DNA of 60,562 nt from positions 1 through 60,562 of the IMG/VR virus record IMGVR_UViG_3300042938_001279, one strand, 5' to 3'. Source of the DNA: a virus. Taxonomy: Duplodnaviria > Caudoviricetes. A program made the translations under genes and the position numbers. The notes beneath the pieces are model-generated. The model searched no databases. It saw nothing but the letters and a program-made list of their open reading frames with translations, and was not told the origin of the DNA. Below, piece after piece: positions 1 through 60,562 of this stretch; position 1 is the first letter of the stretch, and every line of letters begins with the position of its first letter.

Positions 1-127
1 CCAAGGCCAAGGCCAAGGCTGCTCCGGCAAAGCCGGTCGCTCCGCCGGTCGCTCCCCCGAAGGTCTATGTCCAGCGGGTCGAAATCTACCGGGGTCGGGC
101 CCGGATCAAGGCTGTGACTCGTGACCA
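1..127. repeat. 127-bp terminal overlap identical to 60436-60562 (circular assembly overlap)
   Basis: Direct sequence identity. 127 is a common assembler k-mer, and an ORF reads through the junction. Confidence 0.95.
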
Positions 128-242
128 GCTCGACAACGTCATCGCTCAGCTTCAGGCCTTGAAGTCTCACCCGTCCCTGCTGACCTACGCTGAGTGCCAG
201 GTGGCCTTCCCGTGGGACAAGGAGGCCAACCGCCCCGCCTGA
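1..242 (+). CDS. 3' part of junction-spanning 150-aa Lys/Ala/Pro-rich early protein (starts at 60225)
   Basis: Frame is continuous across the overlap: ...KAKAKAAPAKPVAPP...FPWDKEANRPA*, TGA at 240-242. Confidence 0.8.
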   Translation, partial: KAKAKAAPAKPVAPPVAPPKVYVQRVEIYRGRARIKAVTRDQLDNVIAQLQALKSHPSLLTYAECQVAFPWDKEANRPA

Positions 243-272
243 CCCCTTCGGGGTCAGCAGTCATCGCAGTCC

Positions 273-319
273 AAAACCCCCCAGTCATCGGAGAAATCCG
301 GTGGCTGGGGGGTTTTTTT
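273..319 (+). terminator. long-stem hairpin + U-tract (terminator or RNase III-like site)
   Basis: CCCCCCAGTCATCGGA-GAAA-TCCGGTGGCTGGGGGG-T7, 16-bp stem with G-U pairs on the + strand. Confidence 0.8.
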
Positions 320-352
320 GTTGCCCTACCAAACCCTTCGGAGAAGCAGTTC

Positions 353-517
353 ATGGCCATTTCCAATGCTCCCCGGCTCGATTCCTACAGGCTGGAGACA
401 TGGAACGGTGAGAGGTGGCAGCTCATCGACAGGATTCCCGCCAAGAGCCGACGGCAGGCCGTTCGGCAGAACAAGATCGACATGGGCCGGTCGGTCTGGA
501 GGATCGTCAAGGCCTGA
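353..517 (+). CDS. hypothetical early protein (54 aa)
   Basis: ATG at 353 after GGAG RBS, sits between two hairpins. Confidence 0.7.
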   Translation: MAISNAPRLDSYRLETWNGERWQLIDRIPAKSRRQAVRQNKIDMGRSVWRIVKA

Positions 518-545
518 CGACGACGACGCAGTCTGTTCGAGAGAG

Positions 546-587
546 ACCCCGGAGTTGGTGGGAAACCACTGACTCCGGGGTTTTTTT
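546..587 (+). terminator. long-stem hairpin + U-tract
   Basis: ACCCCGGAGTTGGTGG-GAAA-CCACTGACTCCGGGGT-T6. Confidence 0.8.
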
Positions 588-623
588 GTTGCCCTATCCA
601 ACCACCCCTTCGGAGTCAGTCTC

Positions 624-863
624 ATGATTTCACCGCGTGTCGATGCCTTGCAGAGCCTTCGGGAGTATGCACAGGACAGGTTTCCGGGACGGTTCTCGAT
701 CGAGACTCAGGTCATCAGGCAGGGCAGGTTCTGTGTGTCCATCTGGGTCTTCGGAGAGGCCGGGGAAGAGGACATGGTCAGGCATTCCGCCATCTGCCAG
801 TCCATCTTGGAGGCCGCGGTCTCCCTCCGGGAGGAGCTTTGCGAAGTCTGGGCCAACGTGTGA
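624..863 (+). CDS. hypothetical early protein (79 aa)
   Basis: GGAG RBS. The stop overlaps the repeat element. Confidence 0.75.
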   Translation: MISPRVDALQSLREYAQDRFPGRFSIETQVIRQGRFCVSIWVFGEAGEEDMVRHSAICQSILEAAVSLREELCEVWANV

Positions 864-916
864 TCGATCGATCCCCCGTGTGCCCGCTGCCCCTTCGGGG
901 TGGGCCACGGGGTTTT
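861..916 (+). repeat. early intergenic repeat element, copy C
   Basis: TGATCGATCGATC...GCTGCCCCTTCGGGGTGGGCCACGGGGTTTT. Confidence 0.9.
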
Positions 917-962
917 GGCGGCGACGACGGTGGTTCCGCTTCCCTCTCAGCAAGGACATTCC

Positions 963-1130
963 ATGCCTGATCCAGCACAGATTCGAGTCGAAGAGCTTCT
1001 CGAAGTGGCTTCGGAGGAGGGACTGCTCACCGAAGTGGTGGTGGCTGCCCTCCGGGAGATGAAGGCTCACCCAGACATCTCAGTCGAGGAGGCCATGGAG
1101 AATGGCCTGTACAGATGGGTTCATGGATGA
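963..1130 (+). CDS. hypothetical acidic early protein (55 aa)
   Basis: AAGGA RBS, ATG at 963: MPDPAQIRVEELLEV... Confidence 0.7.
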   Translation: MPDPAQIRVEELLEVASEEGLLTEVVVAALREMKAHPDISVEEAMENGLYRWVHG

Positions 1131-1183
1131 TCAAGGTTAGTAGGTCTTAGCTGTTTCCCTATCCCTTTCCACAGGAGAGTTTC

Positions 1184-1399
1184 ATGTCTGTCACTCGTGG
1201 TCGTTCGATCAGTCGCATCTTCACCAGCACCTTCACCCTCAAGGTCAAGCACAACAGGACTGATGCTTGGCAGTCCATCGACAGTGTCCTCGCAATCTCC
1301 GCGGTGGAGGCGCTGAAGGGGTTCCGCTCCCGACGGGCCAAAGGTCTGGATTCCTTGGAGCGGAGCTTCTACCGATGGAAGGTCGTGGCTGGCAAGTAA
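1184..1399 (+). CDS. hypothetical basic early protein (71 aa)
   Basis: CACAGGAGAGTTTCATG leader, which is repeated before 1498. Confidence 0.75.
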   Translation: MSVTRGRSISRIFTSTFTLKVKHNRTDAWQSIDSVLAISAVEALKGFRSRRAKGLDSLERSFYRWKVVAGK

Positions 1400-1400
1400 T

Positions 1401-1452
1401 TCGATCGATCGCACGCTCACGCTGCCCCTTCGGGGAGGGCCACGGGGTTTTT
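1401..1452 (+). repeat. early intergenic repeat element, copy D
   Basis: TCGATCGATCG...GCTGCCCCTTCGGGGAGGGCCACGGGGTTTTT. Confidence 0.9.
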
Positions 1453-1497
1453 CCAGTGGCGACGGTTCGGTTTCACTTCGTTTCACAGGAGAGTTTC

Positions 1498-1731
1498 ATG
1501 TCTTCATCGATGGTCAAGCAGCTTCGGCTAGCTTCTCGTGTCCTCGGCAGTCGCTCAGTCCTCAATACCCTCCAGTCCATTCGTCAGTCGGACCTGTTGG
1601 GTGGTGATGTCCATGCTGCCAACGAAATCGCTGACGTTCAAAGGGCGATCCGCCGTGTCCTCAAGGTCACCCGTCAGCTCGACAAGCTGATGGCTGTCCA
1701 CAACGTCAAGCCTGGAAAGGAGGTGGCCTGA
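1498..1731 (+). CDS. hypothetical early protein (77 aa)
   Basis: AGGAG RBS. TGATG coupling to the next gene. Confidence 0.75.
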   Translation: MSSSMVKQLRLASRVLGSRSVLNTLQSIRQSDLLGGDVHAANEIADVQRAIRRVLKVTRQLDKLMAVHNVKPGKEVA

Positions 1732-2132
1732 TGGATGGCAACGAAGTTGTCGGTGTCGCTCTCATCAAGAGCATCTGCCCCCGCTGCTGTTCAACGACTG
1801 ACGATGCCATTGTCATGAACACCCGGCTGACGAAGAAGAATGCCGATGAGGTCAAAAGCCTTCACGGCAAGGTGACTTCGGCTCAGTGGTGCAAGGATTG
1901 CAAGGCTGTCGTTGATGGTGGCGGCATCTGGCTTGTCGAAGTTGACCCCGACCAGTCTGAACTGGACGACGATGGCACGATCAAGAACGAGAATGCCTAC
2001 CGGACAGGCAGGGCTTGGGCAATCCGAAGGGAGGCTGCCGAGAGAATCTTCACAGTCCCTCCGGCCCCGATGATGTTCATAGATCAGAGGGCTGCCACGC
2101 AGATCGGACTTCCCGAGCCGACTGAATCCTGA
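1731..2132 (+). CDS. hypothetical protein with two CxxC pairs (putative Zn-binding)
   Basis: CPRC and CKDC motifs, AGGAGG RBS. Confidence 0.8.
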   Translation: MDGNEVVGVALIKSICPRCCSTTDDAIVMNTRLTKKNADEVKSLHGKVTSAQWCKDCKAVVDGGGIWLVEVDPDQSELDDDGTIKNENAYRTGRAWAIRREAAERIFTVPPAPMMFIDQRAATQIGLPEPTES

Positions 2133-2156
2133 CCTCACTGACTACCGCTTCTTCGC

Positions 2157-2202
2157 AACCCCCGGTTCATCGTCATTACTGACGGTGGGCCGGGGGTTTT
2201 TT
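2157..2202 (+). terminator. long-stem hairpin + U-tract
   Basis: AACCCCCGGTTCATCGTCA-TTAC-TGACGGTGGGCCGGGGGTT-TTTT. Confidence 0.8.
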
Positions 2203-2236
2203 GTTGTCTGGTCTCACCCTAACCATTGGAGTTCTC

Positions 2237-2593
2237 ATGCCCACCACGATGCTGAAGCCGACGAAGACAGTCAGCCATGTCGAGATGATCGAAGTCCGCA
2301 AGGCCGATGCCGCTGCCCGGCTGGAGTACCACCAGGATCGGCAGCTTCAGGCTCAGAACCTGCGGAAAGAGTTCGGATATCTGGGTGACGACGAGACAGT
2401 CTTCGCCATGCACTGGCTGGCTGTTGCCTTCACCGCTGTCCCAAGTCTGGCTAAGTGGGCTGCCACCAAGACCGTCGATGGTCGGAAGCCAAGTCCGGTG
2501 CAGCTTCAGAAGCTGGCCTTCAAGTGGTTGCTCCAGCCAGTCTCTGCTGCTTCGAGGGGGAAGGTCTTCGGTGCCCTCACCGGAGCAGCATGA
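2237..2593 (+). CDS. hypothetical protein (118 aa)
   Basis: GGAG RBS before ATG at 2237. Confidence 0.75.
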   Translation: MPTTMLKPTKTVSHVEMIEVRKADAAARLEYHQDRQLQAQNLRKEFGYLGDDETVFAMHWLAVAFTAVPSLAKWAATKTVDGRKPSPVQLQKLAFKWLLQPVSAASRGKVFGALTGAA

Positions 2594-2773
2594 GTGAGCG
2601 AGGCCGCCCTGCTTGGTGGTCTTGCATTCTTGATCTTGTACTCCCTCGGTCCACTGGTCTTTGGAGTGGCAGTCGGAGTGATTCTCGTTGCCTGTTTCCT
2701 AGCTCTAGTCCTCTACATCACTGGTCAGTTTTTCGTGTTGATTGGTTTCCTAGTTCAGTCCCTTCACCCATAG
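2594..2773 (+). CDS. small membrane protein (59 aa), not in the ORF track
   Basis: GTG start, GGAG 8 nt upstream. MSEAALLGGLAFLILYSLGPLVFGVAVGVILVACFLALVLYITGQFFVLIGFLVQSLHP*. Fills the gap exactly. Confidence 0.65.
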   Translation: MSEAALLGGLAFLILYSLGPLVFGVAVGVILVACFLALVLYITGQFFVLIGFLVQSLHP

Positions 2774-2781
2774 AGAACACC

Positions 2782-3159
2782 ATGCCCAAGAACGAAACCG
2801 TCGATGAGTTTTCCGCCCTCATGGCAGACATCTGCAAGGACAACCCCGAGATTGTGGAGGCTGTCAAGCTGGCTGTCGAAGCTCCGGTGGCTGTCGCCAC
2901 GCCGAAGCCTGCTGCCGACAAGGCCGATGCCAAGAAGCAGCGTGACCCCGTGGCCAAGACCATGATCGATTTCCCCGGATGTCCCTTCGAGTCCTCGGTG
3001 GCTGACGACAAGGGCTACCTGAACATGGGGTTCACCAAGTACAGCCGAGCCTTCCTCTACGAGGACAAGCTGGAGCAGGTGATTCGATTCTTCCAGCAGC
3101 ATGGCGATGCCTATCTCGCCGTGGCCAAGGCCTCTGGACTGCGTAACCCCGGCAAGTGA
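2782..3159 (+). CDS. hypothetical protein (125 aa)
   Basis: MPKNETVDEF..., phage-like codon usage, followed by a hairpin. Confidence 0.75.
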   Translation: MPKNETVDEFSALMADICKDNPEIVEAVKLAVEAPVAVATPKPAADKADAKKQRDPVAKTMIDFPGCPFESSVADDKGYLNMGFTKYSRAFLYEDKLEQVIRFFQQHGDAYLAVAKASGLRNPGK

Positions 3160-3165
3160 CCACTG

Positions 3166-3212
3166 CCACTGGGGTAGAGGAATGGATGCCTCTATCCCAG
3201 TGGTTTTCTTTT
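3166..3212 (+). terminator. long-stem hairpin + U-tract
   Basis: CCACTGGGGTAGAGG...CCTCTATCCCAGTGG-TTTTCTTTT, 15-bp stem. Confidence 0.75.
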
Positions 3213-3304
3213 CCTTCCTTCAACCAATGAGGTGACTCGTGGACTGGCTTGAAGACATCGTGGATTTCATGAACACACATGCCTTTGATGAGGACGAGTG
3301 AAGT

Positions 3305-3589
3305 ATGAAGCGACGACTCATGGATGAGCTGGTTGCAAGGCGGCGGGCCAAGCTGTGGTCTGCCATGAATCCCGGTACCCCGAGAGAGATGGGCCGGTTC
3401 AGGAAAAACAGCATTGGTTGTCTGGTCACCCAGTGTTCGCTCTGCAAGGGGCATAAGTATCCGAAGCGTATTCCTTCCAAGAAAGAGGTGTTCGATGAAT
3501 GCGGCAACTGTGGGATTCGACGGGTCGGGGCTGGACGGTGCGTTTGCATGGTGGGAGCCGGGTCAGATGAGGGTCTCCGCGCTGCGTGA
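3305..3589 (+). CDS. hypothetical basic Cys-containing protein
   Basis: ORF track, CSLC motif. The 3' end overlaps the next gene by 95 nt. Confidence 0.5.
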   Translation: MKRRLMDELVARRRAKLWSAMNPGTPREMGRFRKNSIGCLVTQCSLCKGHKYPKRIPSKKEVFDECGNCGIRRVGAGRCVCMVGAGSDEGLRAA

Positions 3590-4391
3590 TGCCCTCGACA
3601 AGGCCAATCTTTCCAACCTCCTGCCGAAGGCAAGCACCGTGCCGTCTGCCCTCAAGGAGACTCTCAGTGGCTTCGTGACTGCCGCAAACCTGAAGGTTCG
3701 TGGTTTGCCTATTGTCATCAACCCGCTCGCCAACGAGGTCAAAGGCTGCGAAGCGGTGCAGCGAAAGCCCGGTCAGCAGGTCAATGAGTTTGCCCACATC
3801 ATGTCGATCGTGCTGGACGAGACCACCGACAAGGTGCATATCGCCAGCCACAACCCGACGTTCTTCAGCATGCCCAACCAACGGGCTGTCGAGGACAAGA
3901 TGACCGATGTCTACCGGAACCAGCTCGACTGGTACCCCACTCCGATGGTGTCTTCCTGCTTGGCACGAGCCATCGAGCACCTCGGAGGCCTTCTCTGCCG
4001 CAAGACTGGAGGCGTCTACTACATCCCCGAGACTGCGATCGATCGGTTCGAGACTCTTGCGGATTACATGGACTCCGCCGAGGGGGACATGTCGATCACG
4101 ATCACCAAGTTTCCCCTCATCCCCGGAGAGAGGAGCTACCGGCTGGTCGCTCAGTCTCTGGAACGTGAGGTCAACGAGGCTGTTGCCGCTGTGGAGGAAG
4201 CTCTTCGGAGCATCGGCAAGCAGCGTGCCAATGGCAAGGTTTCGAGAACGGAGATGCTTGTTGCCTTGCTTGCCAAGGTTCAGAGCTACGGGGCAATCCT
4301 TGGCCTGCCGATGACTCATGTCCTCGAAGCAATTGCTAAGTGCCAAGAGGCTGTCGATGCCCACGCTGCGATCGAAGACCTGACACTCTGA
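3495..4391 (+). CDS. DUF3150/DUF6744-like protein
   Basis: GAGGTG RBS, 'GGVYYIP' motif, coiled C-terminus, position upstream of MoxR + vWA genes. Family recalled, not searched. Confidence 0.6.
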   Translation: MNAATVGFDGSGLDGAFAWWEPGQMRVSALRDALDKANLSNLLPKASTVPSALKETLSGFVTAANLKVRGLPIVINPLANEVKGCEAVQRKPGQQVNEFAHIMSIVLDETTDKVHIASHNPTFFSMPNQRAVEDKMTDVYRNQLDWYPTPMVSSCLARAIEHLGGLLCRKTGGVYYIPETAIDRFETLADYMDSAEGDMSITITKFPLIPGERSYRLVAQSLEREVNEAVAAVEEALRSIGKQRANGKVSRTEMLVALLAKVQSYGAILGLPMTHVLEAIAKCQEAVDAHAAIEDLTL

Positions 4392-4442
4392 TCGATCGAT
4401 CGCACACACCCGCTGCCCCTTCGGGGAGGGCCACGGGGTTTT
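4389..4442 (+). repeat. early intergenic repeat element, copy E
   Basis: TGATCGATCGATCG...GCTGCCCCTTCGGGGAGGGCCACGGGGTTTT. Confidence 0.9.
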
Positions 4443-4480
4443 GTCGCTGCCCTTCACCACCACCACCACGGAGATGATCA

Positions 4481-5647
4481 ATGACCACACCAGTGTTGAC
4501 CGAGCAGATGCGGCGAAAGAACTGGGCGATGGCGTGTGCCAACGTCGCTGCTTGGATCGTGGCCTTGGCCCGACGGAATGCCATGCTGTGGGGCTCACCG
4601 GGCAAGAGCAAGACTGCCAGCATGCAGGCCTTTGCCAGGGCTCAGGGCATGGAGTTCCTGCTGCTCATCGGCAGCAACATGGCACCGGAGGATGTCGGCG
4701 GAATCCCCCATGTCTTGACCGCTGAGCAGTTCTTCCGTGCCATGCCACCCTTCTGGGCAGAGCGACTGACCAGACCTGGCGTGGTGGTGGGATGCGACGA
4801 GTTTACCTGCACCCCGCCGTCGGTTCGGGCTCCGCTCCAGACCATGTTCTCCGATCGCAAGATCGGGCAGATGGATATTCACCCGGACAATATCCTGCTT
4901 GCCGCTGCCAATCCTCCGAAGTGGGCACCGAATGCAAGCCCGATGGAGAAGGCAATGGCAAACAGGTTTGTTCACTTCGACTTCATCCACAACTACGAGG
5001 CATGGAAGAAGGGCATGTCTTCGGAGCGTGATGAGTGGGGCAAGGTATGGATTCCTACCATGCCTGGTGACTGGCGTCGGTTCGTCCCCAAGTGGGGTGA
5101 CCTCATCAACTCCTACCTCGACAAGAACTCCAATGACCGGGACCAGCCGCCCCCGGAGAGTGACGACGAGAATGCCTACCCCACTCCTCGTAGCTGGCAT
5201 GTCCTTCGGGACTGCCTCGCTGCGGCGGAAGCTGTCGGTGCCCCCGGCATGGTGGAGTCTGCCCTCTGCCACGGTGCGATCGGCAAGGTGGTCGGCGCCA
5301 ACTTCCTCAGGTTCAAGGCGACCCTCGACCTGATGGACCCCGAGGAAGTGCTGTCCGGCAAGAAGCAGTTCAGGTTCGACTCGCTTCGGCCTGACTTGGC
5401 TTCGGCCATGCTGGTCAGTCTGGTCTCGGCACTGAAGTCCAACTTCACGACCGACCGACTGGACGTTGCCTCCGAGGTGTTCTGCATCGACATCGGCAAG
5501 CATGCCGCTGACCTTGCCTTCACCCAGCTTCGGCATCTGGTCAACACCCGACCGGAAGGATCACCGATCCCGCCGAAGTCTCTGAAGATCATCTCGGAGT
5601 TCGGCAAGAACGTGCCGCCCGAGGTTCGCAACCGGGGCAAGTCGTGA
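4481..5647 (+). CDS. MoxR-like AAA+ ATPase
   Basis: Walker A GSPGKSKT, PEDVGGIP, Walker B VVVGCDEF, sensor AAANP, Arg finger ANRF, TPRSW. Confidence 0.9.
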   Translation: MTTPVLTEQMRRKNWAMACANVAAWIVALARRNAMLWGSPGKSKTASMQAFARAQGMEFLLLIGSNMAPEDVGGIPHVLTAEQFFRAMPPFWAERLTRPGVVVGCDEFTCTPPSVRAPLQTMFSDRKIGQMDIHPDNILLAAANPPKWAPNASPMEKAMANRFVHFDFIHNYEAWKKGMSSERDEWGKVWIPTMPGDWRRFVPKWGDLINSYLDKNSNDRDQPPPESDDENAYPTPRSWHVLRDCLAAAEAVGAPGMVESALCHGAIGKVVGANFLRFKATLDLMDPEEVLSGKKQFRFDSLRPDLASAMLVSLVSALKSNFTTDRLDVASEVFCIDIGKHAADLAFTQLRHLVNTRPEGSPIPPKSLKIISEFGKNVPPEVRNRGKS

Positions 5648-6132
5648 GTACCGGCAAGCCCATGAATCTGGATCGGTCCCTGCTTGAGAGCTTGTACCTC
5701 AAGCAGGGACTGACGGTGAAGGTGATAGCTACTCGGCTTGGATGCGGACCGTCCGCAGTCAACCGAGCAATCCTGAAGTTCGGCCTGACCAAAACCCCTA
5801 AGGACAAGACCATGCCACTGTTCATGCAAGAGATCGAGATCGTCAAGACCACGACCATGACCATCGTGTTCGAGGCAGCGGATGCCAAGGCTGCCGCCCT
5901 CATCGTGGAAGCCCTGGAAGACAGTGCAGACGAAGGCTTGTACGAAGAGATCGCTGACGAGGGATCGTCCGATGGGCATTCGACGCACGAGAACTTCAGC
6001 ATGCACGTCCTCTCCTTCCCGGAAGCAGAGACTCGTGGTGCTGCCCCCAAGCCCTGCCCCAAGGGGATTGCGAAGACCTATTCGATGAGCGATTTCGTGA
6101 ACGACTGGGTGACCGACAACGAGGAGGAGTGA
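5644..6132 (+). CDS. HTH-containing hypothetical protein (possible second in-frame start at 5812)
   Basis: LYLKQGLTVKVIATRLGCGPSAVNRAI resembles an HTH. Confidence 0.6.
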   Translation: MSTGKPMNLDRSLLESLYLKQGLTVKVIATRLGCGPSAVNRAILKFGLTKTPKDKTMPLFMQEIEIVKTTTMTIVFEAADAKAAALIVEALEDSADEGLYEEIADEGSSDGHSTHENFSMHVLSFPEAETRGAAPKPCPKGIAKTYSMSDFVNDWVTDNEEE

Positions 6133-6350
6133 TGCCAGCCACTGGCAAGAGGGAACTGGACGAGGACTACAAGCCGCTGGCCTTCGAGGAACTGGCAGCG
6201 GTGTTCCGGGTGGCCAAAGCCATGGAGGAGTACGTCGTCTGCTCCAAGAACCCGATGGTCGAGGACAAGAACGGGATGCTTGTGGACTTGGACACAGTCC
6301 ATAAGGCACTGACGAGGATCAAGTTCATCACCCCAGAGGAACAGTCATGA
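6129..6350 (+). CDS. hypothetical protein
   Basis: Coupled to both neighbours, GAGGAG RBS. Confidence 0.7.
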   Translation: MMPATGKRELDEDYKPLAFEELAAVFRVAKAMEEYVVCSKNPMVEDKNGMLVDLDTVHKALTRIKFITPEEQS

Positions 6351-8086
6351 CCACCGCAACGATTGACCCCGACATTTCCAGGATGTCGATGCGTGAGAGG
6401 GTAGTCCACTACCGGCTCATGACATTCCAGTGGTTCCCATACCTCACGCCATATGTCTACAGCTTGGTGCTGGTCGAGCGTCCCGGCATCGGGACCATGG
6501 CCGTCGATCGGCATGGCCGCATGTATTACGATCCTGCCTTCGTTGTCACTCTGACCTTGGAGCAAGGTGGCTACGTCGTGATGCACGAGACTTGGCATCT
6601 CGTGCTTCGCCACTGTCACCGATCGAAGGACATCATCGGTGAGAACCCGACAGCCCGTCAGCGTGGCAGGCTCAACACTGCCTATGACTGCGTGGTGTGG
6701 GAGTTGATGGAGCCGATTGCCCACCATGCTCCCGTCATCAAGGGCGGCAGCATCGTCACGTTCCCCCTGCTTCAGGCCAAGTACCCGAAGCTCAAGCGGA
6801 ACATGCTGCCGTCGATGATCTACTCCATCATGCTGGAGCAGGACGAGGAAGAGGAGCGGCAGGCTGAGCAGAGGCGTGAGCAGGAACGCAAGGAGCGGGA
6901 GGAGCAGGCCAAGCAACAGCCTCAGCAGGACGAGGACGACGAGACTGACGACGAGGATGCCGAGGACGAGGAGCAGGACGAAGACCCGGAGTTTGACCTG
7001 TCCGATGACGAGGACGAGTATGACCCTGCCGATGACAGCGAAGACTTTGAGGACACCCCGTCCAGCTACGAAGAGGATGGCGACGGCAAGGATGGCGATG
7101 ACGATGGAGATGCCGACGAGGACGAGGATGCCGAGGACTCCGAGGGTGGCGAGGGCGATGACGTTGGTCCGTTTCCCCAGCCCACCAAGCGTGAGAAGAA
7201 GGTCAAGCAGGAGGTCGATGCCGATGCGAGCGACGAGGGTGACAGTGATCAGGATGGCGACGACACCACCAAGGAAGGCGGCGACAGCAGCGGCGAGGCT
7301 GAAGGCGGGGAGGATGACAGGCCCCGAGACAAGTGGGAGGACATGACCCCAGTCGGTGATGGGTCTTGCTCGGACGGCCAGCCTCGTGACTACGAGGAAG
7401 AACCGAATGACAACTGGGACAGCTTCATCGAGGATGAACTGCTCGACCGGGTGGAGAAGGAGATCGAGAACTGCGATCGACAGCATGTCCATGGCATCGG
7501 CCGTGTGCCCGGCTGCCTGAAGGAGTCCATCTCCAGCAAGCTCCGGCCCCAGCCGAACCCTTGGGACAAGCTCCGTGCTGCCTGTGGACTGGCTGCCGCC
7601 AATCCCCGTGGCCGACCGGACTTCACCTTCCAGCGGCCCAACCGCAGGCAGGCTGCCATGCCAAGCGGTCTGATCCTCAAGGGGCAGCGGAAGTATTCAC
7701 CGAAGGCAGTGGTGATCCTTGACTCGTCTGGTTCCATGACCACGCAGTGCAAGGTCAAGTGCCTGGCTGTGGTGGCACAGGGACTCAAGGCAGTGGGTGA
7801 TTTCCGGGTGATCGTCGGTGACACGATGGTCAGGCTGGACGAGCGGTTCACTTCGATGCCTAGCAACTTCGAGTTCAAGGGTGGCGGCGGCACCTGCATG
7901 GTGACGCTCATCAAGTATGCCGAGGAGAAGTACCACCCGGACCTGATCGTGCTGGGTACTGACTGCGGAACGGGATGGCCGGACAAGCCGACCAAGGCTC
8001 AGCTTATCGTGGCTGCCACCCAAGATGGGTACGTTCCCTCTTGGGCAACGAGAGTTCTGATTCCTGACGAAGGGAAGGTGAAGTGA
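6347..8086 (+). CDS. vWA-domain putative metallopeptidase (DUF2201-like) with long acidic linker
   Basis: N-terminal HETWH (HExxH), C-terminal MIDAS DSSGS, GGGT and TD motifs, D/E-rich centre. Confidence 0.85.
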   Translation: MTTATIDPDISRMSMRERVVHYRLMTFQWFPYLTPYVYSLVLVERPGIGTMAVDRHGRMYYDPAFVVTLTLEQGGYVVMHETWHLVLRHCHRSKDIIGENPTARQRGRLNTAYDCVVWELMEPIAHHAPVIKGGSIVTFPLLQAKYPKLKRNMLPSMIYSIMLEQDEEEERQAEQRREQERKEREEQAKQQPQQDEDDETDDEDAEDEEQDEDPEFDLSDDEDEYDPADDSEDFEDTPSSYEEDGDGKDGDDDGDADEDEDAEDSEGGEGDDVGPFPQPTKREKKVKQEVDADASDEGDSDQDGDDTTKEGGDSSGEAEGGEDDRPRDKWEDMTPVGDGSCSDGQPRDYEEEPNDNWDSFIEDELLDRVEKEIENCDRQHVHGIGRVPGCLKESISSKLRPQPNPWDKLRAACGLAAANPRGRPDFTFQRPNRRQAAMPSGLILKGQRKYSPKAVVILDSSGSMTTQCKVKCLAVVAQGLKAVGDFRVIVGDTMVRLDERFTSMPSNFEFKGGGGTCMVTLIKYAEEKYHPDLIVLGTDCGTGWPDKPTKAQLIVAATQDGYVPSWATRVLIPDEGKVK

Positions 8087-8427
8087 TGGCCCATACACCG
8101 GGACCGTGGGTTACAGCAGACACGAAGTTTGCTAACGGCATCAGGACTGAGGTTGAGTCCGAAGGCGGCCTCGTCTGTTCCTGCATACGGACAGTGAATG
8201 CCCGCAAGGTTCGATCATGGGATGAGGTAGACGCCAATGCCAAGCTCATCGCAGCAGCACCGGACCTGCTGGCTGCACTGAAGCAGTGCCGTGAGGTGTT
8301 GTTGTACCTCTGCCACAACTGCCCGGCCTTTGAGGATGACGCCCCGGAGTTCAACAAGGGGGGCATCGGTTACGAGGCCTGCGGAAAAGCGATCGAGATC
8401 ATCAACAAAGCAGAAGGGGTGTCTTAA
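8083..8427 (+). CDS. phage hypothetical protein of the 'HTPGPW...NAxLIAAAPDLL' family
   Basis: Characteristic motifs are present. Confidence 0.8.
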   Translation: MMAHTPGPWVTADTKFANGIRTEVESEGGLVCSCIRTVNARKVRSWDEVDANAKLIAAAPDLLAALKQCREVLLYLCHNCPAFEDDAPEFNKGGIGYEACGKAIEIINKAEGVS

Positions 8428-8669
8428 TGATCGATCCATTCGAGGGCTACCAGGAAAAGATCAAGGAGCTTGAGCATGAGAACCGCACACTCCTGCTTGG
8501 CTGTCAGCTCATGTCCAAGATGGTTGGCGTCAGGGATGACGACGAGAGCGACGAGGAGTTCGAGTTGCAGAAGCTGGAGACTGCTGGCGAACTGATCAAC
8601 CATGTCTTGGACATCATCATCTGGCGGAAGATCGAGAGGCACCGAGAGAGCCATGAAGGAGACTGTTGA
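8427..8669 (+). CDS. hypothetical protein
   Basis: TAATG coupling. Confidence 0.7.
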   Translation: MIDPFEGYQEKIKELEHENRTLLLGCQLMSKMVGVRDDDESDEEFELQKLETAGELINHVLDIIIWRKIERHRESHEGDC

Positions 8670-8893
8670 TGCCAGCTACTCCGACTGAGCGACAGCGTGA
8701 CATGCTGGAGTTCATTGCTCGCCACGTCTACGAGCATGGCTACCAGCCTTCCTACCGGGAGATATGCGATCACTTCGGATGGGCTCACCCCAGTGCGGTG
8801 TCCTGCCACATGATGGCATTGGCCCGAAAGGGCTTGGTCAAGATGAACAAAGACGTTCGGGCTGTGGAGTTCCGCTGGAAAGATTACCTATAG
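8666..8893 (+). CDS. LexA-type N-terminal winged-HTH regulator (no protease domain)
   Basis: TERQRDMLEFI...GYQPSYREICDHFG...SAVSCHMMALARKG matches the LexA DNA-binding domain pattern. Confidence 0.85.
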   Translation: MMPATPTERQRDMLEFIARHVYEHGYQPSYREICDHFGWAHPSAVSCHMMALARKGLVKMNKDVRAVEFRWKDYL

Positions 8894-8906
8894 AACGGGG
8901 GATGGC

Positions 8907-10238
8907 ATGACGACGGCAGACGCTGCGGTTAAGTCACCTGCGAGGACGGTGCTGACCTACAGCTTGTTGATGAAGCTGTCGCTGGACCTCAGGGAAAGAG
9001 ATGCGACAGCATTCCTGAACCTGACGGCTGGCACTGGAACGGGGGCACTCGTTCGCGGACTGGTGGTCATGTGGAGTCTCAGGAGCAACATGTCCTACTT
9101 CAGGGTCTTCTACGAAAGGAAGAGCGGGCATAGCAAGGGAGCCAAGATCGAGATGGCATACATCTATGGCAACCCACGCCACGGCAAGATGTTCAGCTTC
9201 TACCAACTGAAGCTGATGCCCACTACTCCCATCGGCCTGATAGAGAAGCATCTTCCAGTCCACTTCCCGGCGGGGAAGATTCAGGCCCACACTCGCCGCC
9301 GGTTCACGCCTCTGTCAGTCACCAATGCAGATGGAGTTCTCTCTGGAATCACTGGCGACTGGTTCACAAAGAATGGAAGGTCAGCAAACCCGGGATTCCC
9401 CAGCGTCCCCGTCGCTATCAATGACACCACTGGACTGGCTATCACCAAAGACGAGTTCGATTCCAAGAACATAGGAAGCAGGAAGACGAATGGCTACTGC
9501 GATACGGGAGTGGTCCCCCACTCCAGCATCACCAAGTCCGAGTGGCTCCGGTCGGTGTCGTCCATACCGGGCATCGACCAACGGCTGGTGGTTGAGTGTG
9601 CGTTGCGATGCGTCAAGGCTGCCATGGAACTGACGGCAGAGTTCCCTGCCCTCCGTGCTGTCTACCTACCAGCATCGGCAACCTCTGAGGAGTGGACTGG
9701 CCACACGAATCAGCGGGAGTTCTTGATCAACGGAAAGCTCAGGAGTGCCGTTGCGATGAGGGTCGATGGCACTTCCCCAACGTGCCACTGGTTCATGCCC
9801 GAGATCATCCTGTACTGGGCCGAGCATTTCGACTCCAAGACCTTCGACACCGAATGGGCATTCCTCTCCATGGTCGTGCCACCTCACGGGAATCCCGAGC
9901 TTGATTCCTCTGGGCACGACAAGCCGTCGGTGCTGTCGCAACCCAGCAACGTAGGACTGCGGGCACACCAAACGCTCCGTGCCTTCAAGCCGGGGTGCGG
10001 GATGCACCAATCGGATTCCCTGCCTGCCTCGTTCGTCAGGCCCGACAGCAGGACGGCGAGGTCCGAGAGGGAGTTCGTGGCCAAGTGGGAGGAACACAGA
10101 GACCGGGCACTGGTCCACCTCTGGTCCGACGAGACGAGCCCGCTGATGCCCACTGGCTACTCGCTTGCGATGAAGCCCGGCGACCTGAAGGACCTGGTTT
10201 ACGGAAAGTTTGTGATCGATTCCCTTCCCATGCTGTGA
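8907..10238 (+). CDS. large hypothetical protein (443 aa)
   Basis: Long ORF with GGGGGA RBS. No motif recognised. Confidence 0.75.
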   Translation: MTTADAAVKSPARTVLTYSLLMKLSLDLRERDATAFLNLTAGTGTGALVRGLVVMWSLRSNMSYFRVFYERKSGHSKGAKIEMAYIYGNPRHGKMFSFYQLKLMPTTPIGLIEKHLPVHFPAGKIQAHTRRRFTPLSVTNADGVLSGITGDWFTKNGRSANPGFPSVPVAINDTTGLAITKDEFDSKNIGSRKTNGYCDTGVVPHSSITKSEWLRSVSSIPGIDQRLVVECALRCVKAAMELTAEFPALRAVYLPASATSEEWTGHTNQREFLINGKLRSAVAMRVDGTSPTCHWFMPEIILYWAEHFDSKTFDTEWAFLSMVVPPHGNPELDSSGHDKPSVLSQPSNVGLRAHQTLRAFKPGCGMHQSDSLPASFVRPDSRTARSEREFVAKWEEHRDRALVHLWSDETSPLMPTGYSLAMKPGDLKDLVYGKFVIDSLPML

Positions 10239-10248
10239 GGAACAAGCC

Positions 10249-10476
10249 ATGATTCAAGCACTGGTGTTTTTGTATGCACTCACCTGGCTTTTCACCTATG
10301 AAAGCAGGTGGTCTTCGAGGACAATGTTCTGGTCCTTGTGGTGCAGTGACTTGGCTGTCCTGTTCCTGGGGGCAGGCACCCCGGTGCCACTCGGGATTCA
10401 TTTCCTGATGGCGATCGTCGGCCTGCTCTCCCCTGTGTTCCTACTCCAATGCACCATTTCACCATTCAAGGACTGA
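10249..10476 (+). CDS. small membrane protein
   Basis: GAGGA RBS, 2-3 hydrophobic segments. Confidence 0.65.
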   Translation: MIQALVFLYALTWLFTYESRWSSRTMFWSLWCSDLAVLFLGAGTPVPLGIHFLMAIVGLLSPVFLLQCTISPFKD

Positions 10477-10477
10477 C

Positions 10478-10759
10478 ATGCCAATACCTGATAGACAGCT
10501 CGGAGTCTATGGCTACATCGTTATCTACAAGCCAAAGCCTGATGCTGAGAGTTGGATAGCAGAGCAGGATGACGAGTACAGGCATCTGCCTGCCCACTAC
10601 GCACTGATGGACGAGGCACTGGATCGAGTCGAGTTCCTACGCAAGAAGGGTGTCATGGCTCGGGTTGCCGCACTCGTGGCAGAGACCACTGACACCGCAG
10701 AAGAGTTCGAGGCAAACCGAAATGGCGAAGAAGACGACGGAGAAGAAGACGGTGGCTAA
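10478..10759 (+). CDS. hypothetical protein
   Basis: AAGGA RBS. Confidence 0.7.
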   Translation: MPIPDRQLGVYGYIVIYKPKPDAESWIAEQDDEYRHLPAHYALMDEALDRVEFLRKKGVMARVAALVAETTDTAEEFEANRNGEEDDGEEDGG

Positions 10760-11201
10760 GACTGCGGCGACCAAGAAGCGAGTGCCGACGGCAGTCTTTG
10801 TCCCCGCCTACCTGAAGGCAGTGGCGTCGGGCATGACTCGGGAAGACCTGGCTGCTCAGTTGGGCATCGAACCCAGCTCGATCTACCAGCGTGTCTATGA
10901 CATGTACCAGAAGGGTGCATGCCAGAAGACCTTCCCGCATCTCCCCACCACCGGGAAGCAGTCGTACCTCGACCGCATTCAAGCGGCAGTGGACGACTAC
11001 AGGAAGGGGAGCGGGAAGCCTGACTCCCTGACGACGGCGGCTCATCCCGCGATCGTTGCCGCTGTCACGAAGCAAGTCGGCAAGAAGGGGAAGCCCCCTG
11101 CCGAGAAGCCTGTTGACCCCCCCGTGACCGTCGATCCCCCTGTTGGGGACGACGGAGACCTTGACCCTTCAGCGGCGCTCGATCGCCTGCTGAACGGCTG
11201 A
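10722..11201 (+). CDS. HTH DNA-binding protein
   Basis: MTREDLAAQLGIEPSSIYQR HTH, GAGG RBS. Confidence 0.7.
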   Translation: MAKKTTEKKTVAKTAATKKRVPTAVFVPAYLKAVASGMTREDLAAQLGIEPSSIYQRVYDMYQKGACQKTFPHLPTTGKQSYLDRIQAAVDDYRKGSGKPDSLTTAAHPAIVAAVTKQVGKKGKPPAEKPVDPPVTVDPPVGDDGDLDPSAALDRLLNG

Positions 11202-11259
11202 CCCGACACCGTGGGCTGGGCGTCACCTGTGGCGCCCGGCCCACCACCGGAGACCAATC

Positions 11260-11457
11260 ATGATCGTTCTTTTCAAAGTGACATGGCATGACTCAGACCA
11301 CGGCAACAGGCAGGAGTGGTTCACCACAATGAACAAGGCGTGCAAGCTGCGTGCAAAGCTGGAAGAGGCATCCGAGTTGACCGAGGTCCATATCCCGAAG
11401 ACGAAGCTCGGCTTGTGCGATTGGCTCAACCAGAACTTCAACACGGACAACGGGTGA
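11260..11457 (+). CDS. hypothetical protein
   Basis: GGAG RBS. Confidence 0.65.
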   Translation: MIVLFKVTWHDSDHGNRQEWFTTMNKACKLRAKLEEASELTEVHIPKTKLGLCDWLNQNFNTDNG

Positions 11458-11460
11458 CGC

Positions 11461-11799
11461 ATGCCAATCATCAAACTCCATGAGTTCACGGCACGCGAGG
11501 AGGTGGCACTCACCGATCGATACGATGCAGCATTCGCTGCGGCTGGATGGAAACTTCTTTCTAGCTGTAGGGTCAGCAGGTCCATTCCGTTCTGCTCAAG
11601 ACACTCAGTGCTGATGTTAAGGTACGAAGGACTTCTCAAGGGGGTGATCACTCTCTGTTTCATCGATATCCCTATGGCTCACTGTGCCTACGAAAAGAGA
11701 TTCACCAATGCCTTGGAGAAGGACAACCTGAAGAACTTGGCTGCCGTCGGACTTACCGATGACGCGAACGCAAACGTCGCACTAAGGATGTGTCTATGA
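11461..11799 (+). CDS. hypothetical protein
   Basis: Operon tiling. Confidence 0.6.
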   Translation: MPIIKLHEFTAREEVALTDRYDAAFAAAGWKLLSSCRVSRSIPFCSRHSVLMLRYEGLLKGVITLCFIDIPMAHCAYEKRFTNALEKDNLKNLAAVGLTDDANANVALRMCL

Positions 11800-12086
11800 A
11801 TGTTCTGGGCTGGTTTTTCACTACCATCGGTGCGGTGGTGACGACGCTGACGCTATTGGGATTGATGAGCATCTTGATTGGATGTGCGTGCGATGCCATC
11901 GCTATCAGGATTCGAGACAAGCGGCATCTCTTCCTCACCCAGTGGGAGAAGAATGCCATGGCCAGTGCTGTCGGAATCTGCCGTCAGGCAGCGGAGGACA
12001 CACGCTCCAACGGCCCGGACTTCGACGGGGTGGAGCACGATCAGGTGGCGACGACGCTTGAAGCTATCCTCGCAAGGAGCAAGTGA
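11790..12086 (+). CDS. membrane-anchored hypothetical protein
   Basis: N-terminal TM segment, AAGGA RBS. Confidence 0.65.
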   Translation: MSMNVLGWFFTTIGAVVTTLTLLGLMSILIGCACDAIAIRIRDKRHLFLTQWEKNAMASAVGICRQAAEDTRSNGPDFDGVEHDQVATTLEAILARSK

Positions 12087-13021
12087 TGCCCAAAGTCTAC
12101 GGATACACGAGAGCCAGCACGGGAAGCCAGTCGCTGACGTTTGACGTTCAGCAGGCTGCGATCAAGCGGTACTTCAAGGAGAAGCTGGAGCCGATTGGGT
12201 ACGAATGGGGTGCCATGTTCGAGGACAAGGCAGTCTCTGGCGGCAAGCCATTCACCGACCGGCCCGAGGGGCGGAAGCTGTGGGTGGTGTGCCAGCCCAA
12301 GGATGCCGTGCTGTGGATGAAGATCGACCGGGCTTTCCGGTCAGTGAAGGACGGCGCCAACGTGCTGTCCCTGTTCCGTGAGCGGGGCGTATCGATCCAC
12401 TCCATCGACATCGGGCTGGACACCAGCACTCCGATGGGTGAGTTCACCATGCACCTGCTCATCCTGCTGGCCCAACTGGAGCGGAGCTGGATCAGCAGCA
12501 GGACCAAGGAAGCGCTCGCTGCCCTGAAGGAAAGGGGGTACAAGAACCTGGGCAACAGCATCCCGGCTGGGTTCAAGCGGGTTGGCGGCACGAGGGACAG
12601 CGCCATCTACCCCGACATGAAGGAGAGAGAGATCATTGTCCTTGCCTATGAAGACTACATGGGAGGCGACAGTCTTGAGACCGTGTCCAACCGTCTCTTC
12701 TTCACTGGCAAGCGACGGCACAACGGCTCGGAGTTCAAGCCTGCGTGGCTGGCCTATGCCTTCCGCTGCTACCGGGCAGGGTGGCCGAAGGGACTGCGGT
12801 ACTTCCAGTTCAAGGCCGAGGTCAAAGAAAAGCTGAAGACCAAGCGACTCTCCAAGCTCAAGCTCCGCGACCTCGTGCAAGAAGAGTTCAGGTCAGGGTG
12901 CGTCGTTGACCGCACGCCTCAGTTTCTCAAGGATAGCGAACAGCCTCTTCTCGGTGTTCCTGAAGTCGAGACCAAACCTCCTGCCGAGGGATCGGATGCT
13001 GGCCCCCTCAAAGACGTATGA
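12083..13021 (+). CDS. serine recombinase (resolvase-type catalytic domain + DNA-binding region)
   Basis: YGYTRAS catalytic motif, EDKAVSG, RPEG, KIDRAFRS, AQLER..ISSRTKEAL. Confidence 0.92.
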   Translation: MMPKVYGYTRASTGSQSLTFDVQQAAIKRYFKEKLEPIGYEWGAMFEDKAVSGGKPFTDRPEGRKLWVVCQPKDAVLWMKIDRAFRSVKDGANVLSLFRERGVSIHSIDIGLDTSTPMGEFTMHLLILLAQLERSWISSRTKEALAALKERGYKNLGNSIPAGFKRVGGTRDSAIYPDMKEREIIVLAYEDYMGGDSLETVSNRLFFTGKRRHNGSEFKPAWLAYAFRCYRAGWPKGLRYFQFKAEVKEKLKTKRLSKLKLRDLVQEEFRSGCVVDRTPQFLKDSEQPLLGVPEVETKPPAEGSDAGPLKDV

Positions 13022-13408
13022 CTCGATCCACTCACGCTCTTCAGGGTCCATACTCTTCAGGCATGTCATCGCAACCTCACGCAGCTTGGTGTTGGGAGGG
13101 CACCGTCGCTGCGATTCTTCGACAGAGATTCGATAGACGCTTGTTGATCCCGTGCTAATTTCTTTTTGAATCTCACGCAGCATGGCGTTCTTGATGGCCA
13201 CCGAGAAGTAGGCAGACGGCCCGCCCTTGCCTGGCTTGTAAGTTCTGGCTGCATTGCAGCACGCCAGATACGCGGCTGACTCCAGGTCGCACATCGATGC
13301 AGCACTGCGAAGGCAAGGCATGCTGTCGATGAAGAGCTTGACGTACCGAGGCACCCACTTCGCGGCGTCCTTGGCTAGCTGCTGCTGCTCTGGAGTGAGG
13401 CCAGCCAT
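12893..13408 (-). CDS. phage-encoded sigma70-family factor (regions 2 + 4)
   Basis: DLESAAYLACCNAARTYKPGKG..SAYFSVAIKNAM (region 2) and MDPEEREWI...GASIRSLGRRFG (region 4). Confidence 0.8.
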   Translation of the reverse strand: MAGLTPEQQQLAKDAAKWVPRYVKLFIDSMPCLRSAASMCDLESAAYLACCNAARTYKPGKGGPSAYFSVAIKNAMLREIQKEISTGSTSVYRISVEESQRRCPPNTKLREVAMTCLKSMDPEEREWIESYVFEGASIRSLGRRFGLDFRNTEKRLFAILEKLRRAVNDAP

Positions 13409-13623
13409 CAGGTTGACCTCCATCCATATCGGATTTGGAAGTCATGCCTGACTGAACGAGTGCAGTGCTTCTGGTGGCACGACTCGCATCTCCAATTGCC
13501 ATCGATAATCCCGAAAGCGTTGGTGTAATACTCGCCAGGACAACCGCAGTCATAGCATGGCAGCGGCTGTCCAATTGGCTTGGCCACTCTCTTTGGCCTG
13601 CCCCGCTTTCTCTTCTCATTCAT
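13408..13623 (-). CDS. small Zn-finger protein with AT-hook-like KRGRPK
   Basis: CYDC, CESC and RKRGRPKR motifs. Confidence 0.65.
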   Translation of the reverse strand: MNEKRKRGRPKRVAKPIGQPLPCYDCGCPGEYYTNAFGIIDGNWRCESCHQKHCTRSVRHDFQIRYGWRST

Positions 13624-13916
13624 GGCATTACCCCACGAACGGACTGGCAGTAGGCCTGGATTTTTTCACGCGCGCGGGCGGGATCAACGTCGAGAGCTTC
13701 GCAGCAATCCTCGAACGTGACTAGCCCAACTCCACCCTCCAGCCATCTCCTAGCTGCTTCTCTCTGATAGATCATCTCCTTGTCTATCTTCCTTCCGTTC
13801 TTGCTTTCCCATCTACTGCATCTGTCGGCAGAACGTACCACCGCTTGGAGCATTACCCCAACACACAGGTAATGCCATGCCCCAAGAACGGTTGCGTCTT
13901 CTATGGTTCGCGTCAA
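13620..13916 (-). CDS. conserved phage hypothetical protein (putative regulator)
   Basis: LQAV...AARRWL...FEDCCEALDVDP pattern, common next to phage late regulators. Confidence 0.65.
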   Translation of the reverse strand: MTRTIEDATVLGAWHYLCVGVMLQAVVRSADRCSRWESKNGRKIDKEMIYQREAARRWLEGGVGLVTFEDCCEALDVDPARAREKIQAYCQSVRGVMP

Positions 13917-14368
13917 GCCTCAAGCTCCGCGATCATGAGTAGTCGGCAGATGGCGTTGGCAATGTGGTCTTCGCTGGTGTCGCCCCGCTGGTAGTCGAAG
14001 ACGTGCTTGATGGCGTGGTTGATGCACACCTCGATCGGGATTCCCTCTCTCCAGTTGTTCTCGCCATGAACCACGGCACCGCGGCCCATGGCGATAGCGG
14101 CACGGCGAAGGCCTTTGACGGGCAGGAGATCGTACCTCTCTGGGACTGCGGTGGCTGTGGCACCAGACGGAAACTGCTGGAGGACGCTGACCGCGGAGAT
14201 GGCGCTCTCGCTGAAGGCCTTCCTCAGGCTGTCCTTGAGCTGGTCGCATCTGAACTGGCCGATGAGGACGGCGGCTCGATCGTCGGATCGGACGGCTCTG
14301 GGGGCATCGGCTGGGAAAGGACGGCGAGGAACCTCGGCATATCCGCTAGCCGGAAAGTCACCAGCCAT
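13913..14368 (-). CDS. dATP/dGTP diphosphohydrolase-like (DUF5664) protein
   Basis: RYDLLP...GAVVHGENNWREG...HAIKH...EDHIANAIC. AGGAG RBS before ATG at 14368. Confidence 0.8.
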   Translation of the reverse strand: MAGDFPASGYAEVPRRPFPADAPRAVRSDDRAAVLIGQFRCDQLKDSLRKAFSESAISAVSVLQQFPSGATATAVPERYDLLPVKGLRRAAIAMGRGAVVHGENNWREGIPIEVCINHAIKHVFDYQRGDTSEDHIANAICRLLMIAELEA

Positions 14369-14637
14369 TCCGTTCTGCTCCTGCGATGGAACACCACCGG
14401 CAACTTGCCCTTGCACTGAGAGACTGCCTTCTTCATGGCAGCCACCACGTTCAATGCCTCCACCCACTTGCATTCGGCAAACAGGTCCGGGAGATGAGCA
14501 ACCCGTACATCCTCGTCCCCCGCATTGCCGCACCTCTGCTGAGTTCTCTCGACTTCCTTCCATCCCATCACCTCTTTCATCTTGTCCCTAAGGTCTCGTT
14601 CACCCCTCGCGCCTTTTTCTCTTTCATACTTTCCCAT
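14224..14637 (-). CDS. PD-(D/E)XK Holliday-junction resolvase-like nuclease
   Basis: REKGARGER, D...ECK and PVVFHRR..EWLV motifs. Confidence 0.85.
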   Translation of the reverse strand: MGKYEREKGARGERDLRDKMKEVMGWKEVERTQQRCGNAGDEDVRVAHLPDLFAECKWVEALNVVAAMKKAVSQCKGKLPVVFHRRSRTEWLVTFRLADMPRFLAVLSQPMPPEPSDPTIEPPSSSASSDATSSRTA

Positions 14638-14661
14638 GATCAACCCTTCTGCGTTGTGCAA

Positions 14662-14928
14662 TTAGCCAGCCACCACTGACCGGAGGTACCCTTCGCTGCC
14701 ATGCCTATCAGTTCTCTCGTTGAAGATAGCGTTTTGGTATTCCAGTGAAGGGACATGAGCCAGCCGCTCAATGATGCAGAGCAAGTCTCTCATGAGAAGA
14801 GCTTCGGTGCTGTGAGGGTGGCTGGTCATCACGAATTGCTTGGCCTGGAGAACAGCACGCTTCTCGTCAATGGTCCTGTTCGTCGCCGCTCTTTTGCTAT
14901 CTGCTGGCATTTGCCACCCTTTCGTCAC
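14662..14928 (-). CDS. hypothetical protein
   Basis: Operon tiling. Confidence 0.6.
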   Translation of the reverse strand: MTKGWQMPADSKRAATNRTIDEKRAVLQAKQFVMTSHPHSTEALLMRDLLCIIERLAHVPSLEYQNAIFNERTDRHGSEGYLRSVVAG

Positions 14929-15277
14929 GGGCCCACTGCGGCAGAGGCTTCGGGTCTTCCTTCAGCCCCACCCTGTGCAAGAGCTTGGCAAGAAACTCAA
15001 GGTCAAGCTCTCCGTCTTCTTCCAGCTTTGCCTGAAGGACATGGCCAAGGCTCAGGTTTCGTTGGCCCCCGATGTGGTACCCGTCATGGCACTCGTTGCA
15101 GACGCAGATTAAGTTGCGATGGTCGTGGTAGTCCAGACCACGGCGCCCGACGATGTGATGCAGGTGGAGCGCTCGACCGAACCGCCCTTTGCGCCACCAG
15201 CACACTGCACACCGGCAGCAAAGGTCTGCGTAGACCGCGAGCTGCCGGTTTGTCCTGTCTCGCTTCTTGCTCACCAT
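14897..15277 (-). CDS. HNH endonuclease
   Basis: CAVC...LHLHHI...NLICVCNECHDGYH. Confidence 0.85.
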   Translation of the reverse strand: MVSKKRDRTNRQLAVYADLCCRCAVCWWRKGRFGRALHLHHIVGRRGLDYHDHRNLICVCNECHDGYHIGGQRNLSLGHVLQAKLEEDGELDLEFLAKLLHRVGLKEDPKPLPQWARDERVANASR

Positions 15278-15615
15278 CAAAAGATTTCTCCGCCCGAACT
15301 GTCGGGCTTCCACTGAAGCCATCCGCCGTTGTCGAGCCGGTTGCCTTCCTTGTCTCGACGCCTCGGGTAAAGAACCCCAGTGTCTGTTTGCTTGCTGATC
15401 GTCAGCGTAGCATTGCACTCCCGGCACTTGATCTCGTGGAAGGTGTACTTGCCGTTCTTGCGGGTGATGAAGGCTGTGTCGTCCAGCCCGCAAGCTCCGC
15501 ACGTCGTGCTTCCGAAAGCCTCGCCAGCATGCGAGAGTTCCTCGAAGGCTTCCTCGATGGTCTTACCTTCGACCGTGACTTCGATCTTTCCGATCTTGTG
15601 CGTGACTCGTATCAT
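15277..15615 (-). CDS. Zn-ribbon hypothetical protein (112 aa)
   Basis: CGAC and CREC motifs, GGAG RBS. Directly follows the structured RNA candidate. Confidence 0.75.
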   Translation of the reverse strand: MIRVTHKIGKIEVTVEGKTIEEAFEELSHAGEAFGSTTCGACGLDDTAFITRKNGKYTFHEIKCRECNATLTISKQTDTGVLYPRRRDKEGNRLDNGGWLQWKPDSSGGEIF

Positions 15616-15634
15616 GTTCCATTGTCTCCGTTGT

Positions 15635-15936
15635 GTGTCATAGCTTCACTCTTAGAAACTACCCTAGACCCCATCCCTGCTGAAGGAGGAGGCGGCTCCT
15701 ACTTCAGGGTACCATTACCAGGACCGACCCCCTGCCTTATTGAGGGGTTCCTTCAGCGTGTGACCGGGGCGTTGGGGTTTGAATCTCAGCCACATCTACC
15801 AGTGGCCCGTTGCCCGGATTTCGTGCTGGGGTCGGGAGACTTGCGAGGACTAGCCTCTCCTGCATGGGCAGGCGTTGTTTAGGCTCGGGAGGTTTTGATT
15901 TCTAAAGCGGTGGTCCGTCCGAGGAATCCATGACAC
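15635..15936 (-). ncRNA. candidate large structured non-coding RNA (~300 nt)
   Basis: Gene-free gap with four nested long-range helices pairing the 5' and 3' ends, plus local hairpins. See findings. Confidence 0.6.
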
Positions 15937-15960
15937 CGCGTCTCCAGCATAAGGGGCCTG

Positions 15961-16464
15961 TCAATATGGTGGCAGTAGATTCTCCATCTTACGCAGATTA
16001 ACCTGGGGAACGAACCAGGAAGGTCGCCTGCTGCCCGGGTCCCACTTCCACCTCTCCTGCTTCGCCTCAAGCCCGGAGAGCCATCCACGCAGGATGACCC
16101 TCCCGTCCAGCCCAACGCACGCCAGAACGAAACGTCGCTCGTCTGCGTCGTTGTTTCGGACGATGAGACTCCCGTCCTTCAGGGCTGTGGCCCGGACCTC
16201 GAACTCCCCGCAGTCCGGGATCGAGTGGAAGGTGTTGACCGAGTCCCCGCCGTAGACCCCGATCCACTTGGCGAAAGCCCGCTCACCGATGGCGCCAACC
16301 AGCTCCTCGTCTATGCGAGTTCGGATGGGCCGATCGTAGGTGGTGCGGTGGTTGAGCCCCTGCGCCTCTGATGCGGTGATCCGCTGGATGGCAGTGAAGA
16401 GGCAGGCCATGACCTCTTGGGTAGAGATGGACACGACAGTCGCCTGGCTTTCGGCAGAGATCAA
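15961..16464 (-). CDS. hypothetical protein, possibly a PD-(D/E)XK-like nuclease
   Basis: GAIGERAFA...PDCGEFEVRAT...RGW. TTG start overlaps the upstream stop. Confidence 0.6.
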   Translation of the reverse strand: MISAESQATVVSISTQEVMACLFTAIQRITASEAQGLNHRTTYDRPIRTRIDEELVGAIGERAFAKWIGVYGGDSVNTFHSIPDCGEFEVRATALKDGSLIVRNNDADERRFVLACVGLDGRVILRGWLSGLEAKQERWKWDPGSRRPSWFVPQVNLRKMENLLPPY

Positions 16465-16883
16465 CCGTCCACCCCCTTCGCCTTGACCCCGGAGACGGCG
16501 AGAGCTGCTAGCCACTGCTCGTCTCGTGTCTTTGTCGCCTCGTTCCACCCCGTCCAAAAGGCGCTGCCAGTGTTGTAGATGCGATGCGGCACTTCCACTT
16601 CCGGCGCCTTGCTGCTGGCGAGGATGTTCTCAAGTTCCTGAGCAACGCTGTAGGACCAATTTGCCTTGGCAAGATTCGCGGCGTGCTGAATCGAGCCCCG
16701 CTCCTCCGCCGTCAACCAGCCGCTCGTGGGCTGCGGGGCTGCCGCGAAGGCCTGAGCAATCGCCTCCTCCAAAGTCGGCAGCGGGCCAGTCCGCTTGTCT
16801 TCTGCCGCGCGGACGACGATATCGCGGGCCGAATCGCTGCACCACGGGTGGCAGTTGCAGTCCTCGTATTGGTAGCCGTTCAT
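16461..16883 (-). CDS. hypothetical protein
   Basis: GGAGGA RBS, coupled. Confidence 0.7.
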   Translation of the reverse strand: MNGYQYEDCNCHPWCSDSARDIVVRAAEDKRTGPLPTLEEAIAQAFAAAPQPTSGWLTAEERGSIQHAANLAKANWSYSVAQELENILASSKAPEVEVPHRIYNTGSAFWTGWNEATKTRDEQWLAALAVSGVKAKGVDG

Positions 16884-17173
16884 CGCTCGTCCTCCTTCAC
16901 GTTTGCTCCAGAAATCCGCCAGAGAAGGTCGAGGTCATCCCGCTTGGTGCGGCCGACCTGCTCCGGGTAGAGCTTGAGCCGGTCGAGGACCAAGGCGATC
17001 CCGGAAACGGCATCCCGCTCCTCGGGCGTAAGCCGCTCCTTCACAAGCTCTTCTAGCCGCTCTGCAACTTCGAGCAGGCAAGCGTTGGTACAGGCGTCCT
17101 CGCTCTGGATGTCCCTGGCGAGGATTCGCACGGCGGAAATCAGAGTCTCGTCAGATGTTCGTCGTTCATTCAC
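16880..17173 (-). CDS. hypothetical protein
   Basis: Coupled to neighbours. Confidence 0.7.
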   Translation of the reverse strand: MNERRTSDETLISAVRILARDIQSEDACTNACLLEVAERLEELVKERLTPEERDAVSGIALVLDRLKLYPEQVGRTKRDDLDLLWRISGANVKEDER

Positions 17174-17174
17174 G

Positions 17175-18926
17175 TCATCGCTCCTCGTTGGTGTGAACTT
17201 CCGCGTCCCTCATGGCATACCTCCGGCCCTCTTCGAGCTGGCGTGCCGTTTCTTCTGCGCTCGGGAGGGATATCGATGAAGCTGCGAACAGCCTCTGCTT
17301 GCGCTCGGATGGGGTCTCGTGCCTGTGATTGTCGTTCTGGCTGGCTTGGATGTTGAACCTAGCTTTGTTCCTACGAGAGTCCAGTTCTTCAACGAAGACC
17401 TTCCTCCACATGGGCGTAAGGTTGGCGCTCCGTAAGGCCCACTCGATCCACCCCTTGTCCACCACCTTCATGGGCTGTCCCTTCCACTTCTTCCCGAAGG
17501 GGCACCTCCACTCACGGCGGCGGGCATCCTGTCGATCCGGTTCAGCGAAGGCATCCCGATCCTCGGAGTCCCACTCCACTCCGACGACAATGCCCTTCCG
17601 TCGCTTTCTCTCGGCCTCTCGGTTGAGCTTCTGCTCCTGCCGCTCCTGCTCCATCTCTGCCGCGACAGCCGCATCCAGCTCCTCCAGCGAAGCCTCCTTC
17701 TCCTCCATGGCCTCGACCACCTTGGCTCGGGCCTTCCCTGTCTGCTCGGACAGAACGTCCAATGCGCTGCACAGCTTGTGGCACCGGCTCGAATCCGTGA
17801 TGTCGTGGATCACGAAGCTGGGCTTTGCACTGGCAGCGATCGCCGCCCGCCTCTCCTCAGGCGGAGCCAGATCGAGACCATCGAGAACCCCCTCCAGGGA
17901 CCTCGTGGCTCGGCCGATCATCTGAGTGTATTTGTTGAGGGCCTTTGTTGGTTTAGCTAGAAAGATTTCACTGAGAGGTGGGAAGTCCCAGCCTGTGGTT
18001 AAGATGCCAACATTGATTATGAGCTCCCTATCACCTACCATGAACTCCTTGAGCTCGCTAGCGTAGACTTCATCGGACTGTTTGCTATGCACCAAACTAC
18101 AGGTCATCCCATGACGATCAACCATGATGTCTCTGAGAAGAATCGCCTGCTTGATCGAGTGGGCGAACACGATCCCCTTCGCCCCCGCCCGGTGGTTTCG
18201 GGTGATGAGCGCCGCGAGGTCTTGCAAGGCTTCTTCGGACCGCAGGATTTTATCCAGTTCCTCGGCCTGGAAGTCAGCCCCTGCCTTCTTGGCCAACCCG
18301 TCGAGGTTGATTGACTTGACGTAGTGGACCTTGACGCGAGGGGGCACTAGCCACCCGTCATCGATCGCCTTCCGCAGGGGCAAGCAGTAGGCCACCTCTT
18401 CGTAGAACCCGCAGAGAGCTTGCTTGTCCCCGCGGTAGGCCGTTGCCGTGACACCAAGGACCCGGGCCCCACCCTCCACCAGGGCATTGAGCATGTCCCT
18501 GGCGGAGGTGGTGAATCCCCAGTGAGCCTCGTCCACCACGACGAGATCAACCTTGCCGACGAACCGCTTGTAGCGGTCGTTGCGAATCAGGCTGTGCCAC
18601 GAGGCGACAACGAACTCCGACTCCGGCACTGCCCACAGGTCGGCTTGCTCCACATCAGGCGAGCAGTTCCTTAGGCTTCTGATTGACTTCACGGTCTGGC
18701 CAATCAGACTCAGCATCGGGACGATGATGAGGCTCCGTGCTCCGTCCTTTGGCAGTAGCGTGAAGGTCCTCGTCTTTCCCGTCCCGGTTGGGAGCTCGAT
18801 CAAGATTCGCTTCTTACCTGTCCGGTATGAGTTGCGAATCGCCGTGTGAGACTCTCGCTGGTAAGGCCTAAGTCGGTGGTCAAACAGTGGCAAGGCTTCG
18901 GACTTGTTGACATCCGGCGACGCCAT
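17175..18926 (-). CDS. superfamily 2 DEAD/DEAH-box helicase
   Basis: LRPYQ, PTGTGKT, DEAH, TAT, TGWD and QMIGRATR motifs. Confidence 0.95.
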   Translation of the reverse strand: MASPDVNKSEALPLFDHRLRPYQRESHTAIRNSYRTGKKRILIELPTGTGKTRTFTLLPKDGARSLIIVPMLSLIGQTVKSIRSLRNCSPDVEQADLWAVPESEFVVASWHSLIRNDRYKRFVGKVDLVVVDEAHWGFTTSARDMLNALVEGGARVLGVTATAYRGDKQALCGFYEEVAYCLPLRKAIDDGWLVPPRVKVHYVKSINLDGLAKKAGADFQAEELDKILRSEEALQDLAALITRNHRAGAKGIVFAHSIKQAILLRDIMVDRHGMTCSLVHSKQSDEVYASELKEFMVGDRELIINVGILTTGWDFPPLSEIFLAKPTKALNKYTQMIGRATRSLEGVLDGLDLAPPEERRAAIAASAKPSFVIHDITDSSRCHKLCSALDVLSEQTGKARAKVVEAMEEKEASLEELDAAVAAEMEQERQEQKLNREAERKRRKGIVVGVEWDSEDRDAFAEPDRQDARRREWRCPFGKKWKGQPMKVVDKGWIEWALRSANLTPMWRKVFVEELDSRRNKARFNIQASQNDNHRHETPSERKQRLFAASSISLPSAEETARQLEEGRRYAMRDAEVHTNEER

Positions 18927-19558
18927 CACGCACCTCCTTCCGGCAAGGGCAACTGTCCTTCCAGGCATTGAGTCAGGGAGAACTCCGGGCAGCCGCACGC
19001 AGGGCACATTCCTGTCCCTCCTCGCACCAAGCCGCACCTGTTGCAGCTACGGTTGGTCATCGCCTCAGGATTCGAGACAGGGCTTTCCCCGCGTCCTCGT
19101 ACTTGCTCGACCTCCTCCCCACCCACCGGCTCCCCGTCTCCTCCGGCGACCACGAGTCCTTCGTAAGGTCCCTGAGCCTTTCGATTTCTTCGGGGCCTGG
19201 AACGCTTTCCTCGTCCTTTGCCTTTGACCTCACCACCCCCTCCACTTGAAGCAGGCTGCGGATGAGGCTCCTCGGCCACCGGCTCCACCTCTGTTGGACC
19301 TTGAGCATGCTCATGCCCGACTGGTAGTCCTTGATAATCGCCCGCTTGATCGGCTCCGGGATCATTGCTTGATAGATCGGTTGGATCATCGGGTACATCT
19401 CCAAAGAACTCGAACGCCTTAGCCTCCAGTGCTGATCTTGCCAGCCTCAACTCCACGAACAGAACGGGCAGCCACTTCCCGACGAGAAGGGGGACTTCGT
19501 TCCTGTGTGCCCCAAACAGAATCTTCTCAAGGCTGTTGATCTCCTGATCACTCAGCAT
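18926..19558 (-). CDS. hypothetical protein. The C-terminal Zn ribbon may be translated separately from ATG 19060.
   Basis: GGGAGG RBS. CNRC and CPAC at the C-terminus. Confidence 0.55.
   Translation of the reverse strand: MLSDQEINSLEKILFGAHRNEVPLLVGKWLPVLFVELRLARSALEAKAFEFFGDVPDDPTDLSSNDPGADQAGDYQGLPVGHEHAQGPTEVEPVAEEPHPQPASSGGGGEVKGKGRGKRSRPRRNRKAQGPYEGLVVAGGDGEPVGGEEVEQVRGRGESPVSNPEAMTNRSCNRCGLVRGGTGMCPACGCPEFSLTQCLEGQLPLPEGGA
19057..19389 (-). CDS. HTH-like protein nested in another frame of 18926-19558
   Basis: GGAG RBS, IIKDYQSGMSMLKVQQRW HTH-like. The stop overlaps ATG 19060. Confidence 0.6.
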   Translation of the reverse strand: MIQPIYQAMIPEPIKRAIIKDYQSGMSMLKVQQRWSRWPRSLIRSLLQVEGVVRSKAKDEESVPGPEEIERLRDLTKDSWSPEETGSRWVGRRSSKYEDAGKALSRILRR

Positions 19559-20402
19559 CGGGCACCTCCCTCTGAAGCGTGCGAACCACCTCTGCGTCGA
19601 GGACGTACTTCGCAGTCAGGGTCATCGCCTGACTGGAGGGAACGCTTCCCATGTCCACAAGGCTCTTGAGGTGAGCCACCACCTTCGTCGTCTGCTCAGG
19701 GCTGCCCTTGTGCTTGACGAACGCCGCTTCGGCACGCTTGAGCAGGTCGATCGCCGCCGCCGATGGCGGCTGTGACTTCGACTTCTTCTGCTGCTTCACG
19801 GGGGCAGGCAGGGAGACAGGTGGCGTAACCTCTGGCGTAACCTCTCCGCCCTCCGCAGCACCCTCGGGAGAAGCTGCGATGTCCACTGCCACCCGGGGCG
19901 CGGTGATCTTCTCGCTCACCATCTCCGTGACGGTTGGCTTTGCCGCTTCGGCCTGGGCCGCGACGTTCAGCTCTTCCTCAGATTCTTCGTCAGTGTCCAT
20001 CCATCCGCCGCACAATCCCTGCATGAGGATTTTTTTGGCGTAAGTGATGTTGATCTCCAGTAGCTGGATACCGGGGCGAGCATTCTCGTACCCCATGAGC
20101 AGTGGGCATGCTGAGCTGATCCACTCCCCGCTGGCGTGGTGCAGGGTGCCAACCCCAATCCACTGCCCAGTCTTCTCGTCACGCCCCATCTGAAACGTGG
20201 GCATCGTGAACCCGTTGGCCAGCAACCCAGGGAGCGTGGCATCCACGATGTCCCTGAGCGTTGCGTAGCGGAAGTTCTCCACCTTGTTGTGCCCCGACCG
20301 CTTGATCGGGAGGTACATGGCCTGAGCCTTGTTCAACGCCGCGTAAAGCTCTCCGAGATCGTTGGAGCTACTCACGCCTGTCAGTGCCGAGTCGAGTTTC
20401 AT
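19548..20402 (-). CDS. ERF-family ssDNA-annealing protein
   Basis: ELYAALNKAQ...N...RYATL...LHHASGEWI...ITYAKK. Adjacent to the exonuclease. Confidence 0.85.
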   Translation of the reverse strand: MKLDSALTGVSSSNDLGELYAALNKAQAMYLPIKRSGHNKVENFRYATLRDIVDATLPGLLANGFTMPTFQMGRDEKTGQWIGVGTLHHASGEWISSACPLLMGYENARPGIQLLEINITYAKKILMQGLCGGWMDTDEESEEELNVAAQAEAAKPTVTEMVSEKITAPRVAVDIAASPEGAAEGGEVTPEVTPPVSLPAPVKQQKKSKSQPPSAAAIDLLKRAEAAFVKHKGSPEQTTKVVAHLKSLVDMGSVPSSQAMTLTAKYVLDAEVVRTLQREVPDAE

Positions 20403-21276
20403 ATTCGTTTTCCTTAGTCCAGTGGGGCATAAACAATTCAGTGAGCTGGTCATCCTCCGGGGTAGACCAGTCGTCCAGTGCCAGCCGGGAATGAAGATCG
20501 CGGCAGGTCTCGATAACATGACGCTCGCTCATGGCGAGGTACTCTTCGGGCAGCACGACTGCATGGCACTCGTAGGGAGCCACGGTCGATGAGACCACGA
20601 ACACAAACTGCTTCGCATCGAAGCCAGCAGCGCGTGCCAACTTCGTGTACATGGCAGCCTGGAATCCGTAGCCGTAATCATGCACCGCTTTGTGGAACAT
20701 CTTGAGCGGCTGCTGATCTCTCGTCGTCTTCAAGTCCCAGACGTAGCTCTCAGTTGCTGCGTCAGGACGACACCGGACGTTCAGTCCAGAGTCCGGGCAC
20801 TTCCACCTGATGGAGAACTCGCGGTGCTCCGTGCTCGCCGTGAGCATGCGGAAGATGGCATTTGACCCGATCATGCTCAGTTGGGCCCGGTAGGCGTCGG
20901 CCTCTTTGGGCTTGAGCAGGATCGCGTCTGGAGACTGGGATGCCACCCAGTCCTCACCCTTCTTCAACACTGCACCGTTCGCTCCGACAAACTCGGCAGG
21001 GATGACGGCAACCCTGCTCCACCACGCCTCGTCACCGATCTCTGCCCACAGATGAATCAGTGACCCCTTCGTCATCGCATCCGACTCAGTCGGAGGAATC
21101 GTCTTCGTGAGGTATCGCTCTCGAAACCAGAGCGGCCCCTTCGTCCTCAGACCCCAGAGCTGGGTCTTCGACCACCAGTCCGCATCGGAGTGGTAGGCCT
21201 CGTTCGTCTCGTCAAAGCGGAGAGTAGCTTGTGTACATACCGGCGGGCTACCCTCCCCATTACGGGAGGTGTGCAT
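20368..21276 (-). CDS. exonuclease VIII-like PD-(D/E)XK nuclease (DUF3799)
   Basis: NEAYH, GSLIH, RCRPD, DLKTT and YGFQAAMY motifs. Confidence 0.9.
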   Translation of the reverse strand: MHTSRNGEGSPPVCTQATLRFDETNEAYHSDADWWSKTQLWGLRTKGPLWFRERYLTKTIPPTESDAMTKGSLIHLWAEIGDEAWWSRVAVIPAEFVGANGAVLKKGEDWVASQSPDAILLKPKEADAYRAQLSMIGSNAIFRMLTASTEHREFSIRWKCPDSGLNVRCRPDAATESYVWDLKTTRDQQPLKMFHKAVHDYGYGFQAAMYTKLARAAGFDAKQFVFVVSSTVAPYECHAVVLPEEYLAMSERHVIETCRDLHSRLALDDWSTPEDDQLTELFMPHWTKENEYETRLGTDRRE

Positions 21277-21342
21277 GTTGGATACCTGGGTGTTACTTTC
21301 GGCCGGGTTGCCTCCGTGGCACCAGCCGACTTCCGACGAGAC

Positions 21343-21370
21343 AGGTTATAGACCTGACCGCAAAAGTCAA
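21343..21370 (-). promoter_or_regulatory. sigma70-like promoter for the recombination/replication operon
   Basis: TTGACT-N16-TAACCT on the minus strand, in the gap upstream of 21276. Confidence 0.55.
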
Positions 21371-21381
21371 GACCACCGCAG

Positions 21382-24300
21382 CTACTCGAAGTAACTCGTT
21401 GGCTGCGTGTTCCTTGCGCGTCTTCGCCTCGTCGGGACAATGCCGTGCTGGAGGTCCCTTTCTGCTTTCAGCTCCCGTGAAAGCTGACGGTCCAGAGACA
21501 TGAGGTCCACCAGCTCAGGGTCTGCAAATGGGATCGCTTCTTGCGGAATGAAGGGTTGCGTGAAGGAGCGGACGAGGGGGTCGTCTTCGAGGAGCTCGGC
21601 AATTTTCTTGCGAGCATCTCTCCTTCTCGTTTGGTCATCCACGTTCTGGAACTTCACGCCGCTGAACATGTTGACGCCGGTCTGGAATGCACGGTCCCGA
21701 ATGTCCGGGACCTTCTCTTCATCGATCATGCGGTTCATGATCTGAAGCACGCGGGGGGCGAAAGGGCTGGCATCGAGGATCGGCTTGGCGGCTCGAATGG
21801 CCTGACCATAGGCGCTGTCCGGGTGGATGCCGAGAAGCTCCTCAGCGATCTGCCCGGCTGCCGTGTCCATGTCCTTGATCGGGCGCTTGGTGAAGGTGTC
21901 GATGCCGGTGCCCATCTCCCACGTTGCCTTGATGAGAGGGTTGGCGTTCTTGCCAATGATGTCTTCTGCGCTCTTGAACAAAGAGCCTGAAGCATCGAGC
22001 GATCCATTGGCGTCGAAGACAGGCTGGAACATATTGATTTGATCTATGCCCGGGATGTCCACGTCCGTGATCCAGGGCTGGACACCCTCTTTGGCGCCAC
22101 CGAACGGAGTGCCAAAGCCGGAGCTCGGCATGCCGTAGCTGTTCCTGATCGACTCCGGGACGTAGCCCTCGTCATCCTTCCCGTTCTCCATGATGTCGCG
22201 GGGAGCACGCATCGTCAGTTGCGCGTACCGACCAGACGGATTCGCACCGATCATCTCGGCTGCGTTCATCGACATCCGCGACGTGTAGGCGTAGAAGGGG
22301 GCAAGCCTTCTCAGGTAGTCTCGCTCGAACGTGGTGAGCGACGAGTAGTCGATGTGCAGCTTCTTCGCCTTGGCGGCAGCCACTCTCGGGTTGAACCCCT
22401 GGAGAAGCATGCCGTTGTACCCGGCGAGACGGTTGATCTTGTCGGTGATGTCGCCTTGCCGTGCCCCGTACCGGGTGATGGCATTGGTGTTGTTGCGCTC
22501 GTCCACCAGCCCCTTGAAGAAGTTCCCTGGCTTCCATCCCTCGGGATCGAAGAGCTCCGAGTAGGCAGCGTTCTTCGTGGGGAGCGGCCCCTTGCCGCCA
22601 GCGAGTGCTCCCATGGCGTCGTATGCCTGGTAGGCCAGCGTGGTGTCGGGGCTCGACCCCGGCAGGAACTGGTCGATCGTGTGCGTGCCCTTGGCGATGT
22701 CCTGCGTGGCGCCAGCCATGTCCATGCTGCGGCCCCTGCCCATCATGTCATAGGCAGCGAGGTCTTCCTGGTACCGGCGAATGCGGTCGGCTGGCGGGAC
22801 GTTCTGGTACATGGGGACGCGGCCAAGGAAGTCGTCCAGCTCATCAAGCCTGCCCTGCATCAGTGACTTTGTCGCACCGTATCCGCGCATCACATCACCG
22901 GGGCTACCCAGCTCAACGATGTTCATGACCACGCCACCCAGCCAGTCCCTCGTGAACTTCGCAGGCCAGGCGAGTAAGGGCGCTTTCCACATGCGCGTGA
23001 TTGCGTCGGTCGCTTTCGTCAGCGCGTTGTGGAGCTCGGGCTTGGCGTAGTATTCCTTCATCCTGGTGATTCGTCGGATCGTGTCGTCGTCCACAGAGAC
23101 TGCGGACAAGTCCACCTGACCGTTGGCGTTGGCGAAGCGGCCGAGACGGTCCTCCATCTGCTGCTTGCCACCAGCGATTCGACTCATGCCCGGCGGCAGT
23201 GGGCCGATCGCCCCGCCCGACTCGTCCACTGAGTTGATGCCAAGGTTCCTGGTGAGCACGTTGGCCACTGAGTCATGGTTGCCGCCCTTGATGTAGGCCG
23301 GGCCGCCTTTCTTCGCTACCCCGTCCAGGATGTCGAAGGTGGCGTTGTTGACTCCCACTCCCTGGTAGTTGCCGACGATGTACCGAGAGAGGTCCTCCAA
23401 GGGCGAGGCACCGAAGAGGTCCACCTTGCCGATCGATGACGGGTCCATCTGGTGCATGATGTCGGCAAGCCTGCGGGCGTCCCCGAGTCCGTACATCGGG
23501 ACTGGATCGCCGTTCGGGAGCCTGCCGGTGGGGAACCTGCGGCCGACTTCGCTCTGAATCTCCTGAAGGATGTAGCCCGCCGCCTCGTCGTCTGTGTTTG
23601 CCGTGCGAGCGCGGCCCGCGATTCTTTTGTCTCTGCTTAGACGGTTAAGGAAGTCTGTTCCGCCAGGGGTATACATAGGACTGACACGACCAAGCTGGTC
23701 CCCAGTCATGGCGGAGTGGGCCTTGGCCCCAACCGGCTGTGGCGCCAGGCCGAGCTCTTCGATCCGGTCCAGGAAGTTCTCGTCGTTGGTGTGGCGGGGG
23801 AAGTAGTCGCCGCCGTAGTTGTCGGTGAACTCGTTGCTGGCGAGACCGGCCGTCCGCCGCATCTTGTTCATCGTTTCCTTGAGGCCGCCAGGTCGGTGCC
23901 AGTTCGTGATGAACTGGCCGATCTCCGGGTTGGCGGCAAGGATGGCTGCATCCCCCGGGTCTGCGTATCCCTCGATCGCGCGACGAAGAACTCGATTCAG
24001 AGCGGCCGGGTCCTTGGAGGCATTGATGACCTTGGCGAGAGGGGCGATGGTCTGGTTGACCAGGCGGCGCCCCTCTTCCCCCATCTGCCGCTTGGTGTCG
24101 TTGACCGCGAGGCCGATGATCTGGCCCTTCTCATCCATGGCCCCAGACAGGTCGTTGTTGACCATGGCGTTGGCCGCCCGCCCGGGAGCAGACCACCGCA
24201 GCGACTGGCCTGCGAGGTCCAATCCTGAGGCCAGGCGCTCGCCACCGGGGACGTTCATCCCGTAGAGGACCTGATCGGACAGGGGGAGCTTGAGGCCAAT

Positions 24301-25050
24301 GTCATACCGGAGGGGCTGATCCAGGATGCCGTCGAGGTTCTTTTGCGATCCGACGGTCCCCAGCAGCTCATCGTAAGCATCGGTGTTCGAGAAGGTCTTC
24401 GTCCCCCGGACGGCACCAGCCTGCGCGTCGGCCAGTTCTCGCAGGGTCTGACCGCGGGAAGCCATCCTCGGTCCTACCAACGGTCTTGCCAAAAGGTCTT
24501 GGTCGGTCAGCAGGTCTGCGGTCTTGCCGTTGAAGTTCTTGCTAAAGGACTCAAGAGCGTTCTTAGCATAGCTATCACCAACAGCATTAGCTGCAATCTT
24601 AGCTCGGCTTGCAGCAACCTGCGCTGTTCTCGGGAGCCCGGCCTTGAGTGCGGTGATGCCAGCCTTGCTCGCTCCGCCGCCGATCACGTTCAGCGGATCA
24701 ACAAGCACGCCCGCAGCAAACTCTGCGGCCGGTCGCCCCCAACCTCCGAGAGCATTCGCGTCCGGTTGCAGGTCCCACGATTCGAGCATTTGGCCCGGCG
24801 TGGTGCCGCTGCCAAGCTCTTGTCCAGACACCACATCCCGAAGCCACGAAGCAGGCGTGTCGATGAGGTCGAGCAGGGCACTGGCTCCCTGCATGGTTCG
24901 TCCCGCCACCATCCCGAGCAGGGACTCACGCTCCGCCTCGGTGAGCGGATCGCTTGCCATCCGCGGGTCCACCGGGAAGTACCCCCCGGACCCATACCCA
25001 ATCTGAGGAGCTCGCCTGCCAGCAGGTTGGTCGAAGTATCCAGCGGACAT
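21382..25050 (-). CDS. large internal virion/DNA-ejection protein (1222 aa)
   Basis: Size and position at the end of the podovirus structural block. The C-terminal 'DYSSLT.FER...RLAPFY' pattern is typical of such proteins. Confidence 0.7.
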   Translation of the reverse strand: MSAGYFDQPAGRRAPQIGYGSGGYFPVDPRMASDPLTEAERESLLGMVAGRTMQGASALLDLIDTPASWLRDVVSGQELGSGTTPGQMLESWDLQPDANALGGWGRPAAEFAAGVLVDPLNVIGGGASKAGITALKAGLPRTAQVAASRAKIAANAVGDSYAKNALESFSKNFNGKTADLLTDQDLLARPLVGPRMASRGQTLRELADAQAGAVRGTKTFSNTDAYDELLGTVGSQKNLDGILDQPLRYDIGLKLPLSDQVLYGMNVPGGERLASGLDLAGQSLRWSAPGRAANAMVNNDLSGAMDEKGQIIGLAVNDTKRQMGEEGRRLVNQTIAPLAKVINASKDPAALNRVLRRAIEGYADPGDAAILAANPEIGQFITNWHRPGGLKETMNKMRRTAGLASNEFTDNYGGDYFPRHTNDENFLDRIEELGLAPQPVGAKAHSAMTGDQLGRVSPMYTPGGTDFLNRLSRDKRIAGRARTANTDDEAAGYILQEIQSEVGRRFPTGRLPNGDPVPMYGLGDARRLADIMHQMDPSSIGKVDLFGASPLEDLSRYIVGNYQGVGVNNATFDILDGVAKKGGPAYIKGGNHDSVANVLTRNLGINSVDESGGAIGPLPPGMSRIAGGKQQMEDRLGRFANANGQVDLSAVSVDDDTIRRITRMKEYYAKPELHNALTKATDAITRMWKAPLLAWPAKFTRDWLGGVVMNIVELGSPGDVMRGYGATKSLMQGRLDELDDFLGRVPMYQNVPPADRIRRYQEDLAAYDMMGRGRSMDMAGATQDIAKGTHTIDQFLPGSSPDTTLAYQAYDAMGALAGGKGPLPTKNAAYSELFDPEGWKPGNFFKGLVDERNNTNAITRYGARQGDITDKINRLAGYNGMLLQGFNPRVAAAKAKKLHIDYSSLTTFERDYLRRLAPFYAYTSRMSMNAAEMIGANPSGRYAQLTMRAPRDIMENGKDDEGYVPESIRNSYGMPSSGFGTPFGGAKEGVQPWITDVDIPGIDQINMFQPVFDANGSLDASGSLFKSAEDIIGKNANPLIKATWEMGTGIDTFTKRPIKDMDTAAGQIAEELLGIHPDSAYGQAIRAAKPILDASPFAPRVLQIMNRMIDEEKVPDIRDRAFQTGVNMFSGVKFQNVDDQTRRRDARKKIAELLEDDPLVRSFTQPFIPQEAIPFADPELVDLMSLDRQLSRELKAERDLQHGIVPTRRRRARNTQPTSYFE

Positions 25051-25058
25051 GGCTTACC

Positions 25059-26492
25059 TCACGCTCCAGCATCGGGCATCTGTCTCGGGTCGTTCATGAA
25101 CGGCATGCCGTAGAACCAGTCGTCCACAACAAGCGGATTGTTCTGCTCTTCGATGTCCTGCCCTGTGGCAATCCTCCACAGCCTGCTTGCCTGCGGACTC
25201 CACGGAGTTACGCCAAGCATCTTCGACCACTTGGTGTATCCGGCCTTGCCCACGGTGAGCTTGTTCTTCGCCAAGTACGCATTGGTCCATTCACGGATGT
25301 GGTGATGGTCGTCCTCGGTCATGTCCGGCTTGTTGGTCAAGCCGCGAACCGTGTCCACTTCTCCAGTGACGATCGCGTCATTGACTGCTTCGGGCGGCGC
25401 TGCGCCACCGGGGTATCCATTCTTGACGAGAGTCTTCCTGGCTTCCATGCGTGCCGCCCCGGGTGGCAGCGAGTCCATCATGGACAAATCCTGCTGAGTC
25501 CTGAGCATTGGGTTCTGGGCAGCCATCCGGTCTCGCTCGTTCTTCCCCATGGCTTCCATGGAGCGGGCTTCGTCCTCGCCTCTCTGGGTATACGCGGCCA
25601 TGTTTCCAAGCCCAAGCTGCGGGTACATGGCGTGGTAGGAGAGCAGCACGCGAATGCGGTCTTCGGGCGTCTTGGCGTTGGCCAAGTCGTCGTGGAAGGT
25701 AACGGCAGCCCGGCTTGTTCCAAGGCGGCTGGCCATGTTGTCCTGCTTCGCCCGAGTTTCGATGGCATCCTGGATGTTCATCGCCCGGTCCGTTCGGAAC
25801 TGGTTCACCACGTTGTCGTTGACGAAACGCATGCGCTCGTTGTGGGACTTCCCGGCGTTGGCCGGATCGTCATAGGCGGCTTCGAGGTCGGCGCTGGTGA
25901 AGTCCGGCACGCCGTCGTTGTTGTTGTCGGCCCTGATCTCCTTCTTGAATCGCACGGCCAGAGAACGAAGAGCATCCGTCCTCTTTCGGCTTTCCTGCTG
26001 AGCGATCATGGGGGCGCCGGGCTTGTACCGCGAGCCGCCTCCGGGAATCTCCTCGATGGTGTACTTGCCGTCTTTTGTGAGGCGGTCGTGCCGCTGCCGG
26101 ACGGCGGCAACGTCCGCCTCAATCTGCGGCGAATTGCGCTCGTAAGCCTCTGGATCAATGCCAAAAGCACGGGCCTCATCATGCGTTGTCATCATGTCTG
26201 GCGAGGGCAGGACGGGAGCCCTTGGGACATAGCCTCCCGCCCCGTCGTTGACTCTCTGGTCCCAGGCGTTCATGCCGGTGCGGGGAAGTCGGGGGACCCC
26301 GGGGGTGAAAGGGGTGTAGTCCACAGCCTTGCGCTGATCGGGGGTGAGCTGTTCCAAGGGGACGCCTTCCGCCACCCCACGGCGCCCGGTCAGCACGCTC
26401 CCTGGCATTGGCCCCTGGGACTGCGGGAACTTCCTGGCGGCGCGAGCTCGCTCCTGGTTCTGGAGCATCTTGATTCGCTCTTGTTCGGTCAT
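25059..26492 (-). CDS. putative internal virion protein (477 aa)
   Basis: Context, and a DNNNDG DxDxDG-like loop. Confidence 0.6.
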   Translation of the reverse strand: MTEQERIKMLQNQERARAARKFPQSQGPMPGSVLTGRRGVAEGVPLEQLTPDQRKAVDYTPFTPGVPRLPRTGMNAWDQRVNDGAGGYVPRAPVLPSPDMMTTHDEARAFGIDPEAYERNSPQIEADVAAVRQRHDRLTKDGKYTIEEIPGGGSRYKPGAPMIAQQESRKRTDALRSLAVRFKKEIRADNNNDGVPDFTSADLEAAYDDPANAGKSHNERMRFVNDNVVNQFRTDRAMNIQDAIETRAKQDNMASRLGTSRAAVTFHDDLANAKTPEDRIRVLLSYHAMYPQLGLGNMAAYTQRGEDEARSMEAMGKNERDRMAAQNPMLRTQQDLSMMDSLPPGAARMEARKTLVKNGYPGGAAPPEAVNDAIVTGEVDTVRGLTNKPDMTEDDHHHIREWTNAYLAKNKLTVGKAGYTKWSKMLGVTPWSPQASRLWRIATGQDIEEQNNPLVVDDWFYGMPFMNDPRQMPDAGA

Positions 26493-26493
26493 G

Positions 26494-29400
26494 TCAGTAT
26501 GGCCTCGTCAGCGTGGATGGGGTCGCCTGATTGTATCTGGTCCTCAAGAAGCGGATGCGTTCCTCGGGGGTCAGTGCGTGGAACGGTTTGCGCGACTGCA
26601 TCTCTCTGGCAGCCATCGGGCTCATGCTGCCTGCTTCGCTTGCATCTTGATCACCTCCGCCCTTTCCTCCCGGTGCTGGAAAGAACGGATCGACGTTGGT
26701 GTTGCTGATTCCCTGACGAAGGGCATTGATGATCGCACCTCCGCCAACGGTTGCACCCACGACGGCTGCCGCCTTCCAGGGAAGCCTCCTCGCTGGCTTG
26801 CCAGGCTTGGCGTCCGCCTCGGGCTTCGGCTGGTCCACGGCAGTCGCTGCGTCGGCATCAGCAGTCACATCCAAATCGGGTGACGCGACAGTGTCTCCTT
26901 CAGGGGCCGATTCGGCATTCAGGTCTGGCGATGCCGCTTCGGCTTCTACAGGAACCTCGGCCTCACCCGGCTTGGGGTCTACATCGGCTTTGCTGTCTAC
27001 GCGAACGACGGCGTCATCGACTTCGTTTTCAGGAGCGCCGTACATCGCATCGACTTCGTCTTCAGGTTCGTCTTCAGGAGCGCCGTACATCGGGTCATCA
27101 AACTCGCTTGCCGTTTCCACTGGGGCCTTGGCCTCGGGGGCCGGAGAGGCGTCCGCCGGGTCAGCAGGCGCGGCCTCTTGCTCGGGCTGCGAAGCGACCT
27201 GATCAACCGGCTCCTGGCCAGCGGGCTCCTGCTTCTCCGACATGGACTCCAGGCCTGCGGTGTCATCCGCGGGGGCTGGGCCCACCTCCCTAGGCTCAGA
27301 GCCCTTCTTCGGAGCTGGCGTCTTCTTGTCGCCACGGGACGCTTCGAGCTTCTCGTTGATGTCGTCCAGCTTCCTCTGCATCGCCGGGTCGTCGGAGCCA
27401 TTGACCAGCGTGGCCATGTACTCCTGAAGTGCGGCCGATTCCTTGGCGGTCCGCTTCGACTTTGAGGCCACCTTGGACATGGCGATGTGCGGGTCCGGGC
27501 CGAGCTTCGGGGGCCGGGGCTTCGGGGTATCCTTTGCCGCCACCTTCTCCTGAAGCTCAGCCATGCGGTTCTTGCCAGCCGGGGCCGGGGCCGGAGAACC
27601 GGACTGCTTCTCGTATGCTTTGATCGCACCATCAAGACGCAGCAGTTCCTTGGAGGCTGCCTTGGCGGAAGCTGTGCCGGAGTTTGTGGCGATCTCCCTC
27701 CTCATCCGATTGGCTTCGGCCTTGGCTGCGGCGAGTGCTTCGGGAGAAACCTGGCCAGAGCCGAGGGTGGCGATGTGGCCCGATGCCGGTTGTGCTTTGG
27801 CGAACAGGCGGGACTTGGTGCTCCAGATGCGGGTGGGTGATGGCATCCACTCTCCGCTTGCCATCTTGTTGAAGTTGTTGGGGATGCCTTCGGGTGCAGC
27901 CGGGTTCTGTCCAAACTCCCGCAGGTACATCGCGCGGATGGCTTCGTACTTGTCGTCCAGCGTCCCGGGCTCGATACCCTTTTCCTCAAGGGTGGCGGAG
28001 TCCTGGGTGAACTGCTGGTTCGGGCTGTCCACGATCGGCCGGTCCACGCGGTTCTTGGAAGCGGCCACCTGCCTGGCGTCTTGCTTGGCGAGGTCGGCAG
28101 AGAGCTGCTCGTTGTTGGTCTTAGCCTTCTTTGTTGCAGGCTCGTTTCGGTTGAAGTTCACAGGGTCACCTGCCAGCGTCTCAGGAAGAGAGCCGTCGTC
28201 GATCGGGACTTCGTCTTCTCCAAAGCCTACTTCCTCAGCTTCGTCACCAGTCCCCTTCGTTGCCTTCCTGACTTGAGCATCTTCCATGAATTGCTCACGA
28301 CGACCGGGCGTGAAGAAGTGGTCGTCCATCAGCTCTTGGCCAGACATTCTTCGGATGTCCGACACCTCATCCATGAAGCCTGGGCTGGCTTGGCTGAACA
28401 TGCTTTCGAGCAGATTTCTGGACTGCTCCTGCGGCGTCCTCCCGTTGATGCCGGAGCCCTCCTCCATGGGCGAGTTGGCAGTGGCACCCTCAGCCTTCAT
28501 GCGTTCCCACAGTCGCTCCAGTGCGTTTCGCCGGAGGTTGTCGCTTTCGCTGTAGAGGAAGTCGTGAAGGTTCTTGTCGAACTGCTCCTGCGGCGTCCTG
28601 TCCTGAGCCAGCATCGCGGGGAGTTCGCGGTCAGACCGGGCCATGACCCTCGGCGGGATCGGTTCCCTGTCGGTCTTCCCTGCATCAAAGTCGGCCTTCT
28701 GCTGCTCGTACTTCCTAATCGCTTCGATCTGGCTGAAGGTCTTGGGGTCCACGAGATGGCGTGCATCTTCGTAGGGAACTTCATCCATGACGCGAACGGG
28801 CGTCGGTCGTGACGTGTCTGACAAGGCAGGAAGATCGGCGGGCGACTCCGGGAACGAAATGGAGTTCTCTCGGAGGATCGTCTGCATTTGGGGAATCGAC
28901 ATGCCCTGGGCTTGCTTGGTCAGGAACCTCCCCATGTCGCTGTTCGGGCTGACCGCATTCATCTTGCCGCCGGGCATGGTCTTCCCGGTCATGAGCTGCT
29001 GAGCGGTGAGCCTCTCCAGCTCCTGCCGGTATGCACGAGCGTCCTGAGGCAGCCGTTCCGGGATGTCCACGACGGTGGTGTTGAAATACTTGTCGAGCGG
29101 CTTGTTGACCTGCGAGCCGGGCTCGGAGTGAAAGGCAGGCTTGCCCTCTCGGTCTGTCTTGATGAGCTCGTCGTCCACGGCGCCAGCCGGGGCCGGGTAC
29201 CGCGGCGGAGGGATCACGACACCGGGGTCCTGGGGGGCCCACTCGTCTGCCCCCGTTCCTCCAAGCGTCCGCTCTCTGAAGCTCTCGCCTGACGGCTCTT
29301 CGTCTGAAACTCGGTAGGCTTCTTCTCCCCCGCGTCCAGGCATTCGCTCTGTCTTGGTCGTGCTGTCGCCGCTATTGACGCGCTCGACCTCCGCCATTCG

Positions 29401-30123
29401 CTCGGGGTTCCATTCGCCATCATGGAGAACCTTGACGAGGTCGTCGGCCATCGAGGACCAGCCAACAGCCACTCGGCCACCGGCGCCTGTTGGCGAAGTG
29501 CGCTCGTTCGGGAACTCGTTGGCGATTGCCCGGTAGACGTGATCCTTCCCCTCATCCGGGAGACGATCGAACTCGTCCTTGATGCGAACCGCGAACATCG
29601 GGTCTTCGTGAAACAGCGATTCCAGGAGAGCGTGAGCGCGGCCCCCGTCGCTGACGCCACGCTCCCTTGCGCGGATCGTCCGCTGCCCGGTCTTCGGGTC
29701 ATACTGCAACCCGGTCTTGGTGGACCTAGAAGTGCTCTTCTGGTGCAGGATGATGTCCATGAGCTGCTGAATGGCGGTCTTCTGAGCCCACCCCATGCCG
29801 CCGTCTTCGGTCGGAAGCTGCCGTAGTTGGCTGGTTCCGTGCCCGAGGTTGCCATCGACGCGAGTCTCGCCTGGGTCTGCAAGCCGGATGCGCGAGATGT
29901 TGTCGCCCGGCTTCTGGTAGCTGATCGGCGGGATGCCAAGCTCCGCCCGCATGGCGTTGATGTCCGCCTCGATCTCCGAGATGCGTGCGGGGTCCATGTC
30001 TGGAGAGAGAATGGGCGGTTCGACGGGCAGCCTGGGCGCGGCCTTTCCCCGGATGGGCCGGTCGCCCTTGCTCACTCGCTGGCCAGCATCAAGAGCCTTG
30101 GATACGTTCTTAGGAGTAGCCAT
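26494..30123 (-). CDS. putative internal virion protein (1209 aa), low complexity, C-terminal TM-like segment
   Basis: Context, WKAAAVVGATVGGGAIINAL, internal MYGAPE and RTPQEQ duplications. Confidence 0.65.
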   Translation of the reverse strand: MATPKNVSKALDAGQRVSKGDRPIRGKAAPRLPVEPPILSPDMDPARISEIEADINAMRAELGIPPISYQKPGDNISRIRLADPGETRVDGNLGHGTSQLRQLPTEDGGMGWAQKTAIQQLMDIILHQKSTSRSTKTGLQYDPKTGQRTIRARERGVSDGGRAHALLESLFHEDPMFAVRIKDEFDRLPDEGKDHVYRAIANEFPNERTSPTGAGGRVAVGWSSMADDLVKVLHDGEWNPERMAEVERVNSGDSTTKTERMPGRGGEEAYRVSDEEPSGESFRERTLGGTGADEWAPQDPGVVIPPPRYPAPAGAVDDELIKTDREGKPAFHSEPGSQVNKPLDKYFNTTVVDIPERLPQDARAYRQELERLTAQQLMTGKTMPGGKMNAVSPNSDMGRFLTKQAQGMSIPQMQTILRENSISFPESPADLPALSDTSRPTPVRVMDEVPYEDARHLVDPKTFSQIEAIRKYEQQKADFDAGKTDREPIPPRVMARSDRELPAMLAQDRTPQEQFDKNLHDFLYSESDNLRRNALERLWERMKAEGATANSPMEEGSGINGRTPQEQSRNLLESMFSQASPGFMDEVSDIRRMSGQELMDDHFFTPGRREQFMEDAQVRKATKGTGDEAEEVGFGEDEVPIDDGSLPETLAGDPVNFNRNEPATKKAKTNNEQLSADLAKQDARQVAASKNRVDRPIVDSPNQQFTQDSATLEEKGIEPGTLDDKYEAIRAMYLREFGQNPAAPEGIPNNFNKMASGEWMPSPTRIWSTKSRLFAKAQPASGHIATLGSGQVSPEALAAAKAEANRMRREIATNSGTASAKAASKELLRLDGAIKAYEKQSGSPAPAPAGKNRMAELQEKVAAKDTPKPRPPKLGPDPHIAMSKVASKSKRTAKESAALQEYMATLVNGSDDPAMQRKLDDINEKLEASRGDKKTPAPKKGSEPREVGPAPADDTAGLESMSEKQEPAGQEPVDQVASQPEQEAAPADPADASPAPEAKAPVETASEFDDPMYGAPEDEPEDEVDAMYGAPENEVDDAVVRVDSKADVDPKPGEAEVPVEAEAASPDLNAESAPEGDTVASPDLDVTADADAATAVDQPKPEADAKPGKPARRLPWKAAAVVGATVGGGAIINALRQGISNTNVDPFFPAPGGKGGGDQDASEAGSMSPMAAREMQSRKPFHALTPEERIRFLRTRYNQATPSTLTRPY

Positions 30124-30434
30124 CAGGATTCCTTCTTGCCTTTGCTCTTGCTGTGCTTGGTGAACTCAAGCCCCCTCGGCATGTCGTCCTTCGTGACCTT
30201 TGGAGACTTGCCGCCGCCCTGCTCCGCGGCGAGGTCCACGAGATCGTCGTTTTCCTTCGACTCTTCTTCGGCTTCGTCGTCGTCGTCTTCGTCATCCGGC
30301 TTGTCTGACTCCTCGGCCTCTTTCTTTTTCCTGGCGCCGTGCGTCATGGCTGCTGAAGCCGCGTGGCGAAGAGCCAGCCGGAGCTGCCTGGGCGTCATCT
30401 CGTCTGGATCGAGTCCAATGAAGTGGTGTGACAT
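30123..30434 (-). CDS. acidic hypothetical protein
   Basis: AGGA RBS, coupled. Confidence 0.65.
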   Translation of the reverse strand: MSHHFIGLDPDEMTPRQLRLALRHAASAAMTHGARKKKEAEESDKPDDEDDDDEAEEESKENDDLVDLAAEQGGGKSPKVTKDDMPRGLEFTKHSKSKGKKES

Positions 30435-30438
30435 CGTG

Positions 30439-30909
30439 TCATTCCGTCCTGGAAAGGAGTGCGAGCCGGAGTTGCTGCCAGGCCTGTTGCTGGGCAAGGT
30501 TCATGTTCATGTTGCCGGACATCCGGGCCATCTGCTTCTGGAAGTTGGCCTGATTCATCCCAGTCTGGAGGCCGTAGTTGCTGTTGAGTCGGCCTTGGAC
30601 CCTCTGTTCGTATTCGCCTTGCTGATTGGCGTTGAACATCTGGTCTTCTGCCCTGATGCCAGCCGCTTGCTGAGCGCCATCGCCAACACCGCTGGCCTGC
30701 TGCTGAGCTGCCTGCATCTGCTGCTGAGCTCCGGCAGAGAACCCCTGCGGAGCGACCATCCCGGGACGGACGGCACCCTTCCGGTACCCGGCGGCAGTGG
30801 CGTTGTTGGCCGCTGCTTCCGTGACGGAGTCGGCAATCTTCCTGGGAGGTGCAAGTCCGGCGAGCGCAGATACCTGGTGCGGCTTCTGTGCTGCCTTGGG
30901 AGGCGTCAT
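30439..30909 (-). CDS. Gln/Ala-rich putative ejection protein
   Basis: Composition and context. Confidence 0.6.
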   Translation of the reverse strand: MTPPKAAQKPHQVSALAGLAPPRKIADSVTEAAANNATAAGYRKGAVRPGMVAPQGFSAGAQQQMQAAQQQASGVGDGAQQAAGIRAEDQMFNANQQGEYEQRVQGRLNSNYGLQTGMNQANFQKQMARMSGNMNMNLAQQQAWQQLRLALLSRTE

Positions 30910-30926
30910 TCGCGGGTCGGATGAGA

Positions 30927-31364
30927 TCACGAGAGCAGACCGAGCAATCCGGTCCTCCATTGGTTTTGCATCTCCATCCTCTGACGCGCGACCTCTTGGG
31001 CCATCCCCATCTGACTCACCTGCTGGCTCACCGCTTGCTGGTATCGCTGCATCCGCTGGGCTCGCCCTTGCTGCGTGAGCTGCTCTTTCTGGGACTGAAG
31101 CTGGCCTTGAAGCTGTGCGTTCTGGGTTGCGGCGCCGCGAGCCACGTTCGCCTTGCCCTGCATCATCTGGCCCTTGGCGAAGTCCTGGACGGCTTGGTTG
31201 CCGGTCGCAGTCCCGGTGTTCGGCTTGACCTGGGCGTCGTGCTGGTACCCCTGAAGAACGGCGCCCGTGTTGATGCCCTGACCATTGGCATTCATTTGCG
31301 CCTGGTAGCCCTGCGGAGAAGGCATTCGCGGGCTGGGCATCTTGGGAGGCTTTTGGTTGATCAT
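30927..31364 (-). CDS. Gln-rich putative ejection protein
   Basis: Composition and context. Confidence 0.6.
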   Translation of the reverse strand: MINQKPPKMPSPRMPSPQGYQAQMNANGQGINTGAVLQGYQHDAQVKPNTGTATGNQAVQDFAKGQMMQGKANVARGAATQNAQLQGQLQSQKEQLTQQGRAQRMQRYQQAVSQQVSQMGMAQEVARQRMEMQNQWRTGLLGLLS

Positions 31365-31368
31365 CGGT

Positions 31369-31938
31369 TTACCCGAGGAGTGAGCTGCGGAGAGGGTCGA
31401 ACGCATCAACCGGCTTACCGTTGACGGTCTTCGATCCCCCGAGGCCAGCCGCTCGCATGAGGGCTGCGTTCTTTGCTTGCTTGGCCTGGAGGTTTTGCTG
31501 GTTCATGGCCATGCTGGCCTGATGCCCGGCCATCTCGGACTGGTGCTTCATGTTTGCCAGGTACTGTTCGTGAGCCATCTGCTCAGAGTCGCGCGCCTGA
31601 CTGACACGGCTGTTCATCTCTCTGGCGATGGCGTCGTTCGTCTGCTGAATCGATGACGCCTGGTTGTTGAAGTGCTCCCGGGCGGCTGGGTGCATGTAGT
31701 CCATCTGCGTCGGAGCGGGCATTTGAGACGGCATCTGCTGGGCTCCGGGCGGCTGGCTGAGCTGCTGCTGCGGCGGGGGCGTTTGATTGCCGAATAGGCC
31801 TGGAGGGGCGACCTTCATCGGGCGGGCTGGCTTGCTTGGCTTTCGGGTTGGCTTGGCTGGCGGCCCGCCTGGCGCAAAGCCCGGCGTCCGCATCAGGTCG
31901 GACACGTCATCTCCGAACACCGGGAAGTTTTCGCTCAT
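31369..31938 (-). CDS. Gln/Pro/Met-rich putative virion protein
   Basis: AGGAG RBS, directly below the late promoter motif. Confidence 0.65.
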   Translation of the reverse strand: MSENFPVFGDDVSDLMRTPGFAPGGPPAKPTRKPSKPARPMKVAPPGLFGNQTPPPQQQLSQPPGAQQMPSQMPAPTQMDYMHPAAREHFNNQASSIQQTNDAIAREMNSRVSQARDSEQMAHEQYLANMKHQSEMAGHQASMAMNQQNLQAKQAKNAALMRAAGLGGSKTVNGKPVDAFDPLRSSLLG

Positions 31939-31951
31939 GGTTGCTCCTGCC

Positions 31952-31976
31952 CCCTATTTATGTCGCCATGACGCCG
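31952..31976 (-). promoter_or_regulatory. putative late promoter (CGGCGTCATGGCGACATAAATAGGG)
   Basis: 25/25 identical to 44611-44635. Confidence 0.7.
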
Positions 31977-32392
31977 CTTTGTCCCTCGGCGTTCTTGCAT
32001 GCCATCAGAATCATGGACTTGGCCCACGTCCGATTGAAAGCTAGGTTTGCGAACACGCCTCGCTTTCTAGCTTCTTCCTCTATCCAATTGATCACAGTTT
32101 CAATGTTGTCTCGAACCCATTGTGATCCAAGCTGATCCATCTTGGCTGCGTGGGCATTGCACTCGCAGTCCCCCTTGGGAACGATCCTGAGCCACGCGAA
32201 CATCTTCTTCAGCTCTGTTCCCGGACCGGCTGGCGGAATCGCCTCTTCTCGCTTGCGGGGGTATGCGTAGTGGGTCTCATCGACCGTGATCATGTCTCCG
32301 TCCCTGGAGACGATGCACATCTCTACTTCGTCCCAGGTGTAGCCGCGCTCGGTGAGTCTGGCCTCGAACTGAGAGACTGGTCCTGTAATCAC
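31958..32392 (-). CDS. conserved phage hypothetical protein
   Basis: ITVDETHYAYP...GPGTELKK...CECNAHA. Confidence 0.75.
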   Translation of the reverse strand: MITGPVSQFEARLTERGYTWDEVEMCIVSRDGDMITVDETHYAYPRKREEAIPPAGPGTELKKMFAWLRIVPKGDCECNAHAAKMDQLGSQWVRDNIETVINWIEEEARKRGVFANLAFNRTWAKSMILMACKNAEGQSGVMAT

Positions 32393-32967
32393 GGAAACAC
32401 CTGCGCAGGGCAGCCTCCGTAGACAGCGTCATTCGGGTAGCACTTTCCGTCGCTGCACGCGATCCCGTTGACGGTCGTGCCCGACTTCAAGTAAAGCGTG
32501 CCGCTCCTCTGGGTGCCCTGGCCGATGTAGTCAGCCATCTCCTGCGACCCAAGACGGCAACTGTCTCGCGGGTCTATGGACACGTTCGGAGGGACGCCTA
32601 TGTAGCCCAACACTGGGTAGTAAATGCGGCAAAGCGTGTAAGGGTTGCTGGCGCCGTATGGCCTCCAGCTCTTGACGTAGGTGCCGGTCGGGCAGACCCC
32701 GTTTCGCTGGTCGATCTCGAAGTAGCAGAATGTCGGGCAGCCGATCTGGCAGTTGGCCTGGCACTCGGCCTGCGTGGCGTAGCCGCCAGCCTGAAGCCTA
32801 AACTCGCACAGGCCAGTGGCTCGGTTGCAGAACCATGTCCCGGGGTCTGGAGGAGGCGGAGGGTCGCAGCACTCGCACGGCGAGTCTGGGTTCAGGTCAA
32901 CGTCTGACCGAACCAGCTTTCCTCCCTTCCGCAGCAGCTTCTTCTTCCGCCGGACGAGCTTGGCCAT
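32389..32967 (-). CDS. Cys-rich hypothetical (virion-associated?) protein
   Basis: Basic N-terminus, CECC and many Cys. Confidence 0.7.
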   Translation of the reverse strand: MAKLVRRKKKLLRKGGKLVRSDVDLNPDSPCECCDPPPPPDPGTWFCNRATGLCEFRLQAGGYATQAECQANCQIGCPTFCYFEIDQRNGVCPTGTYVKSWRPYGASNPYTLCRIYYPVLGYIGVPPNVSIDPRDSCRLGSQEMADYIGQGTQRSGTLYLKSGTTVNGIACSDGKCYPNDAVYGGCPAQVFP

Positions 32968-32968
32968 T

Positions 32969-33607
32969 TCACGCCTCGCAGTCCGTGGTGTTCTTCAGGT
33001 CCTTCTCGATGGCGTCGAGCCGTCTTTTCATCTTGGCCATCTCAGCCGCCTGTAGCTTGAGGACTTCGCAAATGTCTCGCCCCTTGATGAGGCCCATGCC
33101 GTAGTCCTTGCAGCACTTCGGGCACCCGCCAAGGTCTCCGCCTGTCACCAAACGAATGCAGTCGTCCACCTTCTTGCGGAACCACGAGCAGTTGAGCCGC
33201 TCCAGCATCCTCGTCTCGAAACTTGCGAGTGCTGCCTGGATCGCAGACGACACCATCGAATCAATCAAATCCTTGATGGAGTCCCAGTCGATATCGCCGG
33301 GAGTTCCCGGGATTCCTGGCATGCCATCTTTCCCTGCTGTCCCGGTGCCGTTGTACCCCGGCAGCCCATCCTTACCGGCTTTTCCTGTGGCCCCGTCTTT
33401 GGCGTTTGCTTCCTTAGCCTTGGTGGCATTGAAGAAGTCGGGGTTATTGGCTGTCGTGGAATCGTAGGACCGAGGCCCTTGGCTTGTCGGAGTTGGGTTG
33501 TTGGACATGGACAGAAGCCGCTGGGCAATATCCAGGCTGTGACCGGCCGGGATGCCCGCTTGCGTGAAAAGGCCAGCGATCTGTTGCGCGGAGACGTTGC
33601 TGCTCAT
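32969..33607 (-). CDS. collagen-like repeat structural protein
   Basis: GxY triplets (GKAGKDGLPG...GKDGMPGIPGTPG). Confidence 0.7.
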   Translation of the reverse strand: MSSNVSAQQIAGLFTQAGIPAGHSLDIAQRLLSMSNNPTPTSQGPRSYDSTTANNPDFFNATKAKEANAKDGATGKAGKDGLPGYNGTGTAGKDGMPGIPGTPGDIDWDSIKDLIDSMVSSAIQAALASFETRMLERLNCSWFRKKVDDCIRLVTGGDLGGCPKCCKDYGMGLIKGRDICEVLKLQAAEMAKMKRRLDAIEKDLKNTTDCEA

Positions 33608-36600
33608 TCTCCCTCTACCCCCATGACTTCAATTCCGTGAAGGATCACTGGGCCCGAGTCGTCTTGCTGACCAAACAGCTTGACGGCAACGTGAGCATCT
33701 GAGCCGCTGAAGTCCCGGATCGTTCTTCCAGCGAACACGGCGCGAGCCACTCCGTTTGAGTCGCCTTCCTGGTGCGGATTGATCTCCAGGTTGACGTAGG
33801 ACTGCGGCTGCGTTTGGTCTGCGATGAAACCCACGCCGCGATCTCTTCCGGCCACGTTCTTTCTCGGCGTGGTCGAGTTGTTGTAGAAGAGCTGGAGATA
33901 AAGCATGCACTTGGAAAGCGTGGTGCGATGAATCACTGAGACCGTTCTGCTGTTCTGCTGGTCGCCGTTCTTTGCGGTCTCATCTGTGATGAAGGCAAAG
34001 TTCCCTGACTTCCATGACCACGGCACTGGCGTTCCATCGTCGGTCAGGCCTTGCCCAAACTGCACGACACCGGGCTTGCCGGACAACTTCGATGCGCTGG
34101 CTGTGATCTGCGTGATCTGGCCGTCTGCCCCCCTGATCTCCGTTGCGCTGAAGAATTGCGACGGATATCCCTCCAGCCACGAGGTTTTCGTGTCCGGGTC
34201 ATAGACGATCTGCCTGGTCGGAAACTCGCCTTCATCTCCCGTGAAGCAGACATGGATGCGGATGACGCCACAGCCCCTGTCCGATCTCAAGAAAAACCGT
34301 TTCCGCTTAGAGAAGTCGATGGTCGGAAGGCTTGCGTCGGTGTTGGTTCTGACCATGGTTTCAAGAGCATCAAAGAGGCTTTCTGTCTGCCCCTGTTCAT
34401 TGATCTTGTAGAGACCGTCGTCATCAAAGACGTAGGCATCTCCCATGTAGATATCCCAGCACCTCTGATTCAAGCATCCGCGATAGGCAACGAGGGATGT
34501 CGTTGCATTCATGGCTGGGTTGTTCACCCAATTCAGCCTGTTGCAGTGCCGGGCCTGCATGACAAGGACTGCGCCTGCGTAAGGGATCATGGCTGTGATG
34601 TAGTCCGTGTCCCTCACGTTGGTTTGAAGAACCAGCTCGTTTGTTTCGGGCATGGACTCGGGCTCGTCGGCCTCTGAGTACATGATCGTGTTGGGCCTCT
34701 TGCCGGTTGTGTCCACTGCCAGAAGAGTGCGGTCCTGGAACACGATGCCGACCGAGAAGTCCGTGGACGCCACCCCGAATCTGTTTGCGTTGAGACTGCC
34801 ATCGTCCAGCAAGATCGGCATAGCCTCGAACCCGTCTCTGTTCACGTCCGTCAGGTCATAGTCGGAGAGCTTGTCCTCGAAGGGGAGCGTTGCGTCGGTA
34901 AGGGTGGTCACCCTGAAGAGCGTGATTGCTTGATCGCTGGTGCTTCTCCACAGCTCAGTTCCCGTCGCCCACTCAGGCTTTGGGTCCGGGATACGCCATG
35001 TGAGTTTTGCAGCGTGATCTCCGCAGTTCACCTCGTTGACTGGAGAAAGGCTCGACAGGACCGGGCCGCCTGCGTCCTTCGCCACTCTTGCATTCACCCA
35101 CCTGTAGTAGCACTGGTACTTGCCACGAAGAGTTGCTCGCATGATCGCAAGGCCACGAGCTCCGCCTACGTCGCCTTCTGTGTTGAGCAACTTGGGAGCG
35201 AACAGATATGTCTTGTTGGGGTTCTCAAGAAGCAGCTTCGTGATCCTGCCGTAGCAATCCACTTCCGTGTTGATGGTGTCCCCGTCTTCGGTGGTGAAGA
35301 CAGGGGGCGTCATGTAGCCCTTGCCTGCGTTTGCTGGCAGGGGATCAATTTGCCTCTGCTTGTAGGTGTTGAGCTGCGAGATGGTTAGCTTGTCTGGGCA
35401 CCGCGGGTCCGAAATGCAGTAACCGCGAGCTCGGAGCTGGCACGTCGCAGTGGTGTTGCAGTTCGGGCCGTTCGAGTATCCAGCCGAGAATCCAGATGCG
35501 GTGTGCAGCGTGGCGACGATCTCGTCCCCGGGCTCATACCCCGACCCAAAGTCATAGACTTGGGCTGTGATCGTGTAGTCAGCAAGATCAGTTCCGTCGC
35601 CAACCGGGTAGCACTTGAACTTTCCCCAGAAGGCATCCGGGAACATGAAGATGACCTTCGCTCCCCTGCCTTTGCCTCCCGTGGCTGGAACGATGACGCC
35701 GTTACCCTCTCTGGTGTACTCAGACAAGCAGAGCCAGTAGTAGAGCGGGTACTCGAATATCTCCCAGAAGACCGCTCCGGTGTCTGGGTCTCCTGCCGCA
35801 AACCCCTTCTTCAGCTTCAGGGCGGCGGCGGCGCCAGTCCCTGTGACCGCAAGCCCGGGTTGATCCCGGAACTGCACGCACGCAGTGGACGTGTAGCCAG
35901 TTCCTCCGTCAGTGACCTCGACTTCGGAGACTTGAGCATTGCCGATCCGGGCGATGGCCTTGGCCTGGCGGCCTGGACCGTTGTAGGGCTTTTCGTATGG
36001 AGTGCCCGCTGGGTCCAGCGAGAGTGCTGTGGCCCAGGGAGGGATCACGCTTTCGGTCGTGTTGGTGAACGGCCCCGAGGTGGCGGCGTTGCTCTGGCCT
36101 GGAGGGGGCCCGACGTAGACCGCAGGCGGCAGGTGATACCCGTTGCCAACGTCCGTTAGATCGATGCGGGCGACGTAGAAGCTGGGGCTGGAGTCGATTG
36201 CGATGACTGGCTTCGTGGCTGGGGCAGCCAAGCCCACTGGTCTAAGGCTTCCGTCACGGCTGCGTACAAGCCCCTGATTCCCGTGCCCCTGGTAGATGTA
36301 GACTTCGCCCCTCCGCCCCTGACAGAACGAGACCGGAAACTCCGGCCTGAGCGCGGTGCGCTTTTGGGAAACAGTCGCTTCAGTTCCGACAAGGTTTGTG
36401 ATCTCCAGGATGTTTCCAGCGTCATCGAACGCCATGACAGTGTCCGTGCTCCCGGACCCCACCGACAGCCCCCACATCTCCAGGAGCTTGTTTGCCACGC
36501 TCAGGATGGTCTTCATCCCGCCCCTGACAGTGAGCTGACCGGGGACCAGCGACATGACATTGAACTGCTCGGTGGCTGCACCGGGAGGGAGTTTGTAGGC

Positions 36601-36642
36601 GCTGGCAGCCTGGTACAGGCCAAGGAAGTTGGAGATTTTCAT
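33604..36642 (-). CDS. tail nozzle / tail tubular protein B-like (beta-propeller) protein
   Basis: 1012 aa, IMYSEADEPES motif, follows the adaptor gene. Confidence 0.7.
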   Translation of the reverse strand: MKISNFLGLYQAASAYKLPPGAATEQFNVMSLVPGQLTVRGGMKTILSVANKLLEMWGLSVGSGSTDTVMAFDDAGNILEITNLVGTEATVSQKRTALRPEFPVSFCQGRRGEVYIYQGHGNQGLVRSRDGSLRPVGLAAPATKPVIAIDSSPSFYVARIDLTDVGNGYHLPPAVYVGPPPGQSNAATSGPFTNTTESVIPPWATALSLDPAGTPYEKPYNGPGRQAKAIARIGNAQVSEVEVTDGGTGYTSTACVQFRDQPGLAVTGTGAAAALKLKKGFAAGDPDTGAVFWEIFEYPLYYWLCLSEYTREGNGVIVPATGGKGRGAKVIFMFPDAFWGKFKCYPVGDGTDLADYTITAQVYDFGSGYEPGDEIVATLHTASGFSAGYSNGPNCNTTATCQLRARGYCISDPRCPDKLTISQLNTYKQRQIDPLPANAGKGYMTPPVFTTEDGDTINTEVDCYGRITKLLLENPNKTYLFAPKLLNTEGDVGGARGLAIMRATLRGKYQCYYRWVNARVAKDAGGPVLSSLSPVNEVNCGDHAAKLTWRIPDPKPEWATGTELWRSTSDQAITLFRVTTLTDATLPFEDKLSDYDLTDVNRDGFEAMPILLDDGSLNANRFGVASTDFSVGIVFQDRTLLAVDTTGKRPNTIMYSEADEPESMPETNELVLQTNVRDTDYITAMIPYAGAVLVMQARHCNRLNWVNNPAMNATTSLVAYRGCLNQRCWDIYMGDAYVFDDDGLYKINEQGQTESLFDALETMVRTNTDASLPTIDFSKRKRFFLRSDRGCGVIRIHVCFTGDEGEFPTRQIVYDPDTKTSWLEGYPSQFFSATEIRGADGQITQITASASKLSGKPGVVQFGQGLTDDGTPVPWSWKSGNFAFITDETAKNGDQQNSRTVSVIHRTTLSKCMLYLQLFYNNSTTPRKNVAGRDRGVGFIADQTQPQSYVNLEINPHQEGDSNGVARAVFAGRTIRDFSGSDAHVAVKLFGQQDDSGPVILHGIEVMGVEGE

Positions 36643-37694
36643 GGGTAGCTACCGGGTTCCCCTCCGTCGAGGATCAGTGGTCCTGGGCTGGATGGCGAGC
36701 CGCCGTCCAGCGTGTTTCCTGAAGTCGATCCGCTGCTTCCCGAAGAGCCGGGCCCGGAGCCTGCGTTGTCTGCCCCGGGCCTCAGGTACCAGTACGAGTA
36801 GTAGCCAAACCGAGAGTCACGGCGACCCGAGATAGGAGCCTTGGAGTCTCGCTCGAACGCCAGCCTCAGGTCTCTTCCGTAGACTCCCATTGCCCCTTCG
36901 ATGTTTTTTCCAGTCAGCCTCGCCAACCATGTCTCGGCGCCCGACAACAAAGCAGTGTACATCTGGGGAGAAATGTCCAAGTAGTCAGTGATGATGTACT
37001 TGGTGTTCTGGTACTGAAGCGGTCCGGCCGGGCTCCATGCAGAAAGCTCGCCCGCACTGGTGACTGCATAGATCAACGCCTCATCGGAGTACCCGTTCAT
37101 GCCAGCGAGGCTTTCTGGATGAATTGCCGGGTCTCCTGAGAATCGGATCAGGCTTCCCGTCATCAGCTTTGAGAACTTCGTGTCTGTTCCGTGGGTGATG
37201 ACGCCGTCTGTTGTCACGGTTCCACACCTGGCTTGATCCTCCCATCCGGTGAATCTCAAGTCCCTCGGACGACGACGGTAGGTGAGCGTCATCGACGTGT
37301 CATAGGCCCATCCGTTGAAGACCCTCATCTCCCATCGGTCTGGCATGGAGATCGAAGGAGTGATCGTCCACACGATGTGAACCAACGACCTGAAGGTGGT
37401 GTTGATCAGTCGCTCAAACTCCATCGGGGAGACGTATTCGGCAACGATTCCCGTGGTTGGGAGAGCGACAGCATCGACGGAGCTTACGCCCCACGGGAGC
37501 TTGTAGCTGATGACTTGGTTGGAGGACGGAAGGGAAATGTTGTCCGTGCTGTGATACCAATCCCAAGATCGCACTTCCACCAAGTCTCTGTAGGCATGGA
37601 ACAGGGACTGCCTAAGAACTCGATGCTCTTGGTCTTGAGCTCCTCCGCCCACTGAAGACATGAGGTATTCGATGGCGTCGATCGCGGCGTACAT
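36639..37694 (-). CDS. head-tail adaptor / tail tubular protein A-like
   Basis: AYRDLVEVRSWDWY...LTYRRRP pattern and position. Confidence 0.65.
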   Translation of the reverse strand: MYAAIDAIEYLMSSVGGGAQDQEHRVLRQSLFHAYRDLVEVRSWDWYHSTDNISLPSSNQVISYKLPWGVSSVDAVALPTTGIVAEYVSPMEFERLINTTFRSLVHIVWTITPSISMPDRWEMRVFNGWAYDTSMTLTYRRRPRDLRFTGWEDQARCGTVTTDGVITHGTDTKFSKLMTGSLIRFSGDPAIHPESLAGMNGYSDEALIYAVTSAGELSAWSPAGPLQYQNTKYIITDYLDISPQMYTALLSGAETWLARLTGKNIEGAMGVYGRDLRLAFERDSKAPISGRRDSRFGYYSYWYLRPGADNAGSGPGSSGSSGSTSGNTLDGGSPSSPGPLILDGGEPGSYP

Positions 37695-37697
37695 GGA

Positions 37698-40022
37698 TCA
37701 CCCCGTGTAGCAGATGTTGTTGACAAACGGGCTGACGCGATAGTTCGTCGTCACCTGAGAGCCAGCCGAGACGAACTTATTGGCGCCGTAGGCTAGACCG
37801 TTCCATGCCGGAACCGCATTGGACTGGATCGGCATGACGGTGTTCCGAATGGTCCAGGTCACGCCGTCCGGGCTGGTGATGCAGGTTGCCTGTCCGTTGA
37901 GAGCCATGAAAAGGCCATTGCCGTAGGCCAAGCCCCTCCATTCCGACGAGGTTCCAATCGTCCTTGCAGTCCAGGCTGTGCCGTTCGTGCTGGTGTAGGC
38001 CGTCCCTCCACCGTAGGGCACCATGACGTAGAGCGAGCCGCTGTATGCGACCTCGAACGGGGCCGCTGCCGCAGTCCCGAAGTAGAAGTCTGCGCCCGCC
38101 AGCGTGACCTTGGTCCAGACGGCACCGTCCGTGGACGAATAGAAAAAGCCGTCCGTGAGTCTGGCAAACCACCGGCCGCCTGAGAACCTGATTTCTGCGT
38201 TGTTCCAGGCGGTGTTGTTCGTTGCCCCCGAGATGCTCGTGGAAATGGCAGTGAGCTGCCCGTTGAAAAACTGCCACAGGGCGCCAGAGGGGGCAGTGAC
38301 TGCGCCCGCCCACCCAGGGTCCGAAGGCCTTGCCGTGATGAGAAAGCGGTTCACTCCGAAGTCATAAGACCGAGCCTCGGAGAAACCCGGGGTTCCAGCC
38401 GACCACACAGGCGCCGCTACACCCCAGGTCATTCCATCGATCGAAGTCCCGACAGACATTGAGTTCCTTCCCAGAACCCAGCAGTCGTTGATTGCGAGGA
38501 ACAGCCCGCCGCCACGAGCAATCCGGCTGAACCGAGACGACACTGGGACCGGAGAAGGGCACGCCTGCCACGCAACCCCGTCCACGGAGTACGAATACCC
38601 GGTCGTGAACAGGCCTCCTGAAATGTCGCCGTCTGGGGCGTAGCTCAGGGCACCAAGCCTGCTGTAGCCAGAGGTATTCCACGGGTAATCTGTGGTCCCG
38701 GAGGCGAGCTTCCAGGACGATCCGTTGACCGTTGGCGCAGACCCAACAGTGACCGTAGCGATCTGGCTGAAGACTGTGCCAACGCTGCTGGTCGTGGCGG
38801 TGTTGCGATACCTGGCGCCGTTGTCTCCCGTGGAGACCGCGACCGTGAGCGATGTCGAGTTTGCTCCCGAGATTGCAGCCCAAGTCGAGCCACCGGCAGC
38901 CATCTTCTGCCAGGCGTAGACGATAGGGCTCTCGGTGGACTGAGCGATTGCCGTGAGCGTGATCGTGGCGCCCGATGTGACGGTGGTGTCGGCGGGGTTG
39001 GTCGTGAAGACCGTGGACTGCTGCGTGGCTGCGGCACTTGGAAGAACGAGGTTCAGCACGAAGTTTGGTGAAGTGCCAGTGATCGATGCAGAGGCTGCGG
39101 CTCCGGTCGAGACAGTGCCGATGGTCAGGGTTGGGCTCGGGCCAGCGGGCCCTTGGCTTCCGGCCACGCCTTGCAGACCCGGGATTCCCTGCGACCCGGT
39201 CGGACCCTGGGCTCCAGCCACTCCGGCGGCACCGGCCGGACCCACTGGGCCACGAAGCTGCCCGATGTCGAGCCAGCCGTTGGCCTGCATGGTGTTTGAG
39301 GTGGAGCCGCCGACGTAGAGGAAGCCGTCCCCGGTGGCACCGGCAGACGGGGTTCCAGACGGGATGGTCGTTCCAAGAATCCAGAGGTCACCTAAGGCCG
39401 GAGATGAGGCGGGAGGCCAGACCGTGATGATGCCGCGAATGACAGCAGCGGCTCCTCTTTCTCCCTGGGGTCCGGCCGCTCCAGTCGGGCCCGCCACGCC
39501 TTGGGGTCCCGCTGGACCAGCACTGCCCGTGTCGCCCTTGGGGAGGACGAGGCTGAGCGTGAGGTTCGGAGCGGTGCCCGAGAACGTGGCTGACGGCGTG
39601 GTCCCAGAGGTCACAGTGCCGATCGTGATTGCCGTGGCAGCCCCAGCAACGCCAGACTCGCCCTTGGGAAGGACCAGGTTCAAGATGGGGTTTTCTGCCG
39701 TCCCGGTGATGGTCGCACTGGCGGCCGTACCCTGAGACACAGAGCCGATGCTGATGGGGGCCGCGGAGCCGGGGTCTCCCTTTGGGCCAGCGGGGCCATC
39801 CGGGCCAGCCGGGCCGACGCTACCGGCCGGGCCAGCGATGCCAGGCAGGCCGCGGTCGGACTTGTAGGGCAGGTTGTTCCAGGTGGTGGTGCCGTCGCCC
39901 AGCTTGAAGCGGCCGGTGTCCTCCTCAACGCCAAACTCGGCACTGCCGAGCACCGGGTTGTCGAAGACCCACTCCATGGAGGTTCCGCGCCGAAGCAGGA
40001 TTTGCTGGTAGATCGTTGGCAT
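37698..40022 (-). CDS. tail fibre: Mtd_N/hyaluronidase-type N-terminus, collagen repeats, Ig-like domain, BNR-like propeller
   Basis: LRRGT..EW...NPVL..GE.GVE.DT..FK.GDG...W..LPY-type motif, GPAG repeats, YAWQK/RYR Ig, S.DG..W repeats. Confidence 0.85.
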   Translation of the reverse strand: MPTIYQQILLRRGTSMEWVFDNPVLGSAEFGVEEDTGRFKLGDGTTTWNNLPYKSDRGLPGIAGPAGSVGPAGPDGPAGPKGDPGSAAPISIGSVSQGTAASATITGTAENPILNLVLPKGESGVAGAATAITIGTVTSGTTPSATFSGTAPNLTLSLVLPKGDTGSAGPAGPQGVAGPTGAAGPQGERGAAAVIRGIITVWPPASSPALGDLWILGTTIPSGTPSAGATGDGFLYVGGSTSNTMQANGWLDIGQLRGPVGPAGAAGVAGAQGPTGSQGIPGLQGVAGSQGPAGPSPTLTIGTVSTGAAASASITGTSPNFVLNLVLPSAAATQQSTVFTTNPADTTVTSGATITLTAIAQSTESPIVYAWQKMAAGGSTWAAISGANSTSLTVAVSTGDNGARYRNTATTSSVGTVFSQIATVTVGSAPTVNGSSWKLASGTTDYPWNTSGYSRLGALSYAPDGDISGGLFTTGYSYSVDGVAWQACPSPVPVSSRFSRIARGGGLFLAINDCWVLGRNSMSVGTSIDGMTWGVAAPVWSAGTPGFSEARSYDFGVNRFLITARPSDPGWAGAVTAPSGALWQFFNGQLTAISTSISGATNNTAWNNAEIRFSGGRWFARLTDGFFYSSTDGAVWTKVTLAGADFYFGTAAAAPFEVAYSGSLYVMVPYGGGTAYTSTNGTAWTARTIGTSSEWRGLAYGNGLFMALNGQATCITSPDGVTWTIRNTVMPIQSNAVPAWNGLAYGANKFVSAGSQVTTNYRVSPFVNNICYTG

Positions 40023-40040
40023 GCCCGGCCTCTTCCTCTG

Positions 40041-40050
40041 TTTATGTCGC
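40041..40050 (-). promoter_or_regulatory. putative late promoter core GCGACATAAA
   Basis: Core motif 19 nt upstream of the tail fibre ATG. Confidence 0.6.
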
Positions 40051-40058
40051 TACCTAGA

Positions 40059-40205
40059 TCACGATCGCCACGCAGACGCCGTCCTCGGAAACGCCGTCCC
40101 GGCCACCCAGACGCCGTCTTGCTTCTTCCACACTCGACCGGCCTTCCACACGCCAGACACGCGAACCCACGCAATCACTTGCTGACGCAGGATCGTGAGC
40201 AGCAT
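40059..40205 (-). CDS. small Trp/Lys-rich tail-associated protein (48 aa)
   Basis: GGAGG RBS, WVRVSGVWK...KQDGVW. Confidence 0.6.
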   Translation of the reverse strand: MLLTILRQQVIAWVRVSGVWKAGRVWKKQDGVWVAGTAFPRTASAWRS

Positions 40206-40206
40206 G

Positions 40207-40365
40207 TCACGCCTCCAGCTTTGCGAGTGTCGTTCTCGTGGACTCGATGGCTGTGTCGGTTCGCACGACGCCGTCCACGTCCCCAATAGAGGACAGATCG
40301 ACGCGCTGCTTTTCCAAGTGCGCAATCTTCCTTCGCAGAAGCTCTGACAGTTCCGGTATTGTCAT
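40207..40365 (-). CDS. small coiled-coil protein (52 aa), not in the ORF track
   Basis: TAATG coupling. MTIPELSELLRRKIAHLEKQR...AKLEA*. Confidence 0.6.
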   Translation of the reverse strand: MTIPELSELLRRKIAHLEKQRVDLSSIGDVDGVVRTDTAIESTRTTLAKLEA

Positions 40366-41789
40366 TAATACACCATTTGTCTCATGACGATCGACAGTGC
40401 GTTGGTCATAAAGTACACGAAGGGAATGTCTGTGCTGCCGTCACGATAGCGATGGACCCAGGCTCTGTTTCCGACAGAGGCAACGCCTTGCGTGTAGAGC
40501 ATTGTGGTCCATCCGTCCATCTCTCCAGTGGCGACGTCAAGCCGAAACCACCTACCCGTCGATTCCTTTTGGATGTAGATGTAGCCGTTTGCGTAGGCGT
40601 AGGAAGTCCCGATATTGAACGTCTCAGTTGCGGGAGCGTATAGCGCACCTGTCACCCAGGTGTTAGACGGGATGTCGTAATAGTCGAGGGCCGCGCCTGC
40701 CGAACCGCGAAACGCATAGATTCTGCGTCCGTTCAGGATTGCTGATTCGGACGCCCAGGCTGCATCGGTGGCGTTGAACACCCATATCGATTCAAACGAC
40801 GCGCTTCCGAGAGACGAGTTCGCAAGACTGGTCCACGCATTGCTCGCAGTTGAGTAGCGGTACATAATTCCGCCACCAGACGTCTTCAAGTACAAGAAGT
40901 CGTCGTTGCCTTCGATAGAGTAGGCCGAGGTGGCGTCGGGAGTTGTCGTCCACGCAGCGCCTACGGTAATGGAAGTGCCAGTGCTGGCACTGATCGTTCT
41001 GATCTGCCCGGCGCCCGTTCCAGAAACGATGCGAATCTGGTAGTTCACCCACTGGCTTGCCGTCCACGACTTTGATGTGTCGTTGAGCGTCGTTGAAGTA
41101 TTCGTGCCGCTCGACGTCCCTGTCCCAAAGGCGACCCGCCCTGTCCCTTGCCAAGAAGGGGTTGCCGTGAATCCGCTGTCATTGTTGATTGCCGGGAGGC
41201 CCGTGATGCCTATCGAGGTCCATGTGTTCGTTGCGAAGTCATAGAACCGCACGGACCCAGCGCCGACGGTCCCAGCGCACATGGCAAACCACCTCGGCGT
41301 CATAAGGCGGAAAGTCGTGGAAGCCGTGAAGGCAGCCGCCTGGGCAGCAACCGTGATGGTGGAGTTGGTGCCGGTCGTGTTTCGCAGGATCGGGATCGTG
41401 GCCCCAGCGTTCGGTCCCGACATGATGAAAAGACTGAAGCCCCTGAGGTCGCGGGCGAGGCTCAGCGTCGTAGCGATGGTGGTCGTGGTGCCGCCAGTGG
41501 CTGCAATCGAAGAGGCGCCAGCCGTGGGCCCGGCGCTCCAGTTCGTCCCCGCGACCGCTGCGCCACCAGCGACAGTTGATGCCAGGGCGGGGGACGGGAG
41601 CAGCACCCATCCTTCGCTTGCAGCGTTGAAGAGGTAGGCGACAGTTTGGCTTTGCACCAAAAGCGCCATTTGCTGAATGTTGTCCACTGCCGCAATTTCG
41701 CACCCGGGAACGTTCGCCACCGGGGATGGCGTCACCCATTCCCATCGCTTCTGGTCGAGGATTGCCCGGTTGCCTTGAGTCGTTGGCAT
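40365..41789 (-). CDS. tail-associated beta-rich (Kelch-like) protein
   Basis: YD..TNTW repeats, IRIVSGTGAGQ.RTI motif. Confidence 0.7.
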   Translation of the reverse strand: MPTTQGNRAILDQKRWEWVTPSPVANVPGCEIAAVDNIQQMALLVQSQTVAYLFNAASEGWVLLPSPALASTVAGGAAVAGTNWSAGPTAGASSIAATGGTTTTIATTLSLARDLRGFSLFIMSGPNAGATIPILRNTTGTNSTITVAAQAAAFTASTTFRLMTPRWFAMCAGTVGAGSVRFYDFATNTWTSIGITGLPAINNDSGFTATPSWQGTGRVAFGTGTSSGTNTSTTLNDTSKSWTASQWVNYQIRIVSGTGAGQIRTISASTGTSITVGAAWTTTPDATSAYSIEGNDDFLYLKTSGGGIMYRYSTASNAWTSLANSSLGSASFESIWVFNATDAAWASESAILNGRRIYAFRGSAGAALDYYDIPSNTWVTGALYAPATETFNIGTSYAYANGYIYIQKESTGRWFRLDVATGEMDGWTTMLYTQGVASVGNRAWVHRYRDGSTDIPFVYFMTNALSIVMRQMVY

Positions 41790-41790
41790 G

Positions 41791-42267
41791 TCAGCTCACC
41801 GTGATGTTTTGGCGGAGGGAGGCTGCCGACATTCGGAGGAACGCCGGAATCACATCGAGAGCCGCCAAGCCGCCGATGTTTACTTGATTGGTAAGAGTTG
41901 AAACGGTGGTCACTCCAGTGACAGCCGTGACAGTGGCGACAGCAGTAACGCCGCTCACTGCGGTCACGGTATTGACGGTCCCCAGGCTTGAATCGACACC
42001 CAGGATGGCTCGCATCTTGCCCGAGACATCAGGCTGCGTGGTCGCCATCTGGCTCACGAGGATGCCGAGCCGAAAGCGGAGTGCCTCCAACGCTTCGATG
42101 AGTTCACCGACCGCAGCGACTGGCAGCGGATTGCTTGAAGACACCGAGCCTTCGCTCACGCCGTCGCCGCCGAGCGTCAGCTTGACCTGCTGGTGCAGAA
42201 CGCCACCAACATCGTCGGCAGCGATTGCTGCTCCTACTCCCGGCGTGATGTTCACGTTGTCAGGCAT
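41791..42267 (-). CDS. tail-associated protein with V/T repeats
   Basis: TVTAVSGVTAVATVTAVTGVTTV. Confidence 0.65.
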   Translation of the reverse strand: MPDNVNITPGVGAAIAADDVGGVLHQQVKLTLGGDGVSEGSVSSSNPLPVAAVGELIEALEALRFRLGILVSQMATTQPDVSGKMRAILGVDSSLGTVNTVTAVSGVTAVATVTAVTGVTTVSTLTNQVNIGGLAALDVIPAFLRMSAASLRQNITVS

Positions 42268-42270
42268 GCG

Positions 42271-42705
42271 TCACCCTGGGTACTGGATGTAGATGTCGCC
42301 GTCAGCGCCGCCCGATGGCAGGGCCGTGCCGCTGGTGATCTTTGTCTGGGCGTCAGTGATGCTGTATCCGGTGAGCGTCGTGGGCTTGTCGGTCAGGTCG
42401 TTGAAGGACGACACGCCGCCGCCGCCGCCGGATGGAGCGGGGAAGAAGCTGGCGTCATACTCGTCCTGAGTCAGCTCCTTGGCCTTCTTCACCGTGGCCA
42501 GCCCTGAGAACGCAACTAGGAGCGATTCGTAGCCCGGCTGGTTGTCGGTGAGGGACAGCAGCACTCGTCCCTTCTGGTCTTGCGGGGCCGTGGCGTAGGG
42601 GCTGATACAGGTCAGGCTGCCGGAGAAGCCAATCTGGCTGTCCACGCTGGCCCGAATCGCTTCGTACTCAGCGTTGGTGTCGAGGTTGAGGCGGAAGAAC
42701 TTCAT
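42271..42705 (-). CDS. tail fibre-related protein
   Basis: KPTTLTGYSITDA and PSGGADGDIYIQY motifs. Confidence 0.65.
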   Translation of the reverse strand: MKFFRLNLDTNAEYEAIRASVDSQIGFSGSLTCISPYATAPQDQKGRVLLSLTDNQPGYESLLVAFSGLATVKKAKELTQDEYDASFFPAPSGGGGGVSSFNDLTDKPTTLTGYSITDAQTKITSGTALPSGGADGDIYIQYPG

Positions 42706-43358
42706 GCGACCCCCCATTTCTCGGCGAGCTCGGCGTAGATCGACGCCTCCTGGCTGGTGGTGAGGCTGGAGTACAGGCGGATTTCGTTGATGCTCCCGTC
42801 CAGGAACCGAATGGGGGCGCTGGAGTTAGCCGCTCCGATCATCGAGAGCGATCCCGTGACGGTGATCGGTGACGAGACCGCTGAGGTCGATGCAGCGAAG
42901 CTGTTCTGCTTCACGAGGCTGGGGCCAACGGTGAGGATTCGCTTCGCACCTGTCGCCAGGACCCCACCCTTGACATGCGTGGAGCCTGACGAAACCAAGA
43001 TCGGACCCTGGGTGGCGTCGTTGTTGCTCGCCACCATGGCCGCTTGGGTGTTGGCGCCGCTGAGGAGCTGAAGGATCGTGCCGTAGGTCGAGCCGCCCGC
43101 CCGGGAGCCCACGATGAAAGCCCTCCAGGTTGCCCCGGGGCTGATCTGCGGCAGCGTCAGGCAGGCGTACTCGCCGTCAAACTGGACCGCCGGGTGCTGG
43201 CCGAGGACAGCGATGGGGCGGTTGAACTTGGACGGGGCACTGGCAACACCCCAGGAGTCCACGGGGCCATCTTGAGCAATGGACTTGGCGTCCAGCCACA
43301 GAAGCAGACCCGAGACAGCCCGGGGATTTCGCCTGATAGATGCAGCAGTGGAGAGCAT
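42702..43358 (-). CDS. LamG/concanavalin-like tail protein
   Basis: GLLLWLDA...FDG...FLDGSINEIRLY...LAEKWG. Confidence 0.75.
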   Translation of the reverse strand: MLSTAASIRRNPRAVSGLLLWLDAKSIAQDGPVDSWGVASAPSKFNRPIAVLGQHPAVQFDGEYACLTLPQISPGATWRAFIVGSRAGGSTYGTILQLLSGANTQAAMVASNNDATQGPILVSSGSTHVKGGVLATGAKRILTVGPSLVKQNSFAASTSAVSSPITVTGSLSMIGAANSSAPIRFLDGSINEIRLYSSLTTSQEASIYAELAEKWGVA

Positions 43359-44125
43359 CAGGCCCTCCAGCGGTTGACAACAGAGGACTTCGAGAGCCAG
43401 ACCTGGCCGCCGTCTGGCTGAAGAACAATGTCCCCGCCAGTCTGCGAGCGAACCCGGTTTGCTGCCGTCGAGGAAGCGGACTCGTTGGCGAAGGTAATCG
43501 TCCCGCCTCCGCTGGCGTTCTCGTTGCAAAACAGCACTGGCGCCGTAGCCACGATGCCAGTAATCGTGATGTTTCCGGTGCTGGTCACCCGAACGATGTC
43601 ATATCCCGAGACGTCTAGGTTGTTGCTGGAAGCGAGGGTCGTGACGAGCTCCCTGGGCAGGATCGGATCGCTGCCGTCAAGCGCATGGCTGGGTGCGTGC
43701 GAAGTTGGCGTGCGGGCGTTGGTCAGCCGGGAGTCGCCCGTGACGATGGCGTCCGTGATGCCGTATCCAGACACCGTCGTCGGGGTGCCGGTGATCGTGG
43801 ACCAGTCCTGATTGTGTGCAGCCGGGGCGAATGTTGACGGCACGCCCGACAGGCTGCCGTAGGCCACAGCCGGGCTGGTGCCAGCGGTGACGCGACCGTA
43901 CTGGTCAACCGTCACGCTGGTGTAGGTGCCCGCCGTGACGCCGCTGACTGGAAGCTGACCCACCGGGAGCGTTCCGGTGGTGAGCTGCGAGGCGTTCGTC
44001 ATCAGCGACAGCAAGGCACTGACCGCGCAACTGAACGTCGCTGAGCCAGCGGCGTTGTCGAACACGATCACGGAGCCCGATGTGGGAGTTCCCGCTGGAA
44101 ACGCTGAGAGTGTAGAGTCTGGCAT
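43358..44125 (-). CDS. tail fibre-like protein
   Basis: GVTAGTYTSVTVDQYGRVTAG, PTTVSGYGITDA, DSRLTNARTPT motifs. Confidence 0.8.
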   Translation of the reverse strand: MPDSTLSAFPAGTPTSGSVIVFDNAAGSATFSCAVSALLSLMTNASQLTTGTLPVGQLPVSGVTAGTYTSVTVDQYGRVTAGTSPAVAYGSLSGVPSTFAPAAHNQDWSTITGTPTTVSGYGITDAIVTGDSRLTNARTPTSHAPSHALDGSDPILPRELVTTLASSNNLDVSGYDIVRVTSTGNITITGIVATAPVLFCNENASGGGTITFANESASSTAANRVRSQTGGDIVLQPDGGQVWLSKSSVVNRWRA

Positions 44126-44128
44126 GGC

Positions 44129-44254
44129 TTACTTCTTGCCGATGATGTAGGTGCCGTTTTGGGCAATAAGCCTGTTCGCATTCTGCCCGGTGACGTTGAA
44201 CGGGGATTTTGGTGTGGTCGGCACACCGGCAGGGCGCATGCTTCCATTGCTCAT
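44129..44254 (-). CDS. small hypothetical protein (41 aa)
   Basis: ATGA coupling, fills the gap. Confidence 0.5.
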   Translation of the reverse strand: MSNGSMRPAGVPTTPKSPFNVTGQNANRLIAQNGTYIIGKK

Positions 44255-44583
44255 GCTTTCACCACAGCCTGAGCAGTGCAGGTGCCAGCGTTGATGACGG
44301 CGCAGACCTGAACAGCCCCGTAGGCGGCGGCCGGGATTTCGTAGGCCCTGCCCGTCACGACAGGCGTCGTCAGGGCGTTCCCAGAAGCATCGCACAGGGG
44401 GACCGCGGTGCCCCCGTCGTCAAAGCAGACGTGCCAAGTGATCGTCGTCCCGGTGACCAGCGAATTGATGAACAGGAGCCCACCGGCAGACGCTCGGTAC
44501 GGAATGCGGTAGGCCGTGGCCGCGGTCGTTCCTACAGTCCCGGCCGGAATCTGGGAGAACGATCGCAAAATCTGGCATGCCAT
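44251..44583 (-). CDS. putative structural protein
   Basis: GAGAGG RBS, first gene below the late promoter motif. Confidence 0.65.
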   Translation of the reverse strand: MACQILRSFSQIPAGTVGTTAATAYRIPYRASAGGLLFINSLVTGTTITWHVCFDDGGTAVPLCDASGNALTTPVVTGRAYEIPAAAYGAVQVCAVINAGTCTAQAVVKA

Positions 44584-44610
44584 GGGTTGGCCTCTCGTGT
44601 GGTTCTTGCT

Positions 44611-44635
44611 CCCTATTTATGTCGCCATGACGCCG
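44611..44635 (-). promoter_or_regulatory. putative late promoter
   Basis: Identical to 31952-31976. Confidence 0.7.
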
Positions 44636-44645
44636 GATTGACGCA

Positions 44646-45185
44646 CTACCTCTTCTTCTTCCAGGAAGGGGTGTGCTTTTCGACCACGAGGGCCCTGGCG
44701 TCGGATTTCTTCAAGTCCGGGTTCTTGGCCATCGCGGCTTTCGTGAGTCGCGCGATTGCCCGATTGCTGAGGGCTTTGGGCTCGGGCTTCGGTCGCTCGC
44801 TGCCCTCATGATTGACTATGCCTTGCACCGTTAGGTTTCTGGCCTTAGCAACTTTCAATACGTCGCTCGTGTCGCTGACCCAGGCCATCGGGTCCATGTG
44901 ACCCCGCTTGTCTGCTATTCCTGAGATGTACTGCTTGCCAGAGACGCTAATCCCGGCAGCCTGGGCCTCGCGGACGATCTTGTTCGCTTGGTGGACCGGC
45001 ATGTCGTTGAGCCAGCTTCCGTCCAGCCTCCCTTCCTGGAACGCGCGGTCCGTTCCCTTGGTGCCAGGGGGCTGCTGGAGAGCGCACATGATGGCAAACG
45101 CCTCCGTCTGGCCATCGAGGATCATGCGTCGATAGTGCAGCTTGACGTGCATCGGCGCGCGGGCAAGCTCGTGCGGGAATATCAC
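44646..45185 (-). CDS. conserved hypothetical protein downstream of the portal
   Basis: Coupled to the portal stop. Confidence 0.7.
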   Translation of the reverse strand: MIFPHELARAPMHVKLHYRRMILDGQTEAFAIMCALQQPPGTKGTDRAFQEGRLDGSWLNDMPVHQANKIVREAQAAGISVSGKQYISGIADKRGHMDPMAWVSDTSDVLKVAKARNLTVQGIVNHEGSERPKPEPKALSNRAIARLTKAAMAKNPDLKKSDARALVVEKHTPSWKKKR

Positions 45186-47320
45186 GGGTTGAGCTCCGGT
45201 GGAATCTGAGGAGAAGGGGGGCCCCCGCCGCCGCCGTCACCGGGCGGAGGTGGACCGCTCGGGCCAGTCGGCGGCAAGCCCGGGTCCCCGGGAGGCAGCG
45301 GCGGGGGAGGAGGTGGAGGTTCCGGCAAGAGGTAGGGCGTCGGGTCAATGTCGAGGCTCTTTGCCCAATCGGATATCAGGGCGTTCCACACCGTCACCAT
45401 GCCGGTGGAGGCGAGCTGCTGTGCGATCGGGCCGATGGTCTGCATGGCCATCTGCATCTGCTCGACCTTCCCGGCCTTGTTGGGCTTGCGGGCGGAGCCT
45501 GCTTCGATGCGATACTGGAACTCTCGGGCAATGGCGTTGATGCCGATCGGGATGATCCTCTTGTCCCAGGCCTCGGCGCCGAGAGGGCCAATGATTGGGG
45601 CCACGTCCTTGCCTTCGAGGAGCCAGCGTGCCGCCAGTGCCTCTCGCCTTGCCAGCATGCTCATGGCGTCTTCTAAGACGTTTGCCATGTCGTCAGGACG
45701 GACGCTGATCTGCTCTGACTTGACCTGGGCTTCAGCAGCACTTCTAAACTGATTTCTGGTCATACCGTAAACTAATTCGGTAAGACCGACCCGTTTGTCA
45801 AACAACTCCATAAGAGCTGTAAGAATCTCCCAGATGTCGCGGTTCACCGACGGCATCGTCAGCACCGAGACAATCTCGTTGATGTTCCGCCCCATGGTCT
45901 CCGAGAGCTCCACCAGCGTGAAGCCGCCCTGCTCGTGCTTGAGAATCTGGTCCTTGAAATCCTGCTCGGCCGCCTTGTTGACGGCGATGACCGTCTTGCA
46001 CGACACCATGATCCTGGAGATCAAGAACGAGATGATCCAGTTGATGCACTTCAGTTCCGGGATGCCTGGCTTGATGTGACTGATCGGCCAGGAGTATCCG
46101 GTCTTGCGGTGGAACTGGAGCGCAACAAACGGCCACCCGTTGTTCTCGGTGTAGAAGGGGATCGGCCACCTGGTTCGACCGAAAAGCGTTTCCGGCATTC
46201 CGGTCTCGGGATCGATCTGCTCAAGAGCCACTGCCTTTGGCGCATTCAACGGAAAATCCACGCCTTCCGCGACCACGATGTAGCAGTTGTCACCCAAGGA
46301 ATCGAATCGATCTCGGAACTCCTTTGGGGACCCCTTGAGGGTGTGGCCGAAGCCGGTCTTGGACCAGATTTTCCAGTAAACCACCAGGTCGTTCGTCTGG
46401 CCGTTCTTCTTCTTGTTTCGATAGCCACGATCACCGATTGCGGCCTCGGATTCGTAGCTCTCGATGTGGCCCTTGAGGTCTTCGTCGTTGAGCTGATACT
46501 TCTTTCTCAGGTATCCAATTGGGTGAACGCACCGTCTTGCGCACCAGAGGATATCTTCCTGCTCGTCAGCGTCAGGGTCCCACTGGATGTTGTCGCTGGA
46601 GTCGAAGAAGCTGCCGATCACGCTGTAGGGCTCACCCTCGTCGCCTTCGAGATCGATGGATTCCGTCCACCACAAGCCGAGTCCGGTGACGATCGCCTCA
46701 TCGACACATTTCCTGGACTGCTCTTTGAGGTTGAGCTCGACGGGCGTGTAGTTCAGGTAGGCCTCCATCAGGCCTGCGACCGTTTTTCGGCTGTCCTCTT
46801 CCGCGGCTATGGCGTTGGACACCGCGATGAACTTCTGCATCGGGTCTTCGACCGGCATCCCCGTGTTCGGGTCGATCTGCGGCATCCCCGTCATGGGGTC
46901 AACCGGCGGCGGCGCCGATGGGTCAATGCCGAGCGTGAGCGGGGAGACCACCGGGAACTTCCGGGGAGTCACCGTGCGAACTGGGTTGCGGTGGTAGATC
47001 ACGCTCGCAAAGAGCTTGACTGCCTCAAACACCTTGTTCACCACGACCTTGAACGCTGGCGTGACGTTCTTGGCGATTGGAGATTGGGCGAGCTTGTCCG
47101 AGTCAGCCCAGAACCAGTCGCCTGTCCCGTCGAAGAAGTTGCGTGCTTCGTGGGCATCGTCGGTGAATATCTGCTTGTGCTCTTGCGACTTCTTGATCTT
47201 TCCCAGCCACGATGACGCGATGGCGCGAAGGGCATCCTCCATGTCTTTCGCAGACGCCTCTCCCTCCATGCCTTCGGCAGGGTTGTCGCTTTGGAGTCGG
47301 AGGTCTTCTTCGAGGCTCAT
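45182..47320 (-). CDS. portal protein (podovirus-type)
   Basis: 712 aa after terminase, RSAAEAQVK motif, F..RIEAGS motif, Pro-rich tail. Confidence 0.85.
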   Translation of the reverse strand: MSLEEDLRLQSDNPAEGMEGEASAKDMEDALRAIASSWLGKIKKSQEHKQIFTDDAHEARNFFDGTGDWFWADSDKLAQSPIAKNVTPAFKVVVNKVFEAVKLFASVIYHRNPVRTVTPRKFPVVSPLTLGIDPSAPPPVDPMTGMPQIDPNTGMPVEDPMQKFIAVSNAIAAEEDSRKTVAGLMEAYLNYTPVELNLKEQSRKCVDEAIVTGLGLWWTESIDLEGDEGEPYSVIGSFFDSSDNIQWDPDADEQEDILWCARRCVHPIGYLRKKYQLNDEDLKGHIESYESEAAIGDRGYRNKKKNGQTNDLVVYWKIWSKTGFGHTLKGSPKEFRDRFDSLGDNCYIVVAEGVDFPLNAPKAVALEQIDPETGMPETLFGRTRWPIPFYTENNGWPFVALQFHRKTGYSWPISHIKPGIPELKCINWIISFLISRIMVSCKTVIAVNKAAEQDFKDQILKHEQGGFTLVELSETMGRNINEIVSVLTMPSVNRDIWEILTALMELFDKRVGLTELVYGMTRNQFRSAAEAQVKSEQISVRPDDMANVLEDAMSMLARREALAARWLLEGKDVAPIIGPLGAEAWDKRIIPIGINAIAREFQYRIEAGSARKPNKAGKVEQMQMAMQTIGPIAQQLASTGMVTVWNALISDWAKSLDIDPTPYLLPEPPPPPPPLPPGDPGLPPTGPSGPPPPGDGGGGGPPSPQIPPELNP

Positions 47321-47393
47321 GTGTTCCCCTGCCGACCGGCGGCCGGTGTGTTCCTATGGATGCAATCACAAGTATCCACCGGCCGCCGGGAGC

Positions 47394-47756
47394 TTACGCC
47401 TTCTGCTTCGCCGCCCTGACCTTCAGCTCTGTCAGGAGCTGCCGCACGTCGTGCAGCGCTTTCTGGTTGGGGTGAAGCTCCCAAGCTCCCCACCTCATCC
47501 AGTTCCCTGCCAGCTCGCTTTCTCGCCAGAACGGGTCATCAACATGGCGAACGCTCGTCTTCTCGATGAACCCAAACGTCGGTGACCAGATCAGCACCGT
47601 CAGCGTGCTGGACCCTGGCGCCTGGGAAACCCATCCGTTTGCTGCTTGAAGCGGGTTCCTGTCAGCCGGGTTGACGTGGAACAGAATCTGGTCGCCCGGA
47701 ATCACGTCGGGCATCTTAAAGGACTGTGCTTCTTCGTTGGCCTGCGACTCTGACAT
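47394..47756 (-). CDS. hypothetical protein
   Basis: AGGAGG RBS. Confidence 0.7.
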   Translation of the reverse strand: MSESQANEEAQSFKMPDVIPGDQILFHVNPADRNPLQAANGWVSQAPGSSTLTVLIWSPTFGFIEKTSVRHVDDPFWRESELAGNWMRWGAWELHPNQKALHDVRQLLTELKVRAAKQKA

Positions 47757-47829
47757 GGGAGCCTCCTGTGTGAAATTGCCTCCGCGGGCAGACAAGACAT
47801 CACAGAAACTGAGATCGTGCAACCGTCAT

Positions 47830-49524
47830 TCACGCCACCCAGGACTTGGTATATGAATTAGGAGTCAGGTACACAGACCCGTTCACGTTCTTAGCTTCGT
47901 CTCTCTGCTTCTTCCATGCGTACCCCCACCATTCGTCTTTCTGGACGACCGGGACGTGGTATCGCGGTTCGTAAGCGCAGAGGTAGCGAAGACAGTCCAC
48001 GAGGTGGAAGTCTCCTCGCTTGTTTGGCTCGTCCTTCACGACAGTTTGAGTGCCGACGTGCTCGACCTTTTTCTTGTACCTCTTCATCTCGTTTTCGAGA
48101 TTGGGCATGGCGCCGCGCAGCACTCTAAGCCTGGGGGTTCCGTCTGGTCGAATGTGGAGAGCGGTGCGAACCGAATGCAGTCCGGCCTGGATGTTGTCCA
48201 CGCCGGGGATGAAGCTGGAGCCCGTGGCCTGGGAGCGGATGCCAAGGTTGGCAAGCTGCTCGGTGTACTGGTCCTGCGGGCTTCGGCCAGACCCGATGTC
48301 CGTGAGCCGACCTCCGTGCGAATCGATGAGGAAGGCAAAGAACTGCGTGCCTTGGGTCTTCTTCAGCATTTCCTGAGCGAAGATCACCGCATCGCAATTG
48401 CGGATGTAGAGCTCGTCATAGAGCAGGATCATCGTTCCTTCAGGCGGCACTGCGGCGAACGTGACCGCGGTGACCGAGTGCCCGGGATCGATCGAGGCGT
48501 ACCGGCACCACTCCGCCGGAACCTGGCCTCCGGGAAGGGAGGACTGATCGTACCCGTGGATCGACATGTTGAAGTTCGGGTAGACCTTGATCGAGTCGAT
48601 GTTGAACTCGCCCTCGGATCGTTGACGGAGCACGTTCTCACCGGCTGCCGACCAACGCTCCAGCATCTTCCTCTTCTCGTCCTCGGAGATGTGCGGGTTG
48701 TCCATGAAGCGAAGGATGTATCGCTTGATGTCTTTGTTGCCCGTCTCCAGCGCCTTCTCAGCCCGCTCGTTGAGGCTCATCAGCGCGTCATTCTTCGAGT
48801 GCGGCATGGCGGACCACGCGAAGTTCCCCGCGAGGTCAGGGAGGCGGGCCTGCATCTCAAGGACCCAGTCCTCGTTCTCGATGTCCTCATCGATGTGGAC
48901 TCGATTCGCCTTGAAGCCCTGCTGCGGCTTGGCTTCGCTGGAGAAGAAGTGAATCGTCCAGCCGTTGACCAGCTCGCAGACGTTGAGATAGTTGGCGGAC
49001 TTCAGGAGCCACGACATGCTCTTGATGAGTCGCGGCGGAATCAGGGGCGGGGCTGGCTTCGTTTCCTTCTCCCGACCGGCATCGGCCACGGGGTCAAACG
49101 CCCGCCAGTGTCCGGTCGCCTTGTCCCGGATCATCTTGAATGCGCCTGCCTTGAAGAGCATCGGGACGACTGTCAGGCCGATGTGCTTCCATCCGGCGCC
49201 GATGATGACGAGAACCCCGTTTTCCTTGGGGTACTTTCCAGGGACGGGGTGGGTTCCTGTTACAGCCCATGCGTCCTCGATAAACGTGCAGAGGGACTTG
49301 CCCGATCGATTGCCGCCGACCACGAGGATTTCACTCGCCGGGTCCTGGTGATACTCCCACTGCAACTCCGATGGCCGGTACATCTTGAGGGCTTCCGCCC
49401 GCCGAGAGGAAAGCTCGCTCTGCAAGCTCCTGAGTTCGTCTATCTGAAAGGTTGATAGGGAGCTGACCAAAGGGAGCGGCTGAGGACCCGGCTGGGGCTG
49501 GGGCTGGGATTTGGGAGACGACAT
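47830..49524 (-). CDS. terL: terminase large subunit
   Basis: Walker A GGNRSGKS, Walker B VHIDED, nuclease SIDPG and HLVDCLRY. Confidence 0.95.
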   Translation of the reverse strand: MSSPKSQPQPQPGPQPLPLVSSLSTFQIDELRSLQSELSSRRAEALKMYRPSELQWEYHQDPASEILVVGGNRSGKSLCTFIEDAWAVTGTHPVPGKYPKENGVLVIIGAGWKHIGLTVVPMLFKAGAFKMIRDKATGHWRAFDPVADAGREKETKPAPPLIPPRLIKSMSWLLKSANYLNVCELVNGWTIHFFSSEAKPQQGFKANRVHIDEDIENEDWVLEMQARLPDLAGNFAWSAMPHSKNDALMSLNERAEKALETGNKDIKRYILRFMDNPHISEDEKRKMLERWSAAGENVLRQRSEGEFNIDSIKVYPNFNMSIHGYDQSSLPGGQVPAEWCRYASIDPGHSVTAVTFAAVPPEGTMILLYDELYIRNCDAVIFAQEMLKKTQGTQFFAFLIDSHGGRLTDIGSGRSPQDQYTEQLANLGIRSQATGSSFIPGVDNIQAGLHSVRTALHIRPDGTPRLRVLRGAMPNLENEMKRYKKKVEHVGTQTVVKDEPNKRGDFHLVDCLRYLCAYEPRYHVPVVQKDEWWGYAWKKQRDEAKNVNGSVYLTPNSYTKSWVA

Positions 49525-50029
49525 CGTGGACCCTCTTGGCGTTGGTGAGGTGCAGGATGCTCTCGATTCGCTTGTCGATTTCCGACTGCAACTCCTCTTC
49601 GGAGTAGAGGTCGATCGGCTTGCGGGCACCCCCCTGTTCGGTGTTTTTGATGGTGACCCTGGAGATCATCTCCAGCACACCAGACCTGATCCGTGACCCT
49701 GGCTTGGCGTCCCAGAACTGCTTCATGAGGAGCGCGGAGAACCCGTTCACTCCCCCGAAGTTGTTCATGATCGCTTCGGTGAGCTCAGCGGTGTGCGGGA
49801 TGTTCGTGCCGCCAGAAATCTGCCTGCTCACGAACGACTCGACCGCATTGCTCTCGATCTTCTCCAGGTCCGACTGCCGCTTCCTTTTCTTCTGGCACTT
49901 CCGGCACACGCGACGGAACTTGTGCGTGCAGCCCGGCGCTTTGGCGAAATACTTCTTGGTCAGCGGGTACGGGAACTCGCACGCCTCGCACTGCTGCATC
50001 AAGATGTCATCGCTATCGTCTTCGCTCAC
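49331..50029 (-). CDS. putative terminase small subunit with N-terminal Zn finger
   Basis: Immediately upstream of terL. CEAC/CRKC, SEEELQ motif. Confidence 0.6.
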   Translation of the reverse strand: MSEDDSDDILMQQCEACEFPYPLTKKYFAKAPGCTHKFRRVCRKCQKKRKRQSDLEKIESNAVESFVSRQISGGTNIPHTAELTEAIMNNFGGVNGFSALLMKQFWDAKPGSRIRSGVLEMISRVTIKNTEQGGARKPIDLYSEEELQSEIDKRIESILHLTNAKRVHDVVSQIPAPAPAGSSAAPFGQLPINLSDRRTQELAERAFLSAGGSPQDVPAIGVAVGVSPGPGE

Positions 50030-50033
50030 GGAT

Positions 50034-50345
50034 TCACCTGTCGAGCTGCATGACCGAAGCGATCATGGGCCGCATGAGCTGGCCCTCGTCGCCTTGATTC
50101 AGCGCTCTTTGAAGGGTTCGCTCTCGCCAGTTTCCGTACTGGTCGAGAATCTGGCTGGCCATGGACGGCCCGAGCAGGGACTGATTGAGGGATTCCAGCA
50201 TGTCCTGATCCAGCGGGATCGGGGACGTGGAAGTTCCCTGAGCAAGCTCGTTGAAAGCGTCTGTCATGGACGCATCGGCAGCCGCCAGGTCAATGGGGCG
50301 TCCGCCCTGCCGCTCTCGGAGTAAGGCTCGAATGGTGTTGCTCAT
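50034..50345 (-). CDS. hypothetical protein
   Basis: Operon tiling. Confidence 0.6.
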   Translation of the reverse strand: MSNTIRALLRERQGGRPIDLAAADASMTDAFNELAQGTSTSPIPLDQDMLESLNQSLLGPSMASQILDQYGNWRERTLQRALNQGDEGQLMRPMIASVMQLDR

Positions 50346-50350
50346 GTTCT

Positions 50351-50617
50351 TCAGCAGTCCCACTTGCGGAGCGACTTGTTGATCCGGCTGTCGGGGTCTT
50401 TGGCGGTCTTCTTGCTGGTGAGCTTCTTCTTCATGCCCTTCATGCGAGCACAGAACGAGTTTCGCCGCGGCCCACCTTCCGGCTGGGGTGCCTTGAGGTT
50501 GGCGTCGTTCTCGCGGTTGTAGGACGCTCGCCCGGCGGCATTCAGCCCGCCATCGGGGTCTTGCCCTTCCTTGCGGGTCCACGCTCGTTTCTGGAGCTTT
50601 CTGATAACGTCGCTCAT
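50351..50617 (-). CDS. basic conserved phage protein (DUF6321-like)
   Basis: AWTRKEGQ..GGLN..GR.SY...SFCARM...DPDSRINKSLRKWDC. Confidence 0.75.
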   Translation of the reverse strand: MSDVIRKLQKRAWTRKEGQDPDGGLNAAGRASYNRENDANLKAPQPEGGPRRNSFCARMKGMKKKLTSKKTAKDPDSRINKSLRKWDC

Positions 50618-50829
50618 GGTGCCACCAGAATGGTTTTCGGGACCTCGCACTCACCGTCTTCGCACTCCCCGGACATCTTGGCCTCGTCGGCCGGGGTCGG
50701 TTCGCCCGGGGTCATCGAAGCGGCAGCCACTGCCACGGCGGCAGCAGCGCGGGGGCGAGCGGCTTCGATTGCGTCCGGCTCAGCAGACAGGGAGGCCAAG
50801 GCAGCCAGGAGGTAGTTCCAGATGGTCAT
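50614..50829 (-). CDS. small secreted/membrane protein
   Basis: GGAGGA-like RBS, hydrophobic N-terminus. Confidence 0.6.
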   Translation of the reverse strand: MTIWNYLLAALASLSAEPDAIEAARPRAAAAVAVAAASMTPGEPTPADEAKMSGECEDGECEVPKTILVAP

Positions 50830-51101
50830 TTGTCATCCTCTTTGCTGGCCCTCAGGTCATCTTTCCACAGCTCGAACCCCTGCTCGCACAGGGGAGGCGG
50901 GCCGCCCTCCTCGTTGGCGACTTCCCCGCTGCACTGCGGGCAATTTTTCCTGTGGCGGTCAAACCGCGGGGTCAGGATTGGCCTGGGGCGATCGGGGCGA
51001 TGGGCGGGCGATGGCTTGGGGGCGGGCGGCGGCCGGAGCTGGCACCCAAAAAGTGCAAGCCCAGAGAAGGCGGCGGCGAGGATGCAGCTCCGCATGCTCA
51101 T
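50826..51101 (-). CDS. putative lipoprotein (spanin-like?)
   Basis: MRSCILAAAFSGLALFG|C lipobox followed by a Pro-rich linker. Confidence 0.6.
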   Translation of the reverse strand: MSMRSCILAAAFSGLALFGCQLRPPPAPKPSPAHRPDRPRPILTPRFDRHRKNCPQCSGEVANEEGGPPPLCEQGFELWKDDLRASKEDDK

Positions 51102-51208
51102 CGATCGACCCTCCGAACAACGGACACCGCAAGGACCGTTCCGACCACAGCGCCGAGGAGGGCGCCAACGAAAGCCAGCCCGCCGACAATCAAGAACATC
51201 TCGAACAT
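51098..51208 (-). CDS. 36-aa single-TM peptide, not in the ORF track
   Basis: MFEMFLIVGGLAFVGALLGAVVGTVLAVSVVRRVDR*, GGAGG RBS, coupled on both sides. Confidence 0.6.
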   Translation of the reverse strand: MFEMFLIVGGLAFVGALLGAVVGTVLAVSVVRRVDR

Positions 51209-51489
51209 CACCAACCTCCCTCGTGATTGAGGATGCGGTTGCCCTGCTCGTCATACTTCACGATCGAGCCAATGGCGTCCTGGGATGGGTCATGCTCTTC
51301 CTTGAGCGGCGCCTTCTCGGCTGCCAGCGCAAACCACAGCCCGAACTTGGCGATCTTCGACAGAAACTTGAGGACCGGCCGGGGCTTCTCGTGAGGAATG
51401 AACGGCGAATGATCCGAGTGCGTGGCCCACCAGCCGAACGTGGCAGCGAGTACGGTGGCAGCAAAAAAGATGCGAGTGGTCTTGTCCAT
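51208..51489 (-). CDS. membrane protein
   Basis: GAGGA RBS, two hydrophobic segments. Confidence 0.7.
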   Translation of the reverse strand: MDKTTRIFFAATVLAATFGWWATHSDHSPFIPHEKPRPVLKFLSKIAKFGLWFALAAEKAPLKEEHDPSQDAIGSIVKYDEQGNRILNHEGGW

Positions 51490-51496
51490 GTCTTCC

Positions 51497-52648
51497 TCAG
51501 AATGCCAGCGACAGTGACGGGGGATCGGCCTTCATCATCCAGTCGAAGTGATTCAGGTCTCGGTACTTGAACCCATCAACTCCGCCTATGGCGAAGCTGT
51601 CGCCCTGACTGATGATGGCGATGGCATCTTCTCTGCTGATCCAGAAAGAACCGTCTGGTTGGTCAGATGGCCACTTAGGACCTGTTACCCAGGTGCTTCC
51701 CCAAGAGTTCATAATGAGGATGCCGTCCTTCTTGCCATCGTTCTTAGCATACCTCACAGCAATTGCGACCATACAATGAGACCAGTTCCCTCCCCTAGGA
51801 AGGAATCCGTCTTGATCTCTTACCTTGGTCCTGGCAAATCCAATGTTGGAGCACACGGGCACTGGGTACCCAGACTCCAGTGCGGCACACAGGCCCTCCC
51901 ACGTTTCGATCAAGGCCACCTTCTGTGCCTTGTGGAGGTTCGCCTCTTTGGCAAGCTCCGCCGGAACTCCGTTGCGGCCCCAGTCCCTGGAGAGCGGGAT
52001 GGAGTAGGTGGTGAGGTCAAAGTTGCCGTACTTCTGGCGATAGAGGATGCCCCCTCGCCCGTTCTTCAGGCCTGACACCCACCTTGCAGCCGCTGCGCCG
52101 TAGCTCCCGTCGCCTCCCGAGTTCACGGATATTGGAGGCAGTCTGGCGGCCGTTCTCGATCCACCGTAAATTGGCTCAGTTGCCACCATAGGAGGCGGCT
52201 GTGCCAATCGTCCTTGCGTCCAGTCTACGCACTGGCCCACATAAGACCCCATAGCCCAGCCCATGCTTACGCACGTCCCGGCTTCCCCTTGATTGAATGG
52301 GCCGAGGGGCTTCTGGTAGACCGCTTGGTGAGCTTTGATCGCTGCCCGGTACGGGAACGTGTCCACTCCCCGGGCCTTTTGGATCACCTCCTCCCCAGCT
52401 TCCCGAAAGGTCGGCTTGTCCAGCTCACCCAAGAACTGACGCACGCCGTCGGGATCGGGCGTGTAGCCGTAGTTTGAAGTGTTGGTGCGCAGGCGGATAC
52501 TCACGTCCTCAAGAGCCCTGGTCAGGCTCCAGCCGAGGAGTGAGATGGCGATGCCAGCAAAAATCCACTTCCAGTGAAGGGGATTGCTCTGGGGGTCGTT
52601 ACTTGGCGGCACGAGCGCTCTCCTTGGCAACATCGCGGAGGGCGGCAA
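51497..52648 (-). CDS. papain-like (C1) cysteine peptidase with N-terminal TM anchor
   Basis: NQGEAGTCVSMG (oxyanion Q, catalytic C), HCMVAIA (H), IMNSWG (N), DGSFWI. TM segment WIFAGIAISLLGWSL. Confidence 0.85.
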   Translation of the reverse strand: MPPSAMLPRRALVPPSNDPQSNPLHWKWIFAGIAISLLGWSLTRALEDVSIRLRTNTSNYGYTPDPDGVRQFLGELDKPTFREAGEEVIQKARGVDTFPYRAAIKAHQAVYQKPLGPFNQGEAGTCVSMGWAMGSYVGQCVDWTQGRLAQPPPMVATEPIYGGSRTAARLPPISVNSGGDGSYGAAAARWVSGLKNGRGGILYRQKYGNFDLTTYSIPLSRDWGRNGVPAELAKEANLHKAQKVALIETWEGLCAALESGYPVPVCSNIGFARTKVRDQDGFLPRGGNWSHCMVAIAVRYAKNDGKKDGILIMNSWGSTWVTGPKWPSDQPDGSFWISREDAIAIISQGDSFAIGGVDGFKYRDLNHFDWMMKADPPSLSLAF

Positions 52649-53051
52649 CCCAGGCGTCTCGGTTCACGAGAGGCCCGGGATCGACTCCCAGCTTGGCAGT
52701 CAGATAGTCCCCGACGATTTTCTTGACGTGCGGCTGACGGGTGCCAATCGACTCGCCGTCCATCATGGCAATGCGAACGCGGCTTCGGAGCTCCTCGACC
52801 TGAAGCCCGGTGGTGTACCAGGGGCTCGGACGCTTGCCGTCGTCCGACAGTTCGTGGGCAATCTCCTCCACCATCACGGAGAAGTCGGCGGCATCCTTGG
52901 CCGCAGCCGGACCGATGAACTGTCCCTTGAGGGTCAGGCCGGAGACCGAATCTGGCACCACCTCCGGCCTTGGCGCCGAGTTCTTGCCGAGGTTCCACGC
53001 CAAAAAGGCGAGAACTGCCGCCACGAGATAAGGCCTGAGTTCCTGGTTCAC
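52599..53051 (-). CDS. N-terminally anchored membrane protein
   Basis: YLVAAVLAFLAW, GGAGG RBS. Confidence 0.7.
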   Translation of the reverse strand: MNQELRPYLVAAVLAFLAWNLGKNSAPRPEVVPDSVSGLTLKGQFIGPAAAKDAADFSVMVEEIAHELSDDGKRPSPWYTTGLQVEELRSRVRIAMMDGESIGTRQPHVKKIVGDYLTAKLGVDPGPLVNRDAWVAALRDVAKESARAAK

Positions 53052-53329
53052 TTTTCCTCCAGTGCCGCCTGGATGAGGTCAAACGCTGCCTTGAGCTCCG
53101 GCGTCAGCTTCTCGTCGGCAGCGAGCTTCTTGCGGACAAACGCCAGGTCCGGCTTGGCCAGCACGTTGGCGACCGGAAGGCCAGGGTGAGCGGTGTATGC
53201 AGGCGGAGGCGCTGGTGCCGCGGCAGCCGTGGATGCGAACTGCTGAGGCTTGCTGCCGGGTTCGTTGACTGCCGAGAGGATTTTCCACGCGACGTAGAGG
53301 CCCACGCACACAACAATGGTCTCGGTCAC
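53048..53329 (-). CDS. N-terminally anchored membrane protein
   Basis: GTG start, IVVCVGLYVAWKIL. Confidence 0.65.
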   Translation of the reverse strand: MTETIVVCVGLYVAWKILSAVNEPGSKPQQFASTAAAAPAPPPAYTAHPGLPVANVLAKPDLAFVRKKLAADEKLTPELKAAFDLIQAALEEK

Positions 53330-53679
53330 GCTGAGGCCCTCACGTCGGGAAGCGATCTGTCCAGAACGCCGGACAGGATGGCGATGATGAGCGATCGCGC
53401 GACAGGCTTGACGAACGGCCAGACCGTCCACTTGGCAAGAACTGGGACGCACTGGTCGGCCACAGCATCAAAGAGCATGCCGATGGCGATTTCCACGTCC
53501 TTTTTCTTAACCTTGCCTGGGACATCGAGGTCGTCCAAGCCAAGCGCCACCATCTTCAGCAGGGCAAATGCCAGGCTGCCAAAGTCAGCGAAGGAGAGGC
53601 CATCCTTGGCCTTCTCCCTCGCGTCATCGATGAACGCCTGGACCCGTTGCTCAAGCGTGAGAACCGGGCTGTCGCCCAT
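53326..53679 (-). CDS. hypothetical amphipathic/membrane protein (holin candidate)
   Basis: GAGGAG RBS, hydrophobic helices, first gene of the membrane cluster. Confidence 0.55.
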   Translation of the reverse strand: MGDSPVLTLEQRVQAFIDDAREKAKDGLSFADFGSLAFALLKMVALGLDDLDVPGKVKKKDVEIAIGMLFDAVADQCVPVLAKWTVWPFVKPVARSLIIAILSGVLDRSLPDVRASA

Positions 53680-53704
53680 CGATTGTCTCCTCGTGTCGCT
53701 TCAG

Positions 53705-53777
53705 TGGGGGCGGCCGGACTCGAACCGGCGGCCTCCTGGTTATGAGCCAGGTGAGCTACCAACTGCTCCACGCCCCG
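53705..53777 (-). tRNA. tRNA-Met(CAT), initiator-like
   Basis: Cloverleaf CGGGGCG-TG-GAGC/GCTC-CCTGG CTCATAA CCAGG-GCCGG TTCGAGT CCGGC-CGCCCCC-A. C1:C72 mismatch, A11-U24 pair, CCA not encoded. Confidence 0.93.
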
Positions 53778-53783
53778 CCAGAA

Positions 53784-54344
53784 TCAGGTTGCCGTCGGGA
53801 TGTGTGCGCTGTTGGACGTTCCGCCGACGATGATCCGCACCAGGCTGTTCGCTGCGGTGGCGATAGTCTCGCCCAAGCCGAGGCCCGCGATGGCGTTCCC
53901 GGACGTGCCGACTGCCATCTTCGTCCCGACGGTGGGAGTGGCCGCGGTGGCCACCGAAGTCGGGCCCTGGATGACACCCCAGAAAATATCCTTGATCGCA
54001 ACGCTCCCGGACGTGCCGTCGGGAAGCAGCGACGGAAGGTACTCGTCCACCACAGCCACCTGGAAGTCGGTGGTCACAGCGAGCGAGAGGGCGTCAGTGG
54101 TGCGGAACTTCACCAACTGGCCCTTGGTGAGCACGGCGCCCGTGTTGTTCCGCAGTGCGATGCAGCGGACGTACCGCGTCGGGAAGTTGACGATCCCGGC
54201 CGGATAGGTGGCAGGGTTCTGGTCCATGAAGACCTTCTCCATCCCGGCCGTTCCTACTCCGAAGGTCGGGTCGGAGAGGGTGGCGATTCCGCCGCCAAGG
54301 GTCTGGCCTCGCCCGAACTGTGGGTCTGCTGTGGTCGTGGGCAT
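53784..54344 (-). CDS. capsid decoration/cement protein
   Basis: Directly after the MCP. RN.TG...G...FWGVIQGP pattern. Confidence 0.65.
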   Translation of the reverse strand: MPTTTADPQFGRGQTLGGGIATLSDPTFGVGTAGMEKVFMDQNPATYPAGIVNFPTRYVRCIALRNNTGAVLTKGQLVKFRTTDALSLAVTTDFQVAVVDEYLPSLLPDGTSGSVAIKDIFWGVIQGPTSVATAATPTVGTKMAVGTSGNAIAGLGLGETIATAANSLVRIIVGGTSNSAHIPTAT

Positions 54345-54403
54345 TGCTGTTGTCTACCTCGAAGGAATGGATGTGTGGTGAAAACTCTCGGTGGAACCTT
54401 GGC

Positions 54404-55531
54404 TCAGGCAAGGGCCTTGAGAGCGAAGAAGTTCCTGGGGGAGCGAAACCGGAGGTTGGCCAGGGTGCTCACGACGTACTTGTAGCTCTGGTTGCCCACG
54501 TCGTAGACCGGCCCCTCGACCACGAAGAGCGTGTCTTCCATGCACCGGAGTTCGAGGTTGTCGATCGAGAGCCCGTATCCGCACCCGACCGGCACGCCAT
54601 ACTCGGTGGAAATATCCACGCCGTCCTGCTGGAAGACATCCTTGAAGCCATAGCTTCGGAGTCCCTCGTTGCTGTTGGCGAGGATTCTTTCCTTGGAGTC
54701 GAGCTTGGTCTTGTAGTCGATGAACATCCGGCGATCCACCAACACCACGTCGATCTGGCTTTCCTTGGTGTCGTTGCGCTGAGCCTGGTTGATGCCCTCG
54801 CGGACCGCGAGCGTGCAGTTGTCGAACCAGGTGTAGGAGCTGCCACCGTTCTTGAAGGCACTGGACGTGTAGTTGATGATGATCGGGGAGTAGAAGTCAT
54901 ACTCCGGGTCGGCCGTACCGTTCGGCCACGGCACGCCGGGCTGCTGCGAGCCAGCGATGGCCCCGAGTCCCGTGTTGACGGTGGCGTAGGTGTCGCTCGG
55001 CCAGCCGTACATGTCGGCCGCGTTCGCCGTGGACCGCTTGCTGCCGTCGGTGATGTTCACCGTGCCGCTGCTTGCGAGGAACGACTCCATACCGTGGAAC
55101 CGCGTCTCGTTACCAACGGCATCGCCGTCGGTGTAAATCTCCTTCGAGAGATACTGCTTGAGGCTCGTGGTGAGCCGGTTCTGCATCTTCGAGGCGACCT
55201 GCACGAGGGCCGAAGCACCCGTGTTCTCCTTGAGCTCCTTGCGGTAGATCATGTCCGTGGTCTGGTAGCCACGGTACGGGAGCTGCGCGTCCACCCAGAG
55301 GTTCTGGCGAGCGAAGATGCGGGGCGTTTCGCCGTTGTTGCCAGTCACAGGCTGGTTGCGGTACTGCACCTGCCAGTCGATCCCGCGCCCGCCCTGATTC
55401 ATCAGGACGTTGCCGGACCCTTCCAGCAGCGCGAAGATTTTGAACGACCGAAGCATCGCCAGCTCCTCCTGACGGAGGTAGTTGACGGTCGTCGTTCCGA
55501 TTGTCCGTGCCCAGTCTGTGCTCGAAGGCAT
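54404..55531 (-). CDS. major capsid protein
   Basis: 375 aa after the scaffold. IY.DG...F.G, ANL...PR C-terminus. Confidence 0.85.
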   Translation of the reverse strand: MPSSTDWARTIGTTTVNYLRQEELAMLRSFKIFALLEGSGNVLMNQGGRGIDWQVQYRNQPVTGNNGETPRIFARQNLWVDAQLPYRGYQTTDMIYRKELKENTGASALVQVASKMQNRLTTSLKQYLSKEIYTDGDAVGNETRFHGMESFLASSGTVNITDGSKRSTANAADMYGWPSDTYATVNTGLGAIAGSQQPGVPWPNGTADPEYDFYSPIIINYTSSAFKNGGSSYTWFDNCTLAVREGINQAQRNDTKESQIDVVLVDRRMFIDYKTKLDSKERILANSNEGLRSYGFKDVFQQDGVDISTEYGVPVGCGYGLSIDNLELRCMEDTLFVVEGPVYDVGNQSYKYVVSTLANLRFRSPRNFFALKALA

Positions 55532-55542
55532 GCTTCAACCTT

Positions 55543-56718
55543 TCAAAGGAGTCCGCGCTTCGCTGCCGTGTCGAGGAGCATCTGCTCGTAGCTCGCTGGC
55601 CTTGAAGCGCGTGGGTCGTTGTTGGTGGTTCCCGCCGATCGATTCGGAGACCTGGATGCTTCTCGGCGGAGGAAGTCCATGTTGGCTTGTGCTCGGGCTG
55701 CTCTTGCTGCGTCCTGGCTGGACGTGTCTTGCTGGGGCGGAACAGGGGGAGCAGGGGGGGCGAACTGTTGAGCTTGCTGTGGCTGCCGAAAGAACTCGGG
55801 TTGCTGGTCAACTTCCATTCTTGCCGCGTAGTCGCGGAGCAGAAGGTCGTGTTCCACCTTGTCTCTTGCGTACTGCCATCTCTGCTGAGGGTTTGTGATC
55901 CCCATGGATCGCCCTTGCTCGACGTATTTATGTACGGCAATAGCTTCCGTTGTCACACTTCCGTCTTCGTTGAAGAGCCAGTCCGCGTTTTCCGAACGGA
56001 TTTGGTCCACGAACGACTCGTTGTCGCGCTGCGTCATCGTCTGCTGGACGATCTCTTGGGCGATCTGCTTGGCCCGCCCTTCGACCATGGGACCCAGGGC
56101 TGCCTCCGGGTCTTCGAGGAACTTCCTGGCGAAGTCCTGTTTGAATGCCATCTGCTCTTCGAGCGACTGCCGGGCGTCGATCGGGGCGTCCGGGGAGATG
56201 ACCTCGCGTCCCGTCTCGGGATCGCGGACGAGGAACCGCTTGTGCGAGTCGCGGACTTGCGGGGGATTCCACCAGGGCTTCTTCTCCTCGGCGGGCTTGG
56301 CCCCGGGGTGCTGCGCGGCGGCGGCGGGCGGCGCCATGCGTGCCTTCTGCCACTCATCGAACTGCGGTTTGTCGGCCAGGTACTTCTGGATGTTTGGGTA
56401 GAGCTGCTGGAACTGCGTGAGCTGCTGCGATGCGGCACGCTCCCTGACCGTCGTCTGGTAGAGGGCGTGAGCGATCTGCTGCTCCGAGAGGTCCCTGAAC
56501 TGCGGCAGTTGCCGGAAGTTGTTCATCACCTCCCAGTTCGACCGCGCGGCTGCGGCGGCTTGCGGCGGCTGGCCCGGGGCGGCCTGCTGCGGAGCCCGCT
56601 GCTGAGGGGCAGAAGACTGGGGAGTTGCACCTGAATCAGATGACCCGGAGTCCTGCGATTCCGAGACATCGACATCCTGATCCACAACGTCTGCCGAACC
56701 GTCAGTGGGCATTGACAT
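55543..56718 (-). CDS. scaffolding protein
   Basis: Acidic/Gln-rich and helical, immediately upstream of the MCP, AAGGAG RBS. Confidence 0.7.
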   Translation of the reverse strand: MSMPTDGSADVVDQDVDVSESQDSGSSDSGATPQSSAPQQRAPQQAAPGQPPQAAAAARSNWEVMNNFRQLPQFRDLSEQQIAHALYQTTVRERAASQQLTQFQQLYPNIQKYLADKPQFDEWQKARMAPPAAAAQHPGAKPAEEKKPWWNPPQVRDSHKRFLVRDPETGREVISPDAPIDARQSLEEQMAFKQDFARKFLEDPEAALGPMVEGRAKQIAQEIVQQTMTQRDNESFVDQIRSENADWLFNEDGSVTTEAIAVHKYVEQGRSMGITNPQQRWQYARDKVEHDLLLRDYAARMEVDQQPEFFRQPQQAQQFAPPAPPVPPQQDTSSQDAARAARAQANMDFLRREASRSPNRSAGTTNNDPRASRPASYEQMLLDTAAKRGLL

Positions 56719-56780
56719 GAAAAGTTCTCCTTGGGTGGACGAAGATCACAACCTATGGGAGACGATCACGCAATGGTAAT

Positions 56781-58256
56781 TCACATGGGGCCGAAGCCAG
56801 ACCACTCCCTGAGCAATGGATTAAGGTCGCTCGTTGGGCTCTTTTTGGCTGGCGGCATGGTGTTCGCCTTGTAGTTGCGGCGCTGGCGCAGTCTGTCGTT
56901 CGTTTCTTTCATGTTTGCGTCATACCCCTTCATCTGTTCTTTGAACTGGTCGTCGGGTAGATAGCTTCCTTCAAGGTCAGGCCTGTTCTCTACTCCTGGT
57001 TTCATCATCTGCCCAGCCGAAGGGATCGCTGGCGACAACGCGGCGCTCGCCCCGAACGTCAGAGGCAGCGACGTGACTCCTTCCTCGACAAACTCTGAGC
57101 CGTAGCCACCAAACAGGCCGGTCAGGAGAGTGAGCGGGTCGAAGGGGGCGTCCGAGAGGGCCGAGGCCGTATTTGACCCCACCCAACTCGGGACCTGTCC
57201 TGTCTTCGCGCGGTGGTAGTCGTCAAACCCCATGCCCTGCTGCGAGTCCGAGGCGTCTGCGAGCGCCCCGCCGACAGCCTTGTGCCGCTCGTCCGCGGTC
57301 TCAGCGGGCTCGGTGAGCACCGGGGAGATGGCCCGGGACCACTGGTTGTCGAGCTGGCCCGCCGAAGCTCCCATCTGATCGGCCAGTTCCGATGGCTTGA
57401 GCAGGCTCGCCCCGAGGTTGCGGGCGAAGTCATACCCCGTAGCGGCCAGATGCCCCAGGACGTTGCTGTTCCTGGAGTTGGTGACCCACTCCGGCTCAGC
57501 CGCCGTCGGGTCCTTCGAGGTCATGGAGTGCATGAAATGCGACAGCGGGGACGATGCCGCCCCCACCATCCCGGCGGCGAACTCCGGGTTGTAGAGGGCA
57601 TCGAACTCCGCCTGCGGCGTCGAGTGGTGTTTGAAGTTCGCAGTCGCCCAGACCCCGTTGGCGCCGGGGCTGTAGGCGTGCGTGGCGTTCTCGCCGCGGT
57701 TGTAGTAGTGCAGGGCGTCTTCGATCGGCCGCCGCGCGGCACCCATCCCTGGGTTGGGAGCGAAATACTGCATCACCGACTTGAGCTCGGCGTCCTTCTC
57801 GGCGGCAGAGTCTAGGCTCCGGTCGCGGTTGGCCAACGCTTCGAGGTATTCGCGGTCGCGCATCCAGGCGTGATTCTGCTGATCACCCGGGGAAAGCTTG
57901 AACTTCTCTGGCTCGCCCTGCTCGGCCCGGTCTTCGGGAGTCCACCCGGGGCCCACTTCGCCCCGCCGCATCTGCTCACGCCACTGCGGAATCCTCTTCT
58001 TGGGGGTGTTGAAGAGCCAGTCCACGTCGTGCGGCTGCTCGGCACGCGGATCACCGACGCGAGCCAGCTTCGTCCAGTTCTCGTGGTGCAAGAACGGACT
58101 GTTTTGTGGGAAAGGACCTTGGGACTTTCCGTGATAGATGTGGTCTGCCACTTGATTGAGATGCTCAGGGCTCATGCCCAAGCCAGCTCTCTTCGCTAGG
58201 CGACCAACAACGTCACGCAGTTCCGGGAGTCCCTTCGGTTCAGACGGCGGGGGCAT
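56781..58256 (-). CDS. hypothetical late (probably virion) protein
   Basis: AGGAG RBS before ATG at 58256. Confidence 0.7.
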   Translation of the reverse strand: MPPPSEPKGLPELRDVVGRLAKRAGLGMSPEHLNQVADHIYHGKSQGPFPQNSPFLHHENWTKLARVGDPRAEQPHDVDWLFNTPKKRIPQWREQMRRGEVGPGWTPEDRAEQGEPEKFKLSPGDQQNHAWMRDREYLEALANRDRSLDSAAEKDAELKSVMQYFAPNPGMGAARRPIEDALHYYNRGENATHAYSPGANGVWATANFKHHSTPQAEFDALYNPEFAAGMVGAASSPLSHFMHSMTSKDPTAAEPEWVTNSRNSNVLGHLAATGYDFARNLGASLLKPSELADQMGASAGQLDNQWSRAISPVLTEPAETADERHKAVGGALADASDSQQGMGFDDYHRAKTGQVPSWVGSNTASALSDAPFDPLTLLTGLFGGYGSEFVEEGVTSLPLTFGASAALSPAIPSAGQMMKPGVENRPDLEGSYLPDDQFKEQMKGYDANMKETNDRLRQRRNYKANTMPPAKKSPTSDLNPLLREWSGFGPM

Positions 58257-59343
58257 CGGGCGACTCCTGGTTCGAGGCAATGTGGGGGCCGAGTTCAAGG
58301 AGGGCTTTTCGCTCTGGTGCGGTCAGGCCCTTGAGGAGCTGCTGCCAGTAGAACTGGAGCTGGTTCCATCCATGGGCCTGCTTCCCCTTCCTGGGGCCGT
58401 ATTGCATGGTCGGGTCGTCCTCGAATGGCGAGAACACCGGGGCGGGCCGGAGCTTTGTGTCAAAGTCCGGGTTCCGCTGCACGGGATCGACCGGGCGCCG
58501 AAGCATGTCGCTGAACATGTCTGCCCAGTCCTCCGGTTCCATTGGCGCCTGGCCGGTGAGGCCAAAGTTCAAAGCCCTGGTCATGGACATGTCGGCGGCA
58601 ATCTCGTTCATCTTGTTTTTGTGGCCGAGTTGCAACGCCATTGCCGCGGTCTGTCCCGGGAGCGGCGTTTCGCCGGACCTCCGCCACGCCGCCTCGATGC
58701 CTTGTTGGCCGCGAGTCTTCCCAAAGATTCCCTTCGAGGCACTGGAGTTCGCTCGCTCGTTCAGGATTCCATCGATCTCGTCCTGGTTGAGGTGGTGCCC
58801 CCATTCGTGCTCCCCGACCGCAGATATCGGGTATCCCGGCTCGAAGGAACCCATCTTCAGGGGGTTCAGTTCGATGAGATTGGGCAGGTACGATCCCATG
58901 TGGGCCGTGCTTCCGACCACCGTGTAGGCGGGCTCCCGGAGGGCGTTGTCCCTGAAGTCCTTGAAGAAGTCGCCGGACGGGGAGTCGGGGTCCATGTCGA
59001 TGTCGATCGAGGCATTGCCACCTTCGGCGTCGAGGATCGACTCACGCAACCTCCTCCACATGGCTTCCCCGAAGCGGCTCTTCTGGAACCCGTCGCCGGT
59101 TTGCCGGGCGATCTTCGCCGGGCCTGGCGGACCATACGAATCCTCGTCACCCTCATAAGACTCCCAGTCATCGAAGGAATAGAAGCCAGCATCATCTGGC
59201 TCCCCGTTCTTCCTGGAATACGAGTAGAGGCTGTCGAGCTCCTTGGCGGAAATGCCCTTGGATGGAGTGATCCTCGCCGCTGGTTGCACCGGAGCACGCA
59301 CCGGCCGGGCCAGCTTCCGGGCAACCTGATTCGGGAACGCCAT
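58240..59343 (-). CDS. late protein with zincin HExxH motif
   Basis: AVGEHEWGH, AAGGAG RBS, directly below the late promoter motif. Confidence 0.7.
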   Translation of the reverse strand: MAFPNQVARKLARPVRAPVQPAARITPSKGISAKELDSLYSYSRKNGEPDDAGFYSFDDWESYEGDEDSYGPPGPAKIARQTGDGFQKSRFGEAMWRRLRESILDAEGGNASIDIDMDPDSPSGDFFKDFRDNALREPAYTVVGSTAHMGSYLPNLIELNPLKMGSFEPGYPISAVGEHEWGHHLNQDEIDGILNERANSSASKGIFGKTRGQQGIEAAWRRSGETPLPGQTAAMALQLGHKNKMNEIAADMSMTRALNFGLTGQAPMEPEDWADMFSDMLRRPVDPVQRNPDFDTKLRPAPVFSPFEDDPTMQYGPRKGKQAHGWNQLQFYWQQLLKGLTAPERKALLELGPHIASNQESPDAPAV

Positions 59344-59365
59344 GAGGTGATCTCCTTCTTCCCCC

Positions 59366-59378
59366 ATTTATGTCGCCA
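59366..59378 (-). promoter_or_regulatory. putative late promoter TGGCGACATAAAT
   Basis: Core motif at the head of the whole late block. Confidence 0.65.
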
Positions 59379-59439
59379 CGAAGCATCGGTGTCGCAGGGG
59401 TCAATGCTTGCTGAAGGCTGGGTTCTGGGAGCTTCGCCG

Positions 59440-59810
59440 TGCTGGGGACCCCCTGTCCAGCTTGCTGGGGACCCCCTGTTGAAAACGGGAAAAAATCCTG
59501 GAGGTGAACGTGACTAGGGACCAGCATCGCCCGGGGGGGCGCGGGTGGGCCCCCTGATCCGCGGGATCGATCGCCCGAAGGTCTTGCTACGCAAGGACTT
59601 AGGTCTGCCATCATACGTTGACGGGCCGGGCCAGACCTGGAAAAACACCCTGTTTTGACGACCTCCTACACCACGCGCGGTACCCCGGGCGGGGGAGCGC
59701 AGAACTGCGTGCGGATGCGTGCGGTACTCCGCGGGGTGTTCGGTGATCGGTGGTCTGGTGGTCAGTGGTCTGGTGGTCTTCCGTGGCACCCCGCGCAGAA
59801 CTGCGTGCGG
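59440..59810. repeat. divergent non-coding region with direct/tandem repeats (candidate genome terminus/packaging region)
   Basis: TGCTGGGGACCCCCTGT x2 (59440, 59463), GCGCAGAACTGCGTGCGG x2 (59697, 59793), GTGGTCTGGTGGTC x2 (59750, 59765). Confidence 0.8.
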
Positions 59811-59829
59811 TGCTCCGCGTGCGTGTGCG

Positions 59830-59875
59830 TGATCGCGTCGTGCGCACGGCCCCTTCGGGGAAGGCCACGGGGTTT
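59830..59875 (+). repeat. early intergenic repeat element, copy A
   Basis: TGATCG...GGCCCCTTCGGGGAAGGCCACGGGGTTT. Confidence 0.85.
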
Positions 59876-59933
59876 CGATGTTGCCGTCGTCGCTTCGATG
59901 GCTGTTCGGTGTCCGCTCCCCGGAGTCTCCCCC

Positions 59934-60107
59934 ATGTCTGCGATGGTCTGTCCCCTGTGTGATGAGGTCTCTGAGAACCCGAAGGGGGAGTGCCCCGAGC
60001 AGTTCGCCTGTCAGACCTGCCGGGACAAGGTCAAGGCGAACCTGTGGAAGCCCTCGTGGGCGAAGGATGGGTCGATCGACTGGGCCTTCCGTCGCAAGCA
60101 GGCCTGA
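59934..60107 (+). CDS. small Zn-finger protein (57 aa), first early gene
   Basis: GGAG RBS, CPLC and CQTC motifs. Confidence 0.7.
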   Translation: MSAMVCPLCDEVSENPKGECPEQFACQTCRDKVKANLWKPSWAKDGSIDWAFRRKQA

Positions 60108-60159
60108 TCGATCGGTCGTGTGTGTGTGCGTGGCCCCTTCGGGGTAGGCCACGGGTTTT
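60105..60159 (+). repeat. early intergenic repeat element, copy B
   Basis: TGATCGATCG...CGTGGCCCCTTCGGGGTAGGCCACGGGTTTT. Confidence 0.9.
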
Positions 60160-60224
60160 CAGTGTCGCCGTCGGTTGTTGCCGATGGTCGTTCGGTTCGG
60201 TTCTCTCACGCAAAGGTTTCTCAC

Positions 60225-60562
60225 ATGGCTGCTACTCTCGACATGGTCAAGCTGATGGGTCTCCCGGTCGCTGCTCTGGAGGGCATGAAGTCCGTCTTCG
60301 ACGGTGACAACCTCAAGCTCATCGAGGCCGCTCTGGCGGTCCACACGGCGAAGCCGGGCAAGGCCAAGGCCAAGGCCGCTCCTCCGAAGGAGGAGGAGGA
60401 GGCTGAGTTCATCCCGGAGCCGGAGGCTCCCAAGGCCAAGGCCAAGGCCAAGGCTGCTCCGGCAAAGCCGGTCGCTCCGCCGGTCGCTCCCCCGAAGGTC
60501 TATGTCCAGCGGGTCGAAATCTACCGGGGTCGGGCCCGGATCAAGGCTGTGACTCGTGACCA
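60225..60562 (+). CDS. 5' part of junction-spanning 150-aa protein (continues to 242)
   Basis: AAAGG RBS, MAATLDMVKLMG..., no stop before the window end. Confidence 0.8.
   Translation, partial: MAATLDMVKLMGLPVAALEGMKSVFDGDNLKLIEAALAVHTAKPGKAKAKAAPPKEEEEAEFIPEPEAPKAKAKAKAAPAKPVAPPVAPPKVYVQRVEIYRGRARIKAVTRD

Follow-up and report, generated by a model that had tools for sequence, protein, structure and literature searches.

The put RNAs of HK022 (putL and putR) comprise two stem-loops and span ~70 nt, the core of group I introns is built around the crossing helices P3 and P7, which surround a P4–P6 domain and of which P7 binds G, and GIR1 lariat-capping ribozymes are found beside homing-endonuclease genes. 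The IscB protein that partners with omega-RNA carries RuvC and HNH domains within roughly 400–500 amino acids, and the related HEARO RNA is among the families of Rfam. A regulatory role for a pseudoknot in a phage DNA-metabolism module is described for the leader of T4 gene 32, in which gp32, a Zn-binding single-stranded DNA-binding protein (SSB), represses its own translation at a 5' pseudoknot that serves as the operator, as outlined in PMC535899 and PMC10690425. Conserved structured RNAs (csRNAs) from IMG/VR, named ‘DNAVirus_X’, are 29–151 nt in length with a mean of 67 nt, as given in the description of that collection (PMC10690425). Here we describe an element of ~278 nt at positions 15662–15939 of the minus strand of an uncultured phage genome, its limits, from the first base of helix H1 to just beyond a G-rich tail, being set by homology. 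The comparative evidence presented below leaves little doubt that it is a real and novel structured RNA.

The source of the element is a complete 60.6 kb viral record with direct terminal repeats, the entire 60,562 nt of which were analysed and are referred to as the window. The presence of a serine recombinase at positions 12083–13021 suggests a temperate phage. On the minus strand, a gap of 345 nt (15616–15960) separates two ORFs, the upstream one ending at 15961 and the downstream one starting at 15615. The upstream gene (15961–16557, minus strand) encodes a 198-aa protein of the phrog_18407 family that covers positions 2–158 of the 162 positions of the PHROG profile, and as this match runs nearly from end to end, the gene is whole and not interrupted by the element. 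Farther upstream, a DEAD/ResIII helicase, an Erf-like annealing protein and an exonuclease were identified using Pfam and PHROG profiles. The downstream gene (15277–15615, minus strand) encodes a Cys4 Zn-ribbon protein of 112 aa whose C-terminal tail is acidic and has F as its last residue; it had no Pfam or PHROG family match, and comparison with PDB gave nothing below an E value of 0.1 by sequence search and nothing at E ≤ 0.001 using Foldseek. Its stop codon is overlapped by the start of a gene for a 126-aa HNH endonuclease (14897–15277, minus strand), assigned through the Pfam HNH and PHROG HNH families, which scored 21.2 bits against Pfam HNH, slightly below the cut-off of 21.4, and is represented by 38 clusters of homologues.

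The initial annotation had described this gap as gene-free, and the analysis bore this out, as the gap is bounded by the ORFs at 15961 and 15615 and no ORF is conserved across it. When compared with the relative L002, the core of the gap showed 90–98% identity in 60-nt segments, against 57–68% at the gap edges and 77–81% for the whole genomes. The only sizeable ORF within the gap (42 aa, 15737–15865) has no ATG in L002, where a 2-nt indel shifts all frames, and a 375-aa plus-strand ORF running through the gap is likewise frame-shifted. The constraint on the gap is thus not protein-coding, and the loss of the ATG together with the indel ruled out a conserved small ORF or leader peptide. A tRNA or tmRNA identity was also rejected, since the sole ARAGORN match in the window was a tRNA-Met located elsewhere, at 53704–53777.

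Two relatives carrying the element were found first, and pattern scans then added L013, L014 and the strongly diverged L016, whose copy directly precedes an HNH gene with 36% identity to that of the window. The metagenome pattern scan yielded three true loci and one chance match; the latter, L015, was discarded as a homologue because the pattern fell inside a coding region. An alignment of the HNH subfamily was used as a handle for the retrieval of 61 viral loci, and as HNH served as the search handle, any association of HNH with the element cannot be judged from this collection. With an iterated nhmmer profile, 19 of the 62 related loci (L016–L077) proved to carry the element; they correspond to ~14 lineages, and it is in every case on the gene strand and upstream of HNH. 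A covariance model of 183 positions built on the 3' domain matched 18 of 64 sources at E < 0.001 and missed three copies that nhmmer had found; the alignment of divergent members by this model was poor. No more copies were obtained at relaxed thresholds, and a profile restricted to the 5' pseudoknot did not recover the look-alikes noticed by eye in L022 and L053. Two pattern scans of 185,579 species-representative genomes gave 0 matches. In the phage GenBank collection, neither blastn with 1 kb around the gap nor tblastn with the Zn-ribbon protein gave a match, and the upstream phrog_18407 protein was found in only four distant records.

Covariation was scored for six helices (H1, PK1, H2, H3, H5 and H6) after 13 distinct sequences had been aligned by plain MAFFT, with no fitting to any structure. 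In this alignment 86.4% of the 398 cells of the six helices were paired, against 34–43% when the partners were slid by one to three columns, changes on both sides were found at 16 of the 33 pairs, and the observed covariation score was reached by none of 500 shuffles. At the 5' end, H1 (15934–15939 with 15907–15912) showed changes on both sides at three of its six pairs, with 93.6% of cells paired. A strand in the loop of H1 (15919–15923) pairs in turn with 15884–15888 to give PK1, in which five of eight pairs changed on both sides and the core pairs switch from CG to GC and from GC to CG. H1 and PK1 together are, as judged from these covarying sequences, an H-type pseudoknot formed across an A-rich linker of the UAGAAAUCAAA type (15892–15906), the columns of which are near-invariant in the 13-sequence alignment.

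The pseudoknot is followed by two hairpins with conserved loops, H2 (CCUGC-CCAU-GCAGG, 15859–15872; 95.4% paired, two of five pairs changed on both sides) and H3 (GAGG-CUAGU-CCUC, 15845–15857; 100% paired, two of four pairs changed on both sides). An arm at 15764–15817 is made up of H5 (15813–15817 with 15764–15768), in which GC is replaced by AU in three rows, around the hairpin H6 (GCCAC-N8-GUGGC; 15802–15806 with 15789–15793, loop 15794–15801), in which three of five pairs changed on both sides. The local hairpins CCUGC/GCAGG, GAGG/CCUC and GCCAC/GUGGC, which the initial annotation had listed, therefore all received support from covariation. Alignment rows that lack the H5/H6 arm are misaligned in that region, and the A·C cells of the 13-sequence alignment lie mostly in misaligned rows.

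MAFFT proved unreliable for the 3' half, and for this part the duplex energies of anchored windows were compared within and between nine lineages. Helix H4, seen as an inverted repeat between 15828–15835 and 15724–15731, had a duplex energy of −11.9 kcal/mol with the partner from its own lineage versus −5.7 with partners from other lineages, its own partner being the best in eight of nine lineages. The corresponding values for P4, an inverted repeat between 15749–15757 and 15679–15687, were −12.4 versus −7.3 kcal/mol, with its own partner best in five of nine, and −11.3 versus −6.0 when the partner was limited to an 11-nt stretch whose last base is the first of the G-rich tail. H4, which encloses the H5/H6 arm, and P4 cross each other and so form a second pseudoknot. 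Between the 5' strand of P4 and the 3' strand of H4 lies an AUAAGGC motif (15734–15740), an anchor found in all 13 main-type sequences. The region 15688–15719 contains two hairpins recognized by eye, H8 (15716–15719 with 15708–15711) and H9i (15696–15699 with 15688–15691), whose sequence differs by lineage, as well as a local CUGAAG copy (15702–15707); P4 and H9i adjoin on their common strand. The G-rich 3' tail, of the CAGGGAUGGGGU type (15668–15679), is kept in all main-type sequences. RNAalifold, applied to four close sequences, proposed a long-range CCCG/UGGG helix and a GAGGCU/AGUCUC helix, and both were rejected because L016 keeps neither.

This architecture departs from the one first proposed, which consisted of four nested long-range helices, P1–P4, and had neither of the two pseudoknots. 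All helix strings given in the initial annotation were found at their positions in the window, and a repeat finder recovered P1, P4 and the helix said to compete with P4. P1, P2 and P3 turned out to be specific to the window, their own partners being the best in only two, two and one of the nine lineages, respectively. When the nested set was examined on four distinct close relatives, no compensatory change was detected, and for five of nine pairs of P1 and six of 12 pairs of P2 the only departures, in one row or another, were unpaired cells. The 5' strand of P3 pairs instead with 15724–15731, as part of H4, and P4 was retained, but as a helix that crosses H4 in a pseudoknot and is not nested. 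Covariation across the syntenic gap thus upheld H1, PK1, H2–H6 and P4 and went against P1–P3.

Folding energy did not set the gap apart from shuffled controls, its z-score of about +0.8 lying within their range. The minimum free energy (MFE) of the 345-nt gap was −111.7 kcal/mol versus −116.5 ± 5.9 for the shuffles (z = +0.82), with 80 of 100 shuffles folding equally well or better; for the 276-nt core z was +0.79 and 162 of 200 shuffles were equal or better, and for the plus strand of the gap z was +0.40. The gap thus failed the energy test by the criteria set in the initial annotation, an outcome overruled by the comparative evidence. The more general proposal of the initial annotation, namely a conserved and uncatalogued structured RNA of ~280 nt on the transcribed strand, was confirmed by covariation and by the lack of an Rfam match.

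A promoter-like motif, TTGACA-N7-TATGCT (15946–15964, minus strand), ends 6 nt before H1 and is the sole such motif in the window; the −10-like TATGCT remarked on earlier is indeed present, as part of this conserved motif. A motif of the form TTGAC(A/T)-N6/7-TAnnn(T/C) ends 1–9 nt before H1 in seven of 14 lineages; of the 59 copies counted in loci L016–L077, 51 are on the gene strand, where they typically precede ORFs. Plain TTGACA is depleted in the window (nine copies versus 25 expected). The orientation of the motif, GNRA tetraloops seen by eye on the gene strand in L076 and in L020, L019 and L023, and the abundance of A in conserved unpaired columns (24 of 58, versus 24% A overall) make it very probable that the gene (minus) strand is the RNA strand. 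PK1 contains four U·G pairs. As for the end of transcription, a scan of the gap gave no terminator-like site on its minus strand, and in every lineage the 3' hairpin is followed by G-rich sequence, with no U-tract there in any of them.

The gene order around the element is kept among lineages as helicase, (phrog_18407), element, (DUF3820-like protein), Zn-ribbon, (others), HNH and RusA-like resolvase. The gene immediately following the element varies by lineage and encodes a Zn-ribbon, DUF3820-like, HNH or unknown protein. In nine of 14 lineages, the predicted start of the first listed downstream ORF is at most 35 nt past the element with no motif in between. In some loci the Zn-ribbon gene is parted from the element by another gene and a motif copy of its own; it has such a copy in several loci. 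The element is missing from 43 of the 62 related loci, most of which have the same gene order, and is therefore dispensable or replaceable. The idea that the RNA acts as an obligate partner of the adjacent Zn-ribbon protein was weakened, since no such gene is near the element in three of 14 lineages (L016, L033/34 and L051) and the gene is present without the element in many loci; a mismatch in both directions makes an obligate pair unlikely.

What the RNA does was weighed against these observations, and a cis-acting, stably folded leader heading the downstream DNA-processing genes, in line with one option of the initial annotation, was ranked first, as a tentative reading, because of the likely start at H1, the lack of a terminator, the close same-strand genes and the static-looking fold. 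Transcription would begin at the promoter-like motif a few bases before H1 or arrive by read-through from the helicase block, and with no terminator of its own, the RNA of the element would be continuous with the downstream transcript. It would then form a folded leader domain acting in cis on the transcript of the Zn-ribbon, HNH and RusA-like resolvase genes, and would set the amount of transcription or translation reaching them. This could come about if the RNA bound a protein or the polymerase that transcribes it, in the manner of operator-type or put-type control, or shielded the 5' end; a riboswitch-type exchange of hairpin and anti-hairpin would not be involved. Against a leader speak the variable downstream gene, the Zn-ribbon gene with its own motif, the 43 of 62 loci that do without the element, the competing helix that fails to covary, the missing U-tract, the folding energy within the shuffled range, the energies and wobble counts that do not favour the gene strand, and the placement of the motif in L052 and L033. 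In these two of the 14 lineages, the element is separated from the next gene by a motif copy, an arrangement that fits a self-contained RNA better than a leader, and the L052 element has no motif of its own and is located at the 3' end of the helicase gene.

That last arrangement, like the variability of the gene that follows, is more readily accommodated by a stand-alone RNA acting in trans, as part of a ribonucleoprotein (RNP), as a decoy or as a ribozyme, independently of the following gene and either made from its own promoter or cut from the operon transcript. We consider this nearly as likely as the leader, though doubtful when taken by itself. It agrees with the static, compact and doubly pseudoknotted fold, with its conserved loops and no covarying expression platform, and with the patchy spread of the element (19 of 62 loci) among phages sharing the same gene module. 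Moreover, the same slot in element-less relatives carries other long non-coding stretches, which in L055 are flanked by two motif copies. The lack of a terminator or defined 3' end, the start of the next ORF within 35 nt in those nine lineages and the finding that no protein strictly co-occurs with the element within the flanks examined argue against a trans-acting RNA. In its boldest form, the RNA would represent a new class of large phage RNA working in its own right, as a ribozyme or an RNP subunit in the recombination/replication module, which seems rather improbable; it might, for instance, activate or guide the small HNH nuclease as a structured RNA, or form a primer with which polymerase-less temperate phages begin replication. 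If this were true, the slot would be filled in related phages by RNAs of equivalent function but without homology to this one.

There is a low likelihood that the element provides a replication primer or origin RNA of the kind known from ColE1 RNA II, T4 ori or mitochondrial CSB-II, an option raised in the initial annotation, for which positive support is limited to location and the G-rich 3' end. Here a promoter-driven transcript would stay hybridized through its G-rich 3' part, as a lasting R-loop next to the helicase gene from which DNA synthesis would be primed, and its folded body would control formation of the hybrid. The element does lie inside an exonuclease/Erf/helicase/resolvase module, has the promoter-like motif at its 5' end and the conserved G-rich tract at its 3' end, and occupies a slot that is variable among relatives; in addition, Pfam and PHROG named no polymerase or primase among 24 window ORFs and one HNH frame overlapping the Zn-ribbon gene, which make up part of the proteome. 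On the other hand, no AT-rich unwinding region and no iterons or repeats were found in the gap, the GC content being 0.58 in the 2 kb around it, similar to neighbouring segments, and 0.61 in the element. The element is missing in 43 of 62 related loci, same-strand genes begin within tens of bases downstream, and selection on RNA pairing extends throughout the element, beyond its 3' end.

Similarly little weight can be given to the switch suggested in the initial annotation, which would resemble a riboswitch or attenuator and in which a ligand or protein would choose between P4 as an anti-terminator and an extended local hairpin as a terminator or sequestor. A competing helix exists in the window, its source being the local CUGAAG copy, and L016, L051, L076 and L033 have a local CUGAA copy as well. 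However, the proposed competing helix did not hold up among lineages, its local outer stem having an energy of −7.2 kcal/mol with its own partner versus −6.3 with others, and its own partner being the best in just one of nine lineages, whereas P4 on the same 3' strand gave −11.3 versus −6.0. No lineage has the U-tract that would follow such a terminator hairpin, and P4 can stack on the inner hairpin, with which it is contiguous on the common strand, so that the two need not compete.

Least probable of all, and very much so, is a DNA-level element, an antisense transcript or a recently exchanged mosaic segment that does no work as RNA on the gene strand: eight of nine lineages have a lower MFE for the antisense sequence, a wobble count on ungapped runs (two G·U versus eight A·C) leans to the opposite strand, and the complement of H2 forms a terminator-like hairpin with a T-run on the plus strand, but compensatory changes in eight helices across ~14 lineages rule out mosaic conservation, the gene strand agrees with the way the motif points, with the GNRA loops and with the richness in A of the conserved unpaired columns, and the spacer that an antisense promoter would need is the least conserved part.

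Whichever of these functions applies, RNAs with two pseudoknots and such covariation are usually ribozymes, RNP scaffolds or sensors of ligands or proteins, new ones are rare, and new RNAs of such complexity have repeatedly led to new biology. With a defined neighbourhood, a likely transcription start and ~14 divergent natural variants, the element is ready for experiments. The contents of the slot in relatives further suggest a recurring, unexplored layer of RNAs in the replication/recombination modules of uncultured phages.

In comparison with known RNAs, no Rfam family reached its threshold. Scanning of the whole window with Rfam 15 revealed only a tRNA located elsewhere, the gap at E ≤ 10 gave two chance matches (15.1 and 12.9 bits versus gathering scores of 45 and 42), and 11 other members gave eight sub-threshold matches, just one of which overlaps an element, and that on the other strand. 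No description of the element was found in full-text literature searches. Like HEARO and the omega-RNA of IscB, the element is a structured RNA of a few hundred nucleotides directly upstream of an HNH-containing ORF, but the HNH protein here has only 126 aa and an HNH domain alone, and the RNA has no Rfam match. With group I introns and GIR1 it shares crossing helices, H4 and P4, that enclose a hairpin arm and are comparable to P3 and P7, a size of ~250 nt and a location in a phage upstream of HNH; it differs in having just one arm between the crossing strands. No equivalent of P6 and no G-site was recognized, and the Rfam intron and GIR1 models gave no match, even at E ≤ 10. A group I intron was discarded for lack of an exon context, since the upstream gene is whole and the genes on either side vary by lineage. 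ColE1 RNA II is likewise a promoter-driven structured RNA of a few hundred nucleotides with a G-rich part near replication genes, whereas no antisense RNA I partner, unwinding region or RNase H site was identified here and the element is missing from most relatives. The HK022 putL and putR sites and EAR, which are processive-antitermination RNAs, are folded RNAs located near a promoter or inside an operon, as the element is, and they act in cis whichever gene follows, as it may; they bear no likeness to it in sequence or structure.

The T4 gene 32 leader resembles the element in having an H-type pseudoknot at the 5' end and in belonging to a phage DNA-metabolism module, and the element of the window directly precedes a small, predicted Zn-binding protein with an acidic C-terminal tail. 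Unlike that leader, the element carries a further pseudoknotted domain, and it is about four times as large. The Zn-ribbon protein, at most a putative SSB, has no family or fold match, and the element, which also occurs without the Zn-ribbon gene, is not always directly before it; that gene has its own motif in several loci. The DNAVirus_X csRNAs, GOLLD and ROOL are, like the element, covariation-supported RNAs of uncultured phages with unknown function that are represented in IMG/VR-type data; GOLLD and ROOL are both in Rfam and neither matches the element, and a sub-motif of it may be among the DNAVirus_X csRNAs, the comparison being with their published description only (PMC10690425). Taken together, its sequence relationships point to a previously uncatalogued RNA family in a group of roughly 60 kb uncultured, temperate-type phages.

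Within the family of structured RNAs that occupies the gap between the helicase-side gene and the Zn-ribbon gene, the close relative L014 shares about 95% identity with the window across 515 aligned nucleotides, and, bar two single changes, the differences inside the element are concentrated in the loop of helix H1 and in the linker of the 5' pseudoknot (positions 228-300 of L014 compared with window positions 15939-15870). Either hypervariability of a specificity region or a patch of recombination could explain this cluster. A variant form of the element was found in three related loci (L020, 801-1130; L019, 992-1313; L023, 314-632), which retain the 5' pseudoknot and helices H4, H5 and H6, have an insertion at the GCRCGAA junction that forms an additional hairpin, and possess a longer and different 3' domain, which includes a GNRA-capped hairpin and terminates in a very G-rich end adjoining the start codon.

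In relatives lacking the element, the space between the helicase and the Zn-ribbon gene is taken up by different non-coding stretches, 400-600 nt long, as found in L055 (1167-1651), L046 (about 1590-1700), L025/L027 (about 780-1045), L069 and L065, and L022 and L053, some of them being mutually conserved. Inspection by eye revealed in both L022 and L053 a comparable pseudoknot involving a hairpin loop, its linker reading GAAA(U/C)CAAA; these look-alikes were out of reach of the profile search with the 5' domain. The stretch of L055 is flanked on each side by a copy of the promoter-like motif which, in the window, was located by pattern on the minus strand at 15946-15964. In this phage group (loci L016-L077) the motif, TTGAC(A/T/G)-N5-8-TAnnn(T/C), is recurrent 5' of open reading frames (ORFs), with 51 of the 59 matches on the gene strand and a spacer of mostly 6-7 nt, a distance far below that of a sigma-70 -35/-10 pair. 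The TTGACA hexamer by itself is under-represented in the window (nine observed, 25 expected).

A 375-aa ORF on the plus strand (14755-15882), antisense to both the HNH and Zn-ribbon genes and to the greater part of the gap, was rejected as a gene and is a high-GC artefact, since a 2-nt indel in the relative L002 breaks it. Elsewhere in the window, a serine recombinase/integrase gene (12083-13021, plus strand) hints at a temperate phage, and a 774-aa protein combining an Mtd_N domain (major tropism determinant) with collagen repeats (37698-40022, minus strand) is a possible target of a diversity-generating retroelement. The product of 13913-14563 (minus strand) contains the dATP/dGTP diphosphohydrolase N-terminal domain.

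The Zn-ribbon protein itself (15277-15615, minus strand) matched neither the fold nor the sequence of any PDB entry, and its AF2 model had a pLDDT of 82.8. Alignment of 12 family members (A10) revealed four conserved Cys residues and a basic segment, FPRRKDK. The C-terminal tail is acidic, has PF or F as its last residues and resembles the C-terminal tip of bacterial SSB.
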